Source: a virus
UHGV virus genome: UHGV-0180138
Reading direction: 5' to 3' (one strand)
DNA length: 46,657 nucleotides
In this document: positions 1-46,657 of the stretch, piece after piece
Layout: the number at the start of each line of letters is the position of its first letter
Position numbering within the stretch: position 1 is the stretch's first letter
Program-made: the position numbers and the translations under genes
Notes under the pieces: generated by a model
What the model was told of the DNA's origin: nothing
The model's database searches: none
The model's input: only the letters and a program-made list of their open reading frames with translations

Positions 1-431
1 TCATGACCCTGACATGACCCGGTCATGACCCCATCATGACCCTTAGGCGGCAAACTAGTTAGTTCACCTGAAGAAATCTTTTCCCTTAGATCTCTTATGG
101 CGTTTCTATATCCACTCTTTGAAGTCATTGATTGGTCTAATCTTTTTGCTAACGACAGACATCTCACGACACCATGCGAGCAATCGAATAAACCAACTTC
201 GATGAAGTATCTCATCATTTCTTCTACACGTTTCGGAGTTGATCCGACGTTACGGGCAATAATTCTCGCATCGTGTTTTAGTTCGAATGTCAGATTATGT
301 TGGTCTACTTCGTAAGCTATTAACTCGATGCAATACCAGTAAAGACCGTACCCTTCCAGACCATAATCAAGCAAAACGTTTTGAAGTTTTTCGTCGCGGT
401 TCGCATCGCTATCGTGCTTAAACCACTTCAT
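1..431 (-). CDS. replication initiator / replisome-organizer-like protein (truncated by left window edge)
   Basis: Open frame from ATG at 431-429 (minus) running off the window edge; N-terminus MKWFKHDSDANRDEKLQNVLLDYGLEGYGLYWYCIELIAY resembles phage replisome-organizer/DnaD-like N-terminal domains; start 2 nt after stop of upstream gene (coupled); not in ORF track because it is open-ended. Confidence 0.45.
   Translation of the reverse strand, partial: MKWFKHDSDANRDEKLQNVLLDYGLEGYGLYWYCIELIAYEVDQHNLTFELKHDARIIARNVGSTPKRVEEMMRYFIEVGLFDCSHGVVRCLSLAKRLDQSMTSKSGYRNAIRDLREKISSGELTSLPPKGHDGVMTGSCQGH
2..45. repeat. iteron-like repeats: four copies of CATGACCC at 11-bp period, including perfect palindrome GGTCATGACC
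   Basis: Direct reading: tcATGACCctgacATGACCcGGTCATGACCccatcATGACCctt; lies inside the replication-protein reading frame, analogous to ori-lambda iterons inside gene O. Confidence 0.4.
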
Positions 432-433
432 TT

Positions 434-688
434 CTATTCCTCCGGCAACATCAATACATAGACATCACTGAATGCATCTGGACGACAAATAAATCCTTTA
501 TGCGTTAACGCGACGAAAGCATCATGCACCGTATGAACAGGAAGTTCACACATTGCGGCTACTTCTTCGCGTGATACGTGCGTCCGGCGTTTATTGTCTG
601 TCTTTTCTGCCAACGCCATTAAGACAAGTTTTTGAATCGGGCTGTTAAGTTTTACCTTCCATGCCTCATTCATCAGGTGCATACTCAT
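434..688 (-). CDS. winged-helix DNA-binding protein, replication-O N-terminal-like
   Basis: 84 aa; segment LNSPIQKLVLMALAEKTDNKRRTHVSREEVAAMCELPVHTVHDAFVALTHKGFI matches the pattern of phage replication protein O N-terminal winged-helix domains; first gene of leftward operon. Confidence 0.5.
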   Translation of the reverse strand: MSMHLMNEAWKVKLNSPIQKLVLMALAEKTDNKRRTHVSREEVAAMCELPVHTVHDAFVALTHKGFICRPDAFSDVYVLMLPEE

Positions 689-994
689 TGATTTTTCTCC
701 TATGGTTAAAATGAACGCGCTGGCGGATATCCCATTATCATTAGATAGCAGTGATTGACCGCTTAACAGATCCCGCCGTTGCGTGATATTTGTTTTTCGC
801 TTCGCAGCGACACCTGGTTTTTAAAGAGCATAAGGTATGCGCCTTTTTGTGCTATTCCGTTATCTTTTTTCTTGCGTCTTTGCAACTATGGCCTTACCTT
901 GTCTGCAAGTTTACAGAATGGCGTTTTTGGGTCAAGACTTGAAAAATACATTTTGTGACTTGTATCAAACTTTTTGAGGTTATAGGGTAGCGAC
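689..994. promoter_or_regulatory. divergent control region between leftward replication operon and rightward repressor gene
   Basis: 306-bp non-coding gap between divergently oriented genes; contains variant GTTTACAGAATGGCG motif (909-923) and a TTTTTCGCTTCGCAGCG stretch (about 803-822) resembling the element at 23859 and 36726. Confidence 0.5.
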
Positions 995-1642
995 ATGAAA
1001 ACAAAATGGTATGACTTAGCAAAGCAGCTCATGCGAGCGCAAGGTATGAGCCAAGATTCACTCGCGGATCTCATGGGGATAACTAAAGGCGGCCTGTCAC
1101 ACTGGCTTAACGGTCGCCGCGAGCCAAATCTTGAAGATATTGCGCGGATTATGCGGGCGCTTGGTCGTCGGCAATTCACTGTTACACATGATGGAATGGT
1201 CATTGATGATTCTGTTTCTAACACGTTACCGGGAGCGCCGCAGCGTGATTTAGGCAGTTACCCGGTTGTTGACTGGAAGGACACAGTAAACAATATGGAT
1301 GATACAAGGCTATCAACATTACCACACGTTACGACTAGCGTTATTTGTTCAGATGATAGTTACTGGCTGGTTGCCAAAGGTGAATCAATGAACGCACCGC
1401 AAGGGTTGAGTATCCCTGCCGGGACGATGATACTTGTAGACCCGCACGCGCCAGCTATTGACGGCAAACTGGTTATAGCCCAGCTTGAGGAAGGGCAGAT
1501 ACCGACGTTTAAACAGTTGATTATTGATGGAGGTCAAAGGCTTTTACGTTCGCTCAATCCGCTGTATCCGCCAATCCCTATGAATCCAGAATCAAAAATT
1601 ATAGGCGTGGTGGTTGATGCGAAGATTGTAAACCTGCCATAA
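995..1642 (+). CDS. CI/LexA-like repressor (XRE-type HTH + S24 peptidase domain)
   Basis: 215 aa; N-terminal HTH (QDSLADLMGITKGGLSHWLNGRREPNLEDIARIM), C-terminal S24 fold with Ser in GESM and downstream Lys (FKQL); SD-like AGGGTAG before ATG. Confidence 0.85.
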   Translation: MKTKWYDLAKQLMRAQGMSQDSLADLMGITKGGLSHWLNGRREPNLEDIARIMRALGRRQFTVTHDGMVIDDSVSNTLPGAPQRDLGSYPVVDWKDTVNNMDDTRLSTLPHVTTSVICSDDSYWLVAKGESMNAPQGLSIPAGTMILVDPHAPAIDGKLVIAQLEEGQIPTFKQLIIDGGQRLLRSLNPLYPPIPMNPESKIIGVVVDAKIVNLP

Positions 1643-1648
1643 ACATTA

Positions 1649-1672
1649 GCCGCCGGATGGCGGCTTTTCTTT
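1649..1672 (+). terminator. rho-independent terminator after repressor gene
   Basis: GCCGCC-ggat-GGCGGC stem-loop followed by TTTTCTTT. Confidence 0.6.
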
Positions 1673-1751
1673 GCCTGGAAAACGCCAAAACGTAAACAGA
1701 AAACGTTATTTATTGTTTAAATATCAATAACATATAAAATATTTTAAAAAA

Positions 1752-1765
1752 GTATACAAAATGGA
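1752..1765 (+). promoter_or_regulatory. conserved motif GTATACAAAATGGA abutting -35 of early promoter
   Basis: Instance of recurring TACAAAATGG core; ends 1 nt before TTGACT. Confidence 0.5.
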
Positions 1766-1794
1766 TTGACTCGATGTTTTACGGGGCGTATATT
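1766..1794 (+). promoter_or_regulatory. sigma70-type early rightward promoter
   Basis: TTGACT (1766-1771) - 17 nt spacer - TATATT (1789-1794); near-consensus. Confidence 0.65.
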
Positions 1795-2048
1795 GCGAGT
1801 CAAAGGAAGGGCGCAGGTAACAAAAGCAACTTCCTGGCACTTTAAAAATCAGGCTTAACACCTTGTCAACCGTGGAGTAACTCCCCGATGGGGGACCGAA
1901 AGCGGCACTGATAACAAGGCGCATGGGGTGTTTAAAGCGTTACATCCCCCACGAAACCGCACGCAAGGCGACGAGTCAGCTTGCTTGGAGTGAGCAAGGT
2001 CACGCCGGGAACGGCGATGATTGCGGGATTAGTTGAAAGATGTTAAGC

Positions 2049-2086
2049 CGCTCATTAACAATCTGGTCAGCCGCTGGAAGTGCGGC
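2049..2086 (+). promoter_or_regulatory. nut-like site: boxA-like CGCTCATTAA plus boxB-like hairpin
   Basis: CGCTCATTAA (2049-2058) resembles lambda boxA CGCTCTTAA; 11 nt later GCCGC-tggaagt-GCGGC hairpin (2070-2086); sits in a roughly 350-nt leader with several stem-loops between the promoter and the first gene. Confidence 0.35.
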
Positions 2087-2141
2087 AATTAACGAAGATG
2101 ATTTTTATTAATTTTCATCAAGGATATACGGAGATCAGATT

Positions 2142-2432
2142 ATGAGCGTTACAATTATGTATGGCAAATGTGACAGTAAACTGAATGCCAGGGAACGCAG
2201 AAGGATAAAAAGAGAAAACGAAAGAAAATCATCACCTGCAATCAATAAAACAGACAATGTGGATAAAGCTATTCGATTTGCAAACGAGGAAAGATGCAAA
2301 CCAAATAGCATTAAAGAACGTCGCAAAGGGCCAGTAAAATGGTATACGGAAAATGAAAGCGGCAGCTACTACCACGCAACGCAACCACGCCATTTAGGGG
2401 AAAAACCCCTGGATAAAGTCCGCTACCATTAA
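2142..2432 (+). CDS. small basic protein with arginine-rich motif, N-like antiterminator candidate
   Basis: 96 aa; NARERRRIKRENERK resembles the arginine-rich RNA-binding motif of lambda/P22 N; first gene after nut-like leader; SD GGAGA. Confidence 0.45.
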   Translation: MSVTIMYGKCDSKLNARERRRIKRENERKSSPAINKTDNVDKAIRFANEERCKPNSIKERRKGPVKWYTENESGSYYHATQPRHLGEKPLDKVRYH

Positions 2433-2462
2433 TACAAAATGTAAACATCCGGAGGTGACATT

Positions 2463-2585
2463 ATGGTTATTCGGGCGCTTCAATTCAAACTGGCGGTAGC
2501 GGAAATGCTTCACGATGCCGAAATGTGGAGCGCCGCGAATAAAGCCTTATACGTAGTGTTAACAGCGAAGGAGATTAAAGGGTGA
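2463..2585 (+). CDS. hypothetical small protein (40 aa)
   Basis: ATG preceded by GGAGGTG; stop overlaps GTG start of erf (GTGA); below ORF-track size cutoff. Confidence 0.3.
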   Translation: MVIRALQFKLAVAEMLHDAEMWSAANKALYVVLTAKEIKG

Positions 2586-3247
2586 AAACAGAGTTACATA
2601 AAAAACTATGGACGATTCAGCAAACGCTGAACGCGCCGAAGAATCAGCGTAATAATTTTGGCGGGTATAATTACAGGTCGGCGGAGGATATTTTAGAGGC
2701 GGTTAAACCACTGCTTCAAAATATCACGCTGACTGTTAGTGATGAAATTGTCCTGATCGGCAATCGCTATTATGTGAAAGCTACGGCGACGCTAAGCGAC
2801 GGTGAAGACGTAATAGCGGTAACTGCTTATGCCAGGGAGGAAGAAAGCAAGAAGGGTATGGATGCCAGCCAGCTAACAGGAGCAACATCAAGTTACGCGC
2901 GGAAATATGCTTTGAACGGTTTATTCTGCATAGATGATGCTCGCGATCCTGATACTGATGCTTACGCGAAGCAGACAGGCCAGCAGCCGCGACAACAGAA
3001 AAACCCACCAAAACAACAACCTAAGCAGCAAGGGCAACAACAAGGTCAGCAGCCGAAAGCGCCGCCAAATCCTGATGAAGTGTTGGCGCGTTTCTGTGAT
3101 GCGGCAGCGAAAGCGCCGGACGCTAACAAGTTGCGCGAGATCTTCGGCAAGTGCTGGAAGCTACTGCCTAAAGATTCAGAACAGCAACAGAAAGCGAAAG
3201 ACGTTTATGACATTCGCTTAAAAGAAATTAACGGGGAGATCAGTTAA
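2582..3247 (+). CDS. erf: Erf-family single-strand annealing protein
   Basis: 221 aa; GATSSYARKYALNGLF motif typical of Erf family; GTG start with AAGGAG SD; Gln/Pro-rich linker before C-terminal domain. Confidence 0.8.
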   Translation: MKTELHKKLWTIQQTLNAPKNQRNNFGGYNYRSAEDILEAVKPLLQNITLTVSDEIVLIGNRYYVKATATLSDGEDVIAVTAYAREEESKKGMDASQLTGATSSYARKYALNGLFCIDDARDPDTDAYAKQTGQQPRQQKNPPKQQPKQQGQQQGQQPKAPPNPDEVLARFCDAAAKAPDANKLREIFGKCWKLLPKDSEQQQKAKDVYDIRLKEINGEIS

Positions 3248-3654
3248 TGAGTTTAAATTCAATTACGCTGGGCGGGAATATCGGTAATGATATGGAGGTT
3301 CGCTACACGCAAAACGGAAAAGCGATTGGTAGTTTTCCGTTAGCTGTAACGAATGGCTACGGCGATAATAAGCGGACAATGTGGGTCACTTGCCTGGTAT
3401 TTGGCGAGCGTGCGGAAAAATTAGCGCCACATATCCGCAAGGGTGGGAAAATTGTTGTAAGCGGTCGCCTGGATGTTCGGCAATATGACCGGAACGACGG
3501 CACAAAAGGGACGGCGGTTGAAGTGGCGGTTAACGAATTCGAATTTATGAACGTTAACCAACAGGGCCAGCAGCAGAAAGCGCCACCGCCGCAGCAGAAT
3601 AATAACGGGAATAATCCGCCACCGATGGACTTCGATGACGATATCCCGTTCTGA
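3247..3654 (+). CDS. ssb: single-stranded DNA-binding protein
   Basis: 135 aa; OB-fold N-terminal region, Gln/Pro-rich linker and acidic tail DFDDDIPF diagnostic of SSB. Confidence 0.9.
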   Translation: MSLNSITLGGNIGNDMEVRYTQNGKAIGSFPLAVTNGYGDNKRTMWVTCLVFGERAEKLAPHIRKGGKIVVSGRLDVRQYDRNDGTKGTAVEVAVNEFEFMNVNQQGQQQKAPPPQQNNNGNNPPPMDFDDDIPF

Positions 3655-3669
3655 TTAAATAGGTTAGCG

Positions 3670-3948
3670 ATGGGTGATTATTTAAAAGCGCCACCGCCAC
3701 CACGAACAAAAGAGCAAGTATTAAAAGAAGCCCGTGATCAAATCGATCATGGGCTTTTTTTATGCGGCACGGCAGCGGATCGGATGGCAAAAAGATTTAG
3801 TGACCTGTACGCAAAGCAAATATGGTTCGACAACTGGCAGGCAAGTTTTTACCCACTACAGAAAGCTGATGATATGCATTGGCCTGAATATGTCGATCCA
3901 CGTATGCGCAAATATCGCGGGCGTATGGGCCAGGTTATTAACGATTAA
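3670..3948 (+). CDS. hypothetical protein
   Basis: 92-aa ORF in gene train. Confidence 0.5.
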   Translation: MGDYLKAPPPPRTKEQVLKEARDQIDHGLFLCGTAADRMAKRFSDLYAKQIWFDNWQASFYPLQKADDMHWPEYVDPRMRKYRGRMGQVIND

Positions 3949-3961
3949 TGAGGTGTTAATC

Positions 3962-4213
3962 ATGACAGCTACAACATTAAGCGAAAATAACGGTAGAGGT
4001 TTTCAGAGAACTGCGGAAAGCCTTGATGATAGTGATGTATTTGTTGATTTCGGCGGCGGCAACTATGAATTCGAAACGTCTGCGGGCTGGGTTGATAAAT
4101 GGCCTTTCCCTACTCGACAGGAATTAAGCGAACGTAAATCATTTGGCGAAGATGCCGAACGCCTGGCGAATAATAAATGGTTGGATAGATTTATTTCGGA
4201 GGCTGAAAAATGA
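3962..4213 (+). CDS. hypothetical protein
   Basis: Start moved to ATG 3962 (SD GAGGTG) within track ORF 3734-4213. Confidence 0.5.
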   Translation: MTATTLSENNGRGFQRTAESLDDSDVFVDFGGGNYEFETSAGWVDKWPFPTRQELSERKSFGEDAERLANNKWLDRFISEAEK

Positions 4214-4323
4214 ACATAATCAAAATAGCAGCGTTATCCGCTGGAGTTGCAATAGCTGTTGCTTATCTTGCGGCTTCTCTTTATATCACGGTAGCGATCA
4301 TAAAACTGATTACTAATATGTGA
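4210..4323 (+). CDS. small single-helix membrane peptide (37 aa)
   Basis: MNIIKIAALSAGVAIAVAYLAASLYITVAIIKLITNM; ATGA start/stop overlap with upstream gene. Confidence 0.4.
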   Translation: MNIIKIAALSAGVAIAVAYLAASLYITVAIIKLITNM

Positions 4324-4331
4324 GGTTAATC

Positions 4332-4451
4332 ATGAAAGTCGGTAAGGATATTGTGACGGTCGCGTTTTGCGTTATTTGTTTTCTGTTTACGATTGTATTT
4401 TGCGGAGCACTTGCTGCGGTATTGGCTTTTATTGGTAAGGGGGTGATGTGA
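4332..4451 (+). CDS. small single-helix membrane peptide (39 aa)
   Basis: MKVGKDIVTVAFCVICFLFTIVFCGALAAVLAFIGKGVM; SD GAGG; stop overlaps next start. Confidence 0.4.
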   Translation: MKVGKDIVTVAFCVICFLFTIVFCGALAAVLAFIGKGVM

Positions 4452-4723
4452 TGGTTACTTGGAATGTAAAAGAGGGAGATCTTGTTGTTTTGCCTGAATA
4501 TCGTAGTGACCCTGGTCTGGTTGTGCTGAACAAGACATATAACGATCTTGAGCGCCCGATCCTGGTTAAATATCTGGACGGAACAATTATAGAGCCGCGT
4601 TTCTTCGACAAGATTGAACTGAAGGCCCGCAATGTTCGCGTTAAGCCGTTCCGGGCTTATGCTGAAAACCACTGGCGGAAATTGTTCGCCGGACTGAATG
4701 GGATGTTTGGCGTATGGCTATAA
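4448..4723 (+). CDS. hypothetical protein
   Basis: 91-aa ORF; start GTG 4448 or ATG 4451. Confidence 0.5.
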   Translation: MMVTWNVKEGDLVVLPEYRSDPGLVVLNKTYNDLERPILVKYLDGTIIEPRFFDKIELKARNVRVKPFRAYAENHWRKLFAGLNGMFGVWL

Positions 4724-4905
4724 AAGAAGTAAAGGTTAAACACCTGAAAGGCGGGGAGCGCTTAAAGGCGTGGTGGGGCCGTGAATTTACAGCTACTGCT
4801 TTCAGATTCAGGCAAGGCGGAGAGGTCATTATATACGACGAAAACATGGATGAAGTTGGTAAATGGCATCTTGAGCAATACGTCGAGGTGTTAAATGAAA
4901 ATTAA
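4714..4905 (+). CDS. hypothetical protein
   Basis: 63-aa ORF in gene train. Confidence 0.45.
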   Translation: MAIKEVKVKHLKGGERLKAWWGREFTATAFRFRQGGEVIIYDENMDEVGKWHLEQYVEVLNEN

Positions 4906-5227
4906 ATTCCATAAAGCATATGATAGCGAAACAAACAAGCTATCACTATTTATCGAATTCGAACGCCGGATCGTGGTTGTGCCCTGGGCGCGGCGCTTCA
5001 ATGACGCTGGCGGTCGGCGACAATTCGCGGTCGATATGCTGTTACGTGGTTGCGGCCTTATGCGTTCGCTATCTGATTTAAAACGAATGATGCCGGGATC
5101 GTTCGGTCAGATTGATGAAATAGAAATAAGCCCGGAAGAACTGAAACGGGAGCGTGATTTATTCCTTTCAAGCGAAGGAAACCCGTTTAATTCAGAAACA
5201 GAAATGAAATGGCATCACCCACTATAA
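4895..5227 (+). CDS. hypothetical protein
   Basis: 110-aa ORF. Confidence 0.5.
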   Translation: MKIKFHKAYDSETNKLSLFIEFERRIVVVPWARRFNDAGGRRQFAVDMLLRGCGLMRSLSDLKRMMPGSFGQIDEIEISPEELKRERDLFLSSEGNPFNSETEMKWHHPL

Positions 5228-5240
5228 AAGGATAAATATC

Positions 5241-5861
5241 ATGAACGACATCAAAACAGCTTACTCTCTCGGTAGTGAAGGTATGTTGATCACTCGCTAT
5301 ACAGATGATGCAAACTTTCACGAAGTGGAAATTAAAGATTATCACGAAGTATTGAAAGATATGGAAGCTGGCGCGTATGACGCTGATTTGAATCTGGCGC
5401 TACAGGTTGTTGATATTGTGATGGGTGCGTCAATCCGCGATTACGTGTCTTTAAGTATGGAAGAAAAAACATCGGTAGCGCGTTATGTATTCTCTCTTAC
5501 TTTTGTGAAGCGCATGGAGGAAGAATTCGGACGCGTACCAGTGCCGGAAGAGGTTGATCCGCTCGCGTTCGGAAGTGCTGTTATTTTCCCGTTGAACAAG
5601 GATCAGCTTGGTAGTGTTTCACTGCATTCTATGCGCGGCCTGATGAAAAACATCTTTGAAGTTAAGATGTTGCAGAAATGCATTGAGGAAGGCCACAAAG
5701 AAGAAGAAGTAAAAGCGTTCATGCCATTGTTTTACGGTGAAATGGTTGGCAATGATATGCGCGCAAATGATTTCGGTGTACAGGCGGCTATCGCTGTGCT
5801 TAATGATGCACGGAAAAACGCACAGCCAATGCCTAAACAGGAAAAACGTGTACTGCATTAA
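5241..5861 (+). CDS. hypothetical protein
   Basis: 206-aa ORF; no recognisable motif. Confidence 0.6.
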   Translation: MNDIKTAYSLGSEGMLITRYTDDANFHEVEIKDYHEVLKDMEAGAYDADLNLALQVVDIVMGASIRDYVSLSMEEKTSVARYVFSLTFVKRMEEEFGRVPVPEEVDPLAFGSAVIFPLNKDQLGSVSLHSMRGLMKNIFEVKMLQKCIEEGHKEEEVKAFMPLFYGEMVGNDMRANDFGVQAAIAVLNDARKNAQPMPKQEKRVLH

Positions 5862-5960
5862 CCGAGTGATTCCGATCACATAAATATACATTATGTATTG
5901 TGATCGCATATCCGTTTTGTAAGCCAAAATCAAAAGGTTTACGGTGCGGAGGAAGCAAAA

Positions 5961-6179
5961 ATGGAACGCGAATTGATGCTTTATTGCGTAGAAGGTGGCG
6001 TAGGTCACGATGCCTACGTCGCCGGGAAAGGCTATCCAGCCGATGAAGTGCTTTCTAATATGCACTTCAGAGAAAATGAAAGCCAGGTGTCTGTGTGGAA
6101 ACGATGCATTGATGGTATTGAGGTTGTAAGTATAGAACGGTATTTAGGCACGTTTGATTACGGTGTTATTGAGGCTTAA
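5961..6179 (+). CDS. hypothetical protein
   Basis: 72-aa ORF. Confidence 0.45.
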   Translation: MERELMLYCVEGGVGHDAYVAGKGYPADEVLSNMHFRENESQVSVWKRCIDGIEVVSIERYLGTFDYGVIEA

Positions 6180-6181
6180 TT

Positions 6182-6274
6182 ATGGACGATACATTGTTTT
6201 ATATGTGCTGTTGCTGGGGTTTTATTGCCTTATGCCTGTTTATCAGGTGGTTTATTGAATACCATATGAGGTGA
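6182..6274 (+). CDS. small Cys/Trp-rich hydrophobic peptide (30 aa)
   Basis: MDDTLFYMCCCWGFIALCLFIRWFIEYHMR; below track cutoff. Confidence 0.3.
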   Translation: MDDTLFYMCCCWGFIALCLFIRWFIEYHMR

Positions 6275-6277
6275 TTT

Positions 6278-6469
6278 ATGAAATGCGTTGCATATTACAG
6301 GCTACCGGATAACGCCAAGTTAGCTGGGATCGGTCAACTTGGCTGTTATTACTATAACTCAATCGGTGATATTTACTTTGTAAATATTGTTGGTGGTGTG
6401 CAGCATTTTCGCTTGATGACTTGCACATTAAAAGAACTAAAACAGGCGGTAAAAATGTATGAAGTATAA
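6278..6469 (+). CDS. hypothetical protein
   Basis: 63-aa ORF, SD GAGGTGA. Confidence 0.5.
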   Translation: MKCVAYYRLPDNAKLAGIGQLGCYYYNSIGDIYFVNIVGGVQHFRLMTCTLKELKQAVKMYEV

Positions 6470-6662
6470 ACGCTATAAAGAATGGAAAATACCGGAATCA
6501 GCAACAAAAGCAGCGCCAGGAAATCATTCTGGTGTTTACTTTTTTATGGATGGCAAATGGTATTTCGGCAGCAGGCCAGATCGCTATTATCAGGAAATAT
6601 GCAAGCCTCACGTATGGGATATTAAAGAGCGCGTGAAAGGCGGTGTGATTGAGGACGTTTAG
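6459..6662 (+). CDS. hypothetical protein
   Basis: 67-aa ORF. Confidence 0.5.
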   Translation: MKYKRYKEWKIPESATKAAPGNHSGVYFFMDGKWYFGSRPDRYYQEICKPHVWDIKERVKGGVIEDV

Positions 6663-6663
6663 A

Positions 6664-6891
6664 ATGATGCGTGCACTTATTGACTTCATTATGGGCTGGC
6701 TATTTTGTTCTTTTTTTGTATTCTCATGTATAGCTACGGTTTTTATTGGAATTTTATGCGGTGTGTCTTTTGTTACATGGGAACTACCAGAAATGCCATC
6801 ACCTGATGATGCGCTTTATATGTTAAGGATCATTATTGCTGTTAGTGTATTTGTTGGGTTCTTTTTCGCTGATTCTACTGATGATTTATGA
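6664..6891 (+). CDS. hypothetical membrane protein
   Basis: Two predicted hydrophobic helices; start taken at ATG 6664 after SD GAGGA. Confidence 0.5.
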   Translation: MMRALIDFIMGWLFCSFFVFSCIATVFIGILCGVSFVTWELPEMPSPDDALYMLRIIIAVSVFVGFFFADSTDDL

Positions 6892-7126
6892 AATGGCTTT
6901 ATTTAACCTGTCAGAGCCGCAATTTAACGCCGTAAAAACTGCCGCGCGTGCGGCGCTTTCTGCCTGCAAAACGGAGGTAGAAAGAAACGGCTACAGCGAT
7001 AAAGCTACGCGGCTGATATTAGAAAAGCATTATCGCAAGGTCGCCCCGCTAATCAGTATTGAGCGTTTTGTGTGGTTGGTGGGGTATCTGAATAACCGCT
7101 GGGGAACAGATCAGGATTATTTCTAA
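6881..7126 (+). CDS. hypothetical protein
   Basis: ORF; start uncertain (ATG 6881 or 6893). Confidence 0.4.
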   Translation: MIYEMALFNLSEPQFNAVKTAARAALSACKTEVERNGYSDKATRLILEKHYRKVAPLISIERFVWLVGYLNNRWGTDQDYF

Positions 7127-7135
7127 GGGGGCGTA

Positions 7136-7675
7136 ATGAAAAATGATTACGGCGGCAGCCATACGCCGAAAGAAATAAAGGACTTATGGCAAACGCCAAA
7201 ACCCGTTTTTAGAGGAATGGATCGTGAATTCGAATTCGTCGCGGACGTGGCGGCAAACAAGGCAAACGCATTAATCCCGCGATATATAACCGAAGAAATG
7301 GACACGCTGCATTATCCGTGGGGAGCGGTGGCAATGCCTGGTGAGTATGTCTGGCTTAATCCGCCATATTCGAATCCGGGGCCATTCGTTGATAAGGCAG
7401 CGATGGAACATCACCGAAATCATATTGGCTGTGTAATGTTGTTGCCCGCTGATATCTCTGTTGGCTGGTTTATGAACGGCGTGGAGACGGCAAACGAATG
7501 CCGATTAATCACGCGCGGGCGGCTGGCGTTTATCAATGCTGCGACAGGGAAACCAGCAAGCGGAAACAATAAGGGTAGCTTGTTTTTGATCTGGCATCCA
7601 CGGTGCAGACATGAATGTATTTTCACGCAGATAACACGTAAAGAGCTATATGCAAGAGGTGCAGAAAATGAGTAA
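7136..7675 (+). CDS. phage Dam-like DNA N6-adenine methyltransferase
   Basis: 179 aa; DLWQTP near N-terminus and NPPYS catalytic motif, typical of phage Dam-type MTases. Confidence 0.8.
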   Translation: MKNDYGGSHTPKEIKDLWQTPKPVFRGMDREFEFVADVAANKANALIPRYITEEMDTLHYPWGAVAMPGEYVWLNPPYSNPGPFVDKAAMEHHRNHIGCVMLLPADISVGWFMNGVETANECRLITRGRLAFINAATGKPASGNNKGSLFLIWHPRCRHECIFTQITRKELYARGAENE

Positions 7676-8180
7676 AGCGGCTGAATTGCTGAGACTTGCG
7701 GCTGAAACTATCGAGGCAAGAGGGGGACAAAACGGATACGATCGAAAAGAAGAAAAATCAGCGCCAAAAATAGCGGCTATTTTCAACGCTAAGATGAATG
7801 CAAATTTGACCCCGCTTGATGTATGGGATCTAATGATTTGCCTCAAGGAAGCGCGTTTAGGGGCTATTCTCGCTAATGGAACTGATCCGCTCGACACTCT
7901 TATAGACCTTATTGCTTATAACGCGCTTAAGGCCGAACAAATATTAACGGAGCGGGAGGAAGAGCAAAAGAAAAAACAGGGCGTTTTTGATCTCCCTATC
8001 GGTGGATTGAAGAAAACTTTTGCTGACCTTGCCGGACCAGAACCATCTATTGTACCGGGGACAATCCCACCCGTGATGTTTAACGGTGGTGAGATTACTA
8101 ATCGGCTTGATGTGAAGTTTGACAACGAATCGCTATTACGCGCGGCGGGGTATCATAAAAATGGAAAGGGTGACAATTGA
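7668..8180 (+). CDS. hypothetical protein
   Basis: ATG 7668 with SD GAGGTG; overlaps Dam stop. Confidence 0.55.
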   Translation: MSKAAELLRLAAETIEARGGQNGYDRKEEKSAPKIAAIFNAKMNANLTPLDVWDLMICLKEARLGAILANGTDPLDTLIDLIAYNALKAEQILTEREEEQKKKQGVFDLPIGGLKKTFADLAGPEPSIVPGTIPPVMFNGGEITNRLDVKFDNESLLRAAGYHKNGKGDN

Positions 8181-8664
8181 CAGGTTATTAGCCTGCGTTT
8201 ATGTCGCCGTTTTTGTGATCATCAATCTTATTGTTAATCATTGCGGCCCGTGGGTAATTCCGATCACCACGGTAGCCGCCGTGTGTGTCAATATGATGAT
8301 CCGTGACCTCCTGTTATATGACGGCGGCCTGAAATGGTCGGCTACAACATGCGCCGCCGCTGGCGCAATCACGGTGCTGATAAATTACGACGCCGGAATG
8401 GTGGCGATCGCGTCATTCGTCGCGGTTGTTTCCGGTGCGCTTATTTCTGGCGGCGTTTACCGGGTTTTGCCTGGTGGCTTTGATTCTAAACGTTGGCCTG
8501 CAAATATAGCTTCAGCCATTGGTGATGCGTTAATTTTCCCGACGCTATCGTTTATGGCATTTATGCCGGAAATATCAGCTATGCAATTCATCTCAAAAAT
8601 GGCAGCGGTAACGGTGATTACTATCATCATGCGCCGCTATTTCACGTTTGAGGGCAGAAAATGA
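8161..8664 (+). CDS. multi-pass membrane protein, possible YhhQ/VUT-type transporter
   Basis: About five hydrophobic segments; loose resemblance to queuosine-precursor transporter family; assignment weak. Confidence 0.45.
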   Translation: MERVTIDRLLACVYVAVFVIINLIVNHCGPWVIPITTVAAVCVNMMIRDLLLYDGGLKWSATTCAAAGAITVLINYDAGMVAIASFVAVVSGALISGGVYRVLPGGFDSKRWPANIASAIGDALIFPTLSFMAFMPEISAMQFISKMAAVTVITIIMRRYFTFEGRK

Positions 8665-9188
8665 ATTGGGATGATTATTTTATATACAATCCGGACACGG
8701 GTAAGTTGTACTGGAAATATAGAAATGACATAGAAGAATCAAGGCGTAAACAATGGAATGCGTGTAATGCTGGTCATGAAGTTGGGCATATTGGCGGAAG
8801 CGGTGGGTATCTTAATACAACGCTTACCGTGGGTGGAAAGCGTTATAATTTAAAGGTGCATAGAATATGTTACGAGATGTACTATGGACCAATACCTGAA
8901 GGTAAGGAGGTTGATCATATAAATCACGTTAAAACAGATAATCGAGCCATCAATCTTGGATTAAAAGACCATAAAGATAATATGCGCAACATGTCTTTAA
9001 TGGTAAACAATACCAGTGGGTGCGCTGGTATCCATAAAAATAAACATGGTAAATGGGTTGTTAGAATCGGTGGAGGCAAAAGAGGTAATAGAATTTATAT
9101 AGGGTGTTTTTCTGATATTAATGACGCAATAAAAGCTAGGCGCGACGCTGAAAAAGAGTATGGCTATCATGAAAATCACGGCAAATAG
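8661..9188 (+). CDS. HNH endonuclease (HNH_3 + AP2-like domain)
   Basis: VHRICYEMYYGPIPEGKEVDHINHVKTDNRAINL HNH motif; paralog of 21849-22352. Confidence 0.75.
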   Translation: MNWDDYFIYNPDTGKLYWKYRNDIEESRRKQWNACNAGHEVGHIGGSGGYLNTTLTVGGKRYNLKVHRICYEMYYGPIPEGKEVDHINHVKTDNRAINLGLKDHKDNMRNMSLMVNNTSGCAGIHKNKHGKWVVRIGGGKRGNRIYIGCFSDINDAIKARRDAEKEYGYHENHGK

Positions 9189-9879
9189 AACGGCTTATTC
9201 AATGTTTGATGGATCTGGAATCATGCTTCTTGAGTATGCGAAGGCTGGTTATCAGTGCTATTGTTTTAATGCTGATGAGGGCAATCATGGTGAATATTTT
9301 ATTAAAATGAAACATAAAAATTTGCATTATGTGAATATATGGATTGATGAAAATTTTATTGATAACATCATCAAAATGGATATCCAGAAGCCTGATATTG
9401 TATTTGGCTTTCCAGACTGTACTATGTTTGCGCAGTCTGGTAGTAAACATGTTCGTGATAATAACGATGTTATGGTGGCGCTAAAAAATGCAATCATGGT
9501 TGAAAGTGTAGGTAATTATTTTGGTGTTCCGTGGATGGCTGAAAATCCTGTAGGAAGACTGTCAACATTATGGCGCAAGCCAGATTTTTATTTTAATCCG
9601 CGTGATTTCGGTAATTATCTTGATGAATCTGATGGATCGTTTCATCCAAAAATGCCGTTGAAGGATGGGTATACCAAAAAAACAGCTATTTGGCATGGCA
9701 ACGGATTTATTGAGCCTAAGCGCAATCCTTTAAGCGACAATGAAGGTGTGATGTTTTTTTGGGGTTGGCGATGGTTAGGAGGCAAATCAGCAAAGACAAA
9801 ACAGCTTCGTTCACTCACACCGCGCGGCTTTGCCCGTGCTGTATTCCTGGCTAACCATGACCGCGTTTTACCGGACTAA
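9160..9879 (+). CDS. short DNA cytosine-C5 methyltransferase-like protein
   Basis: 239 aa; motif I-like FDGSGIM, motif IV-like GFPDCTMFAQSG (cf. GFPCQ), motif VI-like ENPVG (cf. ENV); unusually short, no obvious target-recognition domain. Confidence 0.5.
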   Translation: MAIMKITANRTAYSMFDGSGIMLLEYAKAGYQCYCFNADEGNHGEYFIKMKHKNLHYVNIWIDENFIDNIIKMDIQKPDIVFGFPDCTMFAQSGSKHVRDNNDVMVALKNAIMVESVGNYFGVPWMAENPVGRLSTLWRKPDFYFNPRDFGNYLDESDGSFHPKMPLKDGYTKKTAIWHGNGFIEPKRNPLSDNEGVMFFWGWRWLGGKSAKTKQLRSLTPRGFARAVFLANHDRVLPD

Positions 9880-9880
9880 A

Positions 9881-9961
9881 GTTTACAAAATGGCGTCATT
9901 GCGTGATGCGGATCACATAATGGCGCTTTTTGCCTTGTTTTGGGGTATCCATTTTGTATAC
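9881..9961. promoter_or_regulatory. inverted pair of conserved motif (GTTTACAAAATGGCG at 9881-9895 plus; GTATACAAAATGGA at 9961-9948 minus)
   Basis: Direct reading; intergenic gap after methyltransferase gene. Confidence 0.5.
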
Positions 9962-10038
9962 TTCAAGCAAACAAAATGCTCTTTAAAAATCCGGCAGCGC
10001 TGAAATGCGTAGAAATCACCTGAAAAGGAGAGAGCATT

Positions 10039-10215
10039 ATGTCTTTTGATGATTACCAATGGCATGACGACTATGAACGAGAAAGCGTCATGCGTGCAAT
10101 GTGCAATGTATGCAGCACGAAGAAAGGAGGCTGTAACGAGTGCAACGAATGCTTAGATCATTGGCTAAGGGCCGGACACGCCGAAAGGCTGAACGAAACA
10201 GAGAATCAAAAATAA
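10039..10215 (+). CDS. small Cys-rich protein (58 aa), zinc-ribbon-like
   Basis: ATG with SD AAGGAGAG; CNVCSTKKGGCNECNEC; below track cutoff. Confidence 0.4.
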   Translation: MSFDDYQWHDDYERESVMRAMCNVCSTKKGGCNECNECLDHWLRAGHAERLNETENQK

Positions 10216-10229
10216 TCGGGGTGGTTTTT

Positions 10230-10835
10230 ATGCAAAACCCTAAAAAACCCATAAGACGCCGTTGCAAATGCTGCGGCGTTTTTTTTGAGCCTAAATATCA
10301 CAATCAAACGTGGTGCAGCGATGAATGTCTGGAAGAACTGAAGTTTGATCAGCTATGTCGCGACCGTGAGAAGGCTATGAAGGCTATGGAGCGGAAGAAA
10401 CGCCGGGATAGCCAGCGTGAAGAACGCAACCGGAAGCGTAAACAGTTAAATCCGCGTAGTTATTGGTTAAAGCAGGCGCAATCGGTATTTAATGCATATA
10501 TCCGCGAACGCGACGCGGGTCAGCCGTGTATATCTTGCGGGACTTATTACGGCGATCAGTGTTCCTGGGATGCCGGGCACTATAGAACGGTTGCTGCCGC
10601 AGGGCACCTTCGTTTTAACGAAGATAACTGCCATCGCCAATGCAGGCACTGCAACCAGACATTAGACGGCAACATAGCAGCTTATCGCCCTGCACTGATT
10701 AGAAAAATTGGCCTCGCCAGGGTGGAAGCGCTGGAGAACAACAACGATACGCATAAATGGACGATCGAAGAATGTAAAGAGATTATAAAAATCTATCAGG
10801 CGAAATTGGACGCCTTAAGGAGAAAGGCAGCATGA
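10230..10835 (+). CDS. ninG: NinG/Rap-family recombination endonuclease
   Basis: Strong similarity pattern to lambda NinG (CISCG...WDAGHYRT...LRFNE...HRWTIEECK); start at in-frame ATG 10230 within track ORF. Confidence 0.8.
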   Translation: MQNPKKPIRRRCKCCGVFFEPKYHNQTWCSDECLEELKFDQLCRDREKAMKAMERKKRRDSQREERNRKRKQLNPRSYWLKQAQSVFNAYIRERDAGQPCISCGTYYGDQCSWDAGHYRTVAAAGHLRFNEDNCHRQCRHCNQTLDGNIAAYRPALIRKIGLARVEALENNNDTHKWTIEECKEIIKIYQAKLDALRRKAA

Positions 10836-11239
10836 ATGAATATTCTTTTAGCCTGCCTTACCCGCCATCGAATAACCGCTATTACCGACATTCGCGCGGT
10901 TTTCACTATATCAGCAAAGTGGGGAAGGAATACCGGGAACAAGTAAAAGACATCATCGAATTATTAAATTTAGACATTAACCTATCTTGCCGACTGGCAA
11001 TCGCCATTTATGCCGCGCCGCCGGATAACCGGATCAGAGATCTGGATAATATCCCAAAATGCCTTTTTGACAGCCTTACTTACGCCGGATTCTGGACTGA
11101 CGACGGACAAATCGACTCAATAAAAATTGTACGCTGCCGGAAGGTAAAAGGCGGGCGATTGTTTATCAAGGTACGCGAACGCGGCGACCTGCTACCGGAT
11201 ATTGACGAATACGCGACCAATATGTGGAGTGAGCAATGA
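10832..11239 (+). CDS. rusA: Holliday junction resolvase RusA
   Basis: PYPPSNNRYYRHSRG and DLDNIPKCLFDSLTYAGFWTDDGQI match RusA. Confidence 0.85.
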   Translation: MNEYSFSLPYPPSNNRYYRHSRGFHYISKVGKEYREQVKDIIELLNLDINLSCRLAIAIYAAPPDNRIRDLDNIPKCLFDSLTYAGFWTDDGQIDSIKIVRCRKVKGGRLFIKVRERGDLLPDIDEYATNMWSEQ

Positions 11240-11418
11240 AAAACGAAGTTAAAGATCTGCAAATAGATATTCAGCGCGACGAACGTGATTTAGAGACGGT
11301 CCGACAAATCCAGGCTTTCCACATGCGCGAATTACTTGCGCTGAAAGAGTTTGAAAGAAAGCTGGTGCAATCCATTTCTGATCGTAAATGCCTTATTGCT
11401 CGTTACGGGGGGAAATAA
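11236..11418 (+). CDS. hypothetical protein
   Basis: 60-aa ORF. Confidence 0.45.
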   Translation: MKNEVKDLQIDIQRDERDLETVRQIQAFHMRELLALKEFERKLVQSISDRKCLIARYGGK

Positions 11419-12140
11419 TGAATTTAGAATCCATTCTGAAATTCCACTTCCCAAAATCACCGCGATTATCAGACGAAAGCCGGGGAACATCACCTGATGC
11501 ACTTAATACTACTGATGCGCTTACCGCCGCTGGTATGGCGCAATCGCGCGTAGAGCTTGGTTATAGCGCTTTTCTAGGGAAGATGGAACTATCACAAGCC
11601 GAAAAACACAGGGCCGTAGTTTTGCTTACAGAGCGTTTAAGAGCTATGGCAAAAGATTACGAATACGTCATGGAACTGGAGGAGAGCCAGCGCAATGATT
11701 TTATTATTCTTGTTGCCGTTTTCGCGTTTCGGGATTATTGCCAAAGCGCCGCGACGGAAAAAACTTGTATGGAGTGCGGCGGATATAAATTTACGTTTGA
11801 CGAATACGGAGAAAAACACCTTTGCAAAAAATGCAAGGGGCACGGGAAAGTTCGCAATCATTGTAAACAATGCAAGGGGCGCGGCGAGATACCGGATAAA
11901 ACAGCCAGCAATGCGGCAGAAATGCCAGTCTTCAAAACGTGCCAGCACTGTGGCGGGCGCGGGTACTCGCGTTTCCCGGTAGATCTCGTCCGGCAGGCTG
12001 TTAACCAGCTTGTTTTCCCGGTAAGCCGATCAACATGGTGGAAGAAATACAGGGTTTTCTATGAGGACGCCATAGCGGAGCTATTCAAAGAAGAAGCCCG
12101 CGCGGAAAGCGAAATCAAGCGAGTGACACGGGGTGAATAA
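11418..12140 (+). CDS. Q-like late regulator candidate with four CxxCxGxG zinc-finger repeats
   Basis: Follows ninG-rusA as Q does in lambdoid phages; CMECGG/CKKCKGHG/CKQCKGRG/CQHCGGRG; start ATG 11418 overlaps upstream stop; function inferred from position. Confidence 0.35.
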   Translation: MNLESILKFHFPKSPRLSDESRGTSPDALNTTDALTAAGMAQSRVELGYSAFLGKMELSQAEKHRAVVLLTERLRAMAKDYEYVMELEESQRNDFIILVAVFAFRDYCQSAATEKTCMECGGYKFTFDEYGEKHLCKKCKGHGKVRNHCKQCKGRGEIPDKTASNAAEMPVFKTCQHCGGRGYSRFPVDLVRQAVNQLVFPVSRSTWWKKYRVFYEDAIAELFKEEARAESEIKRVTRGE

Positions 12141-12340
12141 TGGATAAGCTGGAAATAAACGATCAGTTCGCTGTTATCTTATTTGAAGACAAAACAGGCG
12201 GCGCATGGTGTAAGAAAGTTACTGGTGCGGAAGCGCGTTTAATATTAGGTATGGCAAGCGCGTTAAATGAAGGCGAATTGCCTGCCATTCCTGTTAAGCC
12301 AGTGCATATCTATAAGCGGGGCGATGATGAAAATAATTAA
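12140..12340 (+). CDS. hypothetical protein
   Basis: 66-aa ORF. Confidence 0.45.
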   Translation: MDKLEINDQFAVILFEDKTGGAWCKKVTGAEARLILGMASALNEGELPAIPVKPVHIYKRGDDENN

Positions 12341-12674
12341 TATCGGGTGGTTATATTGCGAAAACTGCTACGAAGACGGCATGCTCGTTAAGACTGAAAA
12401 AGGTTGTGGCCTCTTTCTGTATCAAGGCGATAAGTTTGTTTGTCCGCGATGCGGTGGTAGTGGTGAGATAGAAATTATTGAAGATAACGCCGAAGCGCCA
12501 GAACCAGAGCGCATTGTCCTTGACGAAAAAATAAAAATTCATCCTGATTTATTACAGCAAATTATCGATCACGTATCGGCAGCAGCAATCTACAGCAATA
12601 ACAATTATCAGCGTGAAATTAACGTCAAACGTGCGATTGAGCAGTATTTCGAGGGTGATGATAATGAAGCCTAA
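12324..12674 (+). CDS. hypothetical protein with CxxC...CxxC zinc-ribbon motif
   Basis: CENC...CPRCGG. Confidence 0.5.
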   Translation: MMKIINIGWLYCENCYEDGMLVKTEKGCGLFLYQGDKFVCPRCGGSGEIEIIEDNAEAPEPERIVLDEKIKIHPDLLQQIIDHVSAAAIYSNNNYQREINVKRAIEQYFEGDDNEA

Positions 12675-12936
12675 ATTAAAAGAACATATTTACCGCCAGT
12701 TGGTTAACGAGCTTGCGGATACAGCACGATATTACGCCGGGACACAACAGCTACGCGGGCGGCTATCTTCGGTTGTTAACCGCTATATTGATGCCGGATG
12801 CCATCGCAAAGGTGAAATTACGATGGATGAAGCCATCAAGCGCCGGACGGCTGAATGGTCAGTTAGTAACACCGGATTGACCGGATACATTGAAGGCTAT
12901 AACGACTGTTTACAGGATCATAGCGATGGCAAGTAA
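12664..12936 (+). CDS. hypothetical protein
   Basis: ATG 12664 with SD GAGGGTG. Confidence 0.5.
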   Translation: MKPKLKEHIYRQLVNELADTARYYAGTQQLRGRLSSVVNRYIDAGCHRKGEITMDEAIKRRTAEWSVSNTGLTGYIEGYNDCLQDHSDGK

Positions 12937-13234
12937 AGATCTACATTTAAACCTGAAAGGAGAATACTTTTACGCTATCCGGGCGAGAAAGAAGGTGGAG
13001 GAATACCGACTTTATAATGACTACTGGCGTAAACGCCTGGAAGGGCGGGAATATGAACGCCTGATCATTAAGCTGGGCTATCCAGCCAGCCACGAAACAC
13101 ACCGGATCATAAACCTGCCTTATTTCGGGTATGAAGTGAAAACTATCACACATCCATTGTTCGGCCCTGATCCTGTAAAGGTATTCGCAATTAAGTGTGA
13201 TGTGAATTGGATGTTAAGGTGGGGTGAGCAATGA
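12926..13234 (+). CDS. hypothetical protein
   Basis: ATG 12926 within track ORF 12890-13234. Confidence 0.5.
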   Translation: MASKDLHLNLKGEYFYAIRARKKVEEYRLYNDYWRKRLEGREYERLIIKLGYPASHETHRIINLPYFGYEVKTITHPLFGPDPVKVFAIKCDVNWMLRWGEQ

Positions 13235-13446
13235 AAAAAGCTGGCCTGTCAATTAACCGCGTATTGTGCGGCGACGAAAACGAGATCCGCATAGAAATTA
13301 AATTTAGCACAGGTAAAGAGATAATCCTTTACACGACACCTGAAAACCTGACGCTGGCACTTACTGGTAAATCTGAAACGCCGTGCGACGTCAGGTTACG
13401 CAATATTGAAATCAAGGAATTAAGGAAGGGTAAAAATGAAAAGTAA
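13231..13446 (+). CDS. hypothetical protein
   Basis: 71-aa ORF. Confidence 0.45.
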   Translation: MKKAGLSINRVLCGDENEIRIEIKFSTGKEIILYTTPENLTLALTGKSETPCDVRLRNIEIKELRKGKNEK

Positions 13447-13654
13447 CCGTAAACGCCTGGTAAGGGCGTACGATAAAGCATTAAAGGCTTTTGATGACCT
13501 GCGACACAATAAGCGCCAGCGCCGCAAGTGGGCGCGAATGCTTGTTAATGAATGGCATTATCCTGATGCTGCCTTGATAGAAGGCGCACCGCCATTTACA
13601 CAGGAGCAAGCCGACGAAGTGGCTAACGATAACGTTTACTATATGATGTGGTGA
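13436..13654 (+). CDS. hypothetical protein, paralog A of tandem pair
   Basis: MKSNRKRLVRAYDKAL...DNVYYMMW; first 17 nt identical to next gene. Confidence 0.55.
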   Translation: MKSNRKRLVRAYDKALKAFDDLRHNKRQRRKWARMLVNEWHYPDAALIEGAPPFTQEQADEVANDNVYYMMW

Positions 13655-13658
13655 CAAT

Positions 13659-13895
13659 ATGAAAAGTAACCGTAAGCGCATGATAAGAGCATATGATAGA
13701 GCGTTAATCGAATTTAACGAACTATCACGCAGTAAGCGCCGCCGCAGACAATTCGCGCGACTTCTTTTTCATGTATGGCACGACGCTGATTTCTTTTTTG
13801 ATGCCAGACATATAACACAGGAAGATGCGGATAATATAGCTTACGATAACGTTTACTACATATTAAGAAGGTGGGAATATGAAAATAATCATTGA
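13659..13895 (+). CDS. hypothetical protein, paralog B of tandem pair
   Basis: MKSNRKRMIRAYDRAL...DNVYYILRRW. Confidence 0.55.
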   Translation: MKSNRKRMIRAYDRALIEFNELSRSKRRRRQFARLLFHVWHDADFFFDARHITQEDADNIAYDNVYYILRRWEYENNH

Positions 13896-14244
13896 TTACC
13901 TTTGCCATGTATTCAATACAATTTTCGGCTTTTATCAACAACCGTTTCTCAAAGAATGGGATTCGATGCTAAACGACATCCTCGACAAAGGATTAATAAT
14001 GGAGGTTGACGAGCTTACAATCAAAATTAATTACGAAGGTGATGAATACCAAATCTGGGTAGGTAATAGATGGTATGCATACGCTCATCTTTATTCGCTA
14101 AATGGAAAACTCATCCCTAGCAGACAGGAATTTAGACCGCGTTTCCGCACAATGCGCCGACTGCATGATCTGCATATGAATATATTTGAAGATCAGGAAG
14201 AACGGGAACTATTCAAAATTTACGGGGATAAATCATGGAGCTAA
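13879..14244 (+). CDS. hypothetical protein
   Basis: 121-aa ORF. Confidence 0.5.
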   Translation: MKIIIDYLCHVFNTIFGFYQQPFLKEWDSMLNDILDKGLIMEVDELTIKINYEGDEYQIWVGNRWYAYAHLYSLNGKLIPSRQEFRPRFRTMRRLHDLHMNIFEDQEERELFKIYGDKSWS

Positions 14245-14465
14245 AAATCTGGCAGGCTATCGACGTAGTTGATAACGAATTATCCATGTTTGCCACTGAT
14301 GGAAAGCGCGTGGTGATCGCTACATGGACGCATAACCATGATGATATTGTTTTTCGTCGCAAGGCTGCGGAGTGGCTTTTCTCTGACAACGGCTACACGA
14401 TGAATATCATGCAGCTTTCCAGAATGAAGGATGAAAAGCTGGTAGACAGCTACACAACTGCATAG
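14235..14465 (+). CDS. hypothetical protein
   Basis: 76-aa ORF. Confidence 0.45.
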   Translation: MELKIWQAIDVVDNELSMFATDGKRVVIATWTHNHDDIVFRRKAAEWLFSDNGYTMNIMQLSRMKDEKLVDSYTTA

Positions 14466-14475
14466 CGGGGTAAAT

Positions 14476-14709
14476 ATGCGTATCTATGAACACAAGCGGG
14501 ATAAAACCCGCTTTTTTGTTCGTGCTGGCGTGGCGTACCAGTATCACGACTGCGGATATATTGAGGCGCTTGCTTACGACCTTGATTTCGAACAAGAAAA
14601 AGAATGGTTTGACTTTAAGATTTACCGGAAGCGCAAACCGACGCGCGACGAGCGCCACGCTATCCGTGATTTCTTAATCAGCATTGACCGCTGGGAGGCA
14701 GAGGAATGA
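14476..14709 (+). CDS. hypothetical protein
   Basis: 77-aa ORF. Confidence 0.45.
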   Translation: MRIYEHKRDKTRFFVRAGVAYQYHDCGYIEALAYDLDFEQEKEWFDFKIYRKRKPTRDERHAIRDFLISIDRWEAEE

Positions 14710-14999
14710 AAACGAAGAAAACAGCAGATCAGAAAGCGTTAGTTATCGCTACAACGGACGTGTCGTTATTCACGAAGGGTGAAGAAATAGATCTTAAATT
14801 GCTTTTCGGTATGTTTGAGCCGCACGAAAAGCCGTGGTTTGTTCATGAAGATAAACAGGGAAATATGCGTGTCGTAGTGCCGGATAAAAACAGCGACATA
14901 TTTTTCGCTATTCCAGATCCGTTGCATGACGGTGAAGTGCTGGCGGTATTGTTGATTGCTGATGCTGTTACTTATAAGGGTAAAAAATATGAAAGTTAA
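14706..14999 (+). CDS. hypothetical protein
   Basis: 97-aa ORF. Confidence 0.5.
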   Translation: MKTKKTADQKALVIATTDVSLFTKGEEIDLKLLFGMFEPHEKPWFVHEDKQGNMRVVVPDKNSDIFFAIPDPLHDGEVLAVLLIADAVTYKGKKYES

Positions 15000-15216
15000 A
15001 TTCTTGCACGATCACGGATACCCGTCATTAAAACGCGTGGTAGGGGAAACGGTAGACGTTGTTCATTCTGATGATGTGACCTGCGTCATTATGGGTAAAG
15101 ACCTTATCGCTCACGGTGCTGATGATCACTACATTAACCCGGCGTGGTCATATACGTTTAGCCTGGGCGACTTCGTAGGCGATAAGGGTCGCGGTCTGCA
15201 AGTGGTCGAGGGTTAA
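14989..15216 (+). CDS. hypothetical protein
   Basis: ATG 14989 within track ORF. Confidence 0.45.
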   Translation: MKVKFLHDHGYPSLKRVVGETVDVVHSDDVTCVIMGKDLIAHGADDHYINPAWSYTFSLGDFVGDKGRGLQVVEG

Positions 15217-15220
15217 TATT

Positions 15221-15436
15221 ATGGACGTTTACGAGGATCTATACCTACAGACAAATAGCCGCACTTTTTATTTTCTGAAAAGCGGCGTCGTATATCGCAG
15301 CGACGACGGGGTGATAATGAAAGAGTGGTTATTTAAGCGTAAAGACCTACTTGATGATCTGGTTTTTGCCGGGATATTCCGTAAACGTCCGGCTAACCTG
15401 GAAGAAGAAATGCTGATCGACGAGGTATTAAAATGA
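15221..15436 (+). CDS. hypothetical protein
   Basis: 71-aa ORF. Confidence 0.45.
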   Translation: MDVYEDLYLQTNSRTFYFLKSGVVYRSDDGVIMKEWLFKRKDLLDDLVFAGIFRKRPANLEEEMLIDEVLK

Positions 15437-15684
15437 AAATCAAGGTAAGTTATTTCAGGGCGAAAGATAAGGCCACTGGACGGATGATGGCTATCCTGGT
15501 TAACGAAGCGAATTATATGTTTTTCCTTCAACCGTGGTGTATTGCCGATCTTAATGACGATTATCGACGTCACGCCGCGCGAAGTGCGGTAGGCATGAAA
15601 GGCTGGCAACCGCGCGACATGCTCAATTATTGCGACTGGAATCTGATAGCGAAATACACGGTCGATTATAAAGGGGTTTTCTAA
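15433..15684 (+). CDS. hypothetical protein
   Basis: 83-aa ORF. Confidence 0.5.
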   Translation: MKIKVSYFRAKDKATGRMMAILVNEANYMFFLQPWCIADLNDDYRRHAARSAVGMKGWQPRDMLNYCDWNLIAKYTVDYKGVF

Positions 15685-15890
15685 TGTATGTTCGATGCAC
15701 TGAATCAAAAACATTATGCTTTGAGGTTGGCGGAATATATACCGTAGATCACCTGACTGGTGATGAAAATAACATCCAATACATTAAAGACGATCACGGC
15801 GACGCGTGGCGCTATTGGGATTGTTACGCACGGGGACACGTTACCAGTCATTTCGGTACGGAAGCGATCGCGCGTTTTGTTAAATGGTAA
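15684..15890 (+). CDS. small protein, member 1 of four-gene tandem paralog family
   Basis: VRCTESKTLCFEVGGIYT...DDHGDAWRYW; shared pattern C-x-ES-K-x-x-F-x-x-G-x-Y ... D-x-x-G-x-x-W. Confidence 0.5.
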   Translation: MYVRCTESKTLCFEVGGIYTVDHLTGDENNIQYIKDDHGDAWRYWDCYARGHVTSHFGTEAIARFVKW

Positions 15891-15899
15891 GGGGTAAGC

Positions 15900-16151
15900 A
15901 TGAAGCATTTATATTTTGAGGTATTGCATACGCGCGACCGCAATATTTTTGAAGAAGGTAAGATCTATTGCGGCGTTCAACTACACGGCGCACCGGGCGG
16001 TGAGGCGATGGCGATAACTGGTGATGATGATAAGGTTTATTTTGCTTATGTCACACGCTTTCCACACACTGACAAGGTTTATTATCGCATCGTGCATGAC
16101 TTCCATGGCGTAGCTGTATTTTGTGACCGCGAAGGCAGTAAACCGGAATAG
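15900..16151 (+). CDS. small protein, member 2 of tandem paralog family
   Basis: More divergent; FEEGKIYCG ... GDDDKVYFAY. Confidence 0.45.
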   Translation: MKHLYFEVLHTRDRNIFEEGKIYCGVQLHGAPGGEAMAITGDDDKVYFAYVTRFPHTDKVYYRIVHDFHGVAVFCDREGSKPE

Positions 16152-16160
16152 GTGGTGGTT

Positions 16161-16421
16161 ATGAGTCGGAAACATAGATACCAGTGCACGTACTCACGAT
16201 GCGGCGCGTTTTTTAAGAATGGCAAGATCTACGAGGTTGGCGCGGCATTGGTTGACGCAAAGGATCAGGAATATATTCACGCTATCACTGACGACCAGGG
16301 CCAGTTATGGCGCTTTTATAAGATGGGGTATGGCACGGCGCTTGTTTATGCGCGTGCTGGTGGTGGTGCTTTTGCTGCATTTTCGTATGTAGGGGGTGTG
16401 GGAAATGATTTTAACGTGTAA
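16161..16421 (+). CDS. small protein, member 3 of tandem paralog family
   Basis: ATG 16161 after SD GGTGGTGG; CTYSRCGAFFKNGKIYEV ... DDQGQLWRFY. Confidence 0.5.
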   Translation: MSRKHRYQCTYSRCGAFFKNGKIYEVGAALVDAKDQEYIHAITDDQGQLWRFYKMGYGTALVYARAGGGAFAAFSYVGGVGNDFNV

Positions 16422-16623
16422 TGAGTCGAAATTAGGCTGTTTTGAGGAAGGCGCACAGTATACGGCTGAAAAACCAATGGGATTGTCCCCTAAATTTCCG
16501 TTTATCGTCGTGACTGACACTTACGGTCACTTATGGTATGCAGGGCCGCTAGGCGGTATTGGTCGTTATGTTGTCCGTAGTTGTGATGGGGCGATGAAAG
16601 TTACCTTTACGGAAGAAACATAA
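16405..16623 (+). CDS. small protein, member 4 of tandem paralog family
   Basis: ATG 16405 after SD GGGGGTG; LTCNESKLGCFEEGAQYT ... DTYGHLWYAG. Confidence 0.5.
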   Translation: MILTCNESKLGCFEEGAQYTAEKPMGLSPKFPFIVVTDTYGHLWYAGPLGGIGRYVVRSCDGAMKVTFTEET

Positions 16624-16641
16624 ATGTGATCTACCTCGCAA

Positions 16642-23904: not shown

Positions 23905-25284
23905 ATGCCATCCAATTTAGAATTGGCGGTTAATGCTGCCTTGTCACAACGCCAGGCGGCCTTTGCCCGCTATGCAGCCGCTAACCCATTCACTATGGGG
24001 ATCGACGCTAAACGTAACGCCGCGTGGAGTGAATACGGATTCAAAGAAGAGCTTACCTATACTGATCTATATAAGCTGTATCGTCGCGGTGGTATTGCTC
24101 ACGGGGCCATTGAAAAAATTATCACCACATGCTGGCGCGATAGCCCGGTGCTGATAGAAGGCACTGAAGACGAGAAAGCGGAAACGGAAACACCCTGGGA
24201 AAGAGAAATAAAGAAACAATTCGATAACCGATTCTGGCGTGTTATTGCTGAATGCGATCGCCGTCGCCTGGTTGGTCGTTATGCCGGACTATTGATTCAC
24301 GTCAAAGATAACCAGCCGTGGGATCGTCCAGTAACAAAAGGGGTAGGCATCGCTAAATTCACTCCTGTATGGGCTGGCGCACTAACACCAAAGGACTTCG
24401 ATGAAAACCCGGATAGCGATAACTACGGTCTGCCGACATGGTGGGAATACAAAGAACGCATCAACAGCAAGACCATCGCAAGGAAAATACATCCAGACCG
24501 GATATTTATCTTTGGTGACTATTCTGATGATGCTATCGCTTTCCTTGAGCCATCCTATAACGCTTTTGTTTCGCTGGAGAAAGTGGAAGGTGGTAGCGGT
24601 GAGTCATTCCTGAAGAACGCCGCACGCCAGCTTGCCATCTCATTCGACAAAGAAATTGACTTCCGCTCACTGGCTGCAACGTATGACTGCGACGTCACAG
24701 AGTTACGCGAAAAATTCAATGAAGCCGCAGCGGAAATGAATAAAGGTAATGATGTGATGATGGCGTTACAGGGCGCAACAGTAAGCCCGCTGGTAACTGC
24801 CGTATCTGACCCGTCCGCAACCTATGATGTAAACCTGCAAACCGCCGCCGCTGGTATCGACATTCCAACGCGGATCCTAGTTGGGAATCAACAGGGTGAA
24901 CGAGCATCAACTGAAGATCTCCGCTATTTCAATAACCGATGCATGACCCGCCGCCAGGAAATCGGAGGCGAGCTTGAAGAACTATTCCGCAAACTGGCAG
25001 ACCTACGCCTTACCAGTGAGCCACGCGACATATCAGTGCTATGGGATGACCTCAACGCTATGACCAAAGCCGAACTACTGGAAGCGGCACACAAGATGGC
25101 GCAAATCAATCAGGCATGTCTTGCTACTGGTGAGCAGGTATTCAGCGGTAATGAGATCCGCGAAGCTGCCGGATATGAAGGGCCAACGCAGGAAGTAGAA
25201 GTGGAAGACGAGGACGATAAAGATGAAGATGAAAGTAAAGAGAATAATCAAAAAGATTCCGCCGTCCGCGATAATGCCATCTAA
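23905..25284 (+). CDS. portal protein
   Basis: About 460 aa directly after terL; acidic C-terminus; start set at ATG 23905 with SD AGGAG. Confidence 0.7.
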   Translation: MPSNLELAVNAALSQRQAAFARYAAANPFTMGIDAKRNAAWSEYGFKEELTYTDLYKLYRRGGIAHGAIEKIITTCWRDSPVLIEGTEDEKAETETPWEREIKKQFDNRFWRVIAECDRRRLVGRYAGLLIHVKDNQPWDRPVTKGVGIAKFTPVWAGALTPKDFDENPDSDNYGLPTWWEYKERINSKTIARKIHPDRIFIFGDYSDDAIAFLEPSYNAFVSLEKVEGGSGESFLKNAARQLAISFDKEIDFRSLAATYDCDVTELREKFNEAAAEMNKGNDVMMALQGATVSPLVTAVSDPSATYDVNLQTAAAGIDIPTRILVGNQQGERASTEDLRYFNNRCMTRRQEIGGELEELFRKLADLRLTSEPRDISVLWDDLNAMTKAELLEAAHKMAQINQACLATGEQVFSGNEIREAAGYEGPTQEVEVEDEDDKDEDESKENNQKDSAVRDNAI

Positions 25285-26170
25285 CACCGAAGACCCGACC
25301 ATGACAGGTAAGTTACGGTCGGGAGCTATTAAGCGTTTCAAATCCTGCCTGAAGAAAATAGCCGATCCATATATCGCCATACTGGACAAAATACAATATA
25401 GCCTGGCTGTTAATAAGAAATACACATTCCAGATTTACATGGATGAATTGCACGACATGCTGGAGGACGCCAGCGACATGATTGATGAGATATTCGAGCT
25501 AACCGACCCGGAAAGTTTTTGGTTCTGGCAGGAATACGTGAAGGTCGCGTATCAGCGAGGCACGGCACAGGAATACGCCAACCTTGCTAATCAGTCTGTC
25601 ACTTACTCAAGCGCTTACCCTGATGTATCCGCCGTGCTATCAAGTACAACCTACCGCACGCGCCTTGCCATGGTGCGTACCCGTGTATTTGAAGAAATGC
25701 GCGGGCTGACCGCACAGATCAAAAAGGATATGGCCCGGCGATTAACTGAAGGCATGGCCCGTGGTTTAAATCCACTGGAAATAGCGCGCATATTGAATCA
25801 GGAAACGCAATTGCCACTGTACAGGTGCAAACGTATTGCCCGAACTGAAATATGCACAGCGTTACGCACAGCACGTATGGATGAGGCCGAAGCGGCGACA
25901 GAAGAATTTAATCTGCGCACTATGCAAATGCACATTTCGGCATTATCACCGACTACCAGGCTATCGCACGCGCAGCGGCACGGGAAAACATACACCATAG
26001 ATGAGCAGCGCGAATGGTGGAGCAGATCCCCAAATTCTATTAACTGCAAATGTAGCACGATTACCGTATTAGTTGACGAAGACGGTAACATATTAAACGA
26101 AAGAATATTAGATCGGGCGCAAGAAAACTATAAAGTTGCGCACGCTAAATATGGCGAAGATTGGGAGTAA
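25274..26170 (+). CDS. minor head / head morphogenesis protein (Mu F / SPP1 gp7-like)
   Basis: Position after portal; conserved C-terminal region (RTEICTALRTARMDEA...); start uncertain (25223, 25274 or 25301). Confidence 0.55.
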   Translation: MPSNTEDPTMTGKLRSGAIKRFKSCLKKIADPYIAILDKIQYSLAVNKKYTFQIYMDELHDMLEDASDMIDEIFELTDPESFWFWQEYVKVAYQRGTAQEYANLANQSVTYSSAYPDVSAVLSSTTYRTRLAMVRTRVFEEMRGLTAQIKKDMARRLTEGMARGLNPLEIARILNQETQLPLYRCKRIARTEICTALRTARMDEAEAATEEFNLRTMQMHISALSPTTRLSHAQRHGKTYTIDEQREWWSRSPNSINCKCSTITVLVDEDGNILNERILDRAQENYKVAHAKYGEDWE

Positions 26171-26174
26171 AACC

Positions 26175-27443
26175 GTGAGTAAAGAACTGATTCAGGTTAA
26201 TACCAAATTAACCGCTAATACAATCCGCCGTGAAACGTATAACGGGCGGGAGCATATTGTTGTTCCGTCATATACGCTGCCATTCAATATTGTTATGAAT
26301 CGCGAGTATTACCCGGAAGCTGAAATTATCGCTAATTACCAGTCACTGGAGGGTACACTTGCCCCGCTGGGCCATCCTACCGTTGACGGTAAATTTGTTT
26401 CCGCATTTAGCCCGGAAGGATTAAACACGGGTTTTTGTGGAGCGTGGAACAGAAACGTTGAATTACGCGGCAATCGTGTTTATGTGGAAAAGTGGGTGGA
26501 TATTGAAACAGCCAGCCACTCAGAACAAGGCCGGGAATTGTTGAGCAGGCTGGAAGCACTGGAGAAAGGAGAAAGCAAGGATCCTATCTGGTCGTCCGTC
26601 GCTGTATATCGTCAACGTATGCCAGCTACTGAAGAGATGAAAGCCCAGGGCGCTGACAGCGTTGTTAAAATTATGTCGATCGATCATGACGCTATTTTGC
26701 TGCATGAGCCGCCAGCCGCCTCACCTGAACAGGGTGTAGGGTTGATGGTTAATACTGACCAGGCGAAACCGTTAATGGCGGTGGCAATGAAAGAAAACAG
26801 CTACCGCACGCTTGAGAAACAATTAACCGACGCGGCGCGGGAATTATTCCCTGATGCCGATTATGTGTACGTGGTGGACTTCACTGATAAAGAGGTGACG
26901 ATCGCCACTAATACTGAAAGTGCTCAAGTTTGCGCATATGAAAAACAGGCTGATAAAATTATTCTCAATAATGGCGAGCTTGCAACCAACGAGGAAAGTA
27001 AATCCTGGTTTGCTCAGTTCGCTGAACACCTTTCTAATCTTTTCTCCCTGAATGAAAAAATTAAGGCCAATAAATCGGAGGACGATCCCATGCCTTTGAC
27101 CAAAGAAGAACGCGCCGAACTGGTAAAAGAAATTAACGAAGGCTTAGCCGCCAATATCGCTAATGCAGTAGCAGAGGCATTAAAACCAGTACAGGCAAGC
27201 GTGGAAGAATTACAGACCAACCAGAAAGCAATTAAAGAAGAAATTGCAGCAAATGCAAATAAAGAAGTAGCAGAAAAACGCGCCGCAGTAGCAAAAGTAC
27301 ACGGCGAAATTGTTGCTAACGCATTAAATGGTGAAGCGTTAGAAGCAATGTTTAAATCCCTGGGTAAAGCAGCGCCGATGGCAACCAACGCAGCAAGCGA
27401 AGGTAAAAAAGGCGAAGTACCAGACTTTAACACTTATTTCTAA
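26175..27443 (+). CDS. scaffolding protein candidate
   Basis: Between minor head protein and capsid genes; C-terminal half alpha-helical, Ala/Glu/Lys-rich; GTG start after SD GGGAG (alternative ATG 26136 or 26151). Confidence 0.5.
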   Translation: MSKELIQVNTKLTANTIRRETYNGREHIVVPSYTLPFNIVMNREYYPEAEIIANYQSLEGTLAPLGHPTVDGKFVSAFSPEGLNTGFCGAWNRNVELRGNRVYVEKWVDIETASHSEQGRELLSRLEALEKGESKDPIWSSVAVYRQRMPATEEMKAQGADSVVKIMSIDHDAILLHEPPAASPEQGVGLMVNTDQAKPLMAVAMKENSYRTLEKQLTDAARELFPDADYVYVVDFTDKEVTIATNTESAQVCAYEKQADKIILNNGELATNEESKSWFAQFAEHLSNLFSLNEKIKANKSEDDPMPLTKEERAELVKEINEGLAANIANAVAEALKPVQASVEELQTNQKAIKEEIAANANKEVAEKRAAVAKVHGEIVANALNGEALEAMFKSLGKAAPMATNAASEGKKGEVPDFNTYF

Positions 27444-27459
27444 TTAAAAGGGGATCACA

Positions 27460-27888
27460 ATGTTTCGTTTTCGTCGTGTAAATATTGATGGCAAGTCAAT
27501 TACCGAAACCTATGCAGCCAATGAGGCGGTGAAGCCTGGTGAACTGGTTAAACTGGCTGAAGGTAAATTCGCTAAAGCAGCCCTTGCAGATGTTGGCAAG
27601 GCCCAACTTTTCATCGTTAACCCGGCATTCCATGAAGGCAAAACCATTGCTGATGAAATTGCTAAAGGCGCAACCGTTGTTGCTGATTATGTGGAGCAGG
27701 GCCGTGAGTTTGCTCTTCGTGTCCCTGCCGCAGCATACAAAAAGGGGGCAGCTATCGCTTTCACGGCTACTGGCGTCAAGCTGTTTACCGAGCCACTTGA
27801 GTCAGCACCCGCAGATCCGATTGTCGCATACTGCCAGGAAGACGTAACCCTGGAAGCGGAAGACTTTATCCGCGTTCGCGTCGCTTAA
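27460..27888 (+). CDS. head decoration / accessory capsid protein candidate
   Basis: 142-aa ORF immediately upstream of major capsid gene; assignment by position. Confidence 0.4.
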   Translation: MFRFRRVNIDGKSITETYAANEAVKPGELVKLAEGKFAKAALADVGKAQLFIVNPAFHEGKTIADEIAKGATVVADYVEQGREFALRVPAAAYKKGAAIAFTATGVKLFTEPLESAPADPIVAYCQEDVTLEAEDFIRVRVA

Positions 27889-27904
27889 TTTAAAAGGGGG
27901 AAAC

Positions 27905-28969
27905 ATGTACTTTACTAAAGAAAACCTTGCTACCAACGCCCGTATGCAGGGCCATTGGAAAGAACTGTGGGCGCAACGCAATATCTTCAACGAGCAGCAC
28001 AACGCCATGATTGCAGCAAATCAGGCAAATATGACCGCTGAAATGTTGACCTGTAACGCCGTCGGCGGCTTCGCAAAAGATTTCTGGAAAGAAATCGATA
28101 ACCAGATTATCGAACTGAACACCGAAGAAATCGGTATTGAAATCGTCAACGACCTGATGGGTGTGCAAACCGTACTGCCTATCGGTAAAACGCTGAAAAT
28201 GTACAGCGTATCCGGCGACATCAACGATGAAGTCGTGATGTCTATGGATGGTCAAGCGCCGCACGGCTTTGATCACACCGAATACGGCAGCGATGGCGAC
28301 CCGATCCCGATGTTCGCGGCTGGTTATGGTGTCAACTGGCGTCTTGCTCAAGGTCTGAATACTGTAGGTATCGATCTCGCCCTGGATAGCCAACGCCTGA
28401 AACTGAAAAAATTCAATAAAGCCCGCGTACAGTTCTATCTGAACGGTAACGACAATATCGTGGTAGATGGTCATAAAGCAATGGGTATTAAAAACCACAA
28501 AAACACCCAGCAACTTAAACTGAAATCTGTCGCTAAAATCGACCTGACCACCGCGACTTTCGATAAGATTATTGAATTCTTTACCACTGGTGAGTTCGGG
28601 AAACTGGCCCGCGCCAACTTCGTAGCTAAATACGATGTAATGTGGGTATCGCCAGAAATCATGGCTAACCTGGCACGCCCACACATCGTTAATGGCGCAA
28701 TTGTTGGTAGTGTACTGGATGTTATCAAGCCGTTTGTCCCGGTTGATGATATTCGCCAGACCTATGCGCTGACTGGCAACGAATTTATCGCTTATCAGCG
28801 TAGCCGCAGCGTCATCACCCCGCTGATTGGTATGACCACTGGCGTAGTTCCGTTACCGCGCATGATGCCGACTGATAACTACAACTTCCGCATTATGTCC
28901 GCCGAGGGTCTACAGATCACCTGTGATATGAAAGGTCGTTCAGGTGTGGTCTACGGCAGCAATACCTGA
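27905..28969 (+). CDS. major capsid protein
   Basis: 354 aa; position after scaffold/decoration genes, strong SD AAGGGGGA, followed by strong terminator. Confidence 0.7.
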   Translation: MYFTKENLATNARMQGHWKELWAQRNIFNEQHNAMIAANQANMTAEMLTCNAVGGFAKDFWKEIDNQIIELNTEEIGIEIVNDLMGVQTVLPIGKTLKMYSVSGDINDEVVMSMDGQAPHGFDHTEYGSDGDPIPMFAAGYGVNWRLAQGLNTVGIDLALDSQRLKLKKFNKARVQFYLNGNDNIVVDGHKAMGIKNHKNTQQLKLKSVAKIDLTTATFDKIIEFFTTGEFGKLARANFVAKYDVMWVSPEIMANLARPHIVNGAIVGSVLDVIKPFVPVDDIRQTYALTGNEFIAYQRSRSVITPLIGMTTGVVPLPRMMPTDNYNFRIMSAEGLQITCDMKGRSGVVYGSNT

Positions 28970-28986
28970 TTGATATGTTTCTGTAA

Positions 28987-29017
28987 CTCCCCGGCGCGAT
29001 GCCGGGGAGTTTTTTTG
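28987..29017 (+). terminator. rho-independent terminator after capsid gene
   Basis: CTCCCCGGC-gcgat-GCCGGGGAG followed by TTTTTTT. Confidence 0.75.
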
Positions 29018-29034
29018 TATGTGGAGAAAACAAA

Positions 29035-29421
29035 ATGGTCACTACAGAACAGGCGCGGGAATATCTTGAAAGCCAGGGTATTGACCTGCCAGACATTATC
29101 TTATCTTTGCTGGTGGAGCAGGCAAATAGCGTTAATGAATGCCTTGACGCCAACTATCCGGCCTCCACTGCAACATTGATTCAGCTTTATCTGATTGGAC
29201 TGTTAGGACTCAGCCAGGCTGATAAATACGTCTCATCGCAGACGGGTCCGAACGGTGCAAGCCAGTCATACCGCTATGTCGATTTCAACAAACGATGGAA
29301 GGCGGCCTATTCGTTGCTTTACTCACTTGATAAACATCACTGTACAGCCGAACTAATTCCAGCAGATCCAGAAAACACCGCGCACGCCGGACTGTGGATA
29401 GGTAAAAGCGGGAGGATGTAA
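29035..29421 (+). CDS. head-tail connector / head completion protein candidate
   Basis: ATG 29035 with SD GGAGAAA; positional assignment. Confidence 0.45.
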   Translation: MVTTEQAREYLESQGIDLPDIILSLLVEQANSVNECLDANYPASTATLIQLYLIGLLGLSQADKYVSSQTGPNGASQSYRYVDFNKRWKAAYSLLYSLDKHHCTAELIPADPENTAHAGLWIGKSGRM

Positions 29422-29423
29422 CA

Positions 29424-29609
29424 ATGTGGAACGACCTGACATTACCGGATCCGCTATTGCCGAAACTGTTTACCCGCGTGTGGGTGAAGACAGACACCGG
29501 GCGACAGGTGGCAGCATACCTCAATGATGCTGGTGAATGGGTAATTCTTTGCCCGCGCGTGGCTAAAACCCATCCGAAAATCGTTAAATGGAGCTATGGC
29601 TATGAGTAA
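29424..29609 (+). CDS. hypothetical structural-module protein
   Basis: 61-aa ORF. Confidence 0.45.
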   Translation: MWNDLTLPDPLLPKLFTRVWVKTDTGRQVAAYLNDAGEWVILCPRVAKTHPKIVKWSYGYE

Positions 29610-29970
29610 GATCGCGAGATTCAGCTATAAGGCATTAGTCACCATTTACCCCGTAACGCGTGACGACTGGACAAACTCCGATGTATACGGCGCACCATAC
29701 CTGGTTGATTGCGCATGGGAACGCACGGACGGCACTGCAACAGACGCAAACGGGAATGAGGTTAGCAACACAATAACCGTATATACCGAACTGCTTCATA
29801 ATTTGCAGCCAGTACAGCGCCCGGAAATTGGCTGGATGGTCGCAACTGGTGACACCACTGATATTTCCGACCCGCTGGCGGCAGGCGCGAACGTTATAAC
29901 TGGGATCGTTAAATGGGATATGGGTCTATTTTACGACACGCCGGATTATAAGATCGTGACAGGGGGTTAA
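29596..29970 (+). CDS. head-tail joining protein candidate
   Basis: 124-aa ORF in head-tail junction block. Confidence 0.45.
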   Translation: MAMSKIARFSYKALVTIYPVTRDDWTNSDVYGAPYLVDCAWERTDGTATDANGNEVSNTITVYTELLHNLQPVQRPEIGWMVATGDTTDISDPLAAGANVITGIVKWDMGLFYDTPDYKIVTGG

Positions 29971-29972
29971 TC

Positions 29973-30437
29973 ATGCCTATCAAGGGTGTTAAACGTGTCA
30001 GGGAGCGATTAAAGCAGGAGCTAAAGGAAATCACAGATAAGAAAACTCATGAGGTGTTATGGCGAGTAGGGATGCTGGCTGGTGGCTTCGCGGCGAACAT
30101 GACACCAGTTGATACGGGTTTTTTAATTAACAGCCAATTTCAATATATAGGTGACACGGCGGAGGGTATGCAGTTACGGCTGGGATATACGGCACGTTAC
30201 GCTGAATGGGTGCACAATATGCCAGGCACATTAAAAGGCCAGCCGCGCGAACATTTCGGGAAAACAAATAACCTTTCAGATTTCGGGCCGAAACAGGTAA
30301 TTGAGTTCGGCGGCGGTACTGGCAAGGGTAAATATTGGGATCCAAACGCGGAGCCGGAATTTTTGCGTAAGGCATTCGAAGATCCAAACAACGCCGACGA
30401 TATTTATAAAGAGATTGTAGAAGGTTACAAAGTATGA
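29973..30437 (+). CDS. HK97 gp10-family tail component
   Basis: 154 aa; PVDTGFLINSQ resembles the DTG-L-x-S motif of HK97 gp10 family. Confidence 0.55.
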   Translation: MPIKGVKRVRERLKQELKEITDKKTHEVLWRVGMLAGGFAANMTPVDTGFLINSQFQYIGDTAEGMQLRLGYTARYAEWVHNMPGTLKGQPREHFGKTNNLSDFGPKQVIEFGGGTGKGKYWDPNAEPEFLRKAFEDPNNADDIYKEIVEGYKV

Positions 30438-30820
30438 AACGCAGCGAAGTCTACGACAATATAAGAGACTGGATACAGTCTCACGGATACGATGAGGGCT
30501 ATATTTTGCAGGCCCGTTTCTGGAATGAGCGAAGTAATTCGAATAATGACAGATACATCGTGATCCAGCAGAACGGCGGCGCGGCTGGTGAAGAAGCAAT
30601 AACCCGTGATTATTTCCGCATCCTGGTTATTTCTGCGCGTAATGATGCAAATATAAGTGAAGTGGAAGACCTTGCTGACGCCATCCGTCAAAGTATGTTA
30701 ACAGAATATAAAACTGATAAAATTACACACATGAAGCCAGTAGGCGCTATTCCTGCAATGCAGACAAGAGAAGGGCGCTTTATTTTTACCGTAGCTTTCC
30801 AAACCATCATATCCAGATAA
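30434..30820 (+). CDS. tail completion / terminator protein candidate
   Basis: 128-aa ORF before major tail gene. Confidence 0.4.
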   Translation: MKRSEVYDNIRDWIQSHGYDEGYILQARFWNERSNSNNDRYIVIQQNGGAAGEEAITRDYFRILVISARNDANISEVEDLADAIRQSMLTEYKTDKITHMKPVGAIPAMQTREGRFIFTVAFQTIISR

Positions 30821-30832
30821 GAGGTAATAAAC

Positions 30833-31309
30833 ATGTCTCAGACTTGCGAAAAAGGCGCGTTTTTAGGCCGCGACGTTGCTGTATTCTACGCTATCGCTTG
30901 TCCTAACGCGAAACCTGAAGACAGCACTTATAAAGCGTTAGGCATGATGCGCGGCAAAACACTTTCCGTAGAATGGGAAACCGCAGACGCCACCGCTGAT
31001 AAATCAGCAGACTACACCAAAGAATCACTTGTCACTTACAAATCTGTTTCTTTCTCAGGTGACGGCGTATCCCGTACTGAAGAAATTCATAATCAGAAGG
31101 CACTTAAACGCCACGTTATTAACCCAGGGGAAACAACCGGATCGCAACCTTATGTTTGGCTTAAAATTGTTTCCCCGGCTGATGTAACTGAGGGTCCATT
31201 CCTTTGCACGACCTTTAAAGAGGAAGACCCGAACGATGATGTTTCCACCTGGTCTATTGAGTGTTCAAGTGCTGGTAAGGTGACGGTTGGCGACATCCCC
31301 GCAGCGTAG
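30833..31309 (+). CDS. major tail (tube) protein candidate
   Basis: 158-aa ORF, followed by terminator, upstream of chaperone and tape measure. Confidence 0.55.
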   Translation: MSQTCEKGAFLGRDVAVFYAIACPNAKPEDSTYKALGMMRGKTLSVEWETADATADKSADYTKESLVTYKSVSFSGDGVSRTEEIHNQKALKRHVINPGETTGSQPYVWLKIVSPADVTEGPFLCTTFKEEDPNDDVSTWSIECSSAGKVTVGDIPAA

Positions 31310-31326
31310 CAATAAATATTAACATC

Positions 31327-31350
31327 GGGGCCATCTGGCCCCTTTCTTTT
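31327..31350 (+). terminator. rho-independent terminator
   Basis: GGGGCC-atct-GGCCCC followed by TTTCTTTT. Confidence 0.65.
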
Positions 31351-31362
31351 AAGGCGACAGCT

Positions 31363-32040
31363 ATGATCCATGTTCGAACGGGACAATTTGCTGCTGTGGT
31401 AGACGGAAGGCGGTACGTGTTTAATCCATGCTTCGCTGCGATAGCTAAGATCGGTAGTGACAGCGAACTGGTCGAATACTTCGCAACCATACACGGTGGC
31501 AAATATCCATCACGATTGCCAGCAGATCCAGGCCTACGCAATCGCATTCTGGCGCGGTGTTATGGTGAAATAGTTCAGACATCAATGCACATCCTGAAAT
31601 GTTGCTCAGACGACGAAATAGGCCCGTTATTGGGTGAGTGTAGTTTTACCCCTTCAGGCAAGTTGCGACTAAAACCAGGCTTGATGCCTACTGATGACGT
31701 TATCACGCTGGCGCAGCATTGCATGTACCACGGCTTAATCGGTGACGGGCCGGAAGAAGAGTCCGGAGAAATCCCGGAAGGGGAATATAAGCCGACTTTT
31801 AACGTCCTTGAATTCGTCTATTCTGCCGTTGCTCACCTGGGCTTGTCAGAATCGGAAGCATGGAATATGACAATGACCGGATATAGGGCCGCTGTACGCG
31901 CTAAAACGCCGCCAGACGAAAGAAACGAGAGAAGCAAGCCAAACATTCACATAAATAAACGTGCTTATGACGAGCAAATGGAGGCCGCTAAAAAGGCACT
32001 AGAAAGAATAAAAAATCGTGAGCAAGAAAAAGCCCGGTAG
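31363..32040 (+). CDS. tail assembly chaperone candidate
   Basis: 225-aa ORF between major tail gene and tape measure; no slippery site identified. Confidence 0.4.
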   Translation: MIHVRTGQFAAVVDGRRYVFNPCFAAIAKIGSDSELVEYFATIHGGKYPSRLPADPGLRNRILARCYGEIVQTSMHILKCCSDDEIGPLLGECSFTPSGKLRLKPGLMPTDDVITLAQHCMYHGLIGDGPEEESGEIPEGEYKPTFNVLEFVYSAVAHLGLSESEAWNMTMTGYRAAVRAKTPPDERNERSKPNIHINKRAYDEQMEAAKKALERIKNREQEKAR

Positions 32041-32055
32041 ATCCGGGCGTTTTGC
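32032..32055. terminator. bidirectional terminator hairpin
   Basis: GCCCGG-tagat-CCGGGC with T-run on plus strand and T-rich flank on minus strand; separates convergent genes. Confidence 0.5.
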
Positions 32056-32429
32056 TAATTGAAATCTTTAATTGCTGTACCTGGTGAACTGTGTGTGATT
32101 GTATTGTATACAGACTTTGCCTTACTGCGATCTTTCCATTCTTTTAGGATGCAGTTATCAAACTTTGCGATAACCCTTGAAGGGGATAATTCTTCAACAT
32201 CCATGTAAGTAAATCCTATCGTGCTGGTTACTGAATACCATACGTGATAACTATAATTACCGTCATGCTCGATTCTTTGTGGTTCCCCCATTATTTTATT
32301 CACTTGCTCACAAGTCATTCCAACTTGCAATTTTTTATCAGCTAACTTAACGAAATCAGTTGATCTTGCGCACCCTGTAAGAGCTAAAGCCATAACACCA
32401 ATGAGAACCGCTTTGATTATGTTTTTCAT
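32055..32429 (-). CDS. lipoprotein with BamE/SmpA-OmlA-like domain
   Basis: Signal peptide plus lipobox LTGC; LQVGMTCEQVNKIMGEPQRIE resembles BamE-family motif. Confidence 0.55.
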   Translation of the reverse strand: MKNIIKAVLIGVMALALTGCARSTDFVKLADKKLQVGMTCEQVNKIMGEPQRIEHDGNYSYHVWYSVTSTIGFTYMDVEELSPSRVIAKFDNCILKEWKDRSKAKSVYNTITHSSPGTAIKDFN

Positions 32430-32439
32430 GATTTACCCC

Positions 32440-33099
32440 TTAATTCCAGTTGCAAGCGTTTTTCACTTTGTCGATGTGGTTATAAAGACCATCAATGTTA
32501 AACACCGCTTTCTCAATGTCGCCAGCTTCCGGCACTACTTCAATGATGAATTGTTTTTCGTTAACCATTTTTTTAATCATTGGGATGGCTTTTTTGCCGT
32601 CCCATAATCCAAGAGCTTTATAATTAGTTGACCGTCCCCACTCAGTAGCTACAGCTTTGTGAACGCCGATCCGGTAGTTAATATAAGTAGTGTCCCCGGC
32701 GTCAGTTACATGGTGTGACCATGCTACGAACATTTTTGTTTTATTACCCTGGCAAGCGATTGTTAATACCGGTTTATTCTTATCCTGTGCCTTCAGTGTC
32801 GGGAAAGCATCAAGACTTCCGCTGAATTGTTCTGCTTTCACAAAAAGGAATACGTTTTTTGCGTCCTGCATATCATCTTTTCTTTCAACTACAAGCCACT
32901 GTTTACCAGCATTTTCTTTTTCTAACTGTGCATCGTATGCGGCTTGTTTTGCTTGTTGTTCTGCAAGCCATTTAGCATTTTTCTCTGCTAATGCTTGTTG
33001 TTCTTGATTGGTCACTATAGGCGCTTTTTCATTATCCTCATTGCAACCAACCAGACCCAATACCGCCGCAATCATTGCCACTTTTGCTAACCGTTTCAT
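32440..33099 (-). CDS. lipoprotein (219 aa)
   Basis: Signal peptide plus lipobox LVGC; Gln/Ala/Lys-rich linker then globular domain. Confidence 0.6.
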   Translation of the reverse strand: MKRLAKVAMIAAVLGLVGCNEDNEKAPIVTNQEQQALAEKNAKWLAEQQAKQAAYDAQLEKENAGKQWLVVERKDDMQDAKNVFLFVKAEQFSGSLDAFPTLKAQDKNKPVLTIACQGNKTKMFVAWSHHVTDAGDTTYINYRIGVHKAVATEWGRSTNYKALGLWDGKKAIPMIKKMVNEKQFIIEVVPEAGDIEKAVFNIDGLYNHIDKVKNACNWN

Positions 33100-33146
33100 A
33101 ACCCACCACGCTAACTTGATTTACTGACCTTTCCCTTTGGCTTCCT

Positions 33147-33186
33147 TATACAAAATGGAGTCGTTGAAGTAAAGCCATTTTGTATA
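33147..33186. promoter_or_regulatory. perfect inverted repeat of conserved motif: TATACAAAATGG (33147-33158) / CCATTTTGTATA (33175-33186), 16-bp spacer
   Basis: Direct reading; between leftward lipoprotein genes and rightward tape measure gene. Confidence 0.55.
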
Positions 33187-33226
33187 AAATAGATACACAG
33201 ATCACATTTTTGCATGAGGTTAAATC

Positions 33227-35572
33227 ATGGCTACCAGTGTAGGTACAATTTATTACGAAGTTGATGCAAAAACTGGTCAACTTCTCGTTGCACAACGACA
33301 GGCAGACCAGGCCTTTGACCGTATAGAGCGCGGCGCAAAACAGGCTGACCGCCAGGTAAACACCCTGAAAACATCCATCAAGGCACTGACCAGGGTTATC
33401 CATTTGCTAATTGCTGCGGAGGCTGTGCGCCAATTTATGGATATGGCGGAGCAAGCAAAAATGCTTCGCGTAAAAATCAAAATGCTTACGGGCGATGCGG
33501 AGTCCGCCGGACGGGTTTTCGACGGCCTGAAAGCAATATCCAGGGAAACGGGGCAGAGCCTGAAGGATACTGGCGAACTATGGCAGGGCCTGGCTATCTC
33601 ACTGAAGAACACGTCAGCTACGGAAGGGCAATTGCTTAACCTGGTTGGCACTATTCAGAAAATGGGGGCGTTAGGCGGCGCATCAGCGGAACAGATGTCT
33701 AACTCTATGCGCCAGTTCCGCCAGTCTATAGACGGCGGCGTGCTGCGTGCTGAAGAATTTAACAGCCTACTTGAAAACACCCCGACCATCGTACAAACAA
33801 TGGCCCGCCATATGGGATTATCAATGGGCCAGTTCCGCGCTGAAATGCTGGACGGCAAGATCACGGCAGAAAGGATGGTTAACGCAATCCAGGCGGCTAC
33901 GCAGGAAACAAACGAGCAGTTCGCGCAGTTGCCTCGCACATCCGGTATGGCTATCAATGAGCTTAAAGTCGAAATCATGGGCCTTGTTGAGCAGCTTGAT
34001 GATCTTTTCGGCGTATCAGATGGCGTAGTCTCAGCTATCGACTTGATCACAAAAGGCGTTAAGGGGTTAGGTGAGGGCGCTAAATTCGCTAAAACCTGCT
34101 TCGATACACTCAAAACGGCTGGTGGCGAATTCATCGACATGTTTGATGATGTGGCTGTGAAGGCTGGCGAGGTGGCAGAGAAGATCATCGCAATGGTGAC
34201 GCCAATCAAGGCGCTTATGGACGCTTATAAATGGATGAAGGAGGTTGTAGATAAGCGCAAGGAAGAACTAAATAACAATCCTACAAAAATGTTCGGACCG
34301 TTAGTAGGCCAGGTGATGACGCTTAAAAATGATCTCGATGCAGTTCGCAAGAAAGGTGAGGAAGCGAAAGAAGCGTTAACTGCACCAGATGACGGAACTA
34401 TTACCGGATTCGATAAGCCAGTGGACAAGCCTAAAAAGGGTAAGAAAACTGGCAGCAAGAAAAGCAAAGAGGATACGCTTGGTGACAAAGGCATAAGCGT
34501 TTCCGACATGTACAACAGAGACGCCGCCGCCATGCGCAAAGCGTTAGAGAACGGAAAAGCCATTGATGCTGCGTTCGCCCAGGGAAAAATAACCCTGCTT
34601 GAGTACCGCGCCGCTCAAAAGGGGATTGGCAAGGAACTGAAGGAAGAATTAGCACAGATTCCGGTAGATGAATTGCGTGATAAATGGTCGCAAATAGTTA
34701 GCCCGATGGACCAGCTAAAAGGCGAAGTTAACCCCATCCAGCAGGCACAAAATGAATGGGCCGTCCGTAAGCAAATGCTTATCGACCTGGGCGCTACCGA
34801 AGCGCAACAGAAACAGGAATTGTTAGCCTATGAGCAGCAGATCCGCGATCTGAAATGGGAGCAATGGCAGGCGCAAAGCCAGACAAACGGCCTGATCGGT
34901 GATTGCGTTAATGGCCTTAAAGGTGGTATGAGCAATGCGCTTGTTGGCCTGTTAAACGGCACTCAATCATTGAGTGATGTTTTTGCTAACTTAGGCAGCA
35001 ATATACTTGGGAATATCGGTAACAGACTTTCGGACATAGCTGCCAACTGGATAGCAGATCAAATCATGATGGAGACACAAAGCAAAGCCACGCAGGCCAG
35101 CACAACGGCAAGCGCGGTTGCCGCTCAGGGAAGCATTGCGGCGGCGGCGGCCCCAGCCGCGGCGGCAACTGCGGCATCAACTGGCGGCAGCTGGGCGGCG
35201 GCTGGTTCGGCGGCACTTACCGCGATCATGTCGCTGGCTACGTCAATTTTTGGTGGCGGGCGTTATAATGGTGGTTCGGTTAACGGTGGTAGCCTGTATC
35301 GCGTAGGGGAACACGGTAAGCCGGAATTATTCCAGACTAATAACGGTCGTCAGTATATGATACCTGGCGAAAATGGCAGAGTAATTCCTAATCGTGACAT
35401 TGGCGGCGGCGGTGGCATCAACATGCCAGTGACCATCAACGTCCAGACCACGAACGGATTCAGCGACGATGACAGCCGCAGACTTGAGCAGACGATGGAA
35501 CGTGTAGCTATGAAGATGATAACAAGGGAATCTCAAAGACCGGGCGGAATGTTGCAACCGCGCCGCAAATAA
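33227..35572 (+). CDS. tail tape measure protein
   Basis: 781 aa, largely alpha-helical with Gly/Ala-rich C-terminal part; precedes M-L-K-I-J block; SD GAGG. Confidence 0.85.
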   Translation: MATSVGTIYYEVDAKTGQLLVAQRQADQAFDRIERGAKQADRQVNTLKTSIKALTRVIHLLIAAEAVRQFMDMAEQAKMLRVKIKMLTGDAESAGRVFDGLKAISRETGQSLKDTGELWQGLAISLKNTSATEGQLLNLVGTIQKMGALGGASAEQMSNSMRQFRQSIDGGVLRAEEFNSLLENTPTIVQTMARHMGLSMGQFRAEMLDGKITAERMVNAIQAATQETNEQFAQLPRTSGMAINELKVEIMGLVEQLDDLFGVSDGVVSAIDLITKGVKGLGEGAKFAKTCFDTLKTAGGEFIDMFDDVAVKAGEVAEKIIAMVTPIKALMDAYKWMKEVVDKRKEELNNNPTKMFGPLVGQVMTLKNDLDAVRKKGEEAKEALTAPDDGTITGFDKPVDKPKKGKKTGSKKSKEDTLGDKGISVSDMYNRDAAAMRKALENGKAIDAAFAQGKITLLEYRAAQKGIGKELKEELAQIPVDELRDKWSQIVSPMDQLKGEVNPIQQAQNEWAVRKQMLIDLGATEAQQKQELLAYEQQIRDLKWEQWQAQSQTNGLIGDCVNGLKGGMSNALVGLLNGTQSLSDVFANLGSNILGNIGNRLSDIAANWIADQIMMETQSKATQASTTASAVAAQGSIAAAAAPAAAATAASTGGSWAAAGSAALTAIMSLATSIFGGGRYNGGSVNGGSLYRVGEHGKPELFQTNNGRQYMIPGENGRVIPNRDIGGGGGINMPVTINVQTTNGFSDDDSRRLEQTMERVAMKMITRESQRPGGMLQPRRK

Positions 35573-35577
35573 CACTA

Positions 35578-35604
35578 AGGCCGCTTATAGCGGCCTTTAT
35601 TTTA
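35578..35604 (+). terminator. rho-independent terminator after tape measure gene
   Basis: AGGCCGC-ttata-GCGGCCT followed by TTATTTT. Confidence 0.65.
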
Positions 35605-35889
35605 CATGGTGAGAATATAAATCAAACAGCACAGGAATACAGGTGCGGCGAAGTCGCAAACGCTAGCCATATTCCATGCTTTAGGTAAGAATCCGCCATA
35701 CCACGGCATTCTTTCCCGTTTTCCACCGCAAAATTCCGCTATGTAACGATATTCAGCCTGCGTGTGTTCCCGTGCAAAAAAGAATGTACATCCAATCAGG
35801 CCGCCAGTGAGATAATCACCAGTAAGCAGGCCGATAACAACCTGCATAGCCGCCGCAGCAAGTGCGTGACCAATAACGGTTAAATCCAT
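35602..35889 (-). CDS. small membrane protein
   Basis: 95 aa, three hydrophobic segments; last gene of leftward cassette. Confidence 0.5.
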   Translation of the reverse strand: MDLTVIGHALAAAAMQVVIGLLTGDYLTGGLIGCTFFFAREHTQAEYRYIAEFCGGKRERMPWYGGFLPKAWNMASVCDFAAPVFLCCLIYILTM

Positions 35890-35891
35890 AG

Positions 35892-36077
35892 TTAATCCCC
35901 CTGATCGTTCTCAAATGTGCCATCTACAAATTTTTGAAGCCCGGCGATAAGTTGTGTAGCCTGCGATTTTTCAATTACGATGGTGTCACTCCCCATAAGT
36001 TCGGTTATCCACAGCCGGTCATTCTCATCAAGATCTAACCTAACTCCGTAACATAACTCTGTTTCGTCAATAATCAT
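35892..36077 (-). CDS. small acidic protein
   Basis: 61-aa ORF in leftward cassette. Confidence 0.45.
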   Translation of the reverse strand: MIIDETELCYGVRLDLDENDRLWITELMGSDTIVIEKSQATQLIAGLQKFVDGTFENDQGD

Positions 36078-36186
36078 TTTTCCCCCTATAATCTTCCGTT
36101 ACGTGCGATGTACCCCCTGCCGAACATCACTAGCCAGATGTTCCAGATCTCACGCCAGGTATATTTCTCATCCTCCATACCCCACC

Positions 36187-36441
36187 TCACTTATGGCAAC
36201 CGCGCACGCCAGATAATTCATTAAATTTGTGATGCTCGACGATTACCCATGCTTTCAAGTCTTGGCTATAAACACGCCAATCTAAATTGGCGCGGAAGGC
36301 GTAGCCGTAGCCGTCCTTTAATTTTTTGGGTGCAACATCTTTGTTTAAAAACGCGTTCAGAAGTTCTTTTGCTTTTTTGATTACGTGTCCAGGTGCGTTT
36401 TTCTGTGCTTTCAGGTTTTTGTCAATCGCTACCAGTTTCAT
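36187..36441 (-). CDS. RelE/YoeB/ParE-superfamily toxin-like protein (candidate)
   Basis: 84 aa; pattern VIKKAKELLNAFLNKD...KKLKDGYGYAFRANLDWRVYSQDLKAWVIVEHHK resembles RelE/ParE fold (helices then strand with W/Y-R-V-Y and V-I-V-x-x-H); SD GGGGTGAG; motif-level only. Confidence 0.35.
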   Translation of the reverse strand: MKLVAIDKNLKAQKNAPGHVIKKAKELLNAFLNKDVAPKKLKDGYGYAFRANLDWRVYSQDLKAWVIVEHHKFNELSGVRGCHK

Positions 36442-36458
36442 AACTCACCCCATCATCC

Positions 36459-36614
36459 TTAGTTAAGTTCCTTCAGGAAGAAGTCCCGGTATTCATCTTC
36501 TTTCGCATTCATCATGAATTGACCGTATTTGAATGCGTCGTCGAAACCCTTAACGATTGCTATTTCCACTTGTTCGAATGCGTTGTTTAGCATTACCACT
36601 ACATAGCGTTTCAT
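36459..36614 (-). CDS. small protein, possible partner of downstream toxin-like gene
   Basis: Start set at ATG 36614 after strong SD AAGGAGG (track ORF extends to 36689); 51 aa. Confidence 0.45.
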   Translation of the reverse strand: MKRYVVVMLNNAFEQVEIAIVKGFDDAFKYGQFMMNAKEDEYRDFFLKELN

Positions 36615-36684
36615 TTTGGGCCTCCTTCGTTGGTACTGCTTTTCTTCTTGCTTTCTGTATACATCTTGTTTAGTGCCATGTGAA

Positions 36685-36699
36685 GCCATTTTGTAAACT
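36685..36699 (-). promoter_or_regulatory. conserved motif AGTTTACAAAATGGC (minus orientation) at head of leftward cassette
   Basis: Reverse complement of GCCATTTTGTAAACT; oriented with the leftward genes. Confidence 0.5.
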
Positions 36700-36725
36700 A
36701 GCTATAATCATTGTGATGTAGATCT

Positions 36726-36757
36726 CATTTTTCGCGTAGAAGCGCGTAAAGATATAT
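36726..36757 (+). promoter_or_regulatory. second copy of conserved element (CATTTTTCGCGTAGAAGCGCGTAAAGATATAT) upstream of tail gene M
   Basis: 27 of 31 positions identical with 23859-23889. Confidence 0.45.
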
Positions 36758-36782
36758 ACAAAGTGTAACTTATGGGGGTTTT

Positions 36783-37136
36783 ATGCCGGAAGTGTTCAGA
36801 TGGACGCCGCAACGAAGCTACAGCGTGACCAGGGAGCCAGACGTATCTGTTGTTAAGCTGGGCGATGGTTATGAGCAAAGACAGGTAAAAGGTATCAATC
36901 CATTGCTTGATAGCTACACCCTGGTGTTTAAAGGCAGTAGCGCCGGATGTGGTGATAGTGGAAACGTAGCAATCCAGGCGGAAGCATTCTTGAGGGCGCG
37001 CGGCGCGGTCGAGGCTTTTTACTGGTCGCCGTCGATGGATAACGTGCAAAGGCTTTTTGTTTGCCGTAGTTGGAGCATGACCAAAGACGGACCGCTATAC
37101 ACGCTAAACGCAACATTTGAGCAAGTTATTAATTAA
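36783..37136 (+). CDS. minor tail protein M (lambda gpM-like)
   Basis: FRW...GDGYEQRQ...FYWSPS...FEQVIN parallels lambda gpM (FRW...FGDGYSQR...FLWTPP...FEQVVN). Confidence 0.8.
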   Translation: MPEVFRWTPQRSYSVTREPDVSVVKLGDGYEQRQVKGINPLLDSYTLVFKGSSAGCGDSGNVAIQAEAFLRARGAVEAFYWSPSMDNVQRLFVCRSWSMTKDGPLYTLNATFEQVIN

Positions 37137-37146
37137 GGGAGGGGAT

Positions 37147-37329
37147 ATGCCTTATTTTTGTGTAGTGGAGCGCACTGGCGCTTTTACATTGTTTGCCGAC
37201 TATGAAATTAATGATCTCACTGTACGGGCTGATAACGGTGAGACGTGGTATCTCCATGATATGGGTGATGGATATGTTGGCTGTACGACATGGGACGGAA
37301 AAGAAGTAGCATTTCTATCCTACGATTAA
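37147..37329 (+). CDS. hypothetical small protein
   Basis: ATG 37147 after SD GGGAGGGG; 60 aa. Confidence 0.45.
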   Translation: MPYFCVVERTGAFTLFADYEINDLTVRADNGETWYLHDMGDGYVGCTTWDGKEVAFLSYD

Positions 37330-37356
37330 AAAACACCCCGCGAGAAGCGGGGTTTA
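37327..37356. terminator. terminator hairpin (mainly for leftward cassette)
   Basis: ACCCCGC-gagaa-GCGGGGT; A-run upstream gives T-run on minus strand; near-identical stem to terminator at 44815. Confidence 0.55.
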
Positions 37357-37429
37357 TAGTGTTGATAGCAGAATGCATAACAATCCAATAATGATAATAA
37401 TCATTTCCAGAACGTAATGTTCGCACATC

Positions 37430-37678
37430 TCATAACGCCCCCTTCAAATATGTCAATCCCTTATCAGTGACGAATGAATGATTCACCTGGTTTTCATCCG
37501 TCATGATGATGAATAACTTTTCCTGTAGGTGTTTCGCTTTCGGGTACAGCGTTAAGCAGACCTGGTACAAAATCCCGCGCTCAATCAGCAAATCAATAAA
37601 TTCGTGCTCATGATAACCGATAAGGCGGGCGGCCTGTTTCAACGTGTATACATAGTCACCGTGATTGCGCCGCGCCAT
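37430..37678 (-). CDS. putative HTH DNA-binding protein
   Basis: 82 aa; YTLKQAARLIGYHEHEFIDLLIERGIL resembles an HTH. Confidence 0.45.
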   Translation of the reverse strand: MARRNHGDYVYTLKQAARLIGYHEHEFIDLLIERGILYQVCLTLYPKAKHLQEKLFIIMTDENQVNHSFVTDKGLTYLKGAL

Positions 37679-37686
37679 ATTGCCAC

Positions 37687-38049
37687 CTATTTATCGAAGC
37701 AGCCTAAGTTATCAATACAGAAGTCTTTAGCGGCTTTTTCGTATTCCTGTTTTGCTTTCGGATCGTCTGCCGGGAAACCTTTCGCGTGTATTTCACCAGG
37801 GCAAGACTGGTCCATAGAATCTGCATAATAAGCAGTGAAGCTACTATTAATATCTTTCGGGTTCATAGCGTTGTCCTCGTCTGGTTCGTCGTCTGGTATT
37901 TCTATCGGGTTAACTGTAAAGTCACATGCTCTGTTCCAGCACCGGAGAATCTCAAGTCCTTCTCCGCGTGCATTTTCATACGTTTCGAATAACCCCAGGT
38001 ATTCCCATTCTTGCCTATCAGTCCAAACATCTAAGCGCCATTTTCTCAT
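37687..38049 (-). CDS. hypothetical acidic protein
   Basis: Start set at ATG 38049 after SD GGTGGG (track ORF extends to 38103). Confidence 0.45.
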   Translation of the reverse strand: MRKWRLDVWTDRQEWEYLGLFETYENARGEGLEILRCWNRACDFTVNPIEIPDDEPDEDNAMNPKDINSSFTAYYADSMDQSCPGEIHAKGFPADDPKAKQEYEKAAKDFCIDNLGCFDK

Positions 38050-38218
38050 TTCGCCCACCATTGAATTTAATAGGTTTAATCCGGTAGCCCATGACTCGAT
38101 CATCTTTTTCTGATAGGTCTAAGGCCGTATCTAATGCGTCGCCAGGATTATCGAATTCAGCCTCGACATCACGCCCATTACTCATAAATAAGGTGAGTAT
38201 CCATAACTTATCATTCAT
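38018..38218 (-). CDS. hypothetical small protein
   Basis: 66-aa ORF, first gene of leftward cassette. Confidence 0.45.
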   Translation of the reverse strand: MNDKLWILTLFMSNGRDVEAEFDNPGDALDTALDLSEKDDRVMGYRIKPIKFNGGRNEKMALRCLD

Positions 38219-38232
38219 CCTGCGCCCCTTGT

Positions 38233-38247
38233 TCCATTTTGTTAACT
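38233..38247 (-). promoter_or_regulatory. variant of conserved motif (AGTTAACAAAATGGA, minus orientation) upstream of leftward cassette
   Basis: One-base variant of GTTTACAAAATGG; oriented with leftward genes. Confidence 0.4.
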
Positions 38248-38348
38248 TACCCTCCGTTTGAGTAAAATATACATATTGTAAAAACCGCGATCAATCCATT
38301 TTGGTATGATTTAGCGTGACGCAGATCACAAAATCAGAAGGTGAATAA

Positions 38349-39053
38349 ATGCGCAATATACCTACAGAAATGATTATTGATTCCGTCGATGCCGGAGTCG
38401 GCGCGGTCATTGACCTGTTCGAACTGGACCTTACGCCAATGGGTGGCGAGGTTATCCGCTTCCATTCCGGCGCAAACGGCTATTACGGCCCGGTTATCTG
38501 GAAGGGCGTGGCTTACAACAGCTACCCGATCGAGGCGACGGGCTTCGAAATGAAAAACGAGGGTGTTTATTCGCGTCCTCAAATGGTTGTAGCCAACATT
38601 GGCGGGCTAATCACAGGGATGAATAACGATTTCAACGACCTGCGAGGAATGAAGGTTACGCGCCGCCAGGTGGAGGTTAAATACCTGGACGCCGTTAACT
38701 TCCCTAACGGCAATCCAGACGCAGATCCATCTATTGAGGCTGTATCTTTTTACGTCGTTGAAGCAATGAGCGAAGAAACAGCGGATCAGGTGCAATATGA
38801 ATTGTCAACGCCAATTGATGCAGATAAAGCCGTTATCCCAGGGCGCACCATCCTTGCTGACGTTTGTCAGTGGCAATACAGAGGCGACGGGTGCATGTAT
38901 TCTGGCGGCCCGGTCGCAACTGATAAAGATACACCAACAAGTGACCCAACGTTAGACAAATGCAGCCACCGCCTTAGCGGTTGCCGTTTGCGTTTTCCGC
39001 GTCCGGCAGCACTGCCGATCTCCTGTTTCCCTGGTTCCAGCAAGGTAGGTTAA
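38349..39053 (+). CDS. minor tail protein L (lambda gpL-like)
   Basis: LFELDLTPMGGE...GFE...TGM...LDAVNFPNGNPDADP...PGR..LA..CQWQYRGDGC.YSG...PTSD..DKCSHRLSGC parallels lambda gpL. Confidence 0.85.
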   Translation: MRNIPTEMIIDSVDAGVGAVIDLFELDLTPMGGEVIRFHSGANGYYGPVIWKGVAYNSYPIEATGFEMKNEGVYSRPQMVVANIGGLITGMNNDFNDLRGMKVTRRQVEVKYLDAVNFPNGNPDADPSIEAVSFYVVEAMSEETADQVQYELSTPIDADKAVIPGRTILADVCQWQYRGDGCMYSGGPVATDKDTPTSDPTLDKCSHRLSGCRLRFPRPAALPISCFPGSSKVG

Positions 39054-39055
39054 TC

Positions 39056-39787
39056 ATGGGGATGGAAGACAAAATGTCGCGTTATGCCGCCGCGCATCCG
39101 TTTGAGGAAGTTTGCGGACTTGTAATAGATAACGAGTATTTTTACCCGTGCGCTAACGTGTCTGAAACACCTTACAACAGCTTCAAGATTTCGCCGGACG
39201 ATTACATCAAAGCGGACGAATTGGGCGTTATAACCGCCGTTTTCCACTCCCACGTTGGTGATATTCCTGTATTGTCAGCGCGGGATCGACAGCAACAGGT
39301 TATTTCCGGGCTACCCTGGTTTTTATATTCCGGCGGCAAGATCAGGAAATTCCGTCCGGTTGCGCACCTGCTAGGCCGTAAATTCGTACACGGAACGACA
39401 GACTGTTACGCGCTTTTCCGCGACGCATATCACCTTTGCGGTGTAGATCTGCCTGACTTCGAGCGCCTTGATGGCTGGTGGCTTCGCGGTGAAAACCTGT
39501 ATTTAAAAAACCTGCCATTGAACGGGTTTTATCAGGTTGATGCGCAAAGCATACAGCCTGGTGATGTGATCATTCGCCAGCCATTCAAAGGCGCTGACCC
39601 GTGTCACGCAATGATTTACCTGGGTGATAACACGGTTTTGCATCATGACCATGCCGGATTATTAAGCCGCCGCGAGCAAATGCGGCCTGCTTATGTTCGA
39701 CAAACGCATTCAATATGGAGATCTGATAAATGCTCAAATTTAGATTTACGGGCAATCTTCGAAGATATTACGGCAAAGTGTGTTTAA
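39056..39787 (+). CDS. tail assembly protein K (lambda gpK-like, JAB/MPN plus NlpC/P60)
   Basis: EVCGLV...HSH...LPWFLY...KFRPVAHLLGRKFVHGTTDCYALFRDAYHLCG...PGDV...H parallels lambda gpK; start ATG 39056 right after L stop. Confidence 0.85.
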   Translation: MGMEDKMSRYAAAHPFEEVCGLVIDNEYFYPCANVSETPYNSFKISPDDYIKADELGVITAVFHSHVGDIPVLSARDRQQQVISGLPWFLYSGGKIRKFRPVAHLLGRKFVHGTTDCYALFRDAYHLCGVDLPDFERLDGWWLRGENLYLKNLPLNGFYQVDAQSIQPGDVIIRQPFKGADPCHAMIYLGDNTVLHHDHAGLLSRREQMRPAYVRQTHSIWRSDKCSNLDLRAIFEDITAKCV

Positions 39788-40260
39788 ACGTTGATACGCC
39801 AGCGCAAGGACTTGGCTTATTGGTTGCGCAGAATTATGAGTTCAAGAAGGCGTTTTTAAGCACCCCATTACGCTTACGAATTGCCGGGAAAGATTATGAC
39901 GAAAACACCGCGCCCGCAGCGGTTAATAGTAAATACCCGGATGGGACTACCGTCATTGTTGCGCCAGTAGTTGAAGGCGGTATCGCTGGGATTGGTGTTG
40001 TAGGTTGGATCTTGATTGGTGTTTCAGTGGTTAGCGTTGCGTTCTCAATCTTTATGTCACGCAACATGAAGATAAAAACATCAGCAGAAAGCGCACAAGA
40101 TAACACCATAACGAACAACACCTACACCAGCGTTGAAAACAAGGTAGGACAAGGCAGGCCAGTGCCAATCCTATTAGGTGAGATGAAAATAGGTTCAAAC
40201 GTCGGATCGTTAGGCATAGACACAAGTAACAACAAAGACGCCCTAGACGTTGTAAGTTAA
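39730..40260 (+). CDS. tail assembly protein I (lambda gpI-like)
   Basis: RIAGKDY...PDG..V...GQGRPVPILLGEMKIGS parallels lambda gpI. Confidence 0.75.
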   Translation: MLKFRFTGNLRRYYGKVCLNVDTPAQGLGLLVAQNYEFKKAFLSTPLRLRIAGKDYDENTAPAAVNSKYPDGTTVIVAPVVEGGIAGIGVVGWILIGVSVVSVAFSIFMSRNMKIKTSAESAQDNTITNNTYTSVENKVGQGRPVPILLGEMKIGSNVGSLGIDTSNNKDALDVVS

Positions 40261-40273
40261 CAGGAGAAAAGCC

Positions 40274-43200
40274 ATGAGTAGCGGCGGCGGCAAAGCCAAA
40301 ACACCAACATTATTGAACGATAACCTGTATCATAAACAGTTTTATCGTGTTTTAGATATTCTCAGCGAAGGGCCGATATACGGTCCGGTAAACCAGAAAG
40401 CGCCACTGAATGACGTGATGCTTAATGACACGCCTGTTACTGACGCAAACGGGAATACATCAATCCCGGGGATTAGTATAGCCTGGCGCAACGGCACGGC
40501 TGATCAATCTCCGATTAATGGTTTTAATGCCATCGAGTCAACCGTTATTGTCAACGCAAAGGTAACTCACGACACGCCAATAATCAGGACTGTTTCAGAT
40601 CCAAACGTTACCCGCGTCAGGTTGAATCTTGGTGTTGATGCTCTCGTTCAATCAGATAATAAGGGCAACCAATATAATACATCTGTCATGTTGATGGTGG
40701 ATGTTAAACCGTCATCATCTTCTACGTGGTCGCTGGTTAAAGATATACACATTGGTCCTGGTAAACAAAGCGGTGAATATCTGGAAGCTCACATCATTAA
40801 AGCGCCGGATGAAAAACCGTTTGATATTCGCGTTCGTCGCGTAACACCAGACAGCAACAGTGATCTATTGCAGAATGATACGCGGTGGAGTAGCTACAGC
40901 GAAATCATAGACGATAATCTGTCTTATCCTCATACCGCTGTAGCTGGCGCCGTAATTGACCATGATCAGTATACTGATACGCCTACCCGCACCTATCACC
41001 TTCGTGGCCTGATTGTTGATGTGCCTGACAACTACAACCCTGAAACGCGCACATATTCAGGTTTATGGCTTGGTGGATTTAAAAAGGCGTATACCAATAA
41101 CCCTGCATGGCTTTTCCGGTATCTGGTTAAAAACGAGCGCTTTGGGCTTGCTCGACATGCTGGTTACATTGATGTTGATGATGGCGCTTTGTACGTGCTT
41201 TCTCAATACTGCGATCAGTTGGTTGATGATGGCTATGGTGGCCTTGAACCTCGCATGACGCTTAACGCTTACATTACAGAGCAAATGAGCGCCCGCGATT
41301 TACTGGACAATATCGCCGGGATGTTCCGAGGCATCGCGTTATGGGACGGACAACGCCTTACCGTGATGATTGATGCGCCACAAGACCCGATCGCCACCAT
41401 CACAAACGCAAACGTCGTTGATGGTGCGTTCACTCGTTCAAGTATCGCCCGAGCAGAATGCTACAACGCCGTGATTGTATCATGGACTGACCCGGAAAAC
41501 GGCTGGGAGCAATCAAAAGAGTATGTGGCAGATGATGAGCTAATCGCCCGTGATGGTTATAACGAAACCACGTTGGAGGCGTTCGGGTGCACTTCACGCG
41601 GGCAAGCGCACCGCGCTGGTAAATGGCTGATAGAAACAGCAAAACGCGAGCCGTCAAAATTCACGTTTAAAATGGCCCGTGATGCGATTCACTTTACGCC
41701 AGGGGATATAATCGAGATCCTCGACAATAACCGCGCAGGCGCGCGTTTAGGCGGTCGTATCGTGGCGAACAATGGGAAAGTGATAACGGTCGATAAAGTC
41801 GATTCAGAATACATTGCAGCAGGCGACACCATCAGTTTACTTGATGGCGATGGCAAATTTAAAAAACATCAGATCACTGGTGTTAACGGGAACAAAATCA
41901 CACTGGCAGCAGCCCCGGCATGGATTCGGAACGGTACTGTTTTTGCTGTATCAACCGAATCTGCAAAACCCGTTTTATGTCGAATCATCAGCGTAGCAGA
42001 AACTGAAAACAACAGCGTGTACACCATCGAAGCAGCGCAACATGACCCGAAAAAACAAGCAGTAGTCGATGAAGGCGCTATATTTGAAATCAACAACGAC
42101 ACGCTTAATCACTTCCGCGTGCCGAGCATTGAAAATCTGAAGGTGGTAAACATTGGATCTGAAACGGTTCAATGCCGCGCAACATGGGAGACACAGACAA
42201 CAACACATCGCATGACCTTTGAGATCCGCATATATAACACAGATGGTGCGGTTGTTAAAAGCTACGAAACAACGAAATACAGTTATGATTTTTATGGCAT
42301 CGACGCTGGCGCGTATTCGTTAGGCGTTCGCGGAAGAAATGATACTGGCATGAAGGGCGCTGAAAGTATTGTTGATCTTGTTATTGGTGCGCCAGCCTCG
42401 CCAATAGGCGTTAACTGGGTTCCAGGTGTATTTCAGGCTACAGTGTACCCGATAAGCAAAACAACGCTAACAACTGATACAGCGTATGAGTTCTACTATG
42501 CAGGGAAAAACCAGATTACAGATCCTGCAAAAATAACCACGTCTGCGCAGTTTACCGGGCGCGGGTATCAGTGGACGTTCGGTGGAATGAACACGGGCCA
42601 TACTTATTACGTTTATGTGCGCACGCGCAATGCCTTTGGCGTGTCAGACTTCGTTGAGGCGTCAGGTAAGCCAACTGAAAACTTCGATGAAATCAGCGAC
42701 TATGTCACCAAAGACGTGATGAACTCAGAGCAATTTAAGGAATTGGTAAGTGATATTAAGGATCTTGGTGATCGCACTGATATTATAGAAAGCGCAACCG
42801 CCGACCTTAAAACAGCAACCGCCGACCTTAAAACAGCTACAGATGGCCTTAAAACTGATACAGATACACTTAAAAAAGACACCGAAGACCTTTATAAAAA
42901 AGTCGAAGAAAACGCCGATGGAATAGGCAAACATGAGGTAAGAATAGACTCATTAGAGGTATCAAACGAAAACGTTAATAACGAACTGGCACAGACAAAA
43001 GCAAGTTTACAAAACGCTTCGCTTGCTCTGATCAACAACTCGCTTGCTCAAACTAACACGCGGGTTACTCTTACCGCTCAATATAAGAAAGGTCGCAACG
43101 AAACAAAGGCACAGATTGACCGTATCGACAACGTTATCGCAGATGAGAAAAAATCGACAGCGGAATCACTGGAAACCATCACAGCAGAAATAAGCGCGAT

Positions 43201-46657: not shown

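What the first reader, a model, noticed from the sequence alone, without database searches (positions are those of the whole stretch)
2..45. Iteron-like 11-bp periodic repeats with a palindromic core inside the replication-protein reading frame
Four CATGACCC units spaced one helical turn apart, one forming the perfect palindrome GGTCATGACC, lie inside the C-terminal coding region of the leftward replication gene. Lambda places its origin iterons inside gene O in the same way. A related CATGACCGGG occurs once in the GC-rich gap at about 19687. This is a candidate replication origin, but the array may continue beyond the window edge.
Basis: partly seen in the sequence, partly recalled or inferred. 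Interest (0 to 1): 0.45.

Follow-up and report, generated by a model that had tools for sequence, protein, structure and literature searches.

The report
Phage replication origin inside initiator gene
The four 11-bp-spaced repeats are very probably the protein-binding half of this temperate phage's replication origin, written into the linker-coding middle of its own initiator gene as in phage lambda; the layout is familiar, but it has not been described for this protein family (Lin1244_N/DUF4373).

Summary
The repeats are real: CATGACCC occurs at 2, 13, 24 and 35, exactly 11 bp apart, and GGTCATGACC lies at 21-30. Three details of the finding are wrong. The array sits at codons 130-143 of a ~350-codon gene, in the linker after an N-terminal winged-helix domain (Pfam Lin1244_N), not in the C-terminal part. 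It does not continue past the edge. The site at 19686 is a chance single copy.

The window is the start of a 54.5-kb circular metagenome scaffold of an mEpimmI-type coliphage. The assembly broke in the AT-rich tract that abuts the array in every relative.

About 45 relatives keep a phased array at this spot, as two types with palindromic cores: TCATGA, or CCATGG. Distant Vibrio, Pseudoalteromonas and Pantoea phage homologues keep the same order: winged helix, 3-5 phased repeats, purine-rich AT tract.

The period cycles through the three codon frames. The copy where TCATGA would create an in-frame TGA stop is the degenerate one, so selection acts on the DNA.

The gene sits where lambda O sits, upstream of a DnaB-like helicase or a P-like loader.

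Verdict: a lambda-style origin, a new member of a known kind. No binding or initiation was tested.

The parts
1..44 (.). Iteron array: four 11-bp units, TCATGACCCTG (1-11), ACATGACCCGG (12-22), TCATGACCCCA (23-33), TCATGACCCTT (34-44). The core is the palindrome TCATGA. On the coding (minus) strand they read GGGTCATGA.
   Evidence: 93% identical to prophage L003, while the adjoining 46-119 is 61% identical. Present at the same place in about 45 relatives.
12..22 (-). The one variant copy. On the coding strand it reads GGGTCATGT, not GGGTCATGA, because in this codon frame (TCA-TGx) the consensus would give an in-frame TGA stop.
   Evidence: Frame table: 0 of 20 frame-1 slots carry CATGA, and 8 of 20 lose CATG. 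In frames 0 and 2, 66 of 73 slots carry CATGA. Relatives have GTCAAGA or GTCAGGA at this copy.
21..30 (.). Perfect 10-bp palindrome GGTCATGACC, an extension of the palindromic core of the third + strand copy.
   Evidence: conserved in type-A relatives.
1..431 (-). 5' part (codons 1-143) of the initiator gene, cut by the window edge. Codons ~1-100 encode the Lin1244_N winged-helix domain, 106-121 a helix, and 127-143 a disordered peptide dictated by the iterons (KGHDGVMTGSCQGH).
46..126 (-). Hypervariable linker-coding segment (codons ~102-129), unique to this phage. It lies between a beta-allele N-domain and type-A iterons, so it marks a mosaic junction.
   Evidence: megablast matches to relatives start only at 106-120, apart from one weak end-to-end match (82.7%) to prophage UMNK88.
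434..688 (-). 84-aa winged-helix protein resembling the N-terminal DNA-binding part of O-like initiators. It is the first gene of the leftward early operon and an alternative candidate for iteron binding.
   Evidence: phrog_4617, E 4e-19, and other 'replication initiation' families; alleles do not follow the iteron type; absent near distant homologues.
689..994 (.). Divergent control region between the leftward early operon and the cI-like repressor gene. A weak sigma-70-like leftward promoter lies at 935-908. Transcription from here would run through the origin.
   Evidence: consensus match only, 9 of 12; gene layout. Inferred, not shown.
995..1642 (+). CI/LexA-type repressor (HTH plus S24 peptidase). 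Context only; it places the origin in the early region.
   Evidence: PMC11893012.

Best explanation
Window 1-44 is the initiator-binding (iteron) half of the phage's origin of replication. It is embedded in the linker-coding middle of the phage's own initiator gene.

Proposed mechanism:
1. Early leftward transcription from the cI-proximal control region expresses the 84-aa winged-helix protein and the ~350-aa initiator, and passes over the origin.
2. Dimers of the initiator's N-terminal winged-helix domain (Lin1244_N) bind the four palindromic TCATGA cores. The cores are 11 bp apart, so they lie on one face of the helix, and binding would form an O-some-like oligomer.
3. This complex strains and opens the adjoining ~65-bp tract. 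The tract is 70-80% A+T and strongly purine/pyrimidine asymmetric. It is lost in the assembly gap just left of the window.
4. The C-terminal domain brings in the phage's own DnaB-like helicase, encoded ~1.5 kb downstream.

Shown here: the array, its conservation, its DNA-level selection, the AT tract in relatives, the fold, and the gene order. Inferred: binding, who binds, unwinding, helicase recruitment.
For: 1. The array is far beyond chance and unique in the window.
2. It is an island of conservation: window 1-45 is 93% identical to prophage L003, 46-119 is 61%, and 120-431 is 83%.
3. All ~45 mEpimmI-type relatives carry a phased 11-bp array at the same codons, directly abutting a T/C-rich tract of 70-80% A+T.
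4. Two array types exist with symmetric cores, TCATGA x4 and CCATGG x5. Both half-sites changed together, as expected for a dimeric reader.
5. Selection is on the DNA. An 11-bp period cycles the codon frame, giving H (CAT), M (ATG) and C/W (TGY/TGG) in turn. CATGA is present in 66 of 73 slots in frames 0 and 2, and in none of 20 slots in the frame where it would be a stop; there 8 of 20 copies have decayed.
6. The feature is family-wide. Homologues with 45-65% identical N-domains from Vibrio, Pseudoalteromonas, Pantoea, Pseudomonas and Paraglaciecola phages and from metagenomes show the order winged helix, then 3-5 phased repeats (GTCATGA, or GTCCCGACA in another subgroup, or 21-bp units), then a purine-rich AT tract. 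Phased chains of at least 3 occur in codons 101-175 in 49 of 62 distinct genes, against 2 of 62 in the N-domain and 0 of 38 in the C-terminus.
7. The gene occupies the lambda-O position, immediately upstream of a DnaB-like helicase (Pq0, JLT2, 1.036.O, 1.119.O) or a lambda-P-like loader (PdC23). In this phage the helicase is three genes downstream.
8. PHROG profiles call the full-length relative L003 'replication initiation O-like' or 'DnaD-like helicase loader'.
10. The N-domain allele follows the iteron type in 47 of 48 loci.
11. The lambda layout (iterons plus AT tract in the middle of gene O) is as described in PMC7466680.
Against: - There is no experimental evidence of binding, unwinding or initiation for any member of this family. 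Nothing was found in the searchable literature.
- The AT tract is not in the window or its scaffold (assembly gap), so for this phage it is inferred from relatives.
- The window phage pairs a beta-allele N-domain, 100% identical over aa 1-101 to type-B phages, with type-A iterons. This weakens the claim that this domain alone sets specificity.
- Linkage alone could explain why N-domain allele and iteron type are inherited together.
- The winged-helix fold is generic: Foldseek against the PDB was not significant and mean pLDDT was 70.
- The units are 11 bp, much shorter than lambda's 19-bp or plasmid 17-22-bp iterons.
Confidence: 0.78

Rival explanations
1. The array is the origin, but it is read by the separate 84-aa winged-helix protein (window 434-688). 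That protein would be a split-off lambda-O-type N-terminal domain, and the Lin1244 protein would act only as replisome organiser or helicase loader.
For: The 84-aa protein matches the first ~70-90 residues of several PHROG 'replication initiation (O-like)' families, best E 4e-19. It is encoded directly upstream of the initiator gene in all mEpimmI-type phages. The window's mismatch between N-domain allele and iteron type leaves room for another reader.
Against: Its alleles do not follow the iteron type: each type-B phage's copy is closest (88-94%) to a type-A phage's copy. No homologue lies within 2.5-4 kb of 44 distant loci, many of which carry TCATGA-type arrays.
Confidence: 0.13
2. The array is a protein-binding site with a non-origin role, for example autoregulation or a transcription roadblock of the early operon, or a centromere-like or packaging recognition site.
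For: Phased short palindromic repeats also occur in operators and partition sites. The window edge coincides with a contig end in three assemblies. No origin mapping exists.
Against: The array is invariably coupled to an AT-rich tract and sits inside the initiator gene next to the helicase or loader gene in unrelated genome contexts. No partition genes were seen in the stretches examined. The scaffold's two ends lie ~45 nt apart in the same gene, so the edge is an assembly break, not a physical end. In mEp515 the gene is internal, at 8849-9904 of the record.
Confidence: 0.06
3. There is no DNA-level function: the repeats reflect a repeated peptide, slippage in a low-complexity linker, or chance.
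For: The encoded segment is predicted disordered (pLDDT below 50 at residues 127-143), the kind of region where repeats can drift. In Athena1 and PvVp04_M the unit is 21 bp and in frame.
Against: An 11-bp period is out of frame, so the four copies encode different peptides (GHD, VMT, SC, GH). The DNA motif is kept across hosts from E. coli to Vibrio while the neighbouring coding sequence diverges. The only degenerate copy is the one where the motif would be a stop codon. Chance expectation is ~1 copy per window.
Confidence: 0.02

Closest known systems
Phage lambda ori inside gene O (and lambdoid or Stx phage variants)
   Same: The origin lies in the middle of the initiator gene. It has four (to six) repeats that are themselves inverted repeats, followed in the direction of transcription by an AT-rich tract. 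The repeats fall in the region coding the linker after the N-terminal DNA-binding domain, and the next replication gene provides or loads the helicase (PMC7466680). That lambda's AT tract is also purine/pyrimidine asymmetric is from my own recollection, not a tool result.
   Different: The protein is not a Pfam Phage_rep_O member; only PF14297 was hit. The units are 11 bp at one per helical turn, rather than 19-bp iterons. The phage brings its own DnaB-type helicase rather than hijacking the host's through P. An extra 84-aa O-N-terminal-like winged-helix gene lies upstream.
Origins inside rep genes of RepA_N plasmids and of Gram-positive phages (SPP1 gene 38 oriL, TP901-1 and Tuc2009 rep genes). 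Cited from my own knowledge, not checked here.
   Same: Initiator-binding repeats are embedded in the initiator's own coding sequence, between an N-terminal DNA-binding domain and a variable C-terminal host- or helicase-interaction domain. The module is shuffled as a unit.
   Different: These are different protein families and different repeat sequences and lengths. None is reported for Lin1244_N/DUF4373 proteins in the searchable literature.
Iteron plasmids (pSC101, R6K, F, P1, RK2). From my own knowledge.
   Same: Directly repeated, helically phased initiator sites next to an AT-rich unwinding element.
   Different: Plasmid iterons are 17-22 bp, spaced about two turns apart, lie outside the rep gene, and also serve copy-number control by handcuffing. 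Nothing here suggests that.

Membership tests
Lambda-type origin embedded in the initiator gene (architecture, not protein homology) | Three or more phased repeats of one motif | tested here: met
   Four copies at exact 11-bp spacing; conserved in relatives.
Lambda-type origin embedded in the initiator gene (architecture, not protein homology) | AT-rich unwinding tract directly beside the repeats | tested here: met
   Met in every relative: ~65 nt at 70-80% A+T against 43-57% in the flanks. In this phage the tract falls in the assembly gap; only its first ~17 nt are seen at the other scaffold end.
Lambda-type origin embedded in the initiator gene (architecture, not protein homology) | Location inside the initiator gene, after its DNA-binding domain | tested here: met
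   Codons 130-143 of ~350, after the winged-helix domain at residues ~25-97.
Lambda-type origin embedded in the initiator gene (architecture, not protein homology) | Initiator binds the repeats, and replication starts there | not testable with these tools
   Needs EMSA or footprinting and origin mapping.
Lambda O protein family (Pfam PF04492 Phage_rep_O) | Sequence match to the family profile | tested here: not met
   Pfam scan at E <= 0.01 returns only PF14297. PHROG 'replication initiation O-like' phrog_345 is matched at E 1.7e-18, which indicates a functional label and a distant relation only.
Lin1244_N / DUF4373 (Pfam PF14297) | Profile match above the curated cut-off | tested here: met
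   45 bits against a cut-off of 25, E 1.9e-11, residues 3-85. 1205 homologues at E <= 1e-5.
Plasmid-type iterons | 17-22-bp units, about two helical turns apart, outside the rep gene | tested here: not met
   The units are 11 bp, one turn apart, inside the gene.
DnaA-box origin | Cluster of TTATCCACA-like boxes at the site | tested here: not met
   14 matches with up to 1 mismatch in the window against 12 expected; none within 1 kb of the array except one at 1074.
Known structured RNA | Rfam match | tested here: not met
   Only a sub-threshold snoRNA hit (27 bits against a gathering score of 70) at 94-171.

The most novel reading that the evidence does not exclude
Lin1244_N/DUF4373 proteins would be a large, so far uncharacterised class of phage origin-binding initiators. 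Their origin would be a portable cassette written into their own linker: phased palindromic cores plus a purine tract. It would be readable directly from sequence across Gammaproteobacterial phages. The window phage would be a natural hybrid (beta winged helix with TCATGA iterons), showing that the domain reads mainly the central CATG, or that specificity lies outside the winged helix. That would make origin-specificity swapping in this family directly testable.
Probability: 0.3. Interest if true: 0.55.

Novelty: new member of a known kind. Interest (0 to 1): 0.42.

Why it matters
This gives a concrete, testable origin for the mEpimmI group of gut coliphages. Their genome paper does not mention an origin or iterons.

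It also assigns a function to a domain of unknown function, DUF4373/Lin1244_N. More than a thousand homologues were found in phage and metagenome proteins.

The rule 'winged helix, then phased repeats, then a purine-rich AT tract' lets origins be annotated from sequence in many marine and enteric phages.

The stop-codon-avoiding copy is a clean textbook case of a protein-coding constraint and a DNA-binding constraint sharing the same bases.

It does not reveal a new principle of replication.

Tried and rejected
- Exact-match searches for the window's unique linker in viral contigs and genome contigs found nothing. The source scaffold was instead recovered through exact protein look-ups.
- A physical genome end (cos or pac) as the reason for the window edge was rejected. 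Both scaffold ends lie in the same gene, ~45 nt apart.
- The 19686 site as a related element was rejected as a chance single copy.
- A peptide repeat was rejected on frame grounds.
- Rfam gave nothing. DnaA boxes are at chance level.
- The promoter scan gave only weak consensus matches, 4 found against 2.6 expected.
- Class-specific residues between the TCATGA-type and GTCCCGACA-type N-domains were looked at. The clearest difference is RLDxSMTSN against RTDEYTQK just after the wing. This is confounded by phylogeny and was not used as evidence.
- GC skew was judged uninformative because it follows transcription direction.

Full report
**1. What is in the sequence**

The window opens with TCATGACCCTG ACATGACCCGG TCATGACCCCA TCATGACCCTT.
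- CATGACCC occurs at 2, 13, 24 and 35. Only two further copies exist in 46,657 bases. About 1.0 is expected, and none of 100 dinucleotide-preserving shuffles reaches 6.
- Tandem Repeats Finder calls period 11, 3.9 copies, at 1-43. It finds no comparable array elsewhere in the window or in the off-window part of the replication module.
- GGTCATGACC at 21-30 is a perfect palindrome. More generally each core, TCATGA, is its own reverse complement.

Three details are not.

**2. Where it lies**

- The leftward ORF begins at the ATG at 431-429 and is still open at base 1, after 143 codons.
- It carries Pfam PF14297 (Lin1244_N, formerly DUF4373) at residues 3-85: 45 bits against a cut-off of 25.
- The nearest records are mEpimmI-group coliphages (mEp515, MagusPhagus) and E. 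coli prophages. There the gene is 348-366 codons long.
- The array therefore sits at codons ~130-143, between the N-terminal domain and a C-terminal domain. It is not in the C-terminal part.

**3. Why the window starts there, and whether the array goes on**

- Exact-protein look-ups show the window is bases 1-46657 of a 54,509-nt metagenome scaffold, PASO19-1_SAMN09781776_METAG-scaffold_148.
- The far end of the scaffold carries the last 189 codons of the same gene and stops at ...CCTGATTGACTTCTTTTCTTTTTATAT.
- In relatives with the same flank (L038, L042, L046) that sequence continues for ~45-50 more nucleotides of T/C-rich tract, up to TTCTAAT|TCATGACCC.
- The scaffold is therefore a circular permutation with a small assembly gap in the tract. 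Two other assemblies stop at the same base.
- Type-A relatives have exactly four copies, so the window holds the whole array. What is missing is the AT-rich partner.

**4. Conservation**

- All ~45 mEpimmI-type loci examined have an 11-bp-period array at the same codons, abutting the tract.
- The tract is 70-80% A+T over ~65 nt, against 43-57% in the flanks. It is pyrimidines on the window's + strand.
- The array is an island. Window 1-45 is 93% identical to prophage L003, the adjoining 46-119 is 61%, and the N-domain coding part is 83%.
- Two types occur: TCATGA-core x4 (type A) and CCATGG-core x5 (type B; L004, L005, L040, L042). Both cores are palindromes that differ by a symmetric change of the outer base pair, as expected if a dimer reads two half-sites.

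**5. Selection acts on the DNA, not the peptide**

- Eleven is not a multiple of three, so successive copies fall in codon frames 0, 2, 1, 0.
- CATG is then read as His (CAT), Met (ATG) and Cys/Trp (TGY/TGG). This gives KGHDGVMTGSCQGH here and KPWHNHDAAMAQPCHSHG in type B.
- In frame 1 the consensus TCATGA would create an in-frame TGA stop.
- Over 28 distinct arrays, CATGA is present in 66 of 73 slots in frames 0 and 2, and in 0 of 20 slots in frame 1. Eight of those 20 have lost CATG altogether, reading GTCAAGA or GTCAGGA. One caveat: the chains were anchored on CATG at their two ends.
- In the window the frame-1 copy is the one that reads GGGTCATGT on the coding strand (+ strand 12-22).
- The encoded peptide is predicted disordered (pLDDT below 50 for residues 127-143).

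**6. A family-wide layout**

- A protein search found 1205 homologues at E <= 1e-5.
- Among cultured phages the N-domain occurs in 48 of 50,697 records, mostly Vibrio, Pseudoalteromonas and Pantoea phages.
- Their proteins keep ...SHDGVMT...(V/I)MQDKIRLD.... At DNA level this is 2-5 phased (G)TCATGA copies running into CAAGATAAGATTAGAT-type purine tracts.
- Another subgroup has 4-6 copies of GTCCCGACA or GTCGGGA at 11 bp. Athena1 and PvVp04_M have three 21-bp units, each containing GTCATGA. All are followed by a purine-rich tract.
- Phased chains of three or more copies occur in codons 101-175 in 49 of 62 distinct genes, against 2 of 62 in the N-domain coding part and 0 of 38 in the C-terminal part.

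**7. Function of the gene**

- In distant phages the gene lies directly upstream of a DnaB-like helicase (Pq0, JLT2, 1.036.O, 1.119.O) or a lambda-P-like protein (PdC23). That is the position of lambda O.
- In this phage the order, read leftward, is: 84-aa wHTH, initiator, a 33-aa ORF, a 372-aa nuclease-like protein, then a DnaB-like helicase.
- PHROG profiles label the full-length relative L003 'replication initiation O-like', 'replication initiation protein' and 'DnaD-like helicase loader'.
- The N-domain models as a winged helix (H25-39, b48-50, H51-62, H66-79, b83-85, b88-90; mean pLDDT 70).

**8. Who reads the repeats**

- The N-domain has two alleles in the coliphage group. Alpha goes with type A in 43 loci and beta with type B in 4 loci. 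The window is the single exception: beta with type A.
- The upstream 84-aa protein resembles the N-terminal part of O-like initiators. However, its alleles are shuffled independently of iteron type. It also has no homologue near 44 distant loci, many of which carry such arrays.
- The window's hybrid state is unexplained. The domain may read chiefly the shared CATG, specificity may lie in helix 106-121, or the phage may be a recent recombinant.

**9. Mechanism proposed**

Binding, unwinding and helicase recruitment are inferred. The rest is shown above.
- Early leftward transcription crosses the origin.
- Initiator dimers occupy four cores on one helical face.
- The complex opens the adjoining AT-rich, strand-asymmetric tract.
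- The C-terminal domain recruits the phage helicase.

This is the lambda scheme: iterons plus an AT tract in the middle of gene O (PMC7466680).

**10. Comparison and novelty**

- The architecture is that of ori-lambda and of other origins inside initiator genes.
- The protein is not a Phage_rep_O member. The units are 11 bp rather than 19-22 bp. The phage supplies its own helicase.
- I found no description of an origin in Lin1244_N/DUF4373 genes, or in mEpimmI phages, in the searchable literature.
- I class it as a new member of a known kind. It is useful for annotation and makes a tidy dual-coding example, but it is not a new principle.

**11. Rejected**

- The 19686 site: a single copy with chance-level counts.
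- A physical genome end.
- A peptide repeat.
- A structured RNA.
- A DnaA-box origin.

Noticed in passing
window 1-431 against L004 and L003: This phage is the only one of 48 related loci that combines the beta allele of the winged-helix domain (100% identical over aa 1-101 to CCATGG-type phages) with TCATGA-type iterons. Its linker codons 102-129 match neither cassette. The origin region is a mosaic junction.
   Followed up: partly
window base 1; L085, L086, L087 ends; L088 end (24236): Three independent assemblies stop at exactly the first base of the outermost iteron. The other scaffold end stops ~45 nt away inside the T/C-rich tract. Relatives differ in tract length by TTCTAA or TTCTTC units, so low coverage or length heterogeneity of the tract probably breaks assemblies.
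   Followed up: partly
window 434-688 (-): The 84-aa O-N-terminal-like winged-helix protein is allelically diverse (~70-94% identity among relatives), although the cI repressor is nearly invariant and its alleles do not follow the iteron type. Its DNA target is unknown.
   Followed up: partly
L063-L079, L096, L097 (mid-gene): Other Lin1244_N subgroups carry different phased repeats at the same place: GTCCCGACA or GTCGGGA x4-6 at 11 bp, TCCCGGACAA, or three 21-bp in-frame units in Vibrio phages Athena1 and PvVp04_M. All are followed by an AGA/GAA-rich tract.
   Followed up: partly
window 42794-42879: A 21-bp in-frame tandem repeat (about 3-3.6 copies, TRF score 89) lies inside the 1511-aa GpJ-like tail-tip gene (40274-44809).
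   Followed up: no
window ~32440-33099 (-) and ~36187-36441 (-): Opposite-strand VasI-like (PF11319) and ParE-like (PF24732) genes lie inside the tail-gene cluster. They coincide with low-GC, negative-skew 1-kb bins, so they look like moron inserts.
   Followed up: no
window 113-134 (coding strand GACCAATCAATGACTTCAAAG): The nearly invariant peptide S-M-T-S just after the winged helix is encoded by TCAATGACT. This resembles an iteron core with one extra base. It may be coincidence.
   Followed up: no
window 19650-19850: A GC-rich stretch downstream of the 156-aa ORF ending at 19649 overlaps an 86-aa minus-strand ORF (19621-19881). It holds the lone CATGACCGGG, and no repeat structure was seen around it.
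   Followed up: partly

Follow-up and report, generated by a model that had tools for sequence, protein, structure and literature searches.

A probable N-type antitermination unit of the mEp021 group, with an optional structured leader domain, in virus genome UHGV-0180138

Early rightward promoter, leader and genes

The window, by which we mean the whole stretch of DNA analysed (46,657 nt; virus genome UHGV-0180138), is, in the region treated here, 93-99% identical to mEp021, mEp010, mEp515 and MagusPhagus (93.7-97.3% at the nucleotide level over 1600-2600), and this similarity identifies it as a temperate E. coli phage of the mEp021 group (mEpimmI). A repressor gene (995-1642), co-oriented with the gp17 operon, ends at an intrinsic terminator (1648-1665, plus strand) made of a 7-bp stem with six GC pairs, followed by TTTTCTTT. 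A terminator after the repressor gene is also annotated in mEp021, mEp554 and mEp013, and it would insulate the early promoter from transcription upstream.

The near-consensus sigma70 promoter that an earlier note, made from the letters alone, had read here as TTGACT-17-TATATT lies at 1766-1794 (plus strand) and matches the consensus at 10 of 12 positions. By itself such a match is not significant (14 promoter-like sites per 5 kb vs. 8.6 +/- 2.6 in shuffled sequence); the call is supported because both hexamers and the 17-nt spacing are fixed in all relatives while the spacer sequence drifts, and a distant relative carries TTGCAT-16-TATAGT at the equivalent place. Abutting the -35 hexamer is the motif TACAAAATGG (1755-1764, plus strand), a candidate operator or regulator site. 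The motif has 14 matches in the window against 5.2 expected, a count reached in 0 of 100 shuffles; every relative, and also the distant relative L105, keeps it next to the -35 hexamer, and the leftward promoter has related copies (912-921).

From this promoter, transcription would start at about 1801, giving a leader of approximately 341 nt up to the ATG at 2142. The leader folds at -111.7 kcal/mol (z = -3.3), so that the long structured leader anticipated from the sequence is borne out, although about 215 nt of it form an optional module that the nut unit does not require.

The first gene (2142-2432, plus strand), with a Shine-Dalgarno sequence GGAG (2131-2134) 7 nt before its ATG that is also annotated in mEp021, encodes the 96-aa homologue of the N-like antiterminator Gp17. 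The ORF corresponds to mEp021_17, and the protein is 92.7-96.9% identical in amino acids to Gp17 of six mEp phages and MagusPhagus. It has the basic composition (24 K+R vs. 13 D+E; net charge about +11) and the arginine-rich motif (ARM; NARERRRIKRENERK, residues 15-29, nt 2184-2228) ascribed to it beforehand. Many database records still call Gp17 and the leader "hypothetical protein." Directly past gp17 in the operon is a Kil-like ORF (2463-2585), followed by 221-aa and 135-aa ORFs that are Erf and SSB by the annotation of relatives, an operon content that resembles the PL operon of P22. Terminator-like sites occur downstream on the plus strand (e.g., 6512-6536 and 10260-10278). The separate Q-like late antiterminator gene that had been proposed is present at 11388-12140 (plus strand; Pfam Antiterm PF03589, E = 3.3e-29) and is annotated as "late gene regulator Q" in mEp021.

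Three nut sites

In mEp021, Gp17 is described as an early antiterminator similar to N of lambda (PMC11893012, section 3.5, citing Valencia-Toxqui et al., 2023), with nutL, nutR1 (upstream of gp17) and nutR2 as its targets. The same account places nutL upstream of the repressor gene and nutR2 after a cytosine methyltransferase gene, gives R17, R19, R20 and R24 as conserved ARM arginines, and reports both Gp17-dependent terminator read-through in mEp021 (citing the 2023 paper) and dependence on host Nus factors for the mEp collection (PMC11893012). There are no nut sequences in the supplements of the 2025 paper.

The window was scanned for composite sites, defined as a boxA with at most two mismatches, a gap of 4-12 nt and a hairpin with a GNRA loop, with 200 dinucleotide shuffles as the control. 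This scripted scan replaced a nut covariance model, since MAFFT misregistered 4-bp and 5-bp boxB stems. Exactly three sites were found in 46.7 kb (2050 and 9978 on the plus strand, 829 on the minus strand), compared with a shuffle mean of 0.115, or 0.01 at one mismatch or fewer; the three sit at the published relative positions of nutL, nutR1 and nutR2, and homologous sites in mEp021 are at 11001 (minus strand), 12225 and 20172. The boxA and boxB that had been proposed ahead of gp17 are present as described, and their reading as a nut unit is supported; the system has three nut sites.

nutR1 is the sole site with a boxA and a GNRA hairpin upstream of gp17 in the composite scan. Its boxA is GCTCATTAACAA/GCUCAUUAACAA (2050-2061, plus strand), and the boxA-like decamer singled out earlier, CGCTCATTAA, is found at 2049-2058. 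At the expected 11 nt downstream stands the boxB hairpin GCCGC-UGGAAGU-GCGGC (2070-2086, plus strand), with a GGAA (GNRA) core in a loop that differs from the canonical 5-nt boxB loop. The E. coli rrn boxA consensus has the GCUCUUUAACAA form, and lambda boxA is the shorter CGCUCUUA. The boxA of the window has one mismatch to GCUCUUUAACAA (U5 to A). Most relatives have GCUCUUUAACAA without a mismatch, and it is exact in all short-leader relatives and in four distant relatives (L100, L101, L102 and L105); the first five boxA positions are deviant in 25 of 26 distinct long leaders vs. 0 of 13 short ones. The P22 nutL boxA, GCUCUUUAAC, is the same as the boxA core of the relatives.

From nutR1 to nutR2 we measured 7928 bp in the window, compared with 7947 bp in mEp021; in the abstract of the 2023 report by Valencia-Toxqui and colleagues (Arch Virol 168:92), nutR2 reportedly follows nutR1 at a distance of more than 7.9 kb. 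From this spacing, the description "upstream of gp17" and the presence of the site in all group members, we infer that the published nutR1 is the boxA/boxB pair at 2050-2086.

nutL (797-829, minus strand) consists of boxA GCUCUUUAAAAA (829-818), a 7-nt spacer and boxB UCGCU-GCGA-AGCGA (810-797). It is downstream of a leftward promoter-like site (935-908), in a position that matches the published one upstream of the repressor gene. nutR2 (9978-10010, plus strand) has the same boxA, GCUCUUUAAAAA (9978-9989), a 7-nt spacer and boxB GCGC-UGAAAU-GCGU (9997-10010). It precedes a 58-aa ORF at 10039 (NinF in mEp021), ninG, rusA and Q, and its mEp021 equivalent follows the cytosine methyltransferase gene, as published.

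Comparison with related phages, the check proposed for the nut site, shows that boxA is kept and that boxB stem changes are compensatory: the stems of relatives are GCUAC/GUAGC, GCAC/GUGC, UCGC/GCGA or GCUC/GAGC, and their core is always GAAA. This compensation spans four ARM types and a distant relative of 115 aa, and nutR1 is retained in every relative, even in those without most of the leader. The energy of the nutR1 hairpin alone is not significant (z = -0.4), which is likewise the case for the authentic P22 nutL (z = -0.9). The nutR1 series comprises five stem versions, three loop versions and four ARM versions, with nutL constant, and provides a ready data set for the recognition of GNRA loops by the ARM. 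The co-variation of ARM and boxB at nutR1 is no proof of specificity, since phages that differ in their ARMs share one and the same nutL boxB. RNAalifold also predicts that the sequence between boxA and boxB (AUCUGGUC, 2061-2068) pairs with GAUCAGAU (2133-2140), where gp17 translation is initiated; this pairing was not adopted because it is disrupted in type-2 leaders.

Gp17 among N-type antiterminators

Gp17 matches PHROG 271 ("anti-termination protein N-like") over residues 1-95 (E = 1.2e-11), as does P22 gp24 (E = 6.9e-40). Its match to Pfam N_peptide (PF25694; 16.9 bits, E = 0.0094) is below the gathering threshold of 27.9 bits; 15 of 18 Gp17 family members match this model weakly (best 4.8e-4), and P22 gp24 scores 152 bits. 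The N-termini of Gp17 and P22 gp24 share 10 of 20 residues, and by these similarities the two proteins are remote homologues. R17, R19, R20, R21 and R24 are all present in the Gp17 of the window; across the family alignment, R17, R20 and R24 do not vary and R19 hardly does. A tblastn search of 50,697 phage records with Gp17 returned the seven mEpimmI phages only and no lambdoid N, a PDB sequence search gave only noise, and a scan of genome contigs (one genome per species) with the Gp17 alignment found no relatives. The family appears very narrow, given that a profile search of 1.84 billion representative proteins yielded four matches; the protein profile search also supplied an extra locus, that of the 115-aa relative.

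The window shares with mEp021 and mEpimmI phages (Valencia-Toxqui et al., 2023; PMC11893012) the same gene, the same ARM arginines and the same three nut positions as given there, as well as the same neighbours: the repressor gene upstream, Kil-like, Erf and SSB genes downstream, and Q further on. There is no essential difference; the window represents another member, in the long-leader form and with U5 of boxA changed to A. Outside the group, the closest relative appears to be P22 gp24/nutL and not lambda N. In both, an identical boxA core and a 7-9-nt spacer precede a GC-rich hairpin of 4-5 bp with a GNRA or GNRA-mimicking loop, the N-termini are alike (MTV-ITYGK...NAKTRR and MSVTIMYGK...NARERR), PHROG 271 is common to the two proteins, and the N gene heads an operon in which kil and erf come later. 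Unlike P22 gp24, Gp17 is below the Pfam N_peptide threshold; the mEp021-type loops, with U and U/A/G as flanking bases, are true GNRA tetraloops rather than a GACAA pentaloop; there are three nut sites compared with two in P22; the structured part of the leader is upstream of nut, whereas in P22 it is between nut and the gene; and the repressor gene points the same way as the N operon, with a terminator between them. The likeness to lambda N is in the ARM peptide, the boxA-boxB RNA, the long untranslated N leader, the separate Q and the Nus-factor dependence, the last as reported for the mEp collection (PMC11893012). In contrast to lambda N, there is no detectable sequence similarity, one nut site is extra, and boxA has the longer GCUCUUUAACAA form, as in P22 nutL.

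The core of this analysis is a re-identification, from sequence alone, of a system already demonstrated experimentally in a 95%-identical phage and published in 2023; its value is in confirmation and annotation, and what appears to extend the published account is the natural nutR1 variant series and the optional conserved leader domain. The earlier proposal of N-type antitermination at the head of the rightward operon is supported by the homology of Gp17 and by its role in mEp021 as described in PMC11893012, and the reading as a whole, which includes the promoter, nutR1 and Gp17 as antiterminator, is very probably correct. By this reading, transcription from the sigma70 promoter (1766-1794) would yield an untranslated leader with nutR1, followed by gp17 as the first gene; as this gene stands directly after the nut site on which its product acts, the unit would be self-reinforcing. 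On the model of lambda and P22, from which we infer the RNA-protein contacts, Gp17 may use its arginine-rich N-terminal helix to bind the GNRA-type loop of boxB in the newly made RNA, and host NusB/S10 would bind boxA, with NusA and NusG joining. The complex, staying on RNA polymerase, could then read through terminators into the kil/erf/ssb recombination genes. nutR2 (at 9978) would carry antitermination onward into the ninG-rusA-Q region, and nutL (829-797, minus strand) would serve the leftward operon likewise.

The optional leader domain

Leaders occur in a long form (the window, mEp021, mEp010 and mEp515) and a short form (mEp554, mEp013 and mEp044); the structured module is missing from 13 of 39 distinct leaders, to which a metagenome scan contributed only five new ones. 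A 5'-proximal hairpin, GGAAG...CUUCC with a variable loop (1805-1834, plus strand; RNAalifold helix 1, five invariant pairs), is found in the long form only. It is followed by an extra boxA-like element, GCACTTTAAAAATCAGG (1837-1853, plus strand), predicted to be unpaired and invariant in all long leaders, which shares a 17-nt pattern with the boxA and spacer of nutL and nutR2; this pattern, GCNCTTTAAAAANCNGG, has three matches (813-829 on the minus strand, 1837-1853 and 9978-9994) vs. 0.00 expected. Folding predicts that the optional domain proper (1852-2049, plus strand) is closed by GGCUUAACA (1852-1860) pairing with UGUUAAGCC (2041-2049), and it includes a GNRA hairpin (2003-2016) and a variable hairpin (1980-1998) with three compensatory pairs and a tetraloop change from GGAA to GAAA. 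Sequences of the 213 nt from 1837 to 2049 have a mean pairwise identity of 0.981, and 10% of the columns vary here vs. 23-75% in the flanks; the module is more conserved than the flanking genes. With an antisense transcript in mind, the two strands were compared and fold about equally (z = -2.8 and -2.5); G-U pairs and a better-defined predicted ensemble mildly favour the plus strand.

Rfam at gathering thresholds gave nothing relevant to the leader in the whole window, and at E up to 10 on 1640-2200 no plus-strand match inside 1800-2050; the put family is absent among the reported Rfam matches, and ARAGORN found no tRNA or tmRNA genes. In IMG/VR, a 16-mer of the insert places the element solely in the Gp17 leader context; the 15 matches outside this context have no further similarity and were attributed to chance. 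A hammerhead-like CUGAUAA...GAAAC noticed by eye in the insert was rejected because the essential G is missing.

Our best guess is that 1837-2049 acts in cis as leader RNA, as an optional accessory to the nut unit. A more specific form of this, which we put forward tentatively and at somewhat less than even probability, is that it constitutes a hitherto unreported RNA module that acts in cis within the N leader, with an extra boxA-like element followed by a closed multi-branch domain whose predicted base would bring the extra boxA-like element beside the nutR1 boxA. Its roles are a matter of speculation and might include modulating Nus-factor loading, leader stability or Rho access: the module could be a Nus-loading or put-like element, a shield against Rho or RNase, or the precursor of a small RNA that tunes Gp17 expression. 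Any likeness to put of HK022 is a functional analogy only.

Among the alternatives, the best placed, although unlikely, is that the leader or 1837-2049 is an independent or processed small RNA acting in trans, outside the antitermination unit. The module is the most conserved local stretch, is predicted to form a closed multi-branch fold with compensatory changes in one helix, and comes and goes as a whole whatever the nut type; furthermore, the fold suggests a quasi-continuous closing helix of about 22 bp, a possible RNase III substrate. However, there is no plus-strand intrinsic terminator between 1795 and 2141, no internal promoter is supported, Rfam offers no matching family even with E relaxed to 10, covariation is confined to a single helix in essentially one lineage, and in IMG/VR the element is restricted to this leader context.

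It is less probable still that the conserved insert exists to encode the 37-aa hypothetical protein gp16 of mEp021 (1923-2036, plus strand, within the optional domain). In the long leaders examined, the reading frame stays open; it has AAGG a few nucleotides ahead of its ATG, and mEp021 and mEp010-type records list it as a CDS. Nevertheless, it is probably not coding: a hand count from alignments and translations gives about 11 nonsynonymous vs. about 4 synonymous changes, the former including Q to W, G to C and the loss of the stop codon in one sequence. The radical changes coincide with an RNA-compensatory block in which five codons are altered (LAWSEQG to ITWIEWC) and RNA pairing is preserved. 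There is no Pfam or PHROG match, nucleotide conservation reaches beyond the ORF (1837 to 1922), and the ORF is wholly absent from short-leader phages.

That promoter and hairpins arose by chance, beside a basic ORF for an unrelated nucleic-acid-binding protein, is scarcely credible: taken singly, neither a promoter match of 10/12 nor a short GC hairpin is unusual, but three composite nut sites vs. 0.1 expected, conservation and compensation across lineages, the PHROG N-like match of Gp17 and the genetics given in PMC11893012 for Gp17 of the 95%-identical mEp021 speak against it.

Should the leader domain prove functional, it would add a new accessory element to N-type antitermination, and it is easily testable because mEp021, mEp010 and mEp515 on the one hand, and mEp554, mEp013 and mEp044 on the other, form natural pairs with and without it.

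An N-type antitermination unit of a known phage system

The earlier note placed N-type antitermination at the head of the long rightward operon; this reading is supported, and the unit belongs to an already known system. Window 1600–2600 is 93.7–97.3% identical to Escherichia phages mEp021, mEp010, mEp515, and MagusPhagus, with patchier similarity to mEp013, mEp044, and mEp554, and the same leader occurs as prophage in 35 complete E. coli genomes (identity up to 99.8%). The 96-aa ORF (gp17; 2142–2432, + strand) has its counterpart in mEp021_17, which is flanked by the repressor gene mEp021_15 and its terminator on one side and by a small ORF, then the Erf and SSB genes, on the other; the MagusPhagus record labels the homologue “anti-termination protein N-like protein”.

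PMC11893012 (Front Microbiol 2025) describes the mEpimmI phages as Nus-dependent and non-lambdoid, and states, with reference to Valencia-Toxqui et al. (2023, Arch Virol 168:92), that early antitermination depends on Gp17, that its arginines 17, 19, 20, and 24 are fully conserved, that the protein acts at nut sites in three places (before the repressor gene, nutL; before gp17, nutR1; and after a cytosine methyltransferase gene, nutR2), and that a Q-like protein is also present. The supplements of that article contain no nut sequences. With Gp17 dependence and three nut sites reported there, the published account, N-type processive antitermination, is the best-supported one: it would start at nutR1, driven by the product of the operon's first gene, with nutL in the same role for the leftward operon and nutR2 for the distal rightward one. 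We infer contacts of the arginine-rich motif (ARM) of Gp17 with boxB and of NusB/S10 with boxA, as well as the transcription start.

Presence, positions, statistics, and comparative behavior of the promoter, boxA, boxB, and the ARM are established here. The boxA-like and boxB-like elements noted earlier are present, at 2050–2061 and 2070–2086. A search for the 12-mer GCTCTTTAACAA (≤2 mismatches) is uninformative alone (7 matches vs. 4.8 expected), and isolated nut hairpin energies are unremarkable, as are those of the authentic P22 nutL. A composite scan of the window, for boxA (≤2 mismatches) followed after 4–12 nt by a hairpin of ≥4 bp with GNRA in the loop, returns exactly three sites, each with ≤1 mismatch: nutR1 (from 2050, +; boxA GCUCAUUAACAA, boxB GCCGC-UGGAAGU-GCGGC), nutR2 (9978–10010, +; boxA GCUCUUUAAAAA, boxB GCGC-UGAAAU-GCGU), and nutL (829–797, −; boxA GCUCUUUAAAAA, boxB UCGCU-GCGA-AGCGA). 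Across 200 dinucleotide shuffles the mean is 0.115 sites, or 0.01 at ≤1 mismatch. The three sites coincide with the published nutR1, nutR2, and nutL positions, and the homologous boxA coordinates in mEp021 are 12225, 20172, and 11001 (minus strand), respectively, which puts nutR2 7947 bp downstream of nutR1. The abstract of the 2023 paper reportedly gives this distance as “more than 7.9 kbp”.

The N-like, arginine-rich character ascribed to the first gene is borne out. Its product begins MSVTIMYGKCDSKLNARERRRIKRENERK, carries R17, R19, R20, R21, and R24 (thus including the ARM arginines R17, R19, R20, and R24), and matches PHROG 271 (“anti-termination protein N-like”) over its full length (E = 1.2e-11); P22 gp24, which defines Pfam N_peptide, matches the same family at 6.9e-40, and its N-terminus aligns with that of Gp17 (10/20 identity). 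Against N_peptide itself Gp17 scores 16.9 bits, under the threshold of 27.9 bits, and weak matches occur in 15 of 18 family members. The family is very narrow, with 32 clusters at 90% identity, four representatives in a profile search of 1.84 billion representative proteins, and no match in a scan of one genome per species. The resemblance to P22 extends to its nutL (GCUCUUUAAC, 9 nt, then GCGCU-GACAA-AGCGC), the boxA core of which is the same as the window's, and to its PL operon, which the order found here (N, a Kil-like 40-aa ORF, Erf, and SSB) recalls. In the window the Kil-like ORF (2463–2585) directly follows gp17 and has weak matches to Lambda_Kil (PF06301, E = 5e-5) and PHROG 2055 (4e-4); it falls in the uncharacterised PHROG 34942 (9e-29), and relatives are labeled hypothetical only. 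A separate Q-like gene, also proposed earlier, is found at 11388–12140 (Pfam Antiterm, 3e-29), with NinG and RusA upstream of it and nutR2 ahead of these.

nutR1 and its promoter across relatives

The comparative set comprises 105 loci with promoter and gp17 start, drawn from phage records, E. coli genomes, IMG/VR, Logan/ENA assemblies, and metagenomes; some contigs are in it repeatedly, and the set reduces to 39 distinct leaders. Counting from a conserved motif immediately ahead of the −35 hexamer up to the gp17 start, 26 are long (367–396 nt) and 13 short (155–183 nt).

All short leaders and all distant relatives have an intact boxA core, GCUCUUUAA. The boxB stem is swapped wholesale among relatives, with pairing and the GNRA core retained: GCCGC-UGGAAGU-GCGGC is associated with the ARM NARERRRIKRENERK; GCUAC-UGAAAU-GUAGC and GCAC-UGAAAU-GUGC with NAR[KA]RRRMKRAAEQD; UCGC-UGAAAU-GCGA with NARTIRRMKRRAAEQ; GCACU-GAAA-AGUGC and GCUCU-GAAA-AGAGC with NARERR[RK]LKRAGKVK; and CGCU-GAAA-AGCG with RIRAKHRRAMRRKELQRE, in a 115-aa relative. 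Such replacement with pairing kept marks boxB as a functional RNA hairpin. The nutL boxB (UCGCU-GCGA-AGCGA) is identical across phages of all four ARM types, and the co-variation of nutR1 with the ARM is therefore not to be taken as strict specificity. This constancy suggests either generic GNRA recognition or differing use of nutL and nutR1; the ARMs probably recognise GNRA-type loops generically.

Locus L105 (ENA ERZ27253218 contig k141_244742, 2700–3020), which encodes the 115-aa distant Gp17 relative, has every part of the unit: the repressor terminator, TACAAAATGG, the promoter, an exact boxA (GCUCUUUAACAA), a 7-nt spacer, and boxB. There is no nutL-like site between its leftward promoter and cro-like gene.

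The proposed early promoter (TTGACT-17-TATATT, 1766–1794) is accepted because comparative evidence, rather than match score, backs it. Taken alone, the match is not significant in this AT-rich region (14 promoter-like sites found vs. 8.6 expected); its hexamers and spacing are invariant, the spacer sequence differs in divergent relatives, and TTGCAT-16-TATAGT occupies the equivalent place in the distant relative with the 115-aa protein. The CI-like repressor gene (995–1642; HTH_3 and Peptidase_S24) shares the + strand with the N-like operon, and its terminator (1648–1665), directly preceding the promoter, is all that separates the two; in lambda, by contrast, PL and PR diverge on either side of the repressor gene.

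An optional domain in the leader

The earlier note described a long structured leader. The structure is upheld on folding (z = −3.3 for the whole leader), but the length is not general: about 215 nt (window about 1821–2037) is absent from 13 of the 39 distinct leaders. What remains in the short form is the promoter, about 45 nt of purine-rich 5′ sequence, boxA, boxB, and the ribosome-binding site. Whether a leader has the insert does not depend on its boxB/ARM type (with type 2, L048 is short and L004, L049, and L050 are long), and all four distant relatives (L100, L101, L102, and L105) have short leaders; this makes the short form seem ancestral and gives the insert the look of a discrete module.

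The module core (1837–2049) has a mean pairwise identity of 0.981 and 10% variable columns, vs. 23–75% in neighboring segments (repressor gene 27%, gp17 39%, nutR1 43%). Its predicted fold (z = −2.8) is a multi-branch domain closed by the helix GGCUUAACA/UGUUAAGCC (1852–1860/2041–2049). Among 68 counted pairs (domain plus 5′-proximal hairpin), two-sided changes are confined to hairpin 1980–1998, where three pairs change, along with U-A to U-G, in essentially one lineage; the other helices show no variation. The tetraloop of hairpin 2003–2016 alternates between GGAA and GAAA, both GNRA.

The module starts with an extra boxA-like element, GCACTTTAAAAATCAGG (1837–1853); a 17-nt pattern that it shares with the boxA–spacer segments of nutL and nutR2 has 3 matches vs. 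0.00 expected. In the predicted fold the closing helix puts this element beside the nutR1 boxA, which deviates in its first five positions (GCUCA, AUUCU, or UCUCU) in 25 of the 26 distinct long leaders and in 0 of 13 short ones. This link between long leader and deviant boxA is only suggestive: three or more independent changes are involved, though among related sequences.

Coding is an unlikely alternative basis for the conservation. The annotated gp16 ORF (37 aa, 1923–2036) stays open, but alignments give about 11 nonsynonymous vs. 4 synonymous changes (approximate counts), including a five-codon block in which RNA pairing is maintained, plus one stop loss; gp16 has no family match in Pfam or PHROG and is not evidently coding. 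Minus-strand ORFs are broken in some relatives. No Rfam family matches the module, the leader contains no + strand terminator, and a module 16-mer locates the module in IMG/VR only in this genomic context. Being conserved, and having one covarying helix and the extra boxA-like element, the optional domain is a plausible, still tentative, candidate for a new cis-acting accessory RNA.

Two further pairings touch nutR1. GCCGC occurs twice (2047–2051 and 2070–2074), giving the boxB 3′ arm GCGGC (2082–2086) a second partner just upstream of boxA; the upstream pairing wins in an isolated 47-nt fold, and boxB forms in the full-leader fold, in which the upstream GCCGC is partly tied up in the closing helix. 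The boxA–boxB spacer AUCUGGUC (2061–2068) can form 8 bp with GAUCAGAU (2133–2140), between the gp17 Shine–Dalgarno and AUG; this pairing, kept in type-1 and broken in type-2 leaders, could couple translation of gp17 to nut occupancy, in the manner of lambda N autoregulation, or be due to chance.

Repeats elsewhere in the window

TACAAAATGG is enriched in the window (14 matches at ≤1 mismatch vs. 5.2 expected; 0 of 100 shuffles reach 14). A motif scan places copies at 912–921, 1755–1764, 9884–9893/9949–9958 (inverted pair), 16646–16655, 33149–33158/33175–33184 (inverted pair), and 36686–36695. One adjoins the −35 hexamer of the early rightward promoter, and is kept even in L105; another lies inside the leftward promoter, and one inverted pair closely precedes nutR2. 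The motif is a candidate operator or regulator site, and its extended versions, AAGTTTACAAAATGGCG, make up repeat family D2.

Four direct copies of CATGACCC (window 1–42; starts 2, 13, 24, and 35) have 11-bp phasing and sit at the point where the counterpart of the mEp021 “putative replication protein” gene would extend past the window edge; they resemble origin iterons within a replication gene, as in lambda O. Among the small ORFs downstream of Q, a 135-nt direct repeat (13433–13567/13656–13790; 72% identity, 223-nt spacing) and a second pair (13598–13644/13815–13861) suggest duplicated small genes.

Follow-up and report, generated by a model that had tools for sequence, protein, structure and literature searches.

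In the early-left (PL-type) operon of a mEp021-like temperate phage or prophage, the adjacent genes for the recombination proteins Erf and SSB encode linkers with a similar Gln/Pro-rich segment, which raises the question of how the same few residues came to lie in both and whether the two proteins make common use of them. The original prediction took the likeness to suggest either sequence exchange between the genes or a shared interaction segment. In the window, by which we mean the whole stretch of 46,657 nucleotides analysed (UHGV-0180138), the genes of the operon region all lie on the plus strand: a cI-like repressor (995-1642), an N-like antiterminator (2142-2432), a kil-like ORF (2463-2585), erf (2582-3247), ssb (3247-3654) and an abc2-like anti-RecBCD gene (3670-3948). 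The stop codon of erf overlaps the start codon of ssb in the sequence TAATG at 3245-3249.

Erf has 221 residues, begins at a GTG codon and consists of a predicted annealing domain of the ERF/Rad52-like type, followed by a disordered linker and a C-terminal domain of three helices. It matches PF04404 (ERF) over residues 7-150 with an E-value of 6e-42 and phrog_155 with an E-value of 6e-48, and carries the conserved ERF core (SSYARKYA and IDD.KD.D), with the invariant columns common to 39 diverse Erfs. By these criteria it is a predicted single-strand annealing protein of the ERF superfamily (PF04404); a search of the PDB sequences with Erf gave no matches. SSB, of 135 residues, has an OB fold at residues 3-101 (PF00436, E=1.7e-23; also phrog_44), a short low-complexity linker at residues 102-126 and an acidic tip, MDFDDDIPF, with DFDDDIPF read from the sequence as its C-terminus, and is accordingly classed as an SSB of the bacterial type (PF00436), in which a disordered linker leads to an acidic tip. 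The product of the abc2-like gene is a predicted homologue of P22 Abc2 through its match to phrog_656 (E=2.3e-31); searches of Pfam and of the PDB sequences with it gave no match.

The linker segments that had been said to resemble each other are residues 134-164 of Erf, QQPRQQKNPPKQQPKQQGQQQGQQPKAPPNP, encoded at 2981-3073, and residues 104-126 of SSB, NQQGQQQKAPPPQQNNNGNNPPP, encoded at 3556-3624. The likeness holds up at the DNA level. The top match between the genes, which is ungapped and in frame in both, pairs 3038-3066 (CAACAAGGTCAGCAGCCGAAAGCGCCGCC) with 3559-3587 (CAACAGGGCCAGCAGCAGAAAGCGCCACC) and is identical at 25 of 29 nucleotides (86%) and nine of ten residues, QQGQQPKAPP in Erf against QQGQQQKAPP in SSB, giving a common block QQGQQ[P/Q]KAPP. 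The related DNA that had been proposed, cagcagc.gaaagcgccgcc, is found exactly in erf, while ssb has one further mismatch to it (gccAcc). Within this match lies a 20-nucleotide core, present as CAGCAGCCGAAAGCGCCGCC (QQPKAPP) at 3047-3066 in erf and as CAGCAGCAGAAAGCGCCACC (QQQKAPP) at 3568-3587 in ssb, 521 nucleotides downstream and likewise in frame. Each copy differs at one position from the consensus of the clade, CAGCAGCAGAAAGCGCCGCC, and so is slightly degraded.

Both blocks lie in flexible tethers. In an AlphaFold model of Erf built from an alignment of 40 sequences, residues 1-118 form a confident N-terminal domain (pLDDT >90), the Gln/Pro/Lys-rich interdomain linker of residues 121-163 (2942-3070) has pLDDT values of 47-65 and is predicted to be disordered, in agreement with the flexibility that had been expected of it, and residues 164-216 (3071-3244) form the three-helix C-terminal domain with pLDDT values of 95-98. 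As to a Rad52-like beta-beta-beta-alpha annealase fold, Foldseek returned weak matches of the model to RAD52 and Mgm101, with E-values from 5e-3 to 0.3 and TM scores of 0.23-0.30. Just upstream of the C-terminal domain, Pro161 of the motif NPDEV is nearly invariant among distant Erfs. The SSB linker, NVNQQGQQQKAPPPQQNNNGNNPPP, is encoded at 3550-3624. With the domain limits taken from the Erf model, and from the end of the Pfam OB match at residue 101 and the last nine residues as the tip of SSB, both blocks lie in tethers just upstream of a C-terminal module.

Is the match more than two Gln-rich stretches would give by chance? Its best ungapped score, 38, was reached in none of 1000 shuffles of codons within the whole genes and in 2 of 5000 shuffles confined to the two linkers, which preserve their richness in Gln codons. 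The similarity is therefore greater than expected for runs of Gln codons. However, the whole 46.6-kb window contains four direct repeats of at least 26 nucleotides with at least 85% identity, of which the 29-nucleotide repeat is one, so the window alone is only suggestive. The codons of the block are also no more alike than the protein identity predicts: 7 of 13 are identical between the window erf and the commonest two-copy ssb allele of its relatives, and 5 of 9 between erf and its own ssb (P=0.31 for both), while the corresponding figure within L006, the closest relative, is 6 of 13 (P=0.52). The window copy would therefore be old or diverged. By itself the window gives no sign of DNA copying, and the evidence comes mainly from its relatives, which on comparison of their sequences show the match between erf and ssb to be one of real homology.

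These window results are also what would be seen if the two low-complexity linkers had converged independently, through slippage of CAG/CAA-GGN units, chance and a common mutational bias, with no transfer of DNA. The chance-level codon match and the place of the 29-nucleotide repeat merely among the top four in the window both agree with this, as does the composition of the linkers family-wide, Erf linkers being rich in Gln, Pro, Lys and Ala and SSB linkers in Gln, Gly, Pro and Asn. DNA coding for QQGQQQGQQ is common in viral contigs, with more than 120 sites. Against it stands the result of the linker-only codon shuffles, and the relatives provide further evidence that makes convergence unlikely.

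The closest records to the window are Escherichia phage MagusPhagus (91% nucleotide identity) and phages mEp010, mEp044, mEp013, mEp554, mEp515 and mEp021, with 34 further matches in E. coli prophages, headed by one in O157:H7 strain LSU61 at 96%. Loci from 5 phages and 16 prophages were retrieved for comparison of the linkers. In some of these relatives inserted genes for HNH-type endonucleases separate erf from ssb or ssb from abc2 (2308-2916 in mEp013, L003; 2730-3293 in mEp554, L004; 1451-1972 in L018; also in L019 and L020). In mEp013, mEp554, L018 and L019 the ssb ORF extends 15-16 residues past DDDIPF (...GLQYGK.RIYAL), which would bury the Phe with which the SSB tip normally ends.

Among some 40 phages of the mEp021-like group and prophages of E. 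coli, most of the genomes examined contain, in the linkers of both erf and ssb, the exact 20-nucleotide direct repeat CAGCAGCAGAAAGCGCCGCC, coding for QQQKAPP. Six of its seven codons are the same in the two genes, for which we estimate P at about 0.02 given the identity of the proteins, so that for this core the DNA is, weakly, more alike than the protein requires. The exact identity extends over the synonymous sites of the Lys, Ala and Pro codons in most relatives examined, which argues against convergence. The commonest Erf linker in the relatives ends ...PKQQPQQQKAPPNPDEVL, and their SSB linkers follow the pattern NVN-QQGQ(QQGQ)0-2-QQKAPP[P/Q]QQ.... Each linker differs in length among the genomes by multiples of three nucleotides: that of Erf by -2, 0, +4 or +8 residues in its 3' part, just 5' of KAPPNP, and that of SSB in the number of its QQGQ units, of which the window has one and relatives two or three. 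The same pattern was seen in 120 representatives of Erf clusters. Such in-frame polymorphism indicates that the tracts are prone to slippage.

When 2.9 million viral contigs were scanned, DNA coding for QQQKAPP was present at 123 sites, 27 of them in Erf, 42 in SSB and 54 unrelated. The Erf and SSB ORFs all belong to the clade of the window, most having 84% identity or more with the window proteins and three short fragments less. No Erf or SSB beyond this clade was found to have QQQKAPP in these contigs, which again counts against repeated independent origins, and on this sequence survey the block is a trait of one clade and not of the Erf or SSB families.

A longer Erf allele takes the resemblance to the SSB linker further. 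In the window a '+8' block at 3023-3046, AAG CAG CAA GGG CAA CAA CAA GGT (KQQGQQQG), precedes the core. It is found in a minority of Erf alleles; of the 20 fetched relatives in which the Erf linker was read, 19 have no counterpart, and L006 carries it. The block resembles the NQQGQQQG of SSB linkers in relatives, and the window Erf linker that contains it, KQQGQQQGQQPKAPP, matches the two-copy SSB alleles, NQQGQQQGQQQKAPP, at 13 of 15 residues, though with a DNA identity of only 80-84%. To arise by convergence it would require new Gly codons in an otherwise Gly-free part of the Erf linker, with two substitutions per codon. A tandem duplication within erf was considered as the source of the window +8 block and rejected, the 24-nucleotide halves being identical by hand count at just 14 of 24 positions.

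The +8 allele occurs also on a second Erf background, with 90% amino acid identity to the window Erf (P0003, P0008, P0030 and P0047; loci L127, L319 and L320). At the DNA level three distinct +8 erf tracts were seen, those of the window, L006 and L127. The tract of L127 and L320, AAG CAA CAA GGC CAG CAA CAA GGC CAG CAG AAA AAA GCG CCA CCA, is identical to the resident ssb at 40 of 45 nucleotides, and at 26 of 27 over QQGQQQGQQ. Where the residues are the same, 11 of 13 codons are identical, compared with 5.6 expected (P=0.002). Its first Pro codon is CCA, as in the resident ssb; the other erf alleles seen use CCG, except for CCT in L021. The erf tract of L127 differs from its own ssb at 5 of 45 nucleotides and from the orthologous erf tract of the window at 8 of 45. 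Such a match at the codon level, including a Pro codon used by no other erf allele seen, is hard to obtain by convergence of the proteins and points to DNA copying between the genes, by ectopic gene conversion or template switching. In L127 the copying would appear to have run from ssb to erf, since it is the ssb sequence that is conserved in the clade. Slippage has been at work too, consistent with part of what convergence supposes: the +8 block of L127 itself contains a 12-nucleotide tandem duplication, (CAA CAA GGC CAG)x2. In P0121, the nearest outgroup Erf (51% identity), the linker reads ...QQQGQQTKNLSPAEV at the equivalent place, so a linker of the QQGQQ type could be ancestral in Erf.

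It would seem probable, then, that the shared block arose by shared DNA ancestry and ectopic exchange between two disordered tethers, with no demonstrated function of its own. The data show a similarity greater than composition gives, conserved in the clade and confined to it, together with codon-level identity in one lineage and predicted disorder; the mechanism, the direction (with ssb as donor at least in L127) and the neutrality of the process are what we infer. One of these tethers links the putatively Rad52-like annealing domain of Erf to its small three-helix C-terminal domain, and the other the OB fold of SSB to its acidic DFDDDIPF tip. QQ(G)QQxKAPP would have originated in the ancestor of the mEp021-like clade as a direct repeat, short and in frame, with its copies some 520 bp apart. 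Ectopic exchange at short homology between the two tracts rich in CAG and CAA, through gene conversion or template switching and plausibly with the help of the annealase of the phage itself, would since have made the copies partly uniform again. Erf-type recombinases are efficient on short, diverged homology (PMC3945230), and some 20 nucleotides common to two same-strand tracts about 520 bp apart may be enough for template switching or annealase-assisted exchange. Conversion tracts of about 45 nucleotides would remain in frame, replication slippage would additionally alter copy number, and the +8 Erf allele of the window would be a diverged product of such an exchange. Since length and composition are all that a tether requires, the copied block may be tolerated.

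Unequal exchange between the tracts would be predicted to give deletions and duplications, but there were no matches in the viral contigs to chimeras joining the N-terminal domain of Erf to the tail of SSB, or the OB fold of SSB to the C-terminal domain of Erf, and this counts against exchange. None would be expected to be seen, however, because the products would lack the C-terminal domain of Erf and the OB fold of SSB. The nucleotide diversity of the core is 0.05-0.07 (0.064 around the Erf core) compared with about 0.17 in the flanking linker, in both genes, a difference that would also fit functional constraint. Elsewhere in erf, the distal half of the C-terminal domain (3122-3241) exists in the relatives as two divergent allele classes, ...KDSEQQQKAKDVYDIRLKE.NGEI. 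and ...EGSEHRIKAKDVYDIRVAELNGEMG, with a diversity of 0.16-0.19 compared with 0.05 just upstream, which places a mosaic joint within the Erf C-terminal domain and not at the linker.

Another way to account for the repeated core is that it acts as DNA or RNA, its GC-rich sequence (AAAGCGCC...) being a cis-acting site within the coding sequence, such as an antisense terminator or a site of protein binding or recombination. The window contains 17 occurrences of the octamer AAAGCGCC/GGCGCTTT, where dinucleotide shuffles predict 2.5 and shuffles of codons within genes 5.0, none of 500 of the latter reaching 17, and both copies of the core are associated with weak terminator-like hairpins on the minus strand (3068-3046 and 3596-3581), a similar one having been called by ARNold in the erf linker of mEp010. 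The octamer was, however, chosen after the fact. Moreover, its other 13 copies have no context in common and are spread over both strands and every frame, and the hairpins have four and three G-C pairs and poor T tails; they probably form because the KAPP codons adjoin the complement of Gln codons. A cis-acting site is therefore a very improbable explanation, further weakened by the copy in abc2, which is not conserved at the DNA level in the relatives.

This copy is an exact 14-nucleotide repeat, AAAGCGCCACCGCC, coding for KAPPPP, shared between the SSB linker (3577-3590) and the 5' end of abc2 (3685-3698; MGDYLKAPPPPRTKEQ). The relatives have K[A/T/P]PPPP in abc2 with other codons, and with neither the residue nor the DNA conserved, abc2 was rejected as a third copy; the variability suggests that its KAPPPP is probably a coincidence and not part of the shared block. 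The paper on the structure of P22 Abc2 gives the N-terminal Pro run no role (PMC9836394). KAPP is thus present in three adjacent genes, and there is a KAPD at 3110, in the part of erf that encodes the C-terminal domain. The octamer sites include those at 3056, 3110, 3577, 3685, 40397 and 40799, the first four falling within 640 nucleotides at erf-ssb-abc2. Other repeats in the window are a 26-nucleotide motif in three copies of 77-85% identity (907-932, 9879-9904 and 16641-16666), a pair of 34 nucleotides at 85% (23859-23892 and 36727-36760), a pair of 135 nucleotides at 72% spaced 223 nucleotides apart (13433-13567 and 13656-13790) and three 74-nucleotide copies at 43206-43741, inside a large ORF (40274-44809).

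The second half of the original prediction, that the linkers are a shared interaction segment, would have the block in Erf let the protein join the linker-mediated contacts of SSB, whether by linker-driven SSB-SSB cooperativity, by condensates on ssDNA or by binding of a common partner, with selection and not neutral copying keeping it in both. In keeping with this, the core varies less in both genes than the linker around it, KAPPNP is nearly invariant across the 120 Erf cluster representatives, and the block has an analogous position in the two proteins, just upstream of a C-terminal partner-binding module. Conservation within a clade at 82-96% nucleotide identity is nevertheless weak evidence of constraint, and the two linkers do not behave as a matched pair. 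In mEp021 SSB has an unrelated linker and the tip DQDIPF, in mEp554 the SSB linker has GQRQPP and in mEp010 HKAQP, and yet all three phages retain the K-A-P-P-N-P of Erf. Nor do the alleles co-vary, the +8 Erf being combined with a one-copy SSB in the window and a two-copy SSB in L006.

The SSB linker also has no PxxP motif, NVNQQGQQQKAPPPQQNNNGNNPPP containing no pair of Pro residues at i and i+3. Erf does have such motifs, PKAP and PPNP. The PxxP model of SSB-linker interactions is itself disputed (PMC7145534, PMC10164576). Published contacts between annealases and SSB lie in the last nine or so residues of SSB (PMC11611040, PMC5928155), and the linker of E. coli SSB, with its PxxP motifs, is dispensable for partner binding (PMC7145534, PMC10164576); both findings argue against contacts through the linker.

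Other lineages give the interaction a few points in its favour. In L315, which represents a second, enterobacterial prophage lineage (erf 3001-3726, ssb 3730-4239; Erf 51% identical, with an E. coli-like SSB of 169 residues), the linkers of Erf (QNGQQQRNGNQQRNGGQQQ...) and SSB (...QGQQNGQQRQQRQQGG) have CAGAACGGCCAGCAGC in common, a likeness of the form QNGQQ(Q)R with 16 nucleotides exact (P=0.037 by codon shuffling). The Erf homologue P0141 (1389-2126 of L314, a metagenome contig) ends in an SSB-type tip, ...EDDELPFV (...TFMNIPEGEDDELPFV), resembling the acidic tips that phage SSBs have in L184 and L204; its 3.7-kb contig contains no ssb gene. At the DNA level the P-values obtained by codon shuffling in other lineages lean mildly towards low values, 3 of 25 being below 0.05. 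However, across 24 other lineages with both Erf and SSB, linkers from the same genome had a mean BLOSUM score of 22.7 compared with 21.7±1.1 for permuted pairs, with no significant excess (P=0.19), and a general likeness of Erf and SSB linkers was rejected. A sequence-specific shared interaction role for the block is unsupported, and selection for contacts through it is improbable. A more particular form of the idea, which we consider a long shot, is that the Erf tether is kept like the SSB linker so that, by contacts between the linkers, Erf rings assemble or condense together with ssDNA coated by SSB, the match being maintained by repeated gene conversion from ssb. Were it true, linker matching would be a second route of recruitment besides the SSB tip, and the likeness in L315 and the tip of P0141 would be further faces of a general strategy in which annealases borrow parts of the SSB tail.

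Of the two suggestions originally made, then, sequence exchange is supported by the 20-nucleotide repeat in the relatives and the codons of L127 and L320, while the interaction segment is not. The block is most likely a few dozen copied bases, a real but minor and clade-specific evolutionary curiosity with no sign of special function. If exchange between the tethers is the right explanation, the locus is a small, clean case in which two neighbouring but unrelated genes have had DNA copied in frame between the parts that encode their disordered linkers, in a phage with a short-homology annealase of its own, and it would illustrate that low-complexity tethers evolve through slippage and ectopic exchange and that shared linker motifs in partner proteins need not imply an interaction. 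It would leave the understanding of Erf or SSB function unchanged; only linker matching as a means of recruitment would bear on the access of annealases to SSB-coated DNA and on how annealase/SSB pairs are designed for recombineering.

The Erf of phage P22 was reportedly found, by Poteete and colleagues in the 1980s, to consist of a ring-forming, DNA-binding N-terminal domain, a protease-sensitive hinge and a C-terminal domain. The modelled layout of the window Erf is similar, with its confident N-terminal domain, low-confidence residues 121-163 and three-helix C-terminal domain. Unlike in P22, the hinge has a block that resembles an SSB linker, and the gene adjoins a phage ssb and not abc1; in most Erf lineages the hinge sequence is unrelated. 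The phage SSB, for its part, resembles that of E. coli (PMC7145534, PMC10164576) in having an OB fold, a low-complexity linker of Gln, Pro, Gly and Asn and the identical tip DFDDDIPF, but its linker is about 25 residues long compared with 56, lacks a PxxP motif and includes QQGQQQKAPP, a block absent from the host SSB and shared with the adjacent annealase gene. HK620 has the same gene order of recombinase, ssb and abc2. As with Redbeta/RecT and Sak4, a phage annealase with an N-terminal domain, a linker and a C-terminal domain works with an SSB, although the contact documented in those systems is between the annealase and the last 6-9 residues of SSB, with no role of the linker or shared linker sequence reported (PMC11611040, PMC5928155). 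The closest parallel to the exchange itself is phage mosaicism through Rad52-like recombinases, an Erf among them, which likewise proceeds on short or diverged homology (PMC3945230); here, by contrast, the exchange would be ectopic, between two non-homologous genes of one genome, over no more than 45 nucleotides and in frame in both.

Follow-up and report, generated by a model that had tools for sequence, protein, structure and literature searches.

An orphan Dam, a VUT/YhhQ-family membrane protein and an HNH-linked short Dcm-like protein in the early region of an mEp021-like phage genome

Introduction

Free-standing homing endonucleases of phages, such as those encoded by the seg and mob genes of T4, spread by 'intronless homing', in which the flanking genes are co-converted. 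Among short phage cytosine methyltransferases, the Dcm of phages K42 and KarlJaspers has been shown to place 5mC on the msDNA of retron Ec86 in a SAM-dependent reaction and to trigger Ec86 defence. For K42 Dcm, 5mC was found on the msDNA by LC-MS and was gone in a catalytic mutant. In Drexlerviridae, the BASEL study found that methyltransferase genes and restriction resistance are not simply linked. E. coli YhhQ transports preQ0/preQ1 (Zallot 2017, as given in a paper that cites it). Here we analyze positions 7136–9879 of the window (the whole 46,657-nt stretch of the virus genome UHGV-0180138), in which relatives of these proteins are encoded side by side.

Results

Gene content and phage backbone

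Judged by its sequence, the window is related to the temperate coliphage mEp021: its megablast matches are phages of the mEp021 group and prophages of E. coli, and its gene order is that of the mEp021 annotation. Positions 7136–9879 encode a Dam, a DUF6378 protein, a membrane protein, an HNH_3 endonuclease and a 239-aa C5-methyltransferase-like protein, all on the + strand. The initial annotation listed four genes, each of which lies at or near the position given for it, and overlooked a fifth, DUF6378 (7668–8180). The strong profile matches show that the genes are not chance ORFs. The mEp021 record already annotates them and RefSeq names them too; as members of phage families that are known and widespread, they make a largely ordinary finding. 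The features are as follows.

6893–7126, + strand: ipe homologue by position (mEp021_29 ipe, 'inducer of pleiotropic effects'); phrog_303, E = 1.8e-24
7136–7675, + strand: orphan phage N6-adenine DNA methyltransferase (Dam), 179 aa; PF05869/TIGR01712
7668–8180, + strand: DUF6378 protein, 170 aa from ATG 7668; PF19905, E = 3e-08
8161–8664, + strand: short divergent VUT/YhhQ-family membrane protein, 167 aa, six helices; phrog_4899, E = 7.3e-47
8660–9845, + strand: mosaic cassette of Drexlerviridae type, HNH gene plus most of dcm; pairwise blastn segments and DNA alignment
8661–9188, + strand: free-standing HNH_3 homing-type endonuclease, 175 aa; HNH_3, E = 1.7e-15; phrog_99, E = 2.5e-51
9160–9879, + strand: short phage Dcm-like protein, predicted C5-cytosine DNA methyltransferase (PHROG 757), 239 aa; phrog_757
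9880–10038, + strand: intergenic region 3′ of dcm with predicted terminator t4 and nutR2 region, by homology to mEp021; blastn and mEp021 annotation TERM_4

The ipe homologue lies directly 5′ of Dam and is listed for context, with no DNA-modification role; a Pfam scan of this ORF gave no match. At the other end, the intergenic region 9880–10038, which is 95–98% identical to mEp021-type phages, closes the gene block, and ninF/ninG come next. In a blastn comparison with mEp021, positions 9808–10300 are 94.7% identical, and the published text places nutR2 downstream of the methyltransferase gene (PMC11893012). A simple promoter and terminator scan of 6700–10200 gave nothing above chance and also missed the terminator annotated in mEp021. 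CCWGG occurs 101 times (51 expected) and GATC 204 times (150 expected); neither motif is avoided, but such counts are typical of E. coli-like sequence and are not diagnostic.

Dam and the DUF6378 protein

The product of 7136–7675 matches PF05869 (E = 2.5e-51; 174 bits, cut-off 28) and TIGR01712 (142 bits, cut-off 97), and its translation contains NPPY at residues 76–79, within WLNPPYS, in agreement with its initial description as Dam-like with an NPPY motif. PADLOC reports an 'orphan methyltransferase' (2.6e-24), and no restriction-enzyme gene was found beside Dam in the ORF list or in Pfam and PHROG searches of the region. A GATC specificity is assumed for the window Dam. M.EcoVT2Dam, which we take to be a member of the same Pfam family, has GATC as its reported target. 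By comparison with RefSeq relatives, the start of the DUF6378 gene is set at the ATG at 7668, where it overlaps the stop codon of Dam. The C-terminal extension of this protein (approximately 7975–8158) varies between relatives, and 7975–8158 is missing from the MLI107 prophage. A PDB search returned no solved relative of the DUF6378 protein, and a literature search found no account of its function.

A divergent VUT/YhhQ-family membrane protein

The membrane-protein ORF spans 8119–8664, with a probable start at ATG 8161. The AlphaFold model (pLDDT 91) has six helices. A direct Pfam search gave no match at E <= 0.1, PF02592 included. However, phmmer with this protein recovered 149 relatives, and 64 of the 67 tested match PF02592; the phmmer matches P0138 (1.3e-16) and P0155 (1.4e-10) pass the PF02592 threshold themselves. 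Profile comparison with E. coli YhhQ gave a probability of 89.7% (E = 1.8e-6), and a viral fold library returned weak but consistent VUT matches, one of them named 'Putative vitamin uptake transporter'. The loose resemblance to YhhQ-type transporters seen in the initial annotation is thus real but remote. The family-invariant residues are kept, and we describe the protein as a putative importer of 7-deazaguanine (queuosine) precursors that, by analogy with YhhQ, would import preQ0/preQ1-like bases.

A homologue of the transporter adjoins a DpdA-like gene in nine of nine other phages checked; in the window, dcm fills the slot beside the transporter where those phages have DpdA. A search with an HMM made from four DpdA-like proteins of phages, run over all ORFs of 50 aa or more from the window and the mEp021 left arm, gave no match at E <= 10. 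A Pfam scan of 10 ORFs of the mEp021 left arm and the window early region found no TGT domain, and a tblastn search for a DpdA/TGT gene was also without a match. In the metagenomic phage L011, the neighbor of the transporter is assigned to a 'radical SAM' PHROG; its identification as QueE had no Pfam support and was dropped.

A mosaic HNH-dcm cassette

The HNH gene sits exactly at the junction of the transporter gene and dcm. PADLOC reports a 'homing endonuclease' (7.9e-8), which together with the HNH_3 match bears out the initial naming of an HNH homing-endonuclease-like gene. The gene is lacking in mEp021 and in the closest prophage relatives (including MLI107), whereas RM9245, STEC308 and Warwickvirus phages have it. 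A second HNH paralogue lies between terS and terL.

Homology to mEp021 ends at 8664 and restarts at 9808. Between these points the window resembles Drexlerviridae, with approximately 76% nucleotide identity over 8660–9845, and the right junction falls within the conserved 3′ end of dcm (9808–9845). The HNH protein is 73% identical to that of the Drexlerviridae phage JLBYU19, and the window Dcm shares 86% identity with JLBYU19 Dcm and only 49% with mEp021 Dcm. The alignments indicate that one Drexlerviridae-type cassette brought in the HNH gene together with most of dcm and replaced a resident dcm allele of mEp021 type. Within Drexlerviridae, a P-P-C allele has likewise been replaced, between conserved flanks, by the HNH gene together with a P-D-C allele (Asp before the catalytic Cys). 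Recombination stimulated by the nuclease, in which the flanking gene is co-converted, would be the most likely route, and we infer from the mosaicism and the cassette boundaries that the HNH enzyme homes and drove the replacement of the dcm allele. P-D-C dcm alleles are also found without an adjacent HNH gene (records matching only 9193–9845), and in STEC308 prophages dcm has been lost while the HNH gene and other genes are kept. A 74-aa ORF 5′ of the HNH gene in Warwickvirus, annotated as 'putative cytosine DNA methylase', was considered as a split-off Dcm fragment and rejected, as it is a conserved unrelated ORF that also occurs in the HNH-less KarlJaspers.

The 239-aa Dcm-like protein

The Dcm-like protein, for which 9169 is an alternative start, matches phrog_757 over residues 5–236 (E = 2.8e-78). 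PHROG 757 homologues number more than 2,100 at E <= 1e-3, with lengths of 215–245 aa and a median of 227 aa, and come from 1,487 phage genomes or records. All three motifs first noted in this protein are found: FDGSG (motif I), FPDCT (motif IV) and ENPVG (motif VI). The predicted catalytic residues are Cys87 (F-P-D-C-T), Glu128 (ENPVG) and Lys173/Lys174. F16-D-G18-S-G20 and E128-N129-P-V131 are kept across the family. Among 54 diverse members, Cys87, Asn129, Lys173 and DGS (17–19) are invariant and Glu128 and Gly20 near-invariant, which indicates purifying selection on the active site; K174 and E128 are at least 90% conserved. The Asp before Cys87 is present as first described, but it is not an oddity: 86 of 120 cluster representatives have Asp at this position, compared with 21 with Ser and 11 with Pro. 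Likewise, 'atypically short' holds against canonical C5-methyltransferases and not within the family, given its median length. The absence of an obvious target-recognition domain is borne out, since a conserved insert of approximately 35 aa (181–215) stands in its place, flanked by blocks similar to motifs VIII and IX. At the C-terminus, RSLTPRGFARAV is similar to motif IX, and the protein ends 11 residues past it; motif X, GN(S/A)V, is not recognizable in this protein.

General profiles capture the protein poorly. PF00145 scores 14.0 bits, below the cut-off of 22, aligning residues 13–98 with profile positions 4–82. No NCBIfam model matches it, and searches of PDB sequences with the protein (phmmer) and the family profile (hmmsearch) gave chance matches and no methyltransferase. 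A profile comparison of the family with the single E. coli Dcm sequence aligned motif IV alone, at 1.9% probability, with Asp86 opposite the Pro of FPCQ; this comparison placed neither motif X nor an equivalent of the R350 of CmoX (Arg226 was considered as a cofactor-switch candidate). Fold comparison, in contrast, places the protein inside the C5-methyltransferase catalytic-domain fold, and BLASTP against the Dcm of phages K42/KarlJaspers gives 46% identity over 228 aa (E = 3e-70). The tested K42 residues C82/E128/K175/K176 correspond to C87/E128/K173/K174 of the window protein. We therefore favor a minimal C5-cytosine DNA methyltransferase, a short phage Dcm, as the reading of this sequence. 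Of the two options initially offered, a minimal orphan methylase is preferred to another nucleotide-modifying enzyme because of the fold and the homology to K42 Dcm, whose 5mC-forming activity has been demonstrated. By analogy the P-D-C allele would be active, the sole family member assayed being P-P-C.

Discussion

In what is an mEp021-like temperate coliphage, positions 7136–9879 probably form an accessory (nin-like) stretch of the early rightward operon, made up of independent elements and not of one machine. These elements would be an orphan Dam, a DUF6378 protein, a VUT/YhhQ transporter without its DpdA partner, an inserted HNH gene and a short phage Dcm. The initial annotation had grouped the genes as an anti-restriction genome-modification module, a grouping that we do not retain: the HNH gene is a mobile insertion missing from the closest relatives, and the usual neighbor of the transporter is DpdA. 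It is unlikely that the four genes cooperate in such a module, with the transporter supplying a substrate and the nuclease as a part of the system. The order Dam-DUF6378-transporter-Dcm is indeed kept in mEp021-group phages and in a diverged metagenomic relative (transporter 54% identical), the dcm start codon overlaps the transporter stop codon in mEp021, and in other phages members of this transporter family lie beside DpdA, which is a DNA-modifying enzyme. However, mEp021 and the 98%-identical MLI107 prophage do without the HNH gene, which therefore is not a required part; the STEC308 prophages have lost dcm and keep the other genes; and the Dcm-like genes are spread over the 1,487 phages and, in those Drexlerviridae loci that were inspected, have neither a transporter nor a Dam gene beside them. 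We also know of no C5-methyltransferase that needs an imported base, which counts against the module. We consider it improbable, too, that the transporter is the key novelty and feeds a 7-deazaguanine DNA modification, with a transglycosylase encoded elsewhere (by the host or another prophage) and dPreQ-type bases besides methylation. The DpdA-like neighbor in all nine phages checked and the retained family-invariant residues speak for such a role, and published work ties phage YhhQ to preQ0 salvage. Against it, neither a DpdA-like ORF, even at E <= 10, in the window or the mEp021 left arm nor, by Pfam, a TGT domain was detected, the modification of phage CAjan is unchanged after yhhQ deletion, as published, and phage YhhQ homologues are uncorrelated with any modification group (Hutinet et al.). 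With the elements taken as independent, Dam and Dcm may methylate the phage genome and so blunt host restriction.

A protein with the C5-methyltransferase fold could form something other than 5mC, for example by Cx-SAM carboxymethylation as in CmoX, or act on a substrate other than double-stranded DNA. E. coli makes Cx-SAM itself; however, K42 Dcm, which has the same C-terminal motif, gave 5mC in cells that contain Cx-SAM, and members of the CmoX family carry SPPC and R350 and usually occur with CmoA and CmoY, whereas SPPC, CmoA and CmoY are not present here and no R350 equivalent is established, which makes this reading very unlikely. The chance that the P-D-C allele is catalytically dead, serving as a DNA-binding protein or decoy or hitch-hiking with the HNH gene, is slight. 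Asp stands in place of the Pro in the near-universal Pro-Cys dipeptide, PF00145 stays below its threshold and STEC308 prophages do without dcm, but Asp is the majority residue and the active-site residues are invariant or near-invariant over the 54 members. We give hardly any weight to the proposal that the transporter and the Dcm-like protein work as a pair to make a base modification (of cytosine or another base) beyond plain 5mC from an imported or unusual substrate or cofactor. The features behind it are the adjacency of the transporter gene and dcm (translationally coupled in mEp021), the adjacency to DpdA elsewhere, the P-D-C loop and the lack of a recognizable motif X; if true, the pair would be a new DNA-modification route within a family annotated 'Dcm'.

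Under the favored reading as a short phage Dcm, the protein belongs to a family that triggers retron Ec86/Eco1 and in which the P-D-C subtype is common; temperate mEp021-like carriers are thus predicted to be sensed by the retron. The HNH-dcm cassette is common to virulent Drexlerviridae and temperate mEp021-like phages and provides a clean case of gene exchange across lifestyles, probably driven by the homing nuclease. In addition, what mEp021-like phages carry as a 'hypothetical membrane protein' can be renamed a short VUT/YhhQ-family protein, and the transporter-DpdA pairs in nine other phages form a clear neighborhood signature of 7-deazaguanine salvage.

Comparison with known systems

The window Dam resembles the phage orphan Dam proteins of PF05869/TIGR01712 in its full-length match, its NPPY motif and the lack of a restriction-enzyme partner, and nothing notable differs. 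The membrane protein is compared with E. coli YhhQ and the phage VUT-DpdA pairs (gp18-gp19 of Pectobacterium phage PEAT2; yhhQ of CAjan). It belongs to the VUT family by one-step transitive homology and profile comparison, and shares a similar size and the six-helix layout with short phage VUT proteins at 28–36% identity. It differs from YhhQ in length (167 versus 221 aa) and in having no direct Pfam match, and its neighbor is a Dcm-like methylase instead of DpdA, with no 7-deazaguanine pathway gene detected by the Pfam scans or the DpdA HMM.

The HNH gene follows the pattern of T4 seg/mob: an HNH_3 ORF between two conserved genes, polymorphic in presence among near-identical relatives, with the flanking dcm co-replaced by the donor allele and a second paralogue between terS and terL. 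In contrast to T4, dcm of the donor type also occurs where there is no HNH gene, and homing is here a proposal drawn from sequence mosaicism.

Compared with canonical PF00145 enzymes (M.HhaI, E. coli Dcm, DNMT3A/B), the Dcm-like protein is 90–230 aa shorter, has approximately 35 aa for the target-recognition domain, Asp for Pro before the Cys and KK for the RxR of motif VIII, and lacks the GN(S/A)V of motif X. CmoX, a phage DNA cytosine C5-carboxymethyltransferase (PDB 8yf3), has SPPC, the cofactor-selecting Arg350 and CmoA/CmoY, whereas the window protein has P-D-C. The closest counterpart is the Dcm of K42/KarlJaspers (Bas06), the trigger of retron Ec86 (Eco1), which is of the same family (PHROG 757; 236 versus 239 aa). 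Common to the window and K42 Dcm are DGSG, the catalytic Cys, ENPVG, the KK pair, the C-terminal TPRGFARAVF and the lack of a restriction-enzyme partner. K42 Dcm differs by its canonical P-P-C loop and by two small insertions, one of 5 aa and one of 2 aa, whereas the window Dcm, a member of the Warwickvirus-type subfamily, carries P-D-C.

Gene content of the locus

The gene cluster at 7136-9879 lies within a longer block of genes on the same strand:

6893-7126, + strand: ipe homologue by position (phrog_303 match, no Pfam domain), directly upstream of Dam
7136-7675, + strand: Dam, 179 aa (PF05869, E 2.5e-51; NCBIfam equivalog TIGR01712)
7668-8180, + strand: DUF6378 gene (PF19905, E 3e-08)
8161-8664, + strand: membrane protein, 167 aa, likely gene, start as in RefSeq relatives
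8661-9188, + strand: HNH endonuclease (HNH_3, E 1.7e-15)
9160-9879, + strand: Dcm-like protein, 239 aa
10140-10835, + strand: ninG
10832-11239, + strand: rusA
11388-12140, + strand: Q-type antiterminator

By megablast, the window is related to the temperate, Nus-dependent coliphage mEp021 and to kindred E. coli prophages. The mEp021 record lists ipe, a 'putative DNA N-6 adenine methyltransferase', a hypothetical protein, a 'putative membrane protein (6 TM)' and a 'putative DNA cytosine methyltransferase'; next come a terminator, ninF, ninG and rusA. Because the same run of genes is annotated there, the cluster recognized in the initial annotation is real, as the profile matches also confirm, but not newly seen. 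The gene identities proposed for it stand, whereas its reading as a module and the atypicality of the cytosine methyltransferase are not supported. The DUF6378 gene between Dam and the membrane protein had been overlooked; the C-terminal ~60 residues of its product (window 7975-8158) are a variable extension, which is missing in MLI107, a prophage with 98% identity elsewhere, and in the 99-aa version of a diverged metagenomic relative (L010). The mEp021 ipe gene is named 'inducer of pleiotropic effects', and the literature ties it to haemolysis by lysogens.

Dam and the methylation sites

The translated Dam contains the NPPY motif and scores 142 bits against TIGR01712 (cut-off 97), which, together with the PF05869 match, bears out the proposed N6-adenine methyltransferase. 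The enzyme is unremarkable among phage Dam proteins and a textbook case for its family; its specificity is assumed to be GATC. PADLOC calls it an orphan methyltransferase, and no restriction-enzyme gene was found near it. Over the whole window, both GATC (204 sites; 150 +/- 13 expected from shuffles) and CCWGG (101 sites; 51 +/- 6 expected) are enriched, and neither is avoided. Beyond the window, the left arm of mEp021 (L009 2836-3573) encodes an N6_N4_Mtase (PF01555, E 4.8e-36) that adjoins ninB in the leftward operon; with this third methyltransferase, phages of the mEp021 group have at least three orphan methylases.

The 239-aa protein belongs by sequence to a short phage Dcm family

PHROG 757 ('DNA methyltransferase') spans the full length of the 239-aa protein (E 2.8e-78). 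The PF00145 match is confined to the N-terminal third and reaches 14 bits, against a cut-off of 22, and PDB sequence searches returned no match. Over 2,100 homologues emerged from a large protein search, nearly all of 215-245 aa (median 227 aa for the best 120), so that shortness is the family norm; the protein had been described as atypically short and C5-methyltransferase-like, of which the identity holds and the atypicality does not. The family is present in 1,487 phage genomes (tblastn), carried by Drexlerviridae, Dhillonvirus, rV5-like, phAPEC8-like and Klebsiella phages, among others. Judged from its sequence, the protein is a member of this known short phage Dcm family.

The family alignment revealed invariant D17, G18 and S19 and near-invariant G20 in motif I (FDGSG), conserved P85-x-C87-T88 in motif IV, invariant or near-invariant N129-P130-(V131)-G132 preceded by E128 (kept at 90% or more), conserved Y171-x-K173-(K174)-T175, and a conserved C-terminal block, R217-S218-L-T220-P-x-G223-F-A-R-A227-V. 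The residue separating Pro from Cys varies across the 120 closest cluster representatives: 86 have Asp, 21 Ser and 11 Pro. In the profile comparison this position faces the Pro of the canonical Pro-Cys in E. coli Dcm. The C-terminal block, RSLTPRGFARAV, is similar to Dcm motif IX, RRLTPRECARLMGF. The protein stops after the motif IX-like block, no GN(S/A)V motif X is recognisable, and the place of the target-recognition domain is occupied by residues 181-215, ~35 in number and partly conserved.

In about 37 records (MG0656xx) whose labels name Campylobacter jejuni phages, the Dcm allele shares 80% nucleotide and 87% protein identity with that of the window. These records look like Drexlerviridae-type coliphages, which suggests that their host labels are wrong.

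The membrane protein and its DpdA-paired relatives

The membrane protein has no direct Pfam match and only 12 close homologues. An exhaustive phmmer search extended these to 149 relatives, and 64 of the 67 tested match PF02592 (Vut_1, YhhQ family), several above the gathering threshold; matches in the profile search carry the source names 'VUT family protein' or 'queuosine precursor transporter'. Plain BLASTP against E. coli YhhQ gave no significant match, and profile comparison with the same protein gave a probability of 89.7% (E 1.8e-6, 116 columns). The AlphaFold model has six helices (pLDDT 91), and its best matches among viral models include a 'Putative vitamin uptake transporter'. The loose resemblance to YhhQ noted initially is thus upheld by the profile comparison and the PF02592 matches, and we place the protein, at the profile level only, in the VUT family.

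Transporter homologues occur in 21 phage records (tblastn). Beyond the mEp021 group, loci were fetched from PEAT2, Opt-719, AB3P2, LHE71, RCIP0319, Phc, Lg3, Flyfo Tbat1_6 and ECO111 5-P (L018-L026). A gene resembling the DNA 7-deazaguanine transglycosylase DpdA (phrog_887, 'queuine tRNA-ribosyltransferase') directly abuts the transporter gene in all nine, the pair lying at ~3000-4800 of each locus. The four DpdA-like proteins measured are small (243-275 aa), and several pairs are annotated merely as hypothetical proteins. Such tight pairing suggests that some Tunavirus, Rogunavirinae, Eclunavirus and other phages modify their DNA with 7-deazaguanine obtained by salvage.

The Dcm-like gene takes the DpdA position in mEp021, the window and L010, and no DpdA-like ORF was found in the window or the mEp021 left arm. 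Hutinet et al. found YhhQ homologues in some phages without correlation to a modification group, and yhhQ deletion in phage CAjan left preQ0 modification unaltered. The window transporter is best seen as an orphan, for which preQ0/preQ1 salvage for host tRNA queuosine, or descent as a leftover of a transporter-DpdA pair, is plausible. At L011 6001-7531, on a temperate-phage-like JGI metagenome contig, the gene after a short VUT gene encodes neither DpdA nor Dcm; its 283-aa product matches PHROG 9298 ('radical SAM domain protein'), a call that has no Pfam support.

A mobile HNH gene and a mosaic dcm locus

The gene at 8661-9188, initially described as HNH homing-endonuclease-like, indeed matches HNH_3, the PHROG 'HNH endonuclease' and the PADLOC 'homing endonuclease' model, and fits the pattern of a free-standing homing endonuclease. 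Pairwise blastn outlines a mosaic with sharp edges. mEp021 matches the window at 7000-8664 (84%) and 9808-10300 (95%), with nothing between; the flanks match the MLI107 prophage at 98%, where the segment between is missing; and the match to PeterMerian and JLBYU19, Drexlerviridae phages of the genus Warwickvirus, is exactly 8660-9845 (76%). The whole arrangement is present in prophage RM9245, while STEC308 keeps the HNH gene and has lost 9197-9849, i.e. dcm (counterpart, L014 3147-4066). The STEC306, STEC307 and STEC308 prophages have all lost dcm precisely, whereas their Dam, DUF6378, transporter and HNH genes are still in place. The loss indicates that dcm is dispensable in the mEp021-like backbone.

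The window Dcm shares 86% identity with that of JLBYU19 and only 49% with that of mEp021, and its final ~18 residues are of the mEp021 type. The pairing is seen again within Drexlerviridae: KarlJaspers (Bas06) has a P-P-C allele without an HNH gene, PeterMerian and JLBYU19 have a P-D-C allele with one, and all three share a conserved upstream 74-aa ORF (84-86% identical). The pattern would be most simply explained by the entry of a free-standing homing-type nuclease into the dcm locus, with the adjacent dcm allele taken along through co-conversion. P-D-C alleles are also found without the HNH gene.

A second HNH_3 gene, 36% identical to the first, lies between the terminase genes and could represent either a further inserted nuclease of the homing type or an HNH associated with the terminase:

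21336-21836: small terminase gene (Sf6_terminase)
21849-22352: second HNH_3 endonuclease gene
22336-23826: large terminase gene

Independent methyltransferases rather than one module

The Dam, transporter, HNH and Dcm-like genes had been read together as suggesting an anti-restriction genome-modification module. The order Dam-DUF6378-transporter-Dcm is indeed kept within the mEp021 lineage, even in a relative with just 54% identity in the transporter. However, every component is also widespread by itself, the HNH gene is mobile and dispensable, STEC308 dispenses with dcm, and in the BASEL study restriction resistance showed no simple relation to such methyltransferases. The module is thus not supported, and we regard Dam and Dcm as orphan methyltransferases independent of each other, which probably self-methylate the phage DNA; the remaining genes are neighbours, not parts.

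Comparison with characterized cytosine methyltransferases

A relative of the window Dcm has been tested. In a bioRxiv study of retron Ec86, escape mutants were isolated from phage K42 (95% identity to KarlJaspers, a BASEL phage), and all four escapers were mutated in a 711-bp 'dcm'. K42 Dcm expression was toxic only with the retron present, msDNA showed high 5mC by LC-MS when the enzyme was wild-type and not when it was a C82A/E128A/K175A/K176A mutant, and altering the msDNA CCTGG site abolished defence. The published version is the source that later papers give for activation of the effector through methylation of msDNA by a phage cytosine methyltransferase. The CCWGG specificity of K42 Dcm comes from analogy with host Dcm and from the msDNA mutants, rather than from direct mapping.

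We located the 711-bp dcm in the KarlJaspers genome. Its product and the window protein share 46% identity over 228 residues (E 3e-70), and C87, E128, K173 and K174 of the latter are the counterparts of the four mutated residues. K42 Dcm carries the canonical P-P-C, whereas the window protein is P-D-C. Nothing in the locus is categorically new, its components belonging to known kinds. Compared with PF00145 enzymes, the window protein is predicted to have the same fold, but falls below the Pfam threshold, carries Asp for Pro before the Cys, and lacks a large target-recognition domain and a recognisable motif X.

Follow-up and report, generated by a model that had tools for sequence, protein, structure and literature searches.

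In lambda-type switches Cro and CI act on the same operators; the centre of lambda OR2 lies at -42 relative to PRM, from where CI activates this promoter, and residues E34 and D38 form the acidic positive-control patch of the lambda repressor. Two other systems have dispersed and asymmetric repressor sites. The C1 repressor of P1 recognizes 22 dispersed asymmetric 17-bp operators with the consensus ATTGCTCTAATAAATTT, each controlling a separate operon, including that of the inactivator gene coi (PMC8546580), and the stoperators of the L5 cluster A phages are dispersed, largely asymmetric and biased in orientation (PMC9283540, PMC6550527). The mEpimmI phages are reported to be as common as lambdoids in human-gut E. 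coli isolates and to represent a new family-level group. In the study describing them, the CI-like repressor Rep021 confers group immunity and the N-like protein Gp17 acts at three nut sites, whereas the operators were left undefined (PMC11893012); definitions of mEpimmI operators or promoters were not found in the literature searched.

The window analysed here, a 46,657-nucleotide stretch of viral DNA (UHGV-0180138), is 85-91% identical to the temperate coliphages mEp021, mEp010, mEp515 and MagusPhagus and, judged by its sequence, is a temperate E. coli phage of the mEpimmI group. Its CI-like repressor Rep (215 aa, encoded at 995-1642 on the plus strand) has Pfam HTH_3 and Peptidase_S24 domains and PHROG matches. 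Rep aligns with the lambda repressor 3BDN over both domains (residues 15-208, E = 3.9e-19), with D21 and D25 of Rep opposite lambda E34 and D38. Position 688 marks the start of the leftward replication operon, whose first gene (434-688, minus strand) encodes a small winged-helix protein of 84 aa, which occupies the 'cro position' and is labelled MarR/HTH by PGAP. A terminator precedes PR, and the N-like gene (2142-2432) comes after PR and nutR1; the Q-like gene (11388-12140) is followed by the late genes, and between tail genes lie three accessory units that are read leftward.

The initial annotation had drawn attention to a conserved motif recurring at the 5' ends of transcription units, and had considered its frequency beyond chance. 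When the window was scanned with the 14-mer GTTTACAAAATGGC at up to two mismatches, 8 matches were obtained against 0.70 expected, while the maximum in 100 dinucleotide-preserving shuffles was 3, which upholds that view. The eight matches start at 909 (+), 1752 (+), 9881 (+), 9948 (-), 16643 (+), 33174 (-), 36685 (-) and 38233 (-), and all coordinates reported earlier proved right to within 1 nt. A ninth copy (33146-33159, plus strand) is the inverted partner of the 33174 copy; it lies 1 nt from the coordinate given earlier (33147), the two copies form a perfect 12-bp inverted repeat, and a gap of 14 nt separates the two 14-mers. Weaker copies were contributed by a position weight matrix (PWM) and by a palindromic model (997 (+), 16671 (-), 38295 (-), 2430, 5884, 36657, 38267 and 44833), the PWM copy at 997 falling in the opening codons of the repressor gene. 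In all, the 46.6 kb contain 12 or more sites, spread over no fewer than 8 loci.

The main copies are non-coding, as the initial annotation had indicated by placing all of them in intergenic gaps. Covering the window greedily with ORFs placed spurious ones in genuine gaps, and coding and non-coding sequences were therefore distinguished by means of the curated mEp021 annotation, with a PWM score cut-off of at least 18. All 8 mEp021 sites above this cut-off, which represent 7 loci, were non-coding (p ~5e-7), non-coding sequence making up 12.6% of the annotated phage. Conservation of the motif extends to over 80 related contigs, with copies in homologous positions at 44 loci of the immunity region and 43 of the tail region. 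As a regulatory element it is both real and conserved. When the literature was searched for its sequence, nothing but unrelated primers came up.

The 14-mer is most likely the conserved part, that is the strong half, of a 17-bp lambda-type operator for Rep dimers. It would cover the consensus half and the inner part of a 17-bp pseudo-palindrome, for which the window consensus is GT(A/T)TACA-AAA-TGG(A/C)nnn and the family ideal GTATACA-N3-TGTATAC. The latter, at 11 or more matches out of 14, was found 9 times in the window against 2.18 expected, and this palindromic model added the sites at 2430-2446, 5884-5900 and 44833-44849. Most window sites match the family palindrome at 10-11 of 14 positions, and their right half keeps only TGG, in place of the symmetric TGT, being non-consensus otherwise. 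The copy at 9945-9961 (GTATCCATTTTGTATAC) reaches 13/14 and is nearly symmetric, and the 36657 site reaches 12/14. The motif had been described as asymmetric, which is correct in that one half and the inner part are conserved, but the site as a whole appears to be a 17-bp pseudo-palindrome. Natural variants of relatives in which TGG is changed to the more symmetric TGT occur without change in Rep, the N-terminal DNA-binding domain of which is essentially invariant across the group while the operators vary between TGG and TGT. Alignments of the relatives revealed footprints in which the operator arms are conserved, some of them invariant, while spacers and accessory-gene flanks vary.

With respect to promoters, the operators adopt two fixed geometries, being centred either at about -16, over the -10 element, or at about -41, where they abut the -35 element or overlap it by 3 bp. 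Forward copies are directly followed by a -35-like hexamer, so that the 14-mer spans about -49 to -36 and the consensus half faces away from the adjoining -35; PR (1752) and the promoter at 38294..38266 are clear cases, and weaker promoter-like sequence follows the copies at 16643, 33146, 33174 and 36685. Several of the motif-flanking 'promoters' fail a standard sigma-70 consensus scan. Reversed copies lie over the -10 of PL and of a candidate promoter at 9948, and likewise at mEp021 6062 (before the helicase gene) and 16565 (early right operon); the reverse complement of the consensus half (GTWTAC with the complement of the conserved 5' A) itself reads as the -10-like TWTACT. Most copies overlap promoter elements, as expected from their earlier description as promoter-proximal. 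The accompanying claim that every copy is oriented with its downstream genes applies to the window, inverted partners excepted, but fails in relatives: mEp021 6062 (+) lies in a leftward operon and 16565 (-) in a rightward operon, so that both copies oppose the genes around them. What looks like an orientation rule follows from the two fixed geometries.

The two geometries are frequently combined. When all inverted-partner gaps from 6 to 23 nt were compared, the best-scoring gap was exactly 14 nt at 6 of 10 sites, and partners at this gap, taken as 17-mers, are spaced 25 bp centre to centre, one at about -41 and the other at about -16. Judged by the share of window positions with an equal or higher score, the partners rank in the top 0.01% for 33146 / 33174, 0.05% for 16643, 0.24% for 38295, 0.6% for 36685 and 8.6% for 1752.

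In the immunity region, the operator O_L GTTTACAGAATGGCGTT (909..925, plus strand) is centred at -16 of PL (TTGACC-16-TAAACT, 935..908, minus strand), which was found by promoter scan, and conservation of this operator extends to 44 relatives. Read as its reverse complement, the 909 motif copy yields both the -10 and the spacer of PL. O_L is also located at about -42 of a candidate cI promoter (-10 TACATT, 947-952). The PR operator GTATACAAAATGGATTG (1752..1768, plus strand) is centred at -41 and abuts or overlaps the -35 TTGACT of PR (TTGACT-17-TATATT, 1766-1794), the strongest promoter match in the window. The 14-mer at 1752-1765 indeed runs directly into this promoter, whose -35 the initial annotation had described it as abutting. 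The weak PR partner at 1777-1793 has GTATAT alone in common with the -10 and little more than that in common with the family site; conservation does not extend to its left half. Further along, a palindromic-type operator-like site TAATACAAAATGTAAAC (2430..2446, plus strand; 11/14) occupies the stop codon of the N-like gene and recurs exactly in 37 of 44 relatives. Another palindromic operator-like site ATATACATTATGTATTG (5884..5900) lies in an intergenic gap near a decayed motif copy (5911-5924, minus strand); its mEp021 counterpart is GTTTACAAAACGGA.

The operator at 9881..9897 (plus strand), named in the initial annotation, begins directly after the cytosine-methyltransferase stop and is upstream of the t4 hairpin, at the position of which the mEp021 annotation has TERM_4. 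On the other side of this hairpin, the near-palindromic operator GTATACAAAATGGATAC (9945..9961, minus strand; 13/14) sits just upstream of nutR2 and overlaps the spacer and -10 of a candidate promoter, TTGTTT-16-TATACT; it is invariant in the relatives save for one A/G position. This 9881/9948 pair, 64 bp apart and flanking the t4 terminator hairpin, is unlike the 25-bp pairs.

Further along, a 52-codon ORF (16701-16859) is preceded by an operator pair, 16643-16659 (+) and 16668-16684 (-), with centres 25 bp apart; MagusPhagus has the same unit. The pair at 33146-33162 (+) and 33171-33187 (-) is positioned between a leftward accessory unit and the tape-measure gene; across 43 relatives its right arm is invariant and its left arm nearly so, the 14-nt spacer varies, and the accessory-gene flank before the tape-measure gene is unalignable. 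An operator at 36682-36698 (-) with a family-type partner GTATACATCTTGTTTAG (36657-36673) precedes a leftward unit encoding a ParE-like protein. Three minus-strand operators, at 38292-38308 (centred at -41), 38267-38283 (-16) and 38230-38246 (about +13 to +29), surround a strong leftward promoter (TTGATC-17-TATATT, 38294..38266) of a unit encoding a protein with a KilAC/ANT-like domain. The pattern of conserved arms was also evident in the footprints at 36657-36698, 38230-38308 and 9881-9961. Finally, the palindromic model yielded an operator-like site TTATACATATAGTAAAC (44833..44849) after the J gene, with a weak copy nearby at 44895.

Two further kinds of element neighbour the operators. A nut site consists of a boxA (CGCTCTTTAACAA-like) and, behind it in the RNA, a boxB hairpin. 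In position, the boxA elements of nutL (818-830, minus strand), nutR1 (CACTTTAAAAA, 1838-1848) and nutR2 (TGCTCTTTAAAAA, 9977-9989, plus strand, just 3' of the 9948 copy) agree with those of PMC11893012. A nut-site identity of the motif itself was rejected, as boxA and boxB adjoin it but are separate, and most copies are upstream of the predicted transcription start. A false positive of the PWM, the boxA-like TCTTTAACAAAATGGA in contig L150, led us to check the 38233 variant GTTAACAAAATGGA for boxB; no conserved boxB was found downstream of this variant. Readings of the motif as a -35 (TTTACA) or a sigma-54 element (TGGC...) were likewise dismissed, inspection by eye revealing no -10 or -12 at the required distance.

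The second kind of element resembles CRP sites. The consensus TGTGA-N6-TCACA at up to one mismatch has 7 matches in the window against 1.17 expected, 5 of them beside operators, and often reads AAATGTGATCT. One lies next to O_L (954..969), -61.5 from the predicted PL start; others are at 5865-5880, 9902-9917, 16625-16640, 36712-36727 and 38315-38330, and a weaker one at 33191-33206, its right half being the weaker. The half-sites are conserved in relatives. Counted from the predicted starts, the centres would fall at about -61.5 (PL), at -59.5 to -63.5 and at -70.5, a class-I-like placement. The analysis points to cAMP-CRP as a host input at most operator promoters.

That Rep binds the motif we regard as likely, and the comparative data are the decisive evidence for it. 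Rep homologues are encoded by six other prophage lineages, which were drawn from IMG/VR contigs (L047-L049), Moellerella wisconsensis (L050), Providencia stuartii (L051), Enterobacter roggenkampii (L155), a metagenome (L156) and Citrobacter (L153). These proteins are 37-50% identical overall (about 60% in the HTH for the one pair compared), and most have an MK(T/M)KW-like N-terminal arm. Each lineage has three sites in a classical cro/cI gap, which are 17-mers of the form RTATACA-N3-(T/C)GTATnn in five of the six and of the (A/T)AATAC(A/G) type in Citrobacter L153; the offsets between sites are 33-34 and 26-27 bp in the five lineages without L153. Their left half-site is the 5' half of the window motif, and the palindrome of the family shows clearly in these homologues. 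In a promoter scan of L050, one site is centred at -16 relative to the cro promoter, and the other two at -43 and -16 relative to PRM. As at PL of the window, reverse-complementing AGTATA, the first bases of the left half together with the 5' flanking A, gives TATACT, which is the -10 of this cro promoter. The uncharacterised Providencia, Moellerella, Enterobacter and Citrobacter prophages thus resemble the window in the RTATACA-N3-TGTATnn family and in the -16 and -43 geometries, but differ in confining three operators to one cro/cI gap, with at most one extra dispersed site seen.

A closer link is provided by the phage P0013 (L150-L152), which is syntenic with the window and whose repressor is 55% identical overall with an identical recognition helix, ITKGGLSHWLNGRREP. 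It has kept the window-type motif in four places: within the cro/cI gap, immediately next to the -35 of PR, on either side of the region that precedes nutR2 (a pair), and just ahead of a pRha/ANT antirepressor gene, where two perfect copies stand in tandem. The 43 mEpimmI-type contigs have 3-5 sites each in the 9-kb tail region, and a single match was detected in 327 kb from 37 contigs of another phage group that has a 70%-identical minor tail protein; where the repressor is missing, so is the motif. Useful intermediates came from the full-length Rep search, the search with the N-terminal 74 residues giving fragments only; a scan of species-representative genomes returned no close Rep homologue, only the distant Providencia/Moellerella type.

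Taking the sequences, statistics, conservation, geometry and repressor homology as directly observed, we infer how Rep would bind, cooperate and regulate at each site. Rep dimers would bind 17-bp operators at promoters genome-wide. At the -16 operators, bound Rep would occlude the -10 and hence RNA polymerase, as at PL, at the candidate promoter near nutR2 and at the helicase promoter of relatives. At the -41/-16 pairs, two dimers would bind cooperatively and cover -49 to -8, much like those at lambda OR1 and OR2. In the lysogen, Rep is thus envisaged to silence PL with the replication genes, PR with its recombination genes and N-like antiterminator gene, the promoter that leads into nutR2 and the Q-like gene, and the conserved platforms of variable accessory genes, including the unit with the antirepressor-like domain. 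O_L, at about -42 of the candidate cI promoter, would occupy the position from which PRM is activated in lambda, and the CRP-like sites would set promoter strength once Rep is gone. One protein would in this way probably control many phage and accessory genes. The weak point of this scheme is repression of PR, where only the -41 operator is strong and the -16 partner is weak (8.6th percentile); moreover, lambda CI activates from -41/-42, so that Rep at the -41 sites may either repress or activate.

This last consideration underlies a reading in which Rep binds but acts mainly as an activator from the -41 sites, at its own gene and at the moron platforms, only the -16 sites being repressive. 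We consider it a possible but unlikely account, although it draws on the position of lambda OR2 relative to PRM, on the alignment of Rep D21 and D25 with the lambda acidic patch, on the poor -35 and -10 hexamers of most motif-flanking promoters, and on the accessory and variable nature of the downstream cargo. In its full form, to which we give the same low likelihood, Rep would be a genome-wide dual regulator that activates its own gene and the CRP/Rep-operator moron platforms from -41/-42 via D21/D25 while holding lytic promoters off from -16; conversion cargo would then be switched on by the prophage repressor and tuned by cAMP-CRP, and, were the -41 sites activating, prophage accessory genes would be tied directly to the lysogenic state. 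However, the same -41 geometry is seen at PR and at the 38294..38266 promoter of the antirepressor-like unit, neither of which should be active in a lysogen, a -16 partner accompanies most -41 sites and is expected to repress, and P0013 has its two perfect copies directly before the ANT antirepressor gene. It is rather improbable that a different phage protein binds the motif, be it the 84-aa winged-helix protein, a Cro-type or a Q-like protein. The 84-aa protein does have the genomic position and MarR/HTH label of a Cro-like candidate, and Cro shares the CI operators in lambda-type switches; yet it matches the N-terminal domain of O-like replication initiators, and in P0013 an HTH_3 Cro-like protein replaces it while the motif is kept. 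The CI homologue is, besides, the only protein common to the window and the six lineages with related operators.

Operators for the CI-like repressor were one of three candidates put forward in the initial annotation and are the best supported, except that the L5 stoperator comparison attached to them is mostly wrong. Stoperators of the L5 type, blocking elongating RNA polymerase inside transcription units, are a highly improbable explanation here. They are dispersed and asymmetric (PMC9283540), and possible roadblock copies oriented with transcription exist at 38230-38246, at 2430-2446 (the end of the N-like gene) and at 9881-9897 (the end of the early operon). Whereas L5 stoperators lie inside transcription units and halt elongation, most copies here overlap promoter elements, covering -49 to -8, and many are inverted pairs 25 bp apart. 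The L5 repressor is a monomer with two DNA-binding domains and an asymmetric 13-bp site; Rep is a homologue of lambda CI in the dimeric CI/S24 family and not of the monomeric two-domain L5/TipsytheTRex type (PMC9283540). Scarcely any probability remains for the motif as a host-factor site or UP-element-like promoter module, even though its A-rich sequence at -49 to -36 overlaps the proximal UP-element region and lies between the CRP-like sites and the -35. The boxes of DnaA, ArcA, OmpR, CpxR, TyrR and MarA presumably resemble the motif only in part, and none accounts for the conserved AAAATGG. A motif reversed over -10 regions makes no sense for an UP element, the literature search gave no hit on the sequence, and the 14-mer tracks the repressor recognition helix across lineages and is group-specific, being nearly absent from the 37 enterobacterial phage contigs that share the tail module. 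A host-regulator site, another of the three candidates, thus finds no support for the 14-mer; beside most copies there is instead a separate CRP-like motif.

With Rep as the likely binder, the system can be set against the lambda CI type (also P22 c2 and 434 cI). The two are alike in a repressor homologous to that of lambda over both domains, in 17-bp sites that here, too, appear to be pseudo-palindromes with a consensus and a non-consensus half, in operators overlapping early promoters on both sides of cI (PL and PR), in the spacing of adjacent operators (25 bp here; 24 bp, about 2.3 helical turns, between lambda OR1 and OR2), and in one operator at -42 of the cI promoter, here a candidate, together with the aligned acidic patch. 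They differ in that lambda has two triple clusters, whereas the window has one strong operator each at PL and PR, with another 10 or more sites at no fewer than 6 other loci (tail, nin and nutR2 regions). In the window, cI is transcribed away from PL and not from PR, and the sites show the strong conserved TGG asymmetry with CRP-like sites alongside. The many dispersed 17-bp operators, of which antirepressor-like units here carry 2-3, are reminiscent of P1 C1; C1 is, however, unrelated to lambda CI, the operator sequences are unrelated, P1 is a plasmid prophage, and the sites described here appear pseudo-palindromic and often form inverted pairs. These comparisons suggest that a lambda-CI-type repressor can run a P1-like genome-wide network, one that reaches the tail-gene region, where conserved regulatory platforms accompany variable accessory genes. 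For the mEpimmI phages, the analysis provides a model of the operator, maps 12 or more sites and outlines a likely regulon. Of 5426 complete E. coli genomes, 35 carry the immunity region of the window as a chromosomal prophage.

Palindromes resembling the CRP consensus adjoin most of the putative operators, the 17-bp sites proposed as targets of the CI-like repressor Rep, and frequently take the form AAATGTGATCT. Searching the window for TGTGA-N6-TCACA with at most one mismatch returned 7 matches against 1.17 expected; sites of this consensus lie at 954-969, 5865-5880, 9902-9917, 16625-16640, 33191-33206, 36712-36727 and 38315-38330. Across relatives, the centres of these CRP-like sites are variable and the half-sites are kept. 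The site at 9902-9917 additionally supplies both arms of the hairpin of terminator t4.

Within the tail-gene region, a CRP-like site and an operator pair are combined in three blocks (33100-33226, 36600-36790 and 38180-38350), each of which is kept in 43 relatives (L070-L112), and the leftward accessory genes behind them vary from relative to relative. The blocks have the look of fixed "expression platforms" whose cargo can be swapped; in the window, that cargo is a VasI-like protein together with a BamE-like one, a ParE-like protein, and a product carrying a KilAC/ANT-like domain. For the ORF at 36459-36689 (minus), the ORF finder places the start at an ATG within the motif, the 14-base part of the operator (AAAATGGC). 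Since the PHROG match of this ORF spans residues 26-76 only, its true start probably lies further downstream, leaving the putative operator there intergenic.

The operator pair 16643/16668 is followed by a 52-codon ORF (16701-16859) that is unlisted and has a good ribosome-binding site, and then by a GC-rich hairpin (16864-16883); this unit is present in MagusPhagus and absent from mEp021. MagusPhagus (L002) itself carries, at 8350-8500, a CRP-like site followed by GCATACAAAATGTA upstream of an annotated lipoprotein gene, a gene type tied to superinfection exclusion in the mEpimmI paper (PMC11893012). The lipoprotein gene may therefore be part of the same regulon.

Directly upstream of the antitermination site nutR2 (boxA, 9977-9989) lies a candidate promoter, TTGTTT-16-TATACT (9934-9968). 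It would account for the third nut site in mEpimmI phages, which would be needed because transcripts begun at this promoter never cross nutR1.

In the immunity region, the repressor gene opens with ATG AAA ACA AAA TGG (MKTKW), codons that create a weak motif copy, GAAAACAAAATGGT, at 997-1013. This copy could be an accident of the codons that specify the N-terminal arm, or it could serve autoregulation. The "cro position" is held by the gene that opens the leftward operon (434-688, minus). In PHROGs, the product of this gene has its match in the N-terminal domain of lambda-O-like replication initiators; in relatives it carries the annotation MarR/HTH. No HTH_3 Cro-like gene was seen in the window; the divergent relative encoding the P0013 repressor has one. 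In that relative, two perfect tandem motif copies, GTATACAAAATGGC and GTATACAAAATGGA, spaced 39 bp apart (L150 8556-8608, minus), immediately precede a pRha/ANT antirepressor gene, the Shine-Dalgarno of which falls inside the second copy. L152 keeps the tandem sites in front of a different gene.

A tripartite operator region built on RTATACA-N3-TGTATnn is common to uncharacterised prophages of Moellerella, Providencia, Enterobacter and Citrobacter and to IMG/VR contigs (L050 3916-3993, L051, L049 9904-9993, L155 126-201, L156 2412-2487 and Citrobacter L153 2420-2500). Site offsets of 33-34 and 26-27 bp were measured in all loci except L153, whose half-site reads AATAC(A/G). In the Providencia-type loci (L047-L051), cI is followed, about 2.6 kb downstream, by one additional GTATACAtta site.

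Follow-up and report, generated by a model that had tools for sequence, protein, structure and literature searches.

The DNA analysed here (the window: 46,657 nt of UHGV virus genome UHGV-0180138) carries a ninG/rap homologue at 10140..10835 (PF05766 NinG, 4.4e-69), the Holliday-junction resolvase gene rusA at 10832..11239 (PF05866 RusA, 8e-15), a 60-aa ORF at 11236..11418 (phrog_18514) and a 240-aa ORF at 11418..12140, all on the + strand. The ATG of the 240-aa ORF overlaps the TAA of the 60-aa ORF, and its stop overlaps the following ATG. The 60-aa ORF is conserved in the phage group to which the window belongs and in a sister lineage (L061); a 61-aa ORF holds the same position in L061 and in a further relative, L069. 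The lysis cassette lies downstream, also on the + strand: an HP1-family holin gene at 18498..18698 (PF16080, 7.5e-16; phrog_20), the first gene of a putative late operon; an endolysin (lysozyme) gene at 18700..19191 (PF00959, 1e-43; phrog_7); and an Rz-like spanin gene at 19179..19649 (phrog_13, 2.6e-40) with an embedded lipoprotein-like ORF at 19369-19581. A first-pass annotation had placed a 240-aa Q-like protein after ninG-rusA and about 6 kb and 25 small genes away from the lysis genes. Both the ORF and the separation are borne out: 6,357 nt separate the Q stop from the holin ATG, and this interval contains 25 tightly packed + strand ORFs of 46–121 aa.

These 25 ORFs form a hypervariable cluster without known function (12140..18392, + strand). 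A PHROG search with all of them returned 'unknown function' or no match, a Pfam search with five found no match, and neither an Rfam search (E up to 1) nor a tRNA scan turned up anything relevant across 9–22 kb. Only two non-coding gaps longer than 50 nt occur between Q and holin, one of 96 nt at 16624-16719 and one of 105 nt at 18393-18497. The 96-nt gap holds a terminator-like hairpin (16647..16680, + strand; −19.8 kcal/mol), which is restricted to genomes carrying the segment and coincides with ARNold terminators annotated in mEp554, mEp010 and mEp044. Another terminator-like hairpin, AAGCGGG-ATAAAA-CCCGCTT plus a T run (14494..14519, + strand), is intragenic, inside ORF 14476-14709; 8 genomes conserve it, mEp010 showing compensatory synonymous changes, and it folds at −18.8 kcal/mol (z = −5.7).

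Is the 240-aa ORF a genuine Q gene? Judged by sequence, Pfam profile and predicted fold, it is a true full-length homologue of lambda Q, as the first-pass annotation had supposed. PF03589 matched it at 101.6 bits against a cut-off of 26.7 (E=2.7e-29), and phrog_127 ('anti-termination protein Q-like') matched residues 1–238 (4.5e-78). Lambda Q (PDB 7UBM, 7ubm_Q) aligned with the protein end to end (E=1.4e-36), including residues 1–44 and the C-terminal VTR, and residues 1–123 paired with lambda Q 1–124 at 94 bits; identity to lambda Q (PDB 4MO1, 7UBJ-7UBN; PF03589) is 33–38% over the full length. Residues 1–44 (11418..11549, + strand) align one to one with the N-terminal segment of lambda Q that refolds into a torus at the RNA exit channel (PMC9388147); I6 replaces V6 of lambda, and G39 is invariant across the alignments. 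Similarly, the C-terminal ...RVTR is conserved in homologue alignments. The predicted helix-turn-helix of the body (GYSRFPVDLVRQAVNQLVFPVSRSTWWKKYR; 11976..12062, + strand) aligns with that of lambda Q and is identical or carries one substitution in every group member examined, with Q-to-R in the first helix of some. An AF2 model (pLDDT 80.1, pTM 0.70), with helices at 188–198 and 204–237, has the four-helix body with helix-turn-helix and the zinc-ribbon arm that mark the Q-lambda family. Its best Foldseek match was 7ubn_Q (E=1e-13), and the top eight matches were 7ubn_Q, 7ubm_Q, 4mo1 and 7ubj-l. Relatives at 94–95% identity are annotated as Q or antitermination protein. A longer reading of 250 aa from 11388 was dropped because all homologues, lambda Q included, begin with MNLES or MRLES.

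The arm of the protein carries four CxxC motifs, at residues 117 (CMECGGYK), 136 (CKKCKGHG), 149 (CKQCKGRG) and 175 (CQHCGGRG). They had been described as four CxxCxGxG repeats; the four knuckles are present, and three fit that pattern exactly, the first (117) having no final G. C149xxC152 and C175xxC178 (11862..11951, + strand) align with C118/C121/C144/C147 of lambda Q with identical 22-residue spacing, and form the counterpart of the lambda Q zinc-ribbon arm, which contacts the Q-binding element (QBE) (PMC9388147). The other pair, C117xxC120 and C136xxC139 (11766..11834, + strand), is missing from lambda Q, which has 207 aa and only one CxxC pair set; these four cysteines are invariant in 25 long-arm homologues, with a spacer of variable length between both knuckles. 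All four knuckles were found in 24/24 database homologues and in phi80 gp17, SfV Q, SEN22 Q, 640R1 and a Citrobacter prophage. On these alignments, the four-knuckle long arm defines a large, ordinary Q-lambda subfamily that includes phi80 gp17, lambda Q being the short form, and the DnaJ-type repeats that had been singled out as a peculiarity are common in it. The Q protein, its four zinc knuckles included, is ordinary: a familiar protein whose cassette is split.

The window falls within a published phage group, mEpimmI, made up of mEp021 and its relatives (MH706966; PMC11893012). It shares about 86% nucleotide identity with mEp021 over the region, and its Q is 94% identical to mEp021 gp37 ('putative late gene regulator Q'). 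Both genomes have the order ninG-rusA-Q-small genes-holin and a pre-holin terminator, whereas only 8 genes (2 kb) separate Q and holin in mEp021. The published description mentions a Q-lambda-like protein and leaves late antitermination and the late promoter uncharacterised (PMC11893012). Across the group, the Q-to-holin interval spans 1.9–6.7 kb with variable gene content; homology ends exactly at the Q stop codon, and 18409–18497 is the only non-coding segment common to all members. Two lineages farther removed keep both the split layout and the architecture, although their sequence differs: L069 (Q 76% identical) carries TAAAAT-6-AACAAT-terminator, and the sister lineage (Q ~50% identical) TATAAT-6-AATAAT-terminator-holin. 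No Q gene lying apart from its pR' turned up in a literature search.

Known or expected pR' regions elsewhere share an architecture of -10 hexamer, gap and pause element: TAAATT-6-AACGAT in lambda, TAAGAT-6-AACGAT in SfV, TAGATT-7-AACGCT in phi80, TAATAT-7-AACAGT in SEN22, TAAATT-6-AATAAT in 640R1 and TAATCT-6-AATGAT in Citrobacter. A terminator follows at most ~80 nt away in the last five, whereas lambda tR' lies ~194 nt downstream. We scanned genomes for the resulting signature (-10 hexamer, 6–7 nt, an AANNNT sigma-dependent pause element, terminator). The site following Q was the sole + strand match in SEN22, phi80, 640R1, the Citrobacter prophage and the sister lineage; SfV had a second, overlapping match. 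The signature is loose, and the + strand of the window gave four matches (one at 18422 and three others) against 0.73 in shuffles. Of 62 other long-arm Q loci from IMG/VR, about 46 have the signature beginning 28–67 nt past the Q stop, whereas kilobases separate it from Q in the mEp clade.

The match at 18422 lies in a conserved block immediately before the holin gene, on the + strand. Group-wide conservation begins at 18411 with AAACAAATAGA, and farther upstream the genomes fall into two unrelated sequence types. The conserved AAACAAATAGA(T) (18411..18421), a candidate Q-binding element, abuts on its upstream side a candidate late promoter -10 hexamer, TAAAAT (18422..18427); AAACAA stands at the equivalent position in L069 and the sister lineage, and the conserved AAACAAAYRGAT abuts the -10 in the window. 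Seven nucleotides after the -10 comes a candidate sigma-dependent pause element, AACAAT (18435..18440), as comparison with other pR' regions suggests, and directly 5' of the holin ribosome-binding site lies an intrinsic terminator, a candidate tR' (18455..18478). The terminator consists of the hairpin ACCCAGC/GCTGGGT at 18455–18473 and a T run to 18477 (RNA fold −18.3 kcal/mol, z = −3.3); a stem pair that is A-T in the window is G-C at the same position in relatives, a compensatory change, and a terminator is annotated before the holin gene in mEp021, mEp010, mEp013, mEp044 and mEp515. The -10-like hexamer and terminator that the first-pass annotation reported before the holin gene are therefore real features of the sequence.

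How widely is this block conserved? It occurs in 7 phages, 41 IMG/VR contigs and 35 E. coli genomes, and is retained in prophage RM9245 despite a different holin start; an exact-pattern scan for it in one genome per species gave zero matches. TAAAAT is invariant in 8 aligned genomes, RM9245, FAH and L069, all of them chosen without the motif pattern. The 41 IMG/VR contigs were found through that pattern, which fixes the hexamer, so they add nothing on -10 conservation, and conservation within the block is partly circular there. The block might also be read as a nut site (boxA/boxB), as CCTAACAA is boxA-like; this reading was rejected, as half of the genomes lack an intact ACAAT/ATTGT hairpin and the real nutR2-like boxA sits at ~9979.

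The block is the only copy of the signature that is universally conserved in the group, and two distant lineages share the split layout; a distant target is thus probably right, and the conserved block before the holin gene, ~6 kb from the Q gene, is the likeliest candidate for the site at which Q would act. As in lambda, the Q gene closes the nin region, behind ninG/rusA, and the candidate target offers a -10, an AACNAT pause element and a terminator; it differs in that lambda pR' starts no more than ~80 nt past the Q stop, with a good -35 (TTGACT) and a terminator 194 nt downstream, whereas the candidate site is 6.3 kb from Q, has no -35 and is followed by a terminator ending at ~+43. The long-arm phages phi80 (late antiterminator gp17, pR' annotated in JX871397), SfV, SEN22 and 640R1 likewise combine a four-knuckle Q with a -10, 6–7 nt, AACNNT and a nearby terminator, but their pR' begins 28–67 nt after the Q stop, with a -35 of TTGCAT, TTTACA or TTGATT and no genes between. 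The first-pass proposal of a distant target before the holin gene is supported by the pR'-like architecture, which is conserved group-wide, with the correction that the candidate promoter has no recognisable -35 in the window. The explanation that we favour, and which as a whole we hold to be probable, is that the product of ORF 11418-12140 is the late-gene antiterminator Q of a temperate coliphage of mEpimmI type.

What would the mechanism of such a distant switch be? By homology with lambda Q, the protein would bind a DNA element at the late promoter and load onto RNA polymerase that has paused near the promoter in a sigma70-dependent manner. Together with NusA, its N-terminal 44 residues would then form a nozzle on the RNA-exit channel, so that terminator hairpins could not form. 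In the window, the target would comprise AAACAAATAGAT as the candidate Q-binding element, TAAAAT as the -10, AACAAT as the pause element and the terminator at 18455-78, across which we infer read-through. The 25 small genes would be accessory genes at the far end of the early-right operon, which pR would drive with the help of the group's N-like antiterminator, and the lysis and structural genes would make up the Q-dependent late operon.

Several features of the block sit less easily with a promoter. At the 16–18 nt spacing expected of a -35, no usable hexamer exists in the window block (TCGCGC) or in the sister lineage (AAGCGC), and most group members have TTGTRG (3/6), compared with TTGACT, TTGCAT, TTTACA or TTGATT in the canonical comparators. 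Consensus and PWM scans of 10–21.5 kb detected no strong + strand sigma70 promoter. The pre-holin terminator, ending at ~+43, would be nearer the start site than in any comparator, which counts against the block as target. In addition, Q occurs in the group with two arm variants, and these show no co-variation with the block's two upstream sequence types; co-evolution thus gives no support for Q binding.

The block could accordingly contain no promoter at all. Polymerase of the early operon would then cross the terminator through the N-like antiterminator alone, with Q acting elsewhere, or Q would load at a promoter-distal, sigma70-dependent TAAAAT/AACAAT pause with sigma retained or rebound. 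Besides the missing -35 in the window and the sister lineage and the negative promoter scans, such a reading draws on the nutR2-like boxA just upstream of ninG, on the Nus/N-dependent early antitermination published for the group, and on the ORFs being packed without a break from Q to the block. Nevertheless, every characterised Q protein loads at a pause close to its promoter (PMC9388147), the hexamer of the sister lineage is a perfect TATAAT, and -10 and pause element are spaced as in canonical pR' regions, an argument for the first hexamer functioning as a -10. We regard this reading as unlikely. Because the pre-holin block has no -35, Q could also stand in for the -35 contact. It is conceivable, if rather improbable, that the Q switch is uncoupled from a conventional promoter, Q positioned upstream of the -10 replacing the -35 contact through sigma region 4 (as activator and antiterminator), or loading on polymerase that started kilobases upstream and paused at tandem -10-like elements with sigma retained or rebound.

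Alternatively, Q might act at the canonical spot, in which case the 25 small genes would be late genes and the pre-holin terminator would be just one among several crossed by Q-modified polymerase. Just past the Q stop, TAAGCT-7 nt-AACGAT (12145..12163, + strand) resembles SfV pR' closely (ATGGATAAG.T...AACGAT); it begins 5 nt beyond the stop and has a -35-like GTGACA inside the end of Q with a 16-nt spacer, and the mEp021 annotation lists one small protein encoded in the interval as a virion protein. However, the element makes up the opening of a coding sequence (MDKLEIND), its -10 agrees with consensus at 3/6 positions, and no conserved terminator follows it, the T run being broken in MagusPhagus and mEp010. 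It is missing in the isolated, viable phages mEp021, mEp515 and mEp044, in FAH and in several IMG/VR genomes, where Q is essentially the same, and synonymous changes alter it in L038 and L047. The window thus shows no pR' directly downstream of Q in the manner of a canonical cassette, the element there being unconserved in the group; we judge it a coding coincidence or a relic, and a role for it as the real pR' highly doubtful.

Two other sites in the interval were considered and rejected. The best promoter match, CTGACA-16-TATCAT at 14383, forms a pR'/tR'-like pair with the terminator at 14494; it was rejected because its hexamers are conserved in no relative. The 96-nt gap at 16624-16719 combines its terminator-like hairpin with TATATAA and has no A2/T6 hexamer; it was rejected as a universal target because the segment is missing in mEp021, mEp515 and mEp013.

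Finally, the knuckles could suggest that the ORF encodes a DnaJ-like zinc-finger chaperone or another zinc-ribbon protein and no antiterminator, given that the DnaJ central domain PF00684 matches with E=2.5e-6 and that the model's arm can be aligned to the zinc-finger domain of DnaJA2 (7zhs; probability 0.98, E=0.2), but PF00684 scores 28.1 bits, below its cut-off of 32.7, no J domain is among the Pfam matches, two CxxCxGxG motifs are present in lambda Q itself, and homology to lambda Q runs through the whole protein, N-terminus and helix-turn-helix body too, so that this reading is effectively refuted. The likeness to DnaJ/Hsp40 is limited to the repeated CxxCxGxG knuckles and the local fold of the arm; the Q protein has neither a J domain nor C-terminal substrate-binding domains, and its knuckles are set in a Q-lambda body.

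Q proteins are the textbook case of processive antitermination, and the Q gene and the adjacent pR'/Q-binding element are usually regarded as a single inseparable cassette. What is unusual here is probably the location of the target and not the Q protein. If the pre-holin block is the target, a prevalent group of gut coliphages holds Q and its loading site 2–7 kb apart, with hypervariable small genes between, and the accessory genes of the interval belong to the early, N-dependent transcription unit. The block would then supply a concrete late promoter candidate for mEpimmI and a natural -35-less pR' for probing Q-lambda-type loading. Should Q indeed replace the -35 contact or load on polymerase that started upstream, either mode would be undescribed for lambda, 21 and 82.

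The plus-strand ORF at 11418–12140 encodes 240 aa, and its ATG overlaps the stop codon of a 60-aa ORF located after NinG (10140–10835) and RusA (10832–11239). The first-pass annotation had taken its product for a Q-like protein, and our searches bear this out: the Pfam profile PF03589 scored 101.6 bits (cut-off 26.7), phrog_127 matched at 4.5e-78, and lambda Q chains in the PDB aligned (E=1.4e-36) over both the C-terminal helix-turn-helix body and the N-terminal 44 residues, which in lambda Q refold with NusA into an RNA-exit-channel nozzle (PMC9388147). The eight best PDB matches to an AF2 model (pLDDT 80) were all lambda Q structures (7ubn_Q, E=1e-13); the DnaJA2 zinc-finger domain ranked after them and matched the arm. 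The ORF product, hereafter Q, is almost certainly a full-length homologue of the phage lambda late antiterminator. It is a protein of known kind, and close relatives already carry the Q annotation ("putative late gene regulator Q" in mEp021). The region is ~86% identical to MagusPhagus, mEp010, mEp554, mEp044, mEp013, mEp515 and mEp021. These phages make up the mEpimmI group (mEp021 and relatives), Nus-dependent gut coliphages of non-lambdoid type. The study describing the group analysed their N-like early antiterminator together with its nut sites; a Q-lambda-like protein is mentioned there but no more, and late regulation is not covered (PMC11893012).

Q carries four CxxC knuckles, at residues 117, 136, 149 and 175, three of them exact CxxCxGxG motifs and the first reading CMECGGYK. 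The first-pass annotation had called these repeats DnaJ-type. Because the Pfam DnaJ central-domain profile fell below threshold and a Pfam search found no J domain, this likeness holds at the motif level only, and it does not make Q an oddity. Lambda Q has two CxxCxGxG motifs of its own, forming a zinc-ribbon arm, with which knuckles 3 and 4 align at identical spacing, whereas knuckles 1 and 2 are extra. The added pair was found in 24 of 24 database homologues, with a spacer of differing length inside the pair, and also in phi80 gp17 and the Q proteins of SfV, SEN22, 640R1 and a Citrobacter prophage; in a sample of Q-lambda-family genes taken from phage records, about half were of this long length. 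Since the added knuckles are so widespread, the four-repeat feature is ordinary. Among group Q proteins (compared in L016, L018, L020, L033, L045–L048, MagusPhagus and mEp010), the extra knuckle region (11766–11834) occurs in two versions, GGYKFTFDEYGEKHLCKKCKGHG and GGHGHLPNPYCEYTSTICARCGGKG, and the helix-turn-helix region is alike except for a single Q-to-R change that some members carry. These versions show no co-variation with the two sequence types found upstream of the −10 hexamer that precedes the holin gene.

As had been noted from the sequence alone, Q lies about 6 kb from the lysis cassette (holin, 18498–18698; lysozyme, 18700–19191; Rz-like spanin, 19179–19649). The interval from the Q stop is 6,357 nt and holds 25 close-packed plus-strand ORFs of 46–121 aa, with only two gaps above 50 nt; neither PHROG searches of all 25 nor Pfam searches of five gave a known function. 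In mEp021 and mEp515 the interval is 1.9 kb long with 8 genes; among IMG/VR relatives it reaches 6.7 kb. Homology among group genomes ends exactly at the Q stop codon, which always overlaps the next start codon. A terminator-like hairpin with a T run (14494–14519) inside ORF 14476–14709 is kept in all eight group genomes, and in mEp010 its pairing is kept by synonymous changes on both stem sides (CGG..CCG to CGC..GCG). Another terminator-like hairpin, at 16647, occupies a 96-nt gap and is found only in genomes that have this segment.

Several further features were observed in and around this accessory cluster. Identical copies of a 17-nt direct repeat, AAAGTTTACAAAATGGC, lie 6.8 kb apart at 9878–9894 and 16640–16656, and both run into terminator-like hairpins, one after a methyltransferase gene and the other in the 96-nt gap. 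Paralogous small genes occur at 13436–13895 and 15684–16623: two neighbouring phrog_8758 ORFs both begin MKSNRKR, and ORFs 15684–15890 and 16152–16421, which match phrog_31142, share a G.IY-type motif (by eye) with the adjoining ORFs 15900–16151 and 16396–16623. ORF 15221–15436 is a homologue of mEp021_41 (4538–4786 in locus L003), annotated "virion structural protein" although it sits far from the structural gene cluster. Between ORF 19986–20528 and the packaging genes, about nine tiny tandem ORFs (20530–21340; ~20–35 aa) each encode one hydrophobic helix (e.g., MFAFLLGVFVGIAVAVILIYGH, MNIYYFIWLLVLIVGIGVNIFRLW) and have their own RBS-like sequence.

Where would Q act? Between 10 and 21.5 kb, consensus and PWM scans found no strong promoter on the plus strand; the top match, at 14383, was rejected as not conserved in relatives. 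All group members have just one non-coding segment in common, the ~90 nt leading up to the holin gene, laid out as AAACAAAYRGAT-TAAAAT-AYTWCCT-AACAAT-14 nt-terminator-RBS-ATG. The TAAAAT (18422–18427) and terminator (a stable hairpin and T run, 18455–18478) had been suggested earlier as a distant target, with AACAAT (18435–18440) between them. Searches recovered this block from 41 contigs in IMG/VR and from 35 of 5,426 complete E. coli genomes, and it is kept in one prophage with a different holin start. Its pattern (TAAAAT, 7-nt gap, AACAAT) fits known or presumptive late promoters, written here as −35, spacer, −10, gap and pause element: lambda (TTGACT-17-TAAATT-6-AACGAT), SfV (TTGCAT-17-TAAGAT-6-AACGAT), phi80, whose pR' and Q site are annotated (TTGCAT-17-TAGATT-7-AACGCT), SEN22 (TTTACA-17-TAATAT-7-AACAGT), 640R1 (TTGATT-16-TAAATT-6-AATAAT) and the Citrobacter prophage (TTTACA-17-TAATCT-6-AATGAT). 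A terminator follows within ~80 nt in the five besides lambda, whose own lies ~194 nt downstream. Three points weaken the case for the block as the target: the −35 position reads TCGCGC in the window, AAGCGC in the sister lineage L061–L064 and, in most relatives, TTGTRG; the pre-holin terminator would end at ~+43, nearer the start than in any comparator; and the two Q arm versions, as noted above, do not follow the upstream sequence types.

We scanned plus strands with a relaxed pattern of this signature (−10 hexamer, 6–7 nt, AANNNT, terminator). The post-Q site was the sole match in SEN22, phi80, 640R1, the Citrobacter prophage and the sister lineage; SfV gave a second, overlapping match, and lambda was missed because its terminator is too distant. 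The window matched at 12145, at 18422 and twice, overlapping, near 39.7 kb (shuffled sequence, mean 0.73). The 12145–12163 element (TAAGCT-7 nt-AACGAT) begins 5 nt past the Q stop, and its sequence is very similar to the SfV pR' region. However, it lies within the opening codons of the gene that follows Q, is absent from mEp021, mEp515, mEp044, FAH and others with the same Q, and is changed by synonymous substitutions in other relatives; we set it aside as a coincidence or relic. In ~46 of 62 further loci with a four-knuckle Q, the signature begins 28–67 nt past the Q stop; in the mEp clade its conserved copy is kilobases from Q. Two more distant lineages independently support the pre-holin target: (i) in L069 (Q 76% identical), Q and TAAAAT-6-AACAAT-terminator-holin are 24 genes apart; and (ii) in L061–L064 (Q about 50% identical), 11–12 genes precede TATAAT-6-AATAAT-17 nt-terminator-holin, which differs from the window block in sequence but shares its architecture. 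Conservation and comparator architecture thus make the pre-holin block the probable, if far from certain, target of Q.

What might the mechanism be? Early-right transcription from pR, aided by the N-like antiterminator, would express Q and the accessory genes as well as ninG and rusA. There is a nutR2-like boxA at ~9979; within 9975–10035, just upstream of a ninF-like ORF, hairpin candidates with purine-rich loops (..CACCTGAAAAGGAG..) come after a boxA-like GCTCTTTAAAAA, in a position that agrees with the published mEp021 nutR2 site (PMC11893012). We infer that Q would then bind directly upstream of the pre-holin −10 and load onto polymerase paused at AACAAT, which would then read past the terminator at 18455 and on into the genes for lysis and structure. 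The literature searched contained no description of such a separation of Q from its probable loading site. With Q split from its probable loading site by hypervariable genes, and no −35, this arrangement would be a modest variant of the classical Q cassette.

What the first reader, a model, noticed from the sequence alone, without database searches (positions are those of the whole stretch)
13436..13895. Adjacent duplicated gene pair (MKSNRKR... paralogs)
The two genes share an identical first 17 nt and protein pattern MKSNRKR[LM][VI]RAYD[KR]AL ... KR.RR ... DNVYY but have diverged in the middle. This is a recent tandem duplication of a small basic protein.
Basis: seen in the sequence. Interest (0 to 1): 0.35.

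Follow-up and report, generated by a model that had tools for sequence, protein, structure and literature searches.

The report
Old tandem paralogs in coliphage
Two neighbouring small phage genes really are duplicates of each other, but the duplication is old, occurs in only a minority of related E. coli phages, and involves a protein of unknown function, so it is an ordinary piece of phage accessory-gene evolution.

Summary
Two intact + strand ORFs, A (13436-13654, 72 aa) and B (13659-13895, 78 aa), lie 4 nt apart. They are 54% identical (E 3e-25), and still 47% identical (E 1e-15) without the shared N-terminus. The reading "recent duplication" is wrong. Synonymous sites between A and B are near saturation (dS about 0.9 overall, pS 0.70 in the C-half), and dN/dS is about 0.3. 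B has its own orthologues (78-96% identical) in other prophages and metagenomic phage genomes, always directly 3' of an A copy. The window is an mEpimmI-group (mEp021-like) temperate coliphage. The pair lies in a roughly 2.1-kb accessory block after the Q-like antiterminator gene, and mEp021 lacks this block. Most relatives carry only A: all 12 GenBank phage records, 27 of 30 complete E. coli genomes with the family, and about 40 of 47 IMG/VR loci. Genomes with identical A proteins differ in whether they have B. Both proteins model as the same three-helix fold, with a very basic N-half and an acidic C-half. They match no Pfam, NCBIfam, PADLOC or structural family; only PHROG 8758 (unknown function). 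Low interest.

The parts
13436..13654 (+). Gene A, 72 aa. It is the orthologue of the single-copy gene in related mEpimmI phages. Its start overlaps the stop of the upstream 71-aa gene by 11 nt, and an SD-like AAGGAAGGG lies upstream.
   Evidence: ORF list. It is 74-85% identical to the single copy in mEp044, mEp010, mEp554, MagusPhagus and mEp013, and 97% to IMG/VR L018 and L019. It matches phrog_8758 at E 2e-25. The AF2 model has pLDDT 80.7 with helices 4-19, 26-41 and 56-71.
13659..13895 (+). Gene B, 78 aa, the diverged tandem paralogue. Its last 17 nt overlap the start of the downstream 121-aa gene, because the ancestral TAA stop was removed by a 3-nt deletion.
   Evidence: ORF list. It is 96% identical to P0001 (seen on 152 contigs) and 82% to P0002, but only 54-62% to any single-copy phage gene. 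It matches phrog_8758 at E 1.4e-23. The AF2 model has pLDDT 83.4 with helices 2-18, 26-40 and 54-77. The 3' end was compared with UMNK88 and Ecol_244 B copies.
13652..13661 (+). Duplication junction TGA-caat-ATG: the stop of A, a 4-nt spacer, then the start of B.
   Evidence: Single-copy genomes have the same TGA-(c/t)aat-ATG, but there the ATG starts the downstream 121-aa gene (ATGCAAATAATC...). The duplicated unit therefore runs from start codon to start codon, 223 nt.
13433..13644 (+). First copy of the DNA repeat unit.
   Evidence: Repeat families D1 and D2: 135 nt at 72% and 47 nt at 77% identity to 13656-13790 and 13815-13861. MAFFT pairwise alignment.
13879..14244 (+). Downstream 121-aa gene (phrog_16975, unknown function). 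It is the conserved 3' neighbour in both single-copy and double-copy genomes.
12145..14221 (+). Accessory block of small genes between the Q-like antiterminator gene (11388-12140) and the conserved genes homologous to mEp021 gp38 and gp39. It contains the A/B pair and is absent from mEp021.
   Evidence: blastn of window 10000-16000 against mEp021 aligns 10000-12144 and 14222-14710 to contiguous mEp021 sequence. mEp021 annotation.

Best explanation
A and B are an old tandem duplicate pair of a small accessory gene in a temperate E. coli phage of the mEpimmI (mEp021-like) group. The gene encodes a protein of about 70 aa that belongs only to PHROG 8758.

Shown:
- The duplicated unit runs from the gene's start codon to the start codon of the next gene (223 nt).
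- Both copies are intact and under purifying selection.
- Synonymous sites between them are near saturation.
- B forms its own orthologous lineage and is only ever found directly 3' of an A copy.
- B is present in a minority of related genomes and varies in presence even among genomes whose A proteins are identical.

Inferred:
- The duplication arose once, by unequal or illegitimate recombination at the AATATG(A/C)AAA microhomology shared by the two start regions. The ancestor carried a 'FFLEARHMTQEDAD'-type C-half, which is the A class that B's C-half most resembles.
- Afterwards the basic N-terminal half of B diverged quickly, while that of A stayed almost frozen.
- B has since been lost, or moved by recombination, as a cassette.

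Function is inferred and weak. Both proteins are predicted three-helix proteins with a strongly basic helix-turn-helix-like hairpin (residues 1-41, pI about 12, conserved KRxRRxxAR) and an acidic C-terminal helix (pI about 4).
- I consider the most likely role (about 30%) to be a delayed-early, non-essential nucleic-acid-binding or regulatory protein. It would be transcribed from the early-right operon distal to the Q-like gene, with B a sub- or neo-functionalised partner or variant.
- A host-protein-binding takeover or counter-defence role is about equally possible.
For: - **Homology:**
- **Age:** dS(A,B) is 0.9-1.3 in every within-genome and between-genome comparison, with dN/dS about 0.2-0.35. 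By halves, window A vs B gives pS 0.44 (N-half) and 0.70 (C-half).
- **B lineage:** window B is 96% identical to M1/5 B, 84% to Ecol_244 B and 78% to UMNK88 B. All 10 contigs examined that encode P0001 have a 66-aa A-type gene immediately 5'.
- **Census:**
  - All 12 GenBank phage records with the family have one place each.
  - 30 of 5426 complete E. coli genomes carry the family, and only 3 carry a B-type.
  - Of 47 IMG/VR loci, 5 have a full pair, 1 has a B with a nonsense codon, and 1 has a different third paralogue.
- **Presence/absence with identical A:** the UMNK88-type A protein occurs in 9 loci, 3 with B and 6 without. Window-type A (97% identical) in L018 and L019 has no B.
- **Junction:**
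- **Asymmetry:** the A N-half is 92-100% conserved across most alleles (73-76% for the M1/5-type), while the B N-half is 59-65% identical to them. The B C-half is 61-64% identical to the FFLEARHM class but 45-48% to the window-A class.
- **Fold and charge:**
- **Context:** NinG, RusA and Q-like (PF03589) genes lie upstream. The block is absent from mEp021. A promoter-like plus terminator-like pair lies just downstream at 14383-14519. The mEpimmI paper places the variable genes mainly in the regulation cluster and mentions no duplication or paralogue (PMC11893012).
Against: - No direct evidence of function exists. There is no hit in Pfam, NCBIfam or PADLOC, none in PDB sequences, and no significant Foldseek match in PDB or BFVD.
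- The family has only 12 representatives at E <= 1e-3 among 1.84 billion cluster representatives, one of them a spurious repetitive protein. There is no conserved neighbour in Sashavirus-type outgroups.
- A single in-situ origin is inferred from B never being seen alone. I did not obtain a bootstrapped tree (timed out), and the gene is short and mosaic.
- The transcription unit is inferred from pattern scans only.
- One B copy carries a nonsense codon (L048), and most relatives lack B, so B is dispensable.
Confidence: 0.8

Rival explanations
1. Recent tandem duplication: the two copies arose in this phage or its immediate ancestor and have only begun to diverge.
For: The genes are adjacent, on the same strand, with identical first 17 nt and conserved termini.
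Against: - dS is about 0.9-1.3, with pS 0.70 in the C-half.
- B orthologues at 78-96% identity exist in several distinct prophage lineages, paired with four different A alleles.
- The 5' identity is family-wide, not specific to this pair.
Confidence: 0.02
2. Not an in-situ duplication. B would be a divergent allele of the same gene from another phage lineage, placed next to A by recombination between two co-infecting or resident phages (a xenologous 'pseudo-paralogue').
For: - The region is highly mosaic. Identity changes abruptly at the gene: L049 vs L057 is 99% upstream and 90% downstream.
- B presence varies among genomes with identical A.
- The B C-half resembles a different A allele class from the one next to it.
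- L041 shows another, different paralogue 5' of A.
Against: - No B-type gene was found as a sole copy in the roughly 20 B-carrying loci examined.
- Only two 90%-identity clusters of B exist among 5.8 billion clusters, and the examples examined are in pairs.
- The junction reproduces the native 3' flank of the single-copy gene exactly up to the ATG, as expected for a head-to-tail duplication.
Confidence: 0.13
3. B is a decaying, functionally redundant copy (a relaxed pseudogene in the making), and only A matters.
For: - Most relatives lack B.
- One B carries a nonsense codon.
- Within-B dN/dS is 0.3-0.5, higher than within A at 0.15-0.21.
- B's stop codon has shifted in the window.
- RefSeq left the M1/5 copy unannotated.
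Against: - B is intact in at least 19 of 20 B-carrying loci, despite saturated synonymous divergence from A.
- dN/dS is below 1 both within B and between A and B.
- The family's invariant residues (R10, A11, D13, L16, F19, K26, R29, R30, A33, R34, Q, A-D, Y) are all kept in B.
- The AF2 model is confident and has the same topology.
Confidence: 0.05

Closest known systems
PHROG 8758 (phage protein family of unknown function)
   Same: Both A and B match it strongly (E 2e-25 and 1.4e-23) over their whole length.
   Different: They cover only profile positions 71-151 of 151, so some PHROG members carry an extra N-terminal part of about 70 residues that is absent here. The family has no assigned function, so membership explains nothing about mechanism.
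Single-copy orthologues in mEpimmI phages (mEp044_51, mEp013_51, MagusPhagus CDS0086, E. coli PAR WP_089580267.1) and in Sashavirus (Sasha gp14)
   Same: In mEpimmI phages the gene has the same position, between the ASCH-like or 71-aa genes and the 121-aa gene, downstream of the Q-like gene. It has the same start sequence and the same termini. Sasha gp14 is 55% identical to A.
   Different: Those genomes have one copy and the window has two. In Sasha no neighbouring gene is shared.
Tandem A+B pairs in E. coli prophages UMNK88 (WP_000841536.1 + WP_032193522.1), Ecol_244 and M1/5, and in metagenomic 52-60 kb phage contigs
   Same: They have the same two-gene arrangement, the same TGA-(c/t)aa(t/c)-ATG junction and orthologous B genes.
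   Different: The A allele paired with B differs in each lineage, with four C-half classes. UMNK88 and Ecol_244 B copies keep the TAA stop (73 aa), while the window and M1/5 B copies run 5 codons further into the next gene.
Lambda nin-region small proteins (NinE, NinF, NinH) and arginine-rich-motif proteins such as lambda N and mEp021 Gp17
   Same: They resemble A and B in kind only. All are small basic proteins encoded in the early-right operon near NinG, RusA and Q, and A and B have an arginine-rich stretch (KRQRRKWAR / KRRRRQFAR) on helix 2.
   Different: There is no sequence similarity to any Pfam or NCBIfam model, including the Nin families, and no similarity to any other ORF in the window. 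RNA or DNA binding is untested.

Membership tests
Tandem paralogue pair (gene duplication) | Statistically significant similarity over the full length, not only a shared terminus | tested here: met
   54% identity, E 3e-25. 47% identity, E 1e-15 without residues 1-16. Shuffle z-scores are 31 and 21.5.
Tandem paralogue pair (gene duplication) | Adjacent, same strand, head-to-tail, with a junction that reproduces the native flank | tested here: met
   The spacer is 4 nt. The TGA-caat-ATG junction equals the 3' flank of the single-copy gene.
Tandem paralogue pair (gene duplication) | Both copies are intact coding genes under purifying selection | tested here: met
   dN/dS is about 0.3 between A and B, 0.15-0.21 within A and 0.3-0.5 within B. 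Both ORFs are conserved across many genomes.
Recent duplication | Low synonymous divergence between the copies; copies within a genome closer than copies between genomes | tested here: not met
   dS is 0.92 (pS 0.53) for the window pair. Within-genome and between-genome A-B distances are the same. B orthologues exist elsewhere.
PHROG 8758 | Significant HMM match | tested here: met
   E 2e-25 and 1.4e-23, but only to profile positions 71-151.
mEpimmI (mEp021-like) phage group, as the genomic host of the pair | Nucleotide similarity and synteny with the described members | tested here: met
   About 83% nt identity to MagusPhagus, mEp044, mEp013, mEp554 and mEp010, and 88-89% to mEp021 in the flanking conserved genes. 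Gene order is NinG-RusA-Q-like. The group is described in PMC11893012.
Lambda Nin-region protein families / known DNA- or RNA-binding domain families | Match to a curated domain model | tested here: not met
   There were no Pfam hits at E <= 1. The only NCBIfam hit is far below its cutoff (GapS1, 14 bits against 320). The PDB sequence search found nothing relevant. Foldseek found no match at E <= 0.001 in PDB or BFVD.
Anti-phage defence system components | Match to a PADLOC model | tested here: not met
   There were no hits at E <= 1 for A, B or three neighbours.
Arginine-rich-motif RNA-binding antiterminators (lambda N / Gp17 type) | Binding to a boxB-type RNA hairpin and dependence on Nus factors | not testable with these tools
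   Only an arginine-rich stretch on predicted helix 2 is seen. No other ORF of the window shows homology.

The most novel reading that the evidence does not exclude
The family could be an undescribed class of small bipolar three-helix phage proteins. In this reading an almost invariant basic hairpin engages a conserved target, either nucleic acid or an acidic host factor. A rapidly diversifying loop and acidic helix (at least four allelic classes) would set specificity. Tandem paralogues (A+B here, C+A in L041) would then be repeatedly recruited to broaden that specificity, for example as counter-defence or exclusion-escape factors, with B working only together with A as a heterodimer.
Probability: 0.1. 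Interest if true: 0.5.

Novelty: new member of a known kind. Interest (0 to 1): 0.15.

Why it matters
The practical value is limited. The result corrects the dating of the duplication from recent to old. It shows that the pair is a presence/absence polymorphism in the variable 'regulation cluster' of a newly described, gut-prevalent coliphage group. It also flags a narrowly distributed orphan family with a conserved basic half and a variable acidic half, and with repeated tandem expansion. That family could be a reasonable candidate when screening small early phage proteins for host-takeover or counter-defence activity. Nothing here challenges current understanding of phage genome evolution.

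Tried and rejected
- **Domain and family searches.** Pfam, NCBIfam and PADLOC gave nothing for A, B or their neighbours.
- **Exhaustive HMM search.** Of 1.84 billion representatives, 12 hit. One was a repetitive 2624-aa artefact (P0037) and several were deletion-fusion fragments.
- **Structure searches.** AF2 models of A and B were searched with Foldseek against PDB (both) and BFVD (A only). No match reached E <= 0.001, and the weak influenza NS1 RNA-binding-domain and ribosomal-protein hits have probability <= 0.1, so I did not use them. The PDB sequence profile search gave nothing.
- **Other databases.** The GTDB species-representative genome scan gave no confirmed locus. Rfam and tRNA scans of the whole window found nothing.
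- **Conserved neighbourhood.** None was found in the Sashavirus-type outgroups.
- **Bootstrapped NJ trees.** These timed out. I replaced them with identity tables by protein half and pooled Nei-Gojobori statistics.
- **Gene conversion or concerted evolution between A and B.** Rejected, because within-genome A-B distances equal between-genome ones.
- **A third copy in the window.** Rejected.

Full report
**1. Observation**

The window has two + strand ORFs at exactly the reported coordinates.
- A is 13436-13654 (72 aa).
- B is 13659-13895 (78 aa).
- They are separated by 4 nt: the stop TGA, then caat, then ATG.

Similarity:
- Their first 17 nt are identical.
- BLASTP gives 38/71 identities (54%), E 3e-25.
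- The local alignment score is 31 standard deviations above shuffles.
Without the first 16 residues the two proteins are still 47% identical, E 1e-15, z = 21.5.
- The DNA repeat is seen as 13433-13567 vs 13656-13790 (72%) and 13598-13644 vs 13815-13861 (77%).
- There is no third copy in the window.

**2. Where the window comes from**

The region is about 83% identical at the nucleotide level to Escherichia phages MagusPhagus, mEp044, mEp013, mEp554 and mEp010, and 88-89% identical to mEp021 in conserved flanks. This is the mEpimmI group of Nus-dependent, non-lambdoid temperate coliphages described in PMC11893012. That paper says the variable genes lie mainly in the 'regulation cluster', and it does not use the words 'duplication' or 'paralog' anywhere.

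Upstream of the pair are NinG, RusA and a Q-like antiterminator gene (PF03589; window 11388-12140). Window 12145-14221 is a run of small overlapping genes that includes the pair. It has no counterpart in mEp021, where the Q-like gene is followed directly by the homologue of window 14222-14710. Just after the block there is a promoter-like site (14383-14410) and a terminator-like hairpin (14494-14519). By inference only, the pair therefore sits at the distal end of the early-right operon.

**3. Single versus double copy in relatives**

- GenBank phages: 12 records hold a relative, each at one place. mEp021 and mEp515 hold none.
- Complete E. coli genomes: 30 of 5426 carry the family. Only three (M1/5, Ecol_244, UMNK88) carry a B-type gene, in each case directly 3' of an A-type gene.
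- Contigs encoding P0001 (96% identical to B, seen on 152 contigs): all 10 examined are mostly 52-60 kb (two longer, 87 and 213 kb). All have a 66-aa A-type gene immediately upstream.
- IMG/VR sample of 47 loci:
  - 5 have a full A+B pair.
  - 1 has A plus a B with a Q32 nonsense codon.
  - 1 (L041) has a different, third paralogue type placed 5' of A.
  - The rest are single.
- B is never seen alone.
- Genomes with the same A protein differ in having B. The UMNK88-type A occurs 3 times with B and 6 times without. The alleles closest to window A (97%, L018 and L019) have no B.

**4. Age and selection**

- Nei-Gojobori dS between A and B is 0.9-1.3 in every within-genome and between-genome comparison, with dN/dS about 0.2-0.35.
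- For the window pair, pS is 0.44 in codons 1-37 and 0.70 in codons 38-72.
- Window B is 96%, 84% and 78% identical to the B copies of M1/5, Ecol_244 and UMNK88, but only 49-56% identical to any A.
- The duplication therefore predates the divergence of these prophage lineages, and there is no concerted evolution.
- The shared 5' end is conserved across the whole family, so it says nothing about age.

**5. Anatomy of the duplication**

Single-copy genomes read ...TGG TGA (c/t)aat ATG CAA ATA ATC..., where the ATG starts the 121-aa downstream gene. Double-copy genomes read ...TGG TGA (c/t)aa(t/c) ATG AAA AGT..., where the ATG starts B. B is then followed by the same downstream gene.

The unit therefore runs from start codon to start codon. 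This is consistent with unequal recombination at the short AATATG(A/C)AAA similarity between the two start regions, which is an inference.

In the window and in M1/5, a 3-nt deletion removed B's TAA stop. B therefore extends 5 codons and overlaps the next gene by 17 nt.

**6. Asymmetric divergence and mosaicism**

- Among A alleles the basic N-half is 92-100% identical to window A in most alleles (73-76% for the M1/5-type). The C-half falls into at least four classes.
- B's N-half is only 59-65% identical to A alleles.
- B's C-half (WHDADFFFDARHITQEDAD) is closest to the FFLEARHM class (61-64%), not to the window's own A (45%).
- This fits a duplication of an FFLEARHM-type ancestor, fast change in B's N-half, and later allele shuffling at A. 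The abrupt identity changes at the gene also fit, for example L049 vs L057 at 99% upstream and 90% downstream.
- Within-B dN/dS is 0.3-0.5, so B is still constrained.

**7. What the protein is**

- There is no Pfam, NCBIfam or PADLOC match. The only family match is PHROG 8758, of unknown function, and it covers only the C-terminal 81 of 151 profile positions.
- An exhaustive HMM search of 1.84 billion cluster representatives found only 12 hits, so the family is narrow.
- AF2 models are fairly confident: A has pLDDT 80.7 and pTM 0.70; B has pLDDT 83.4 and pTM 0.74. They share one topology of three main helices plus a short one.
- Foldseek finds nothing significant in PDB or BFVD.
- The proteins are bipolar. 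Residues 1-37 have pI about 12 (13-14 K+R), and the remainder has pI 4-4.7.
- Invariant residues cluster on helices 1 and 2 (R10, A11, Y12, D13, L16, F19, K26, R29, R30, A33, R34) and on helix 3 (Q, A-D, N, Y-Y).
- No neighbouring gene is conserved in Sashavirus-type outgroups.
- Function therefore remains inferred. My best guess is a non-essential delayed-early nucleic-acid-binding or host-factor-binding protein.

**8. Verdict**

'Tandem duplication of a small basic protein' is correct and 'recent' is wrong. The pair is an old, polymorphic accessory-gene duplication of an orphan family. It is already present, though unremarked, in public prophage and phage sequences. It is ordinary for phage accessory regions and of low interest.

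Noticed in passing
window 12145-14221: This block of about 2.1 kb of small overlapping genes lies between the Q-like gene and the homologues of mEp021 gp38 and gp39, and it is absent from mEp021. It includes an ASCH-like gene at 12890-13234 (phrog_625), whose homologues RefSeq names 'RNA-binding protein'. It behaves as a variable accessory module.
   Followed up: partly
window 14383-14519: A promoter-like site (CTGACA-16 nt-TATCAT, 10 of 12 matches) is followed about 85 nt later by a strong terminator-like hairpin (AAGCGGGATAAAACCCGCTTTTTT). The two elements lie in the 3' end of ORF 14235-14465 and the 5' part of ORF 14476-14709. In mEp021 the homologous sequence lies just after the Q-like gene, so it may be a pR'/tR'-like late-transcription start.
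   Followed up: no
window 13028-13045 and 13448-13465: A 16-of-18-nt microhomology (CGTAAACGCCTGG...) links the ASCH-like gene and gene A. Database protein P0022 is exactly the fusion that a deletion between these sites would produce. Other deletion fusions in this block also exist (P0030, P0031, P0035, P0039).
   Followed up: partly
L041 1000-1188 (IMG/VR UViG_2695420718_000019): A third, more divergent paralogue (62 aa, MKSNLKRLVRAYDKCLCYFDDLKNNKRKRRRIARKL...) sits immediately 5' of that phage's A copy. The family has therefore formed tandem pairs at least twice in different ways.
   Followed up: partly
L048 1406-1642 (IMG/VR UViG_3300045988_084845): The B copy carries a CAA to TAA nonsense change at codon 32, while the rest is nearly identical to intact B copies. 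This is a likely recent inactivation.
   Followed up: yes
L004 1912-2148 (E. coli M1/5, NZ_CP053296.1): An intact 78-aa B ORF (96% identical to window B) lies in a stretch that RefSeq leaves unannotated, between HLK60_RS12860 and HLK60_RS12855.
   Followed up: yes
window 13865-13895: Compared with UMNK88 and Ecol_244, a 3-nt deletion removed B's TAA stop. B now ends 17 nt inside the downstream gene (start 13879), which adds the residues YENNH.
   Followed up: yes
phrog_8758 profile, positions 1-70: A and B match only the C-terminal 81 of the 151 profile positions. Some family members therefore carry an extra N-terminal part that was not identified here. A 170-aa Enterobacter phage Ec_L1 protein was the top, non-significant BFVD hit.
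   Followed up: no
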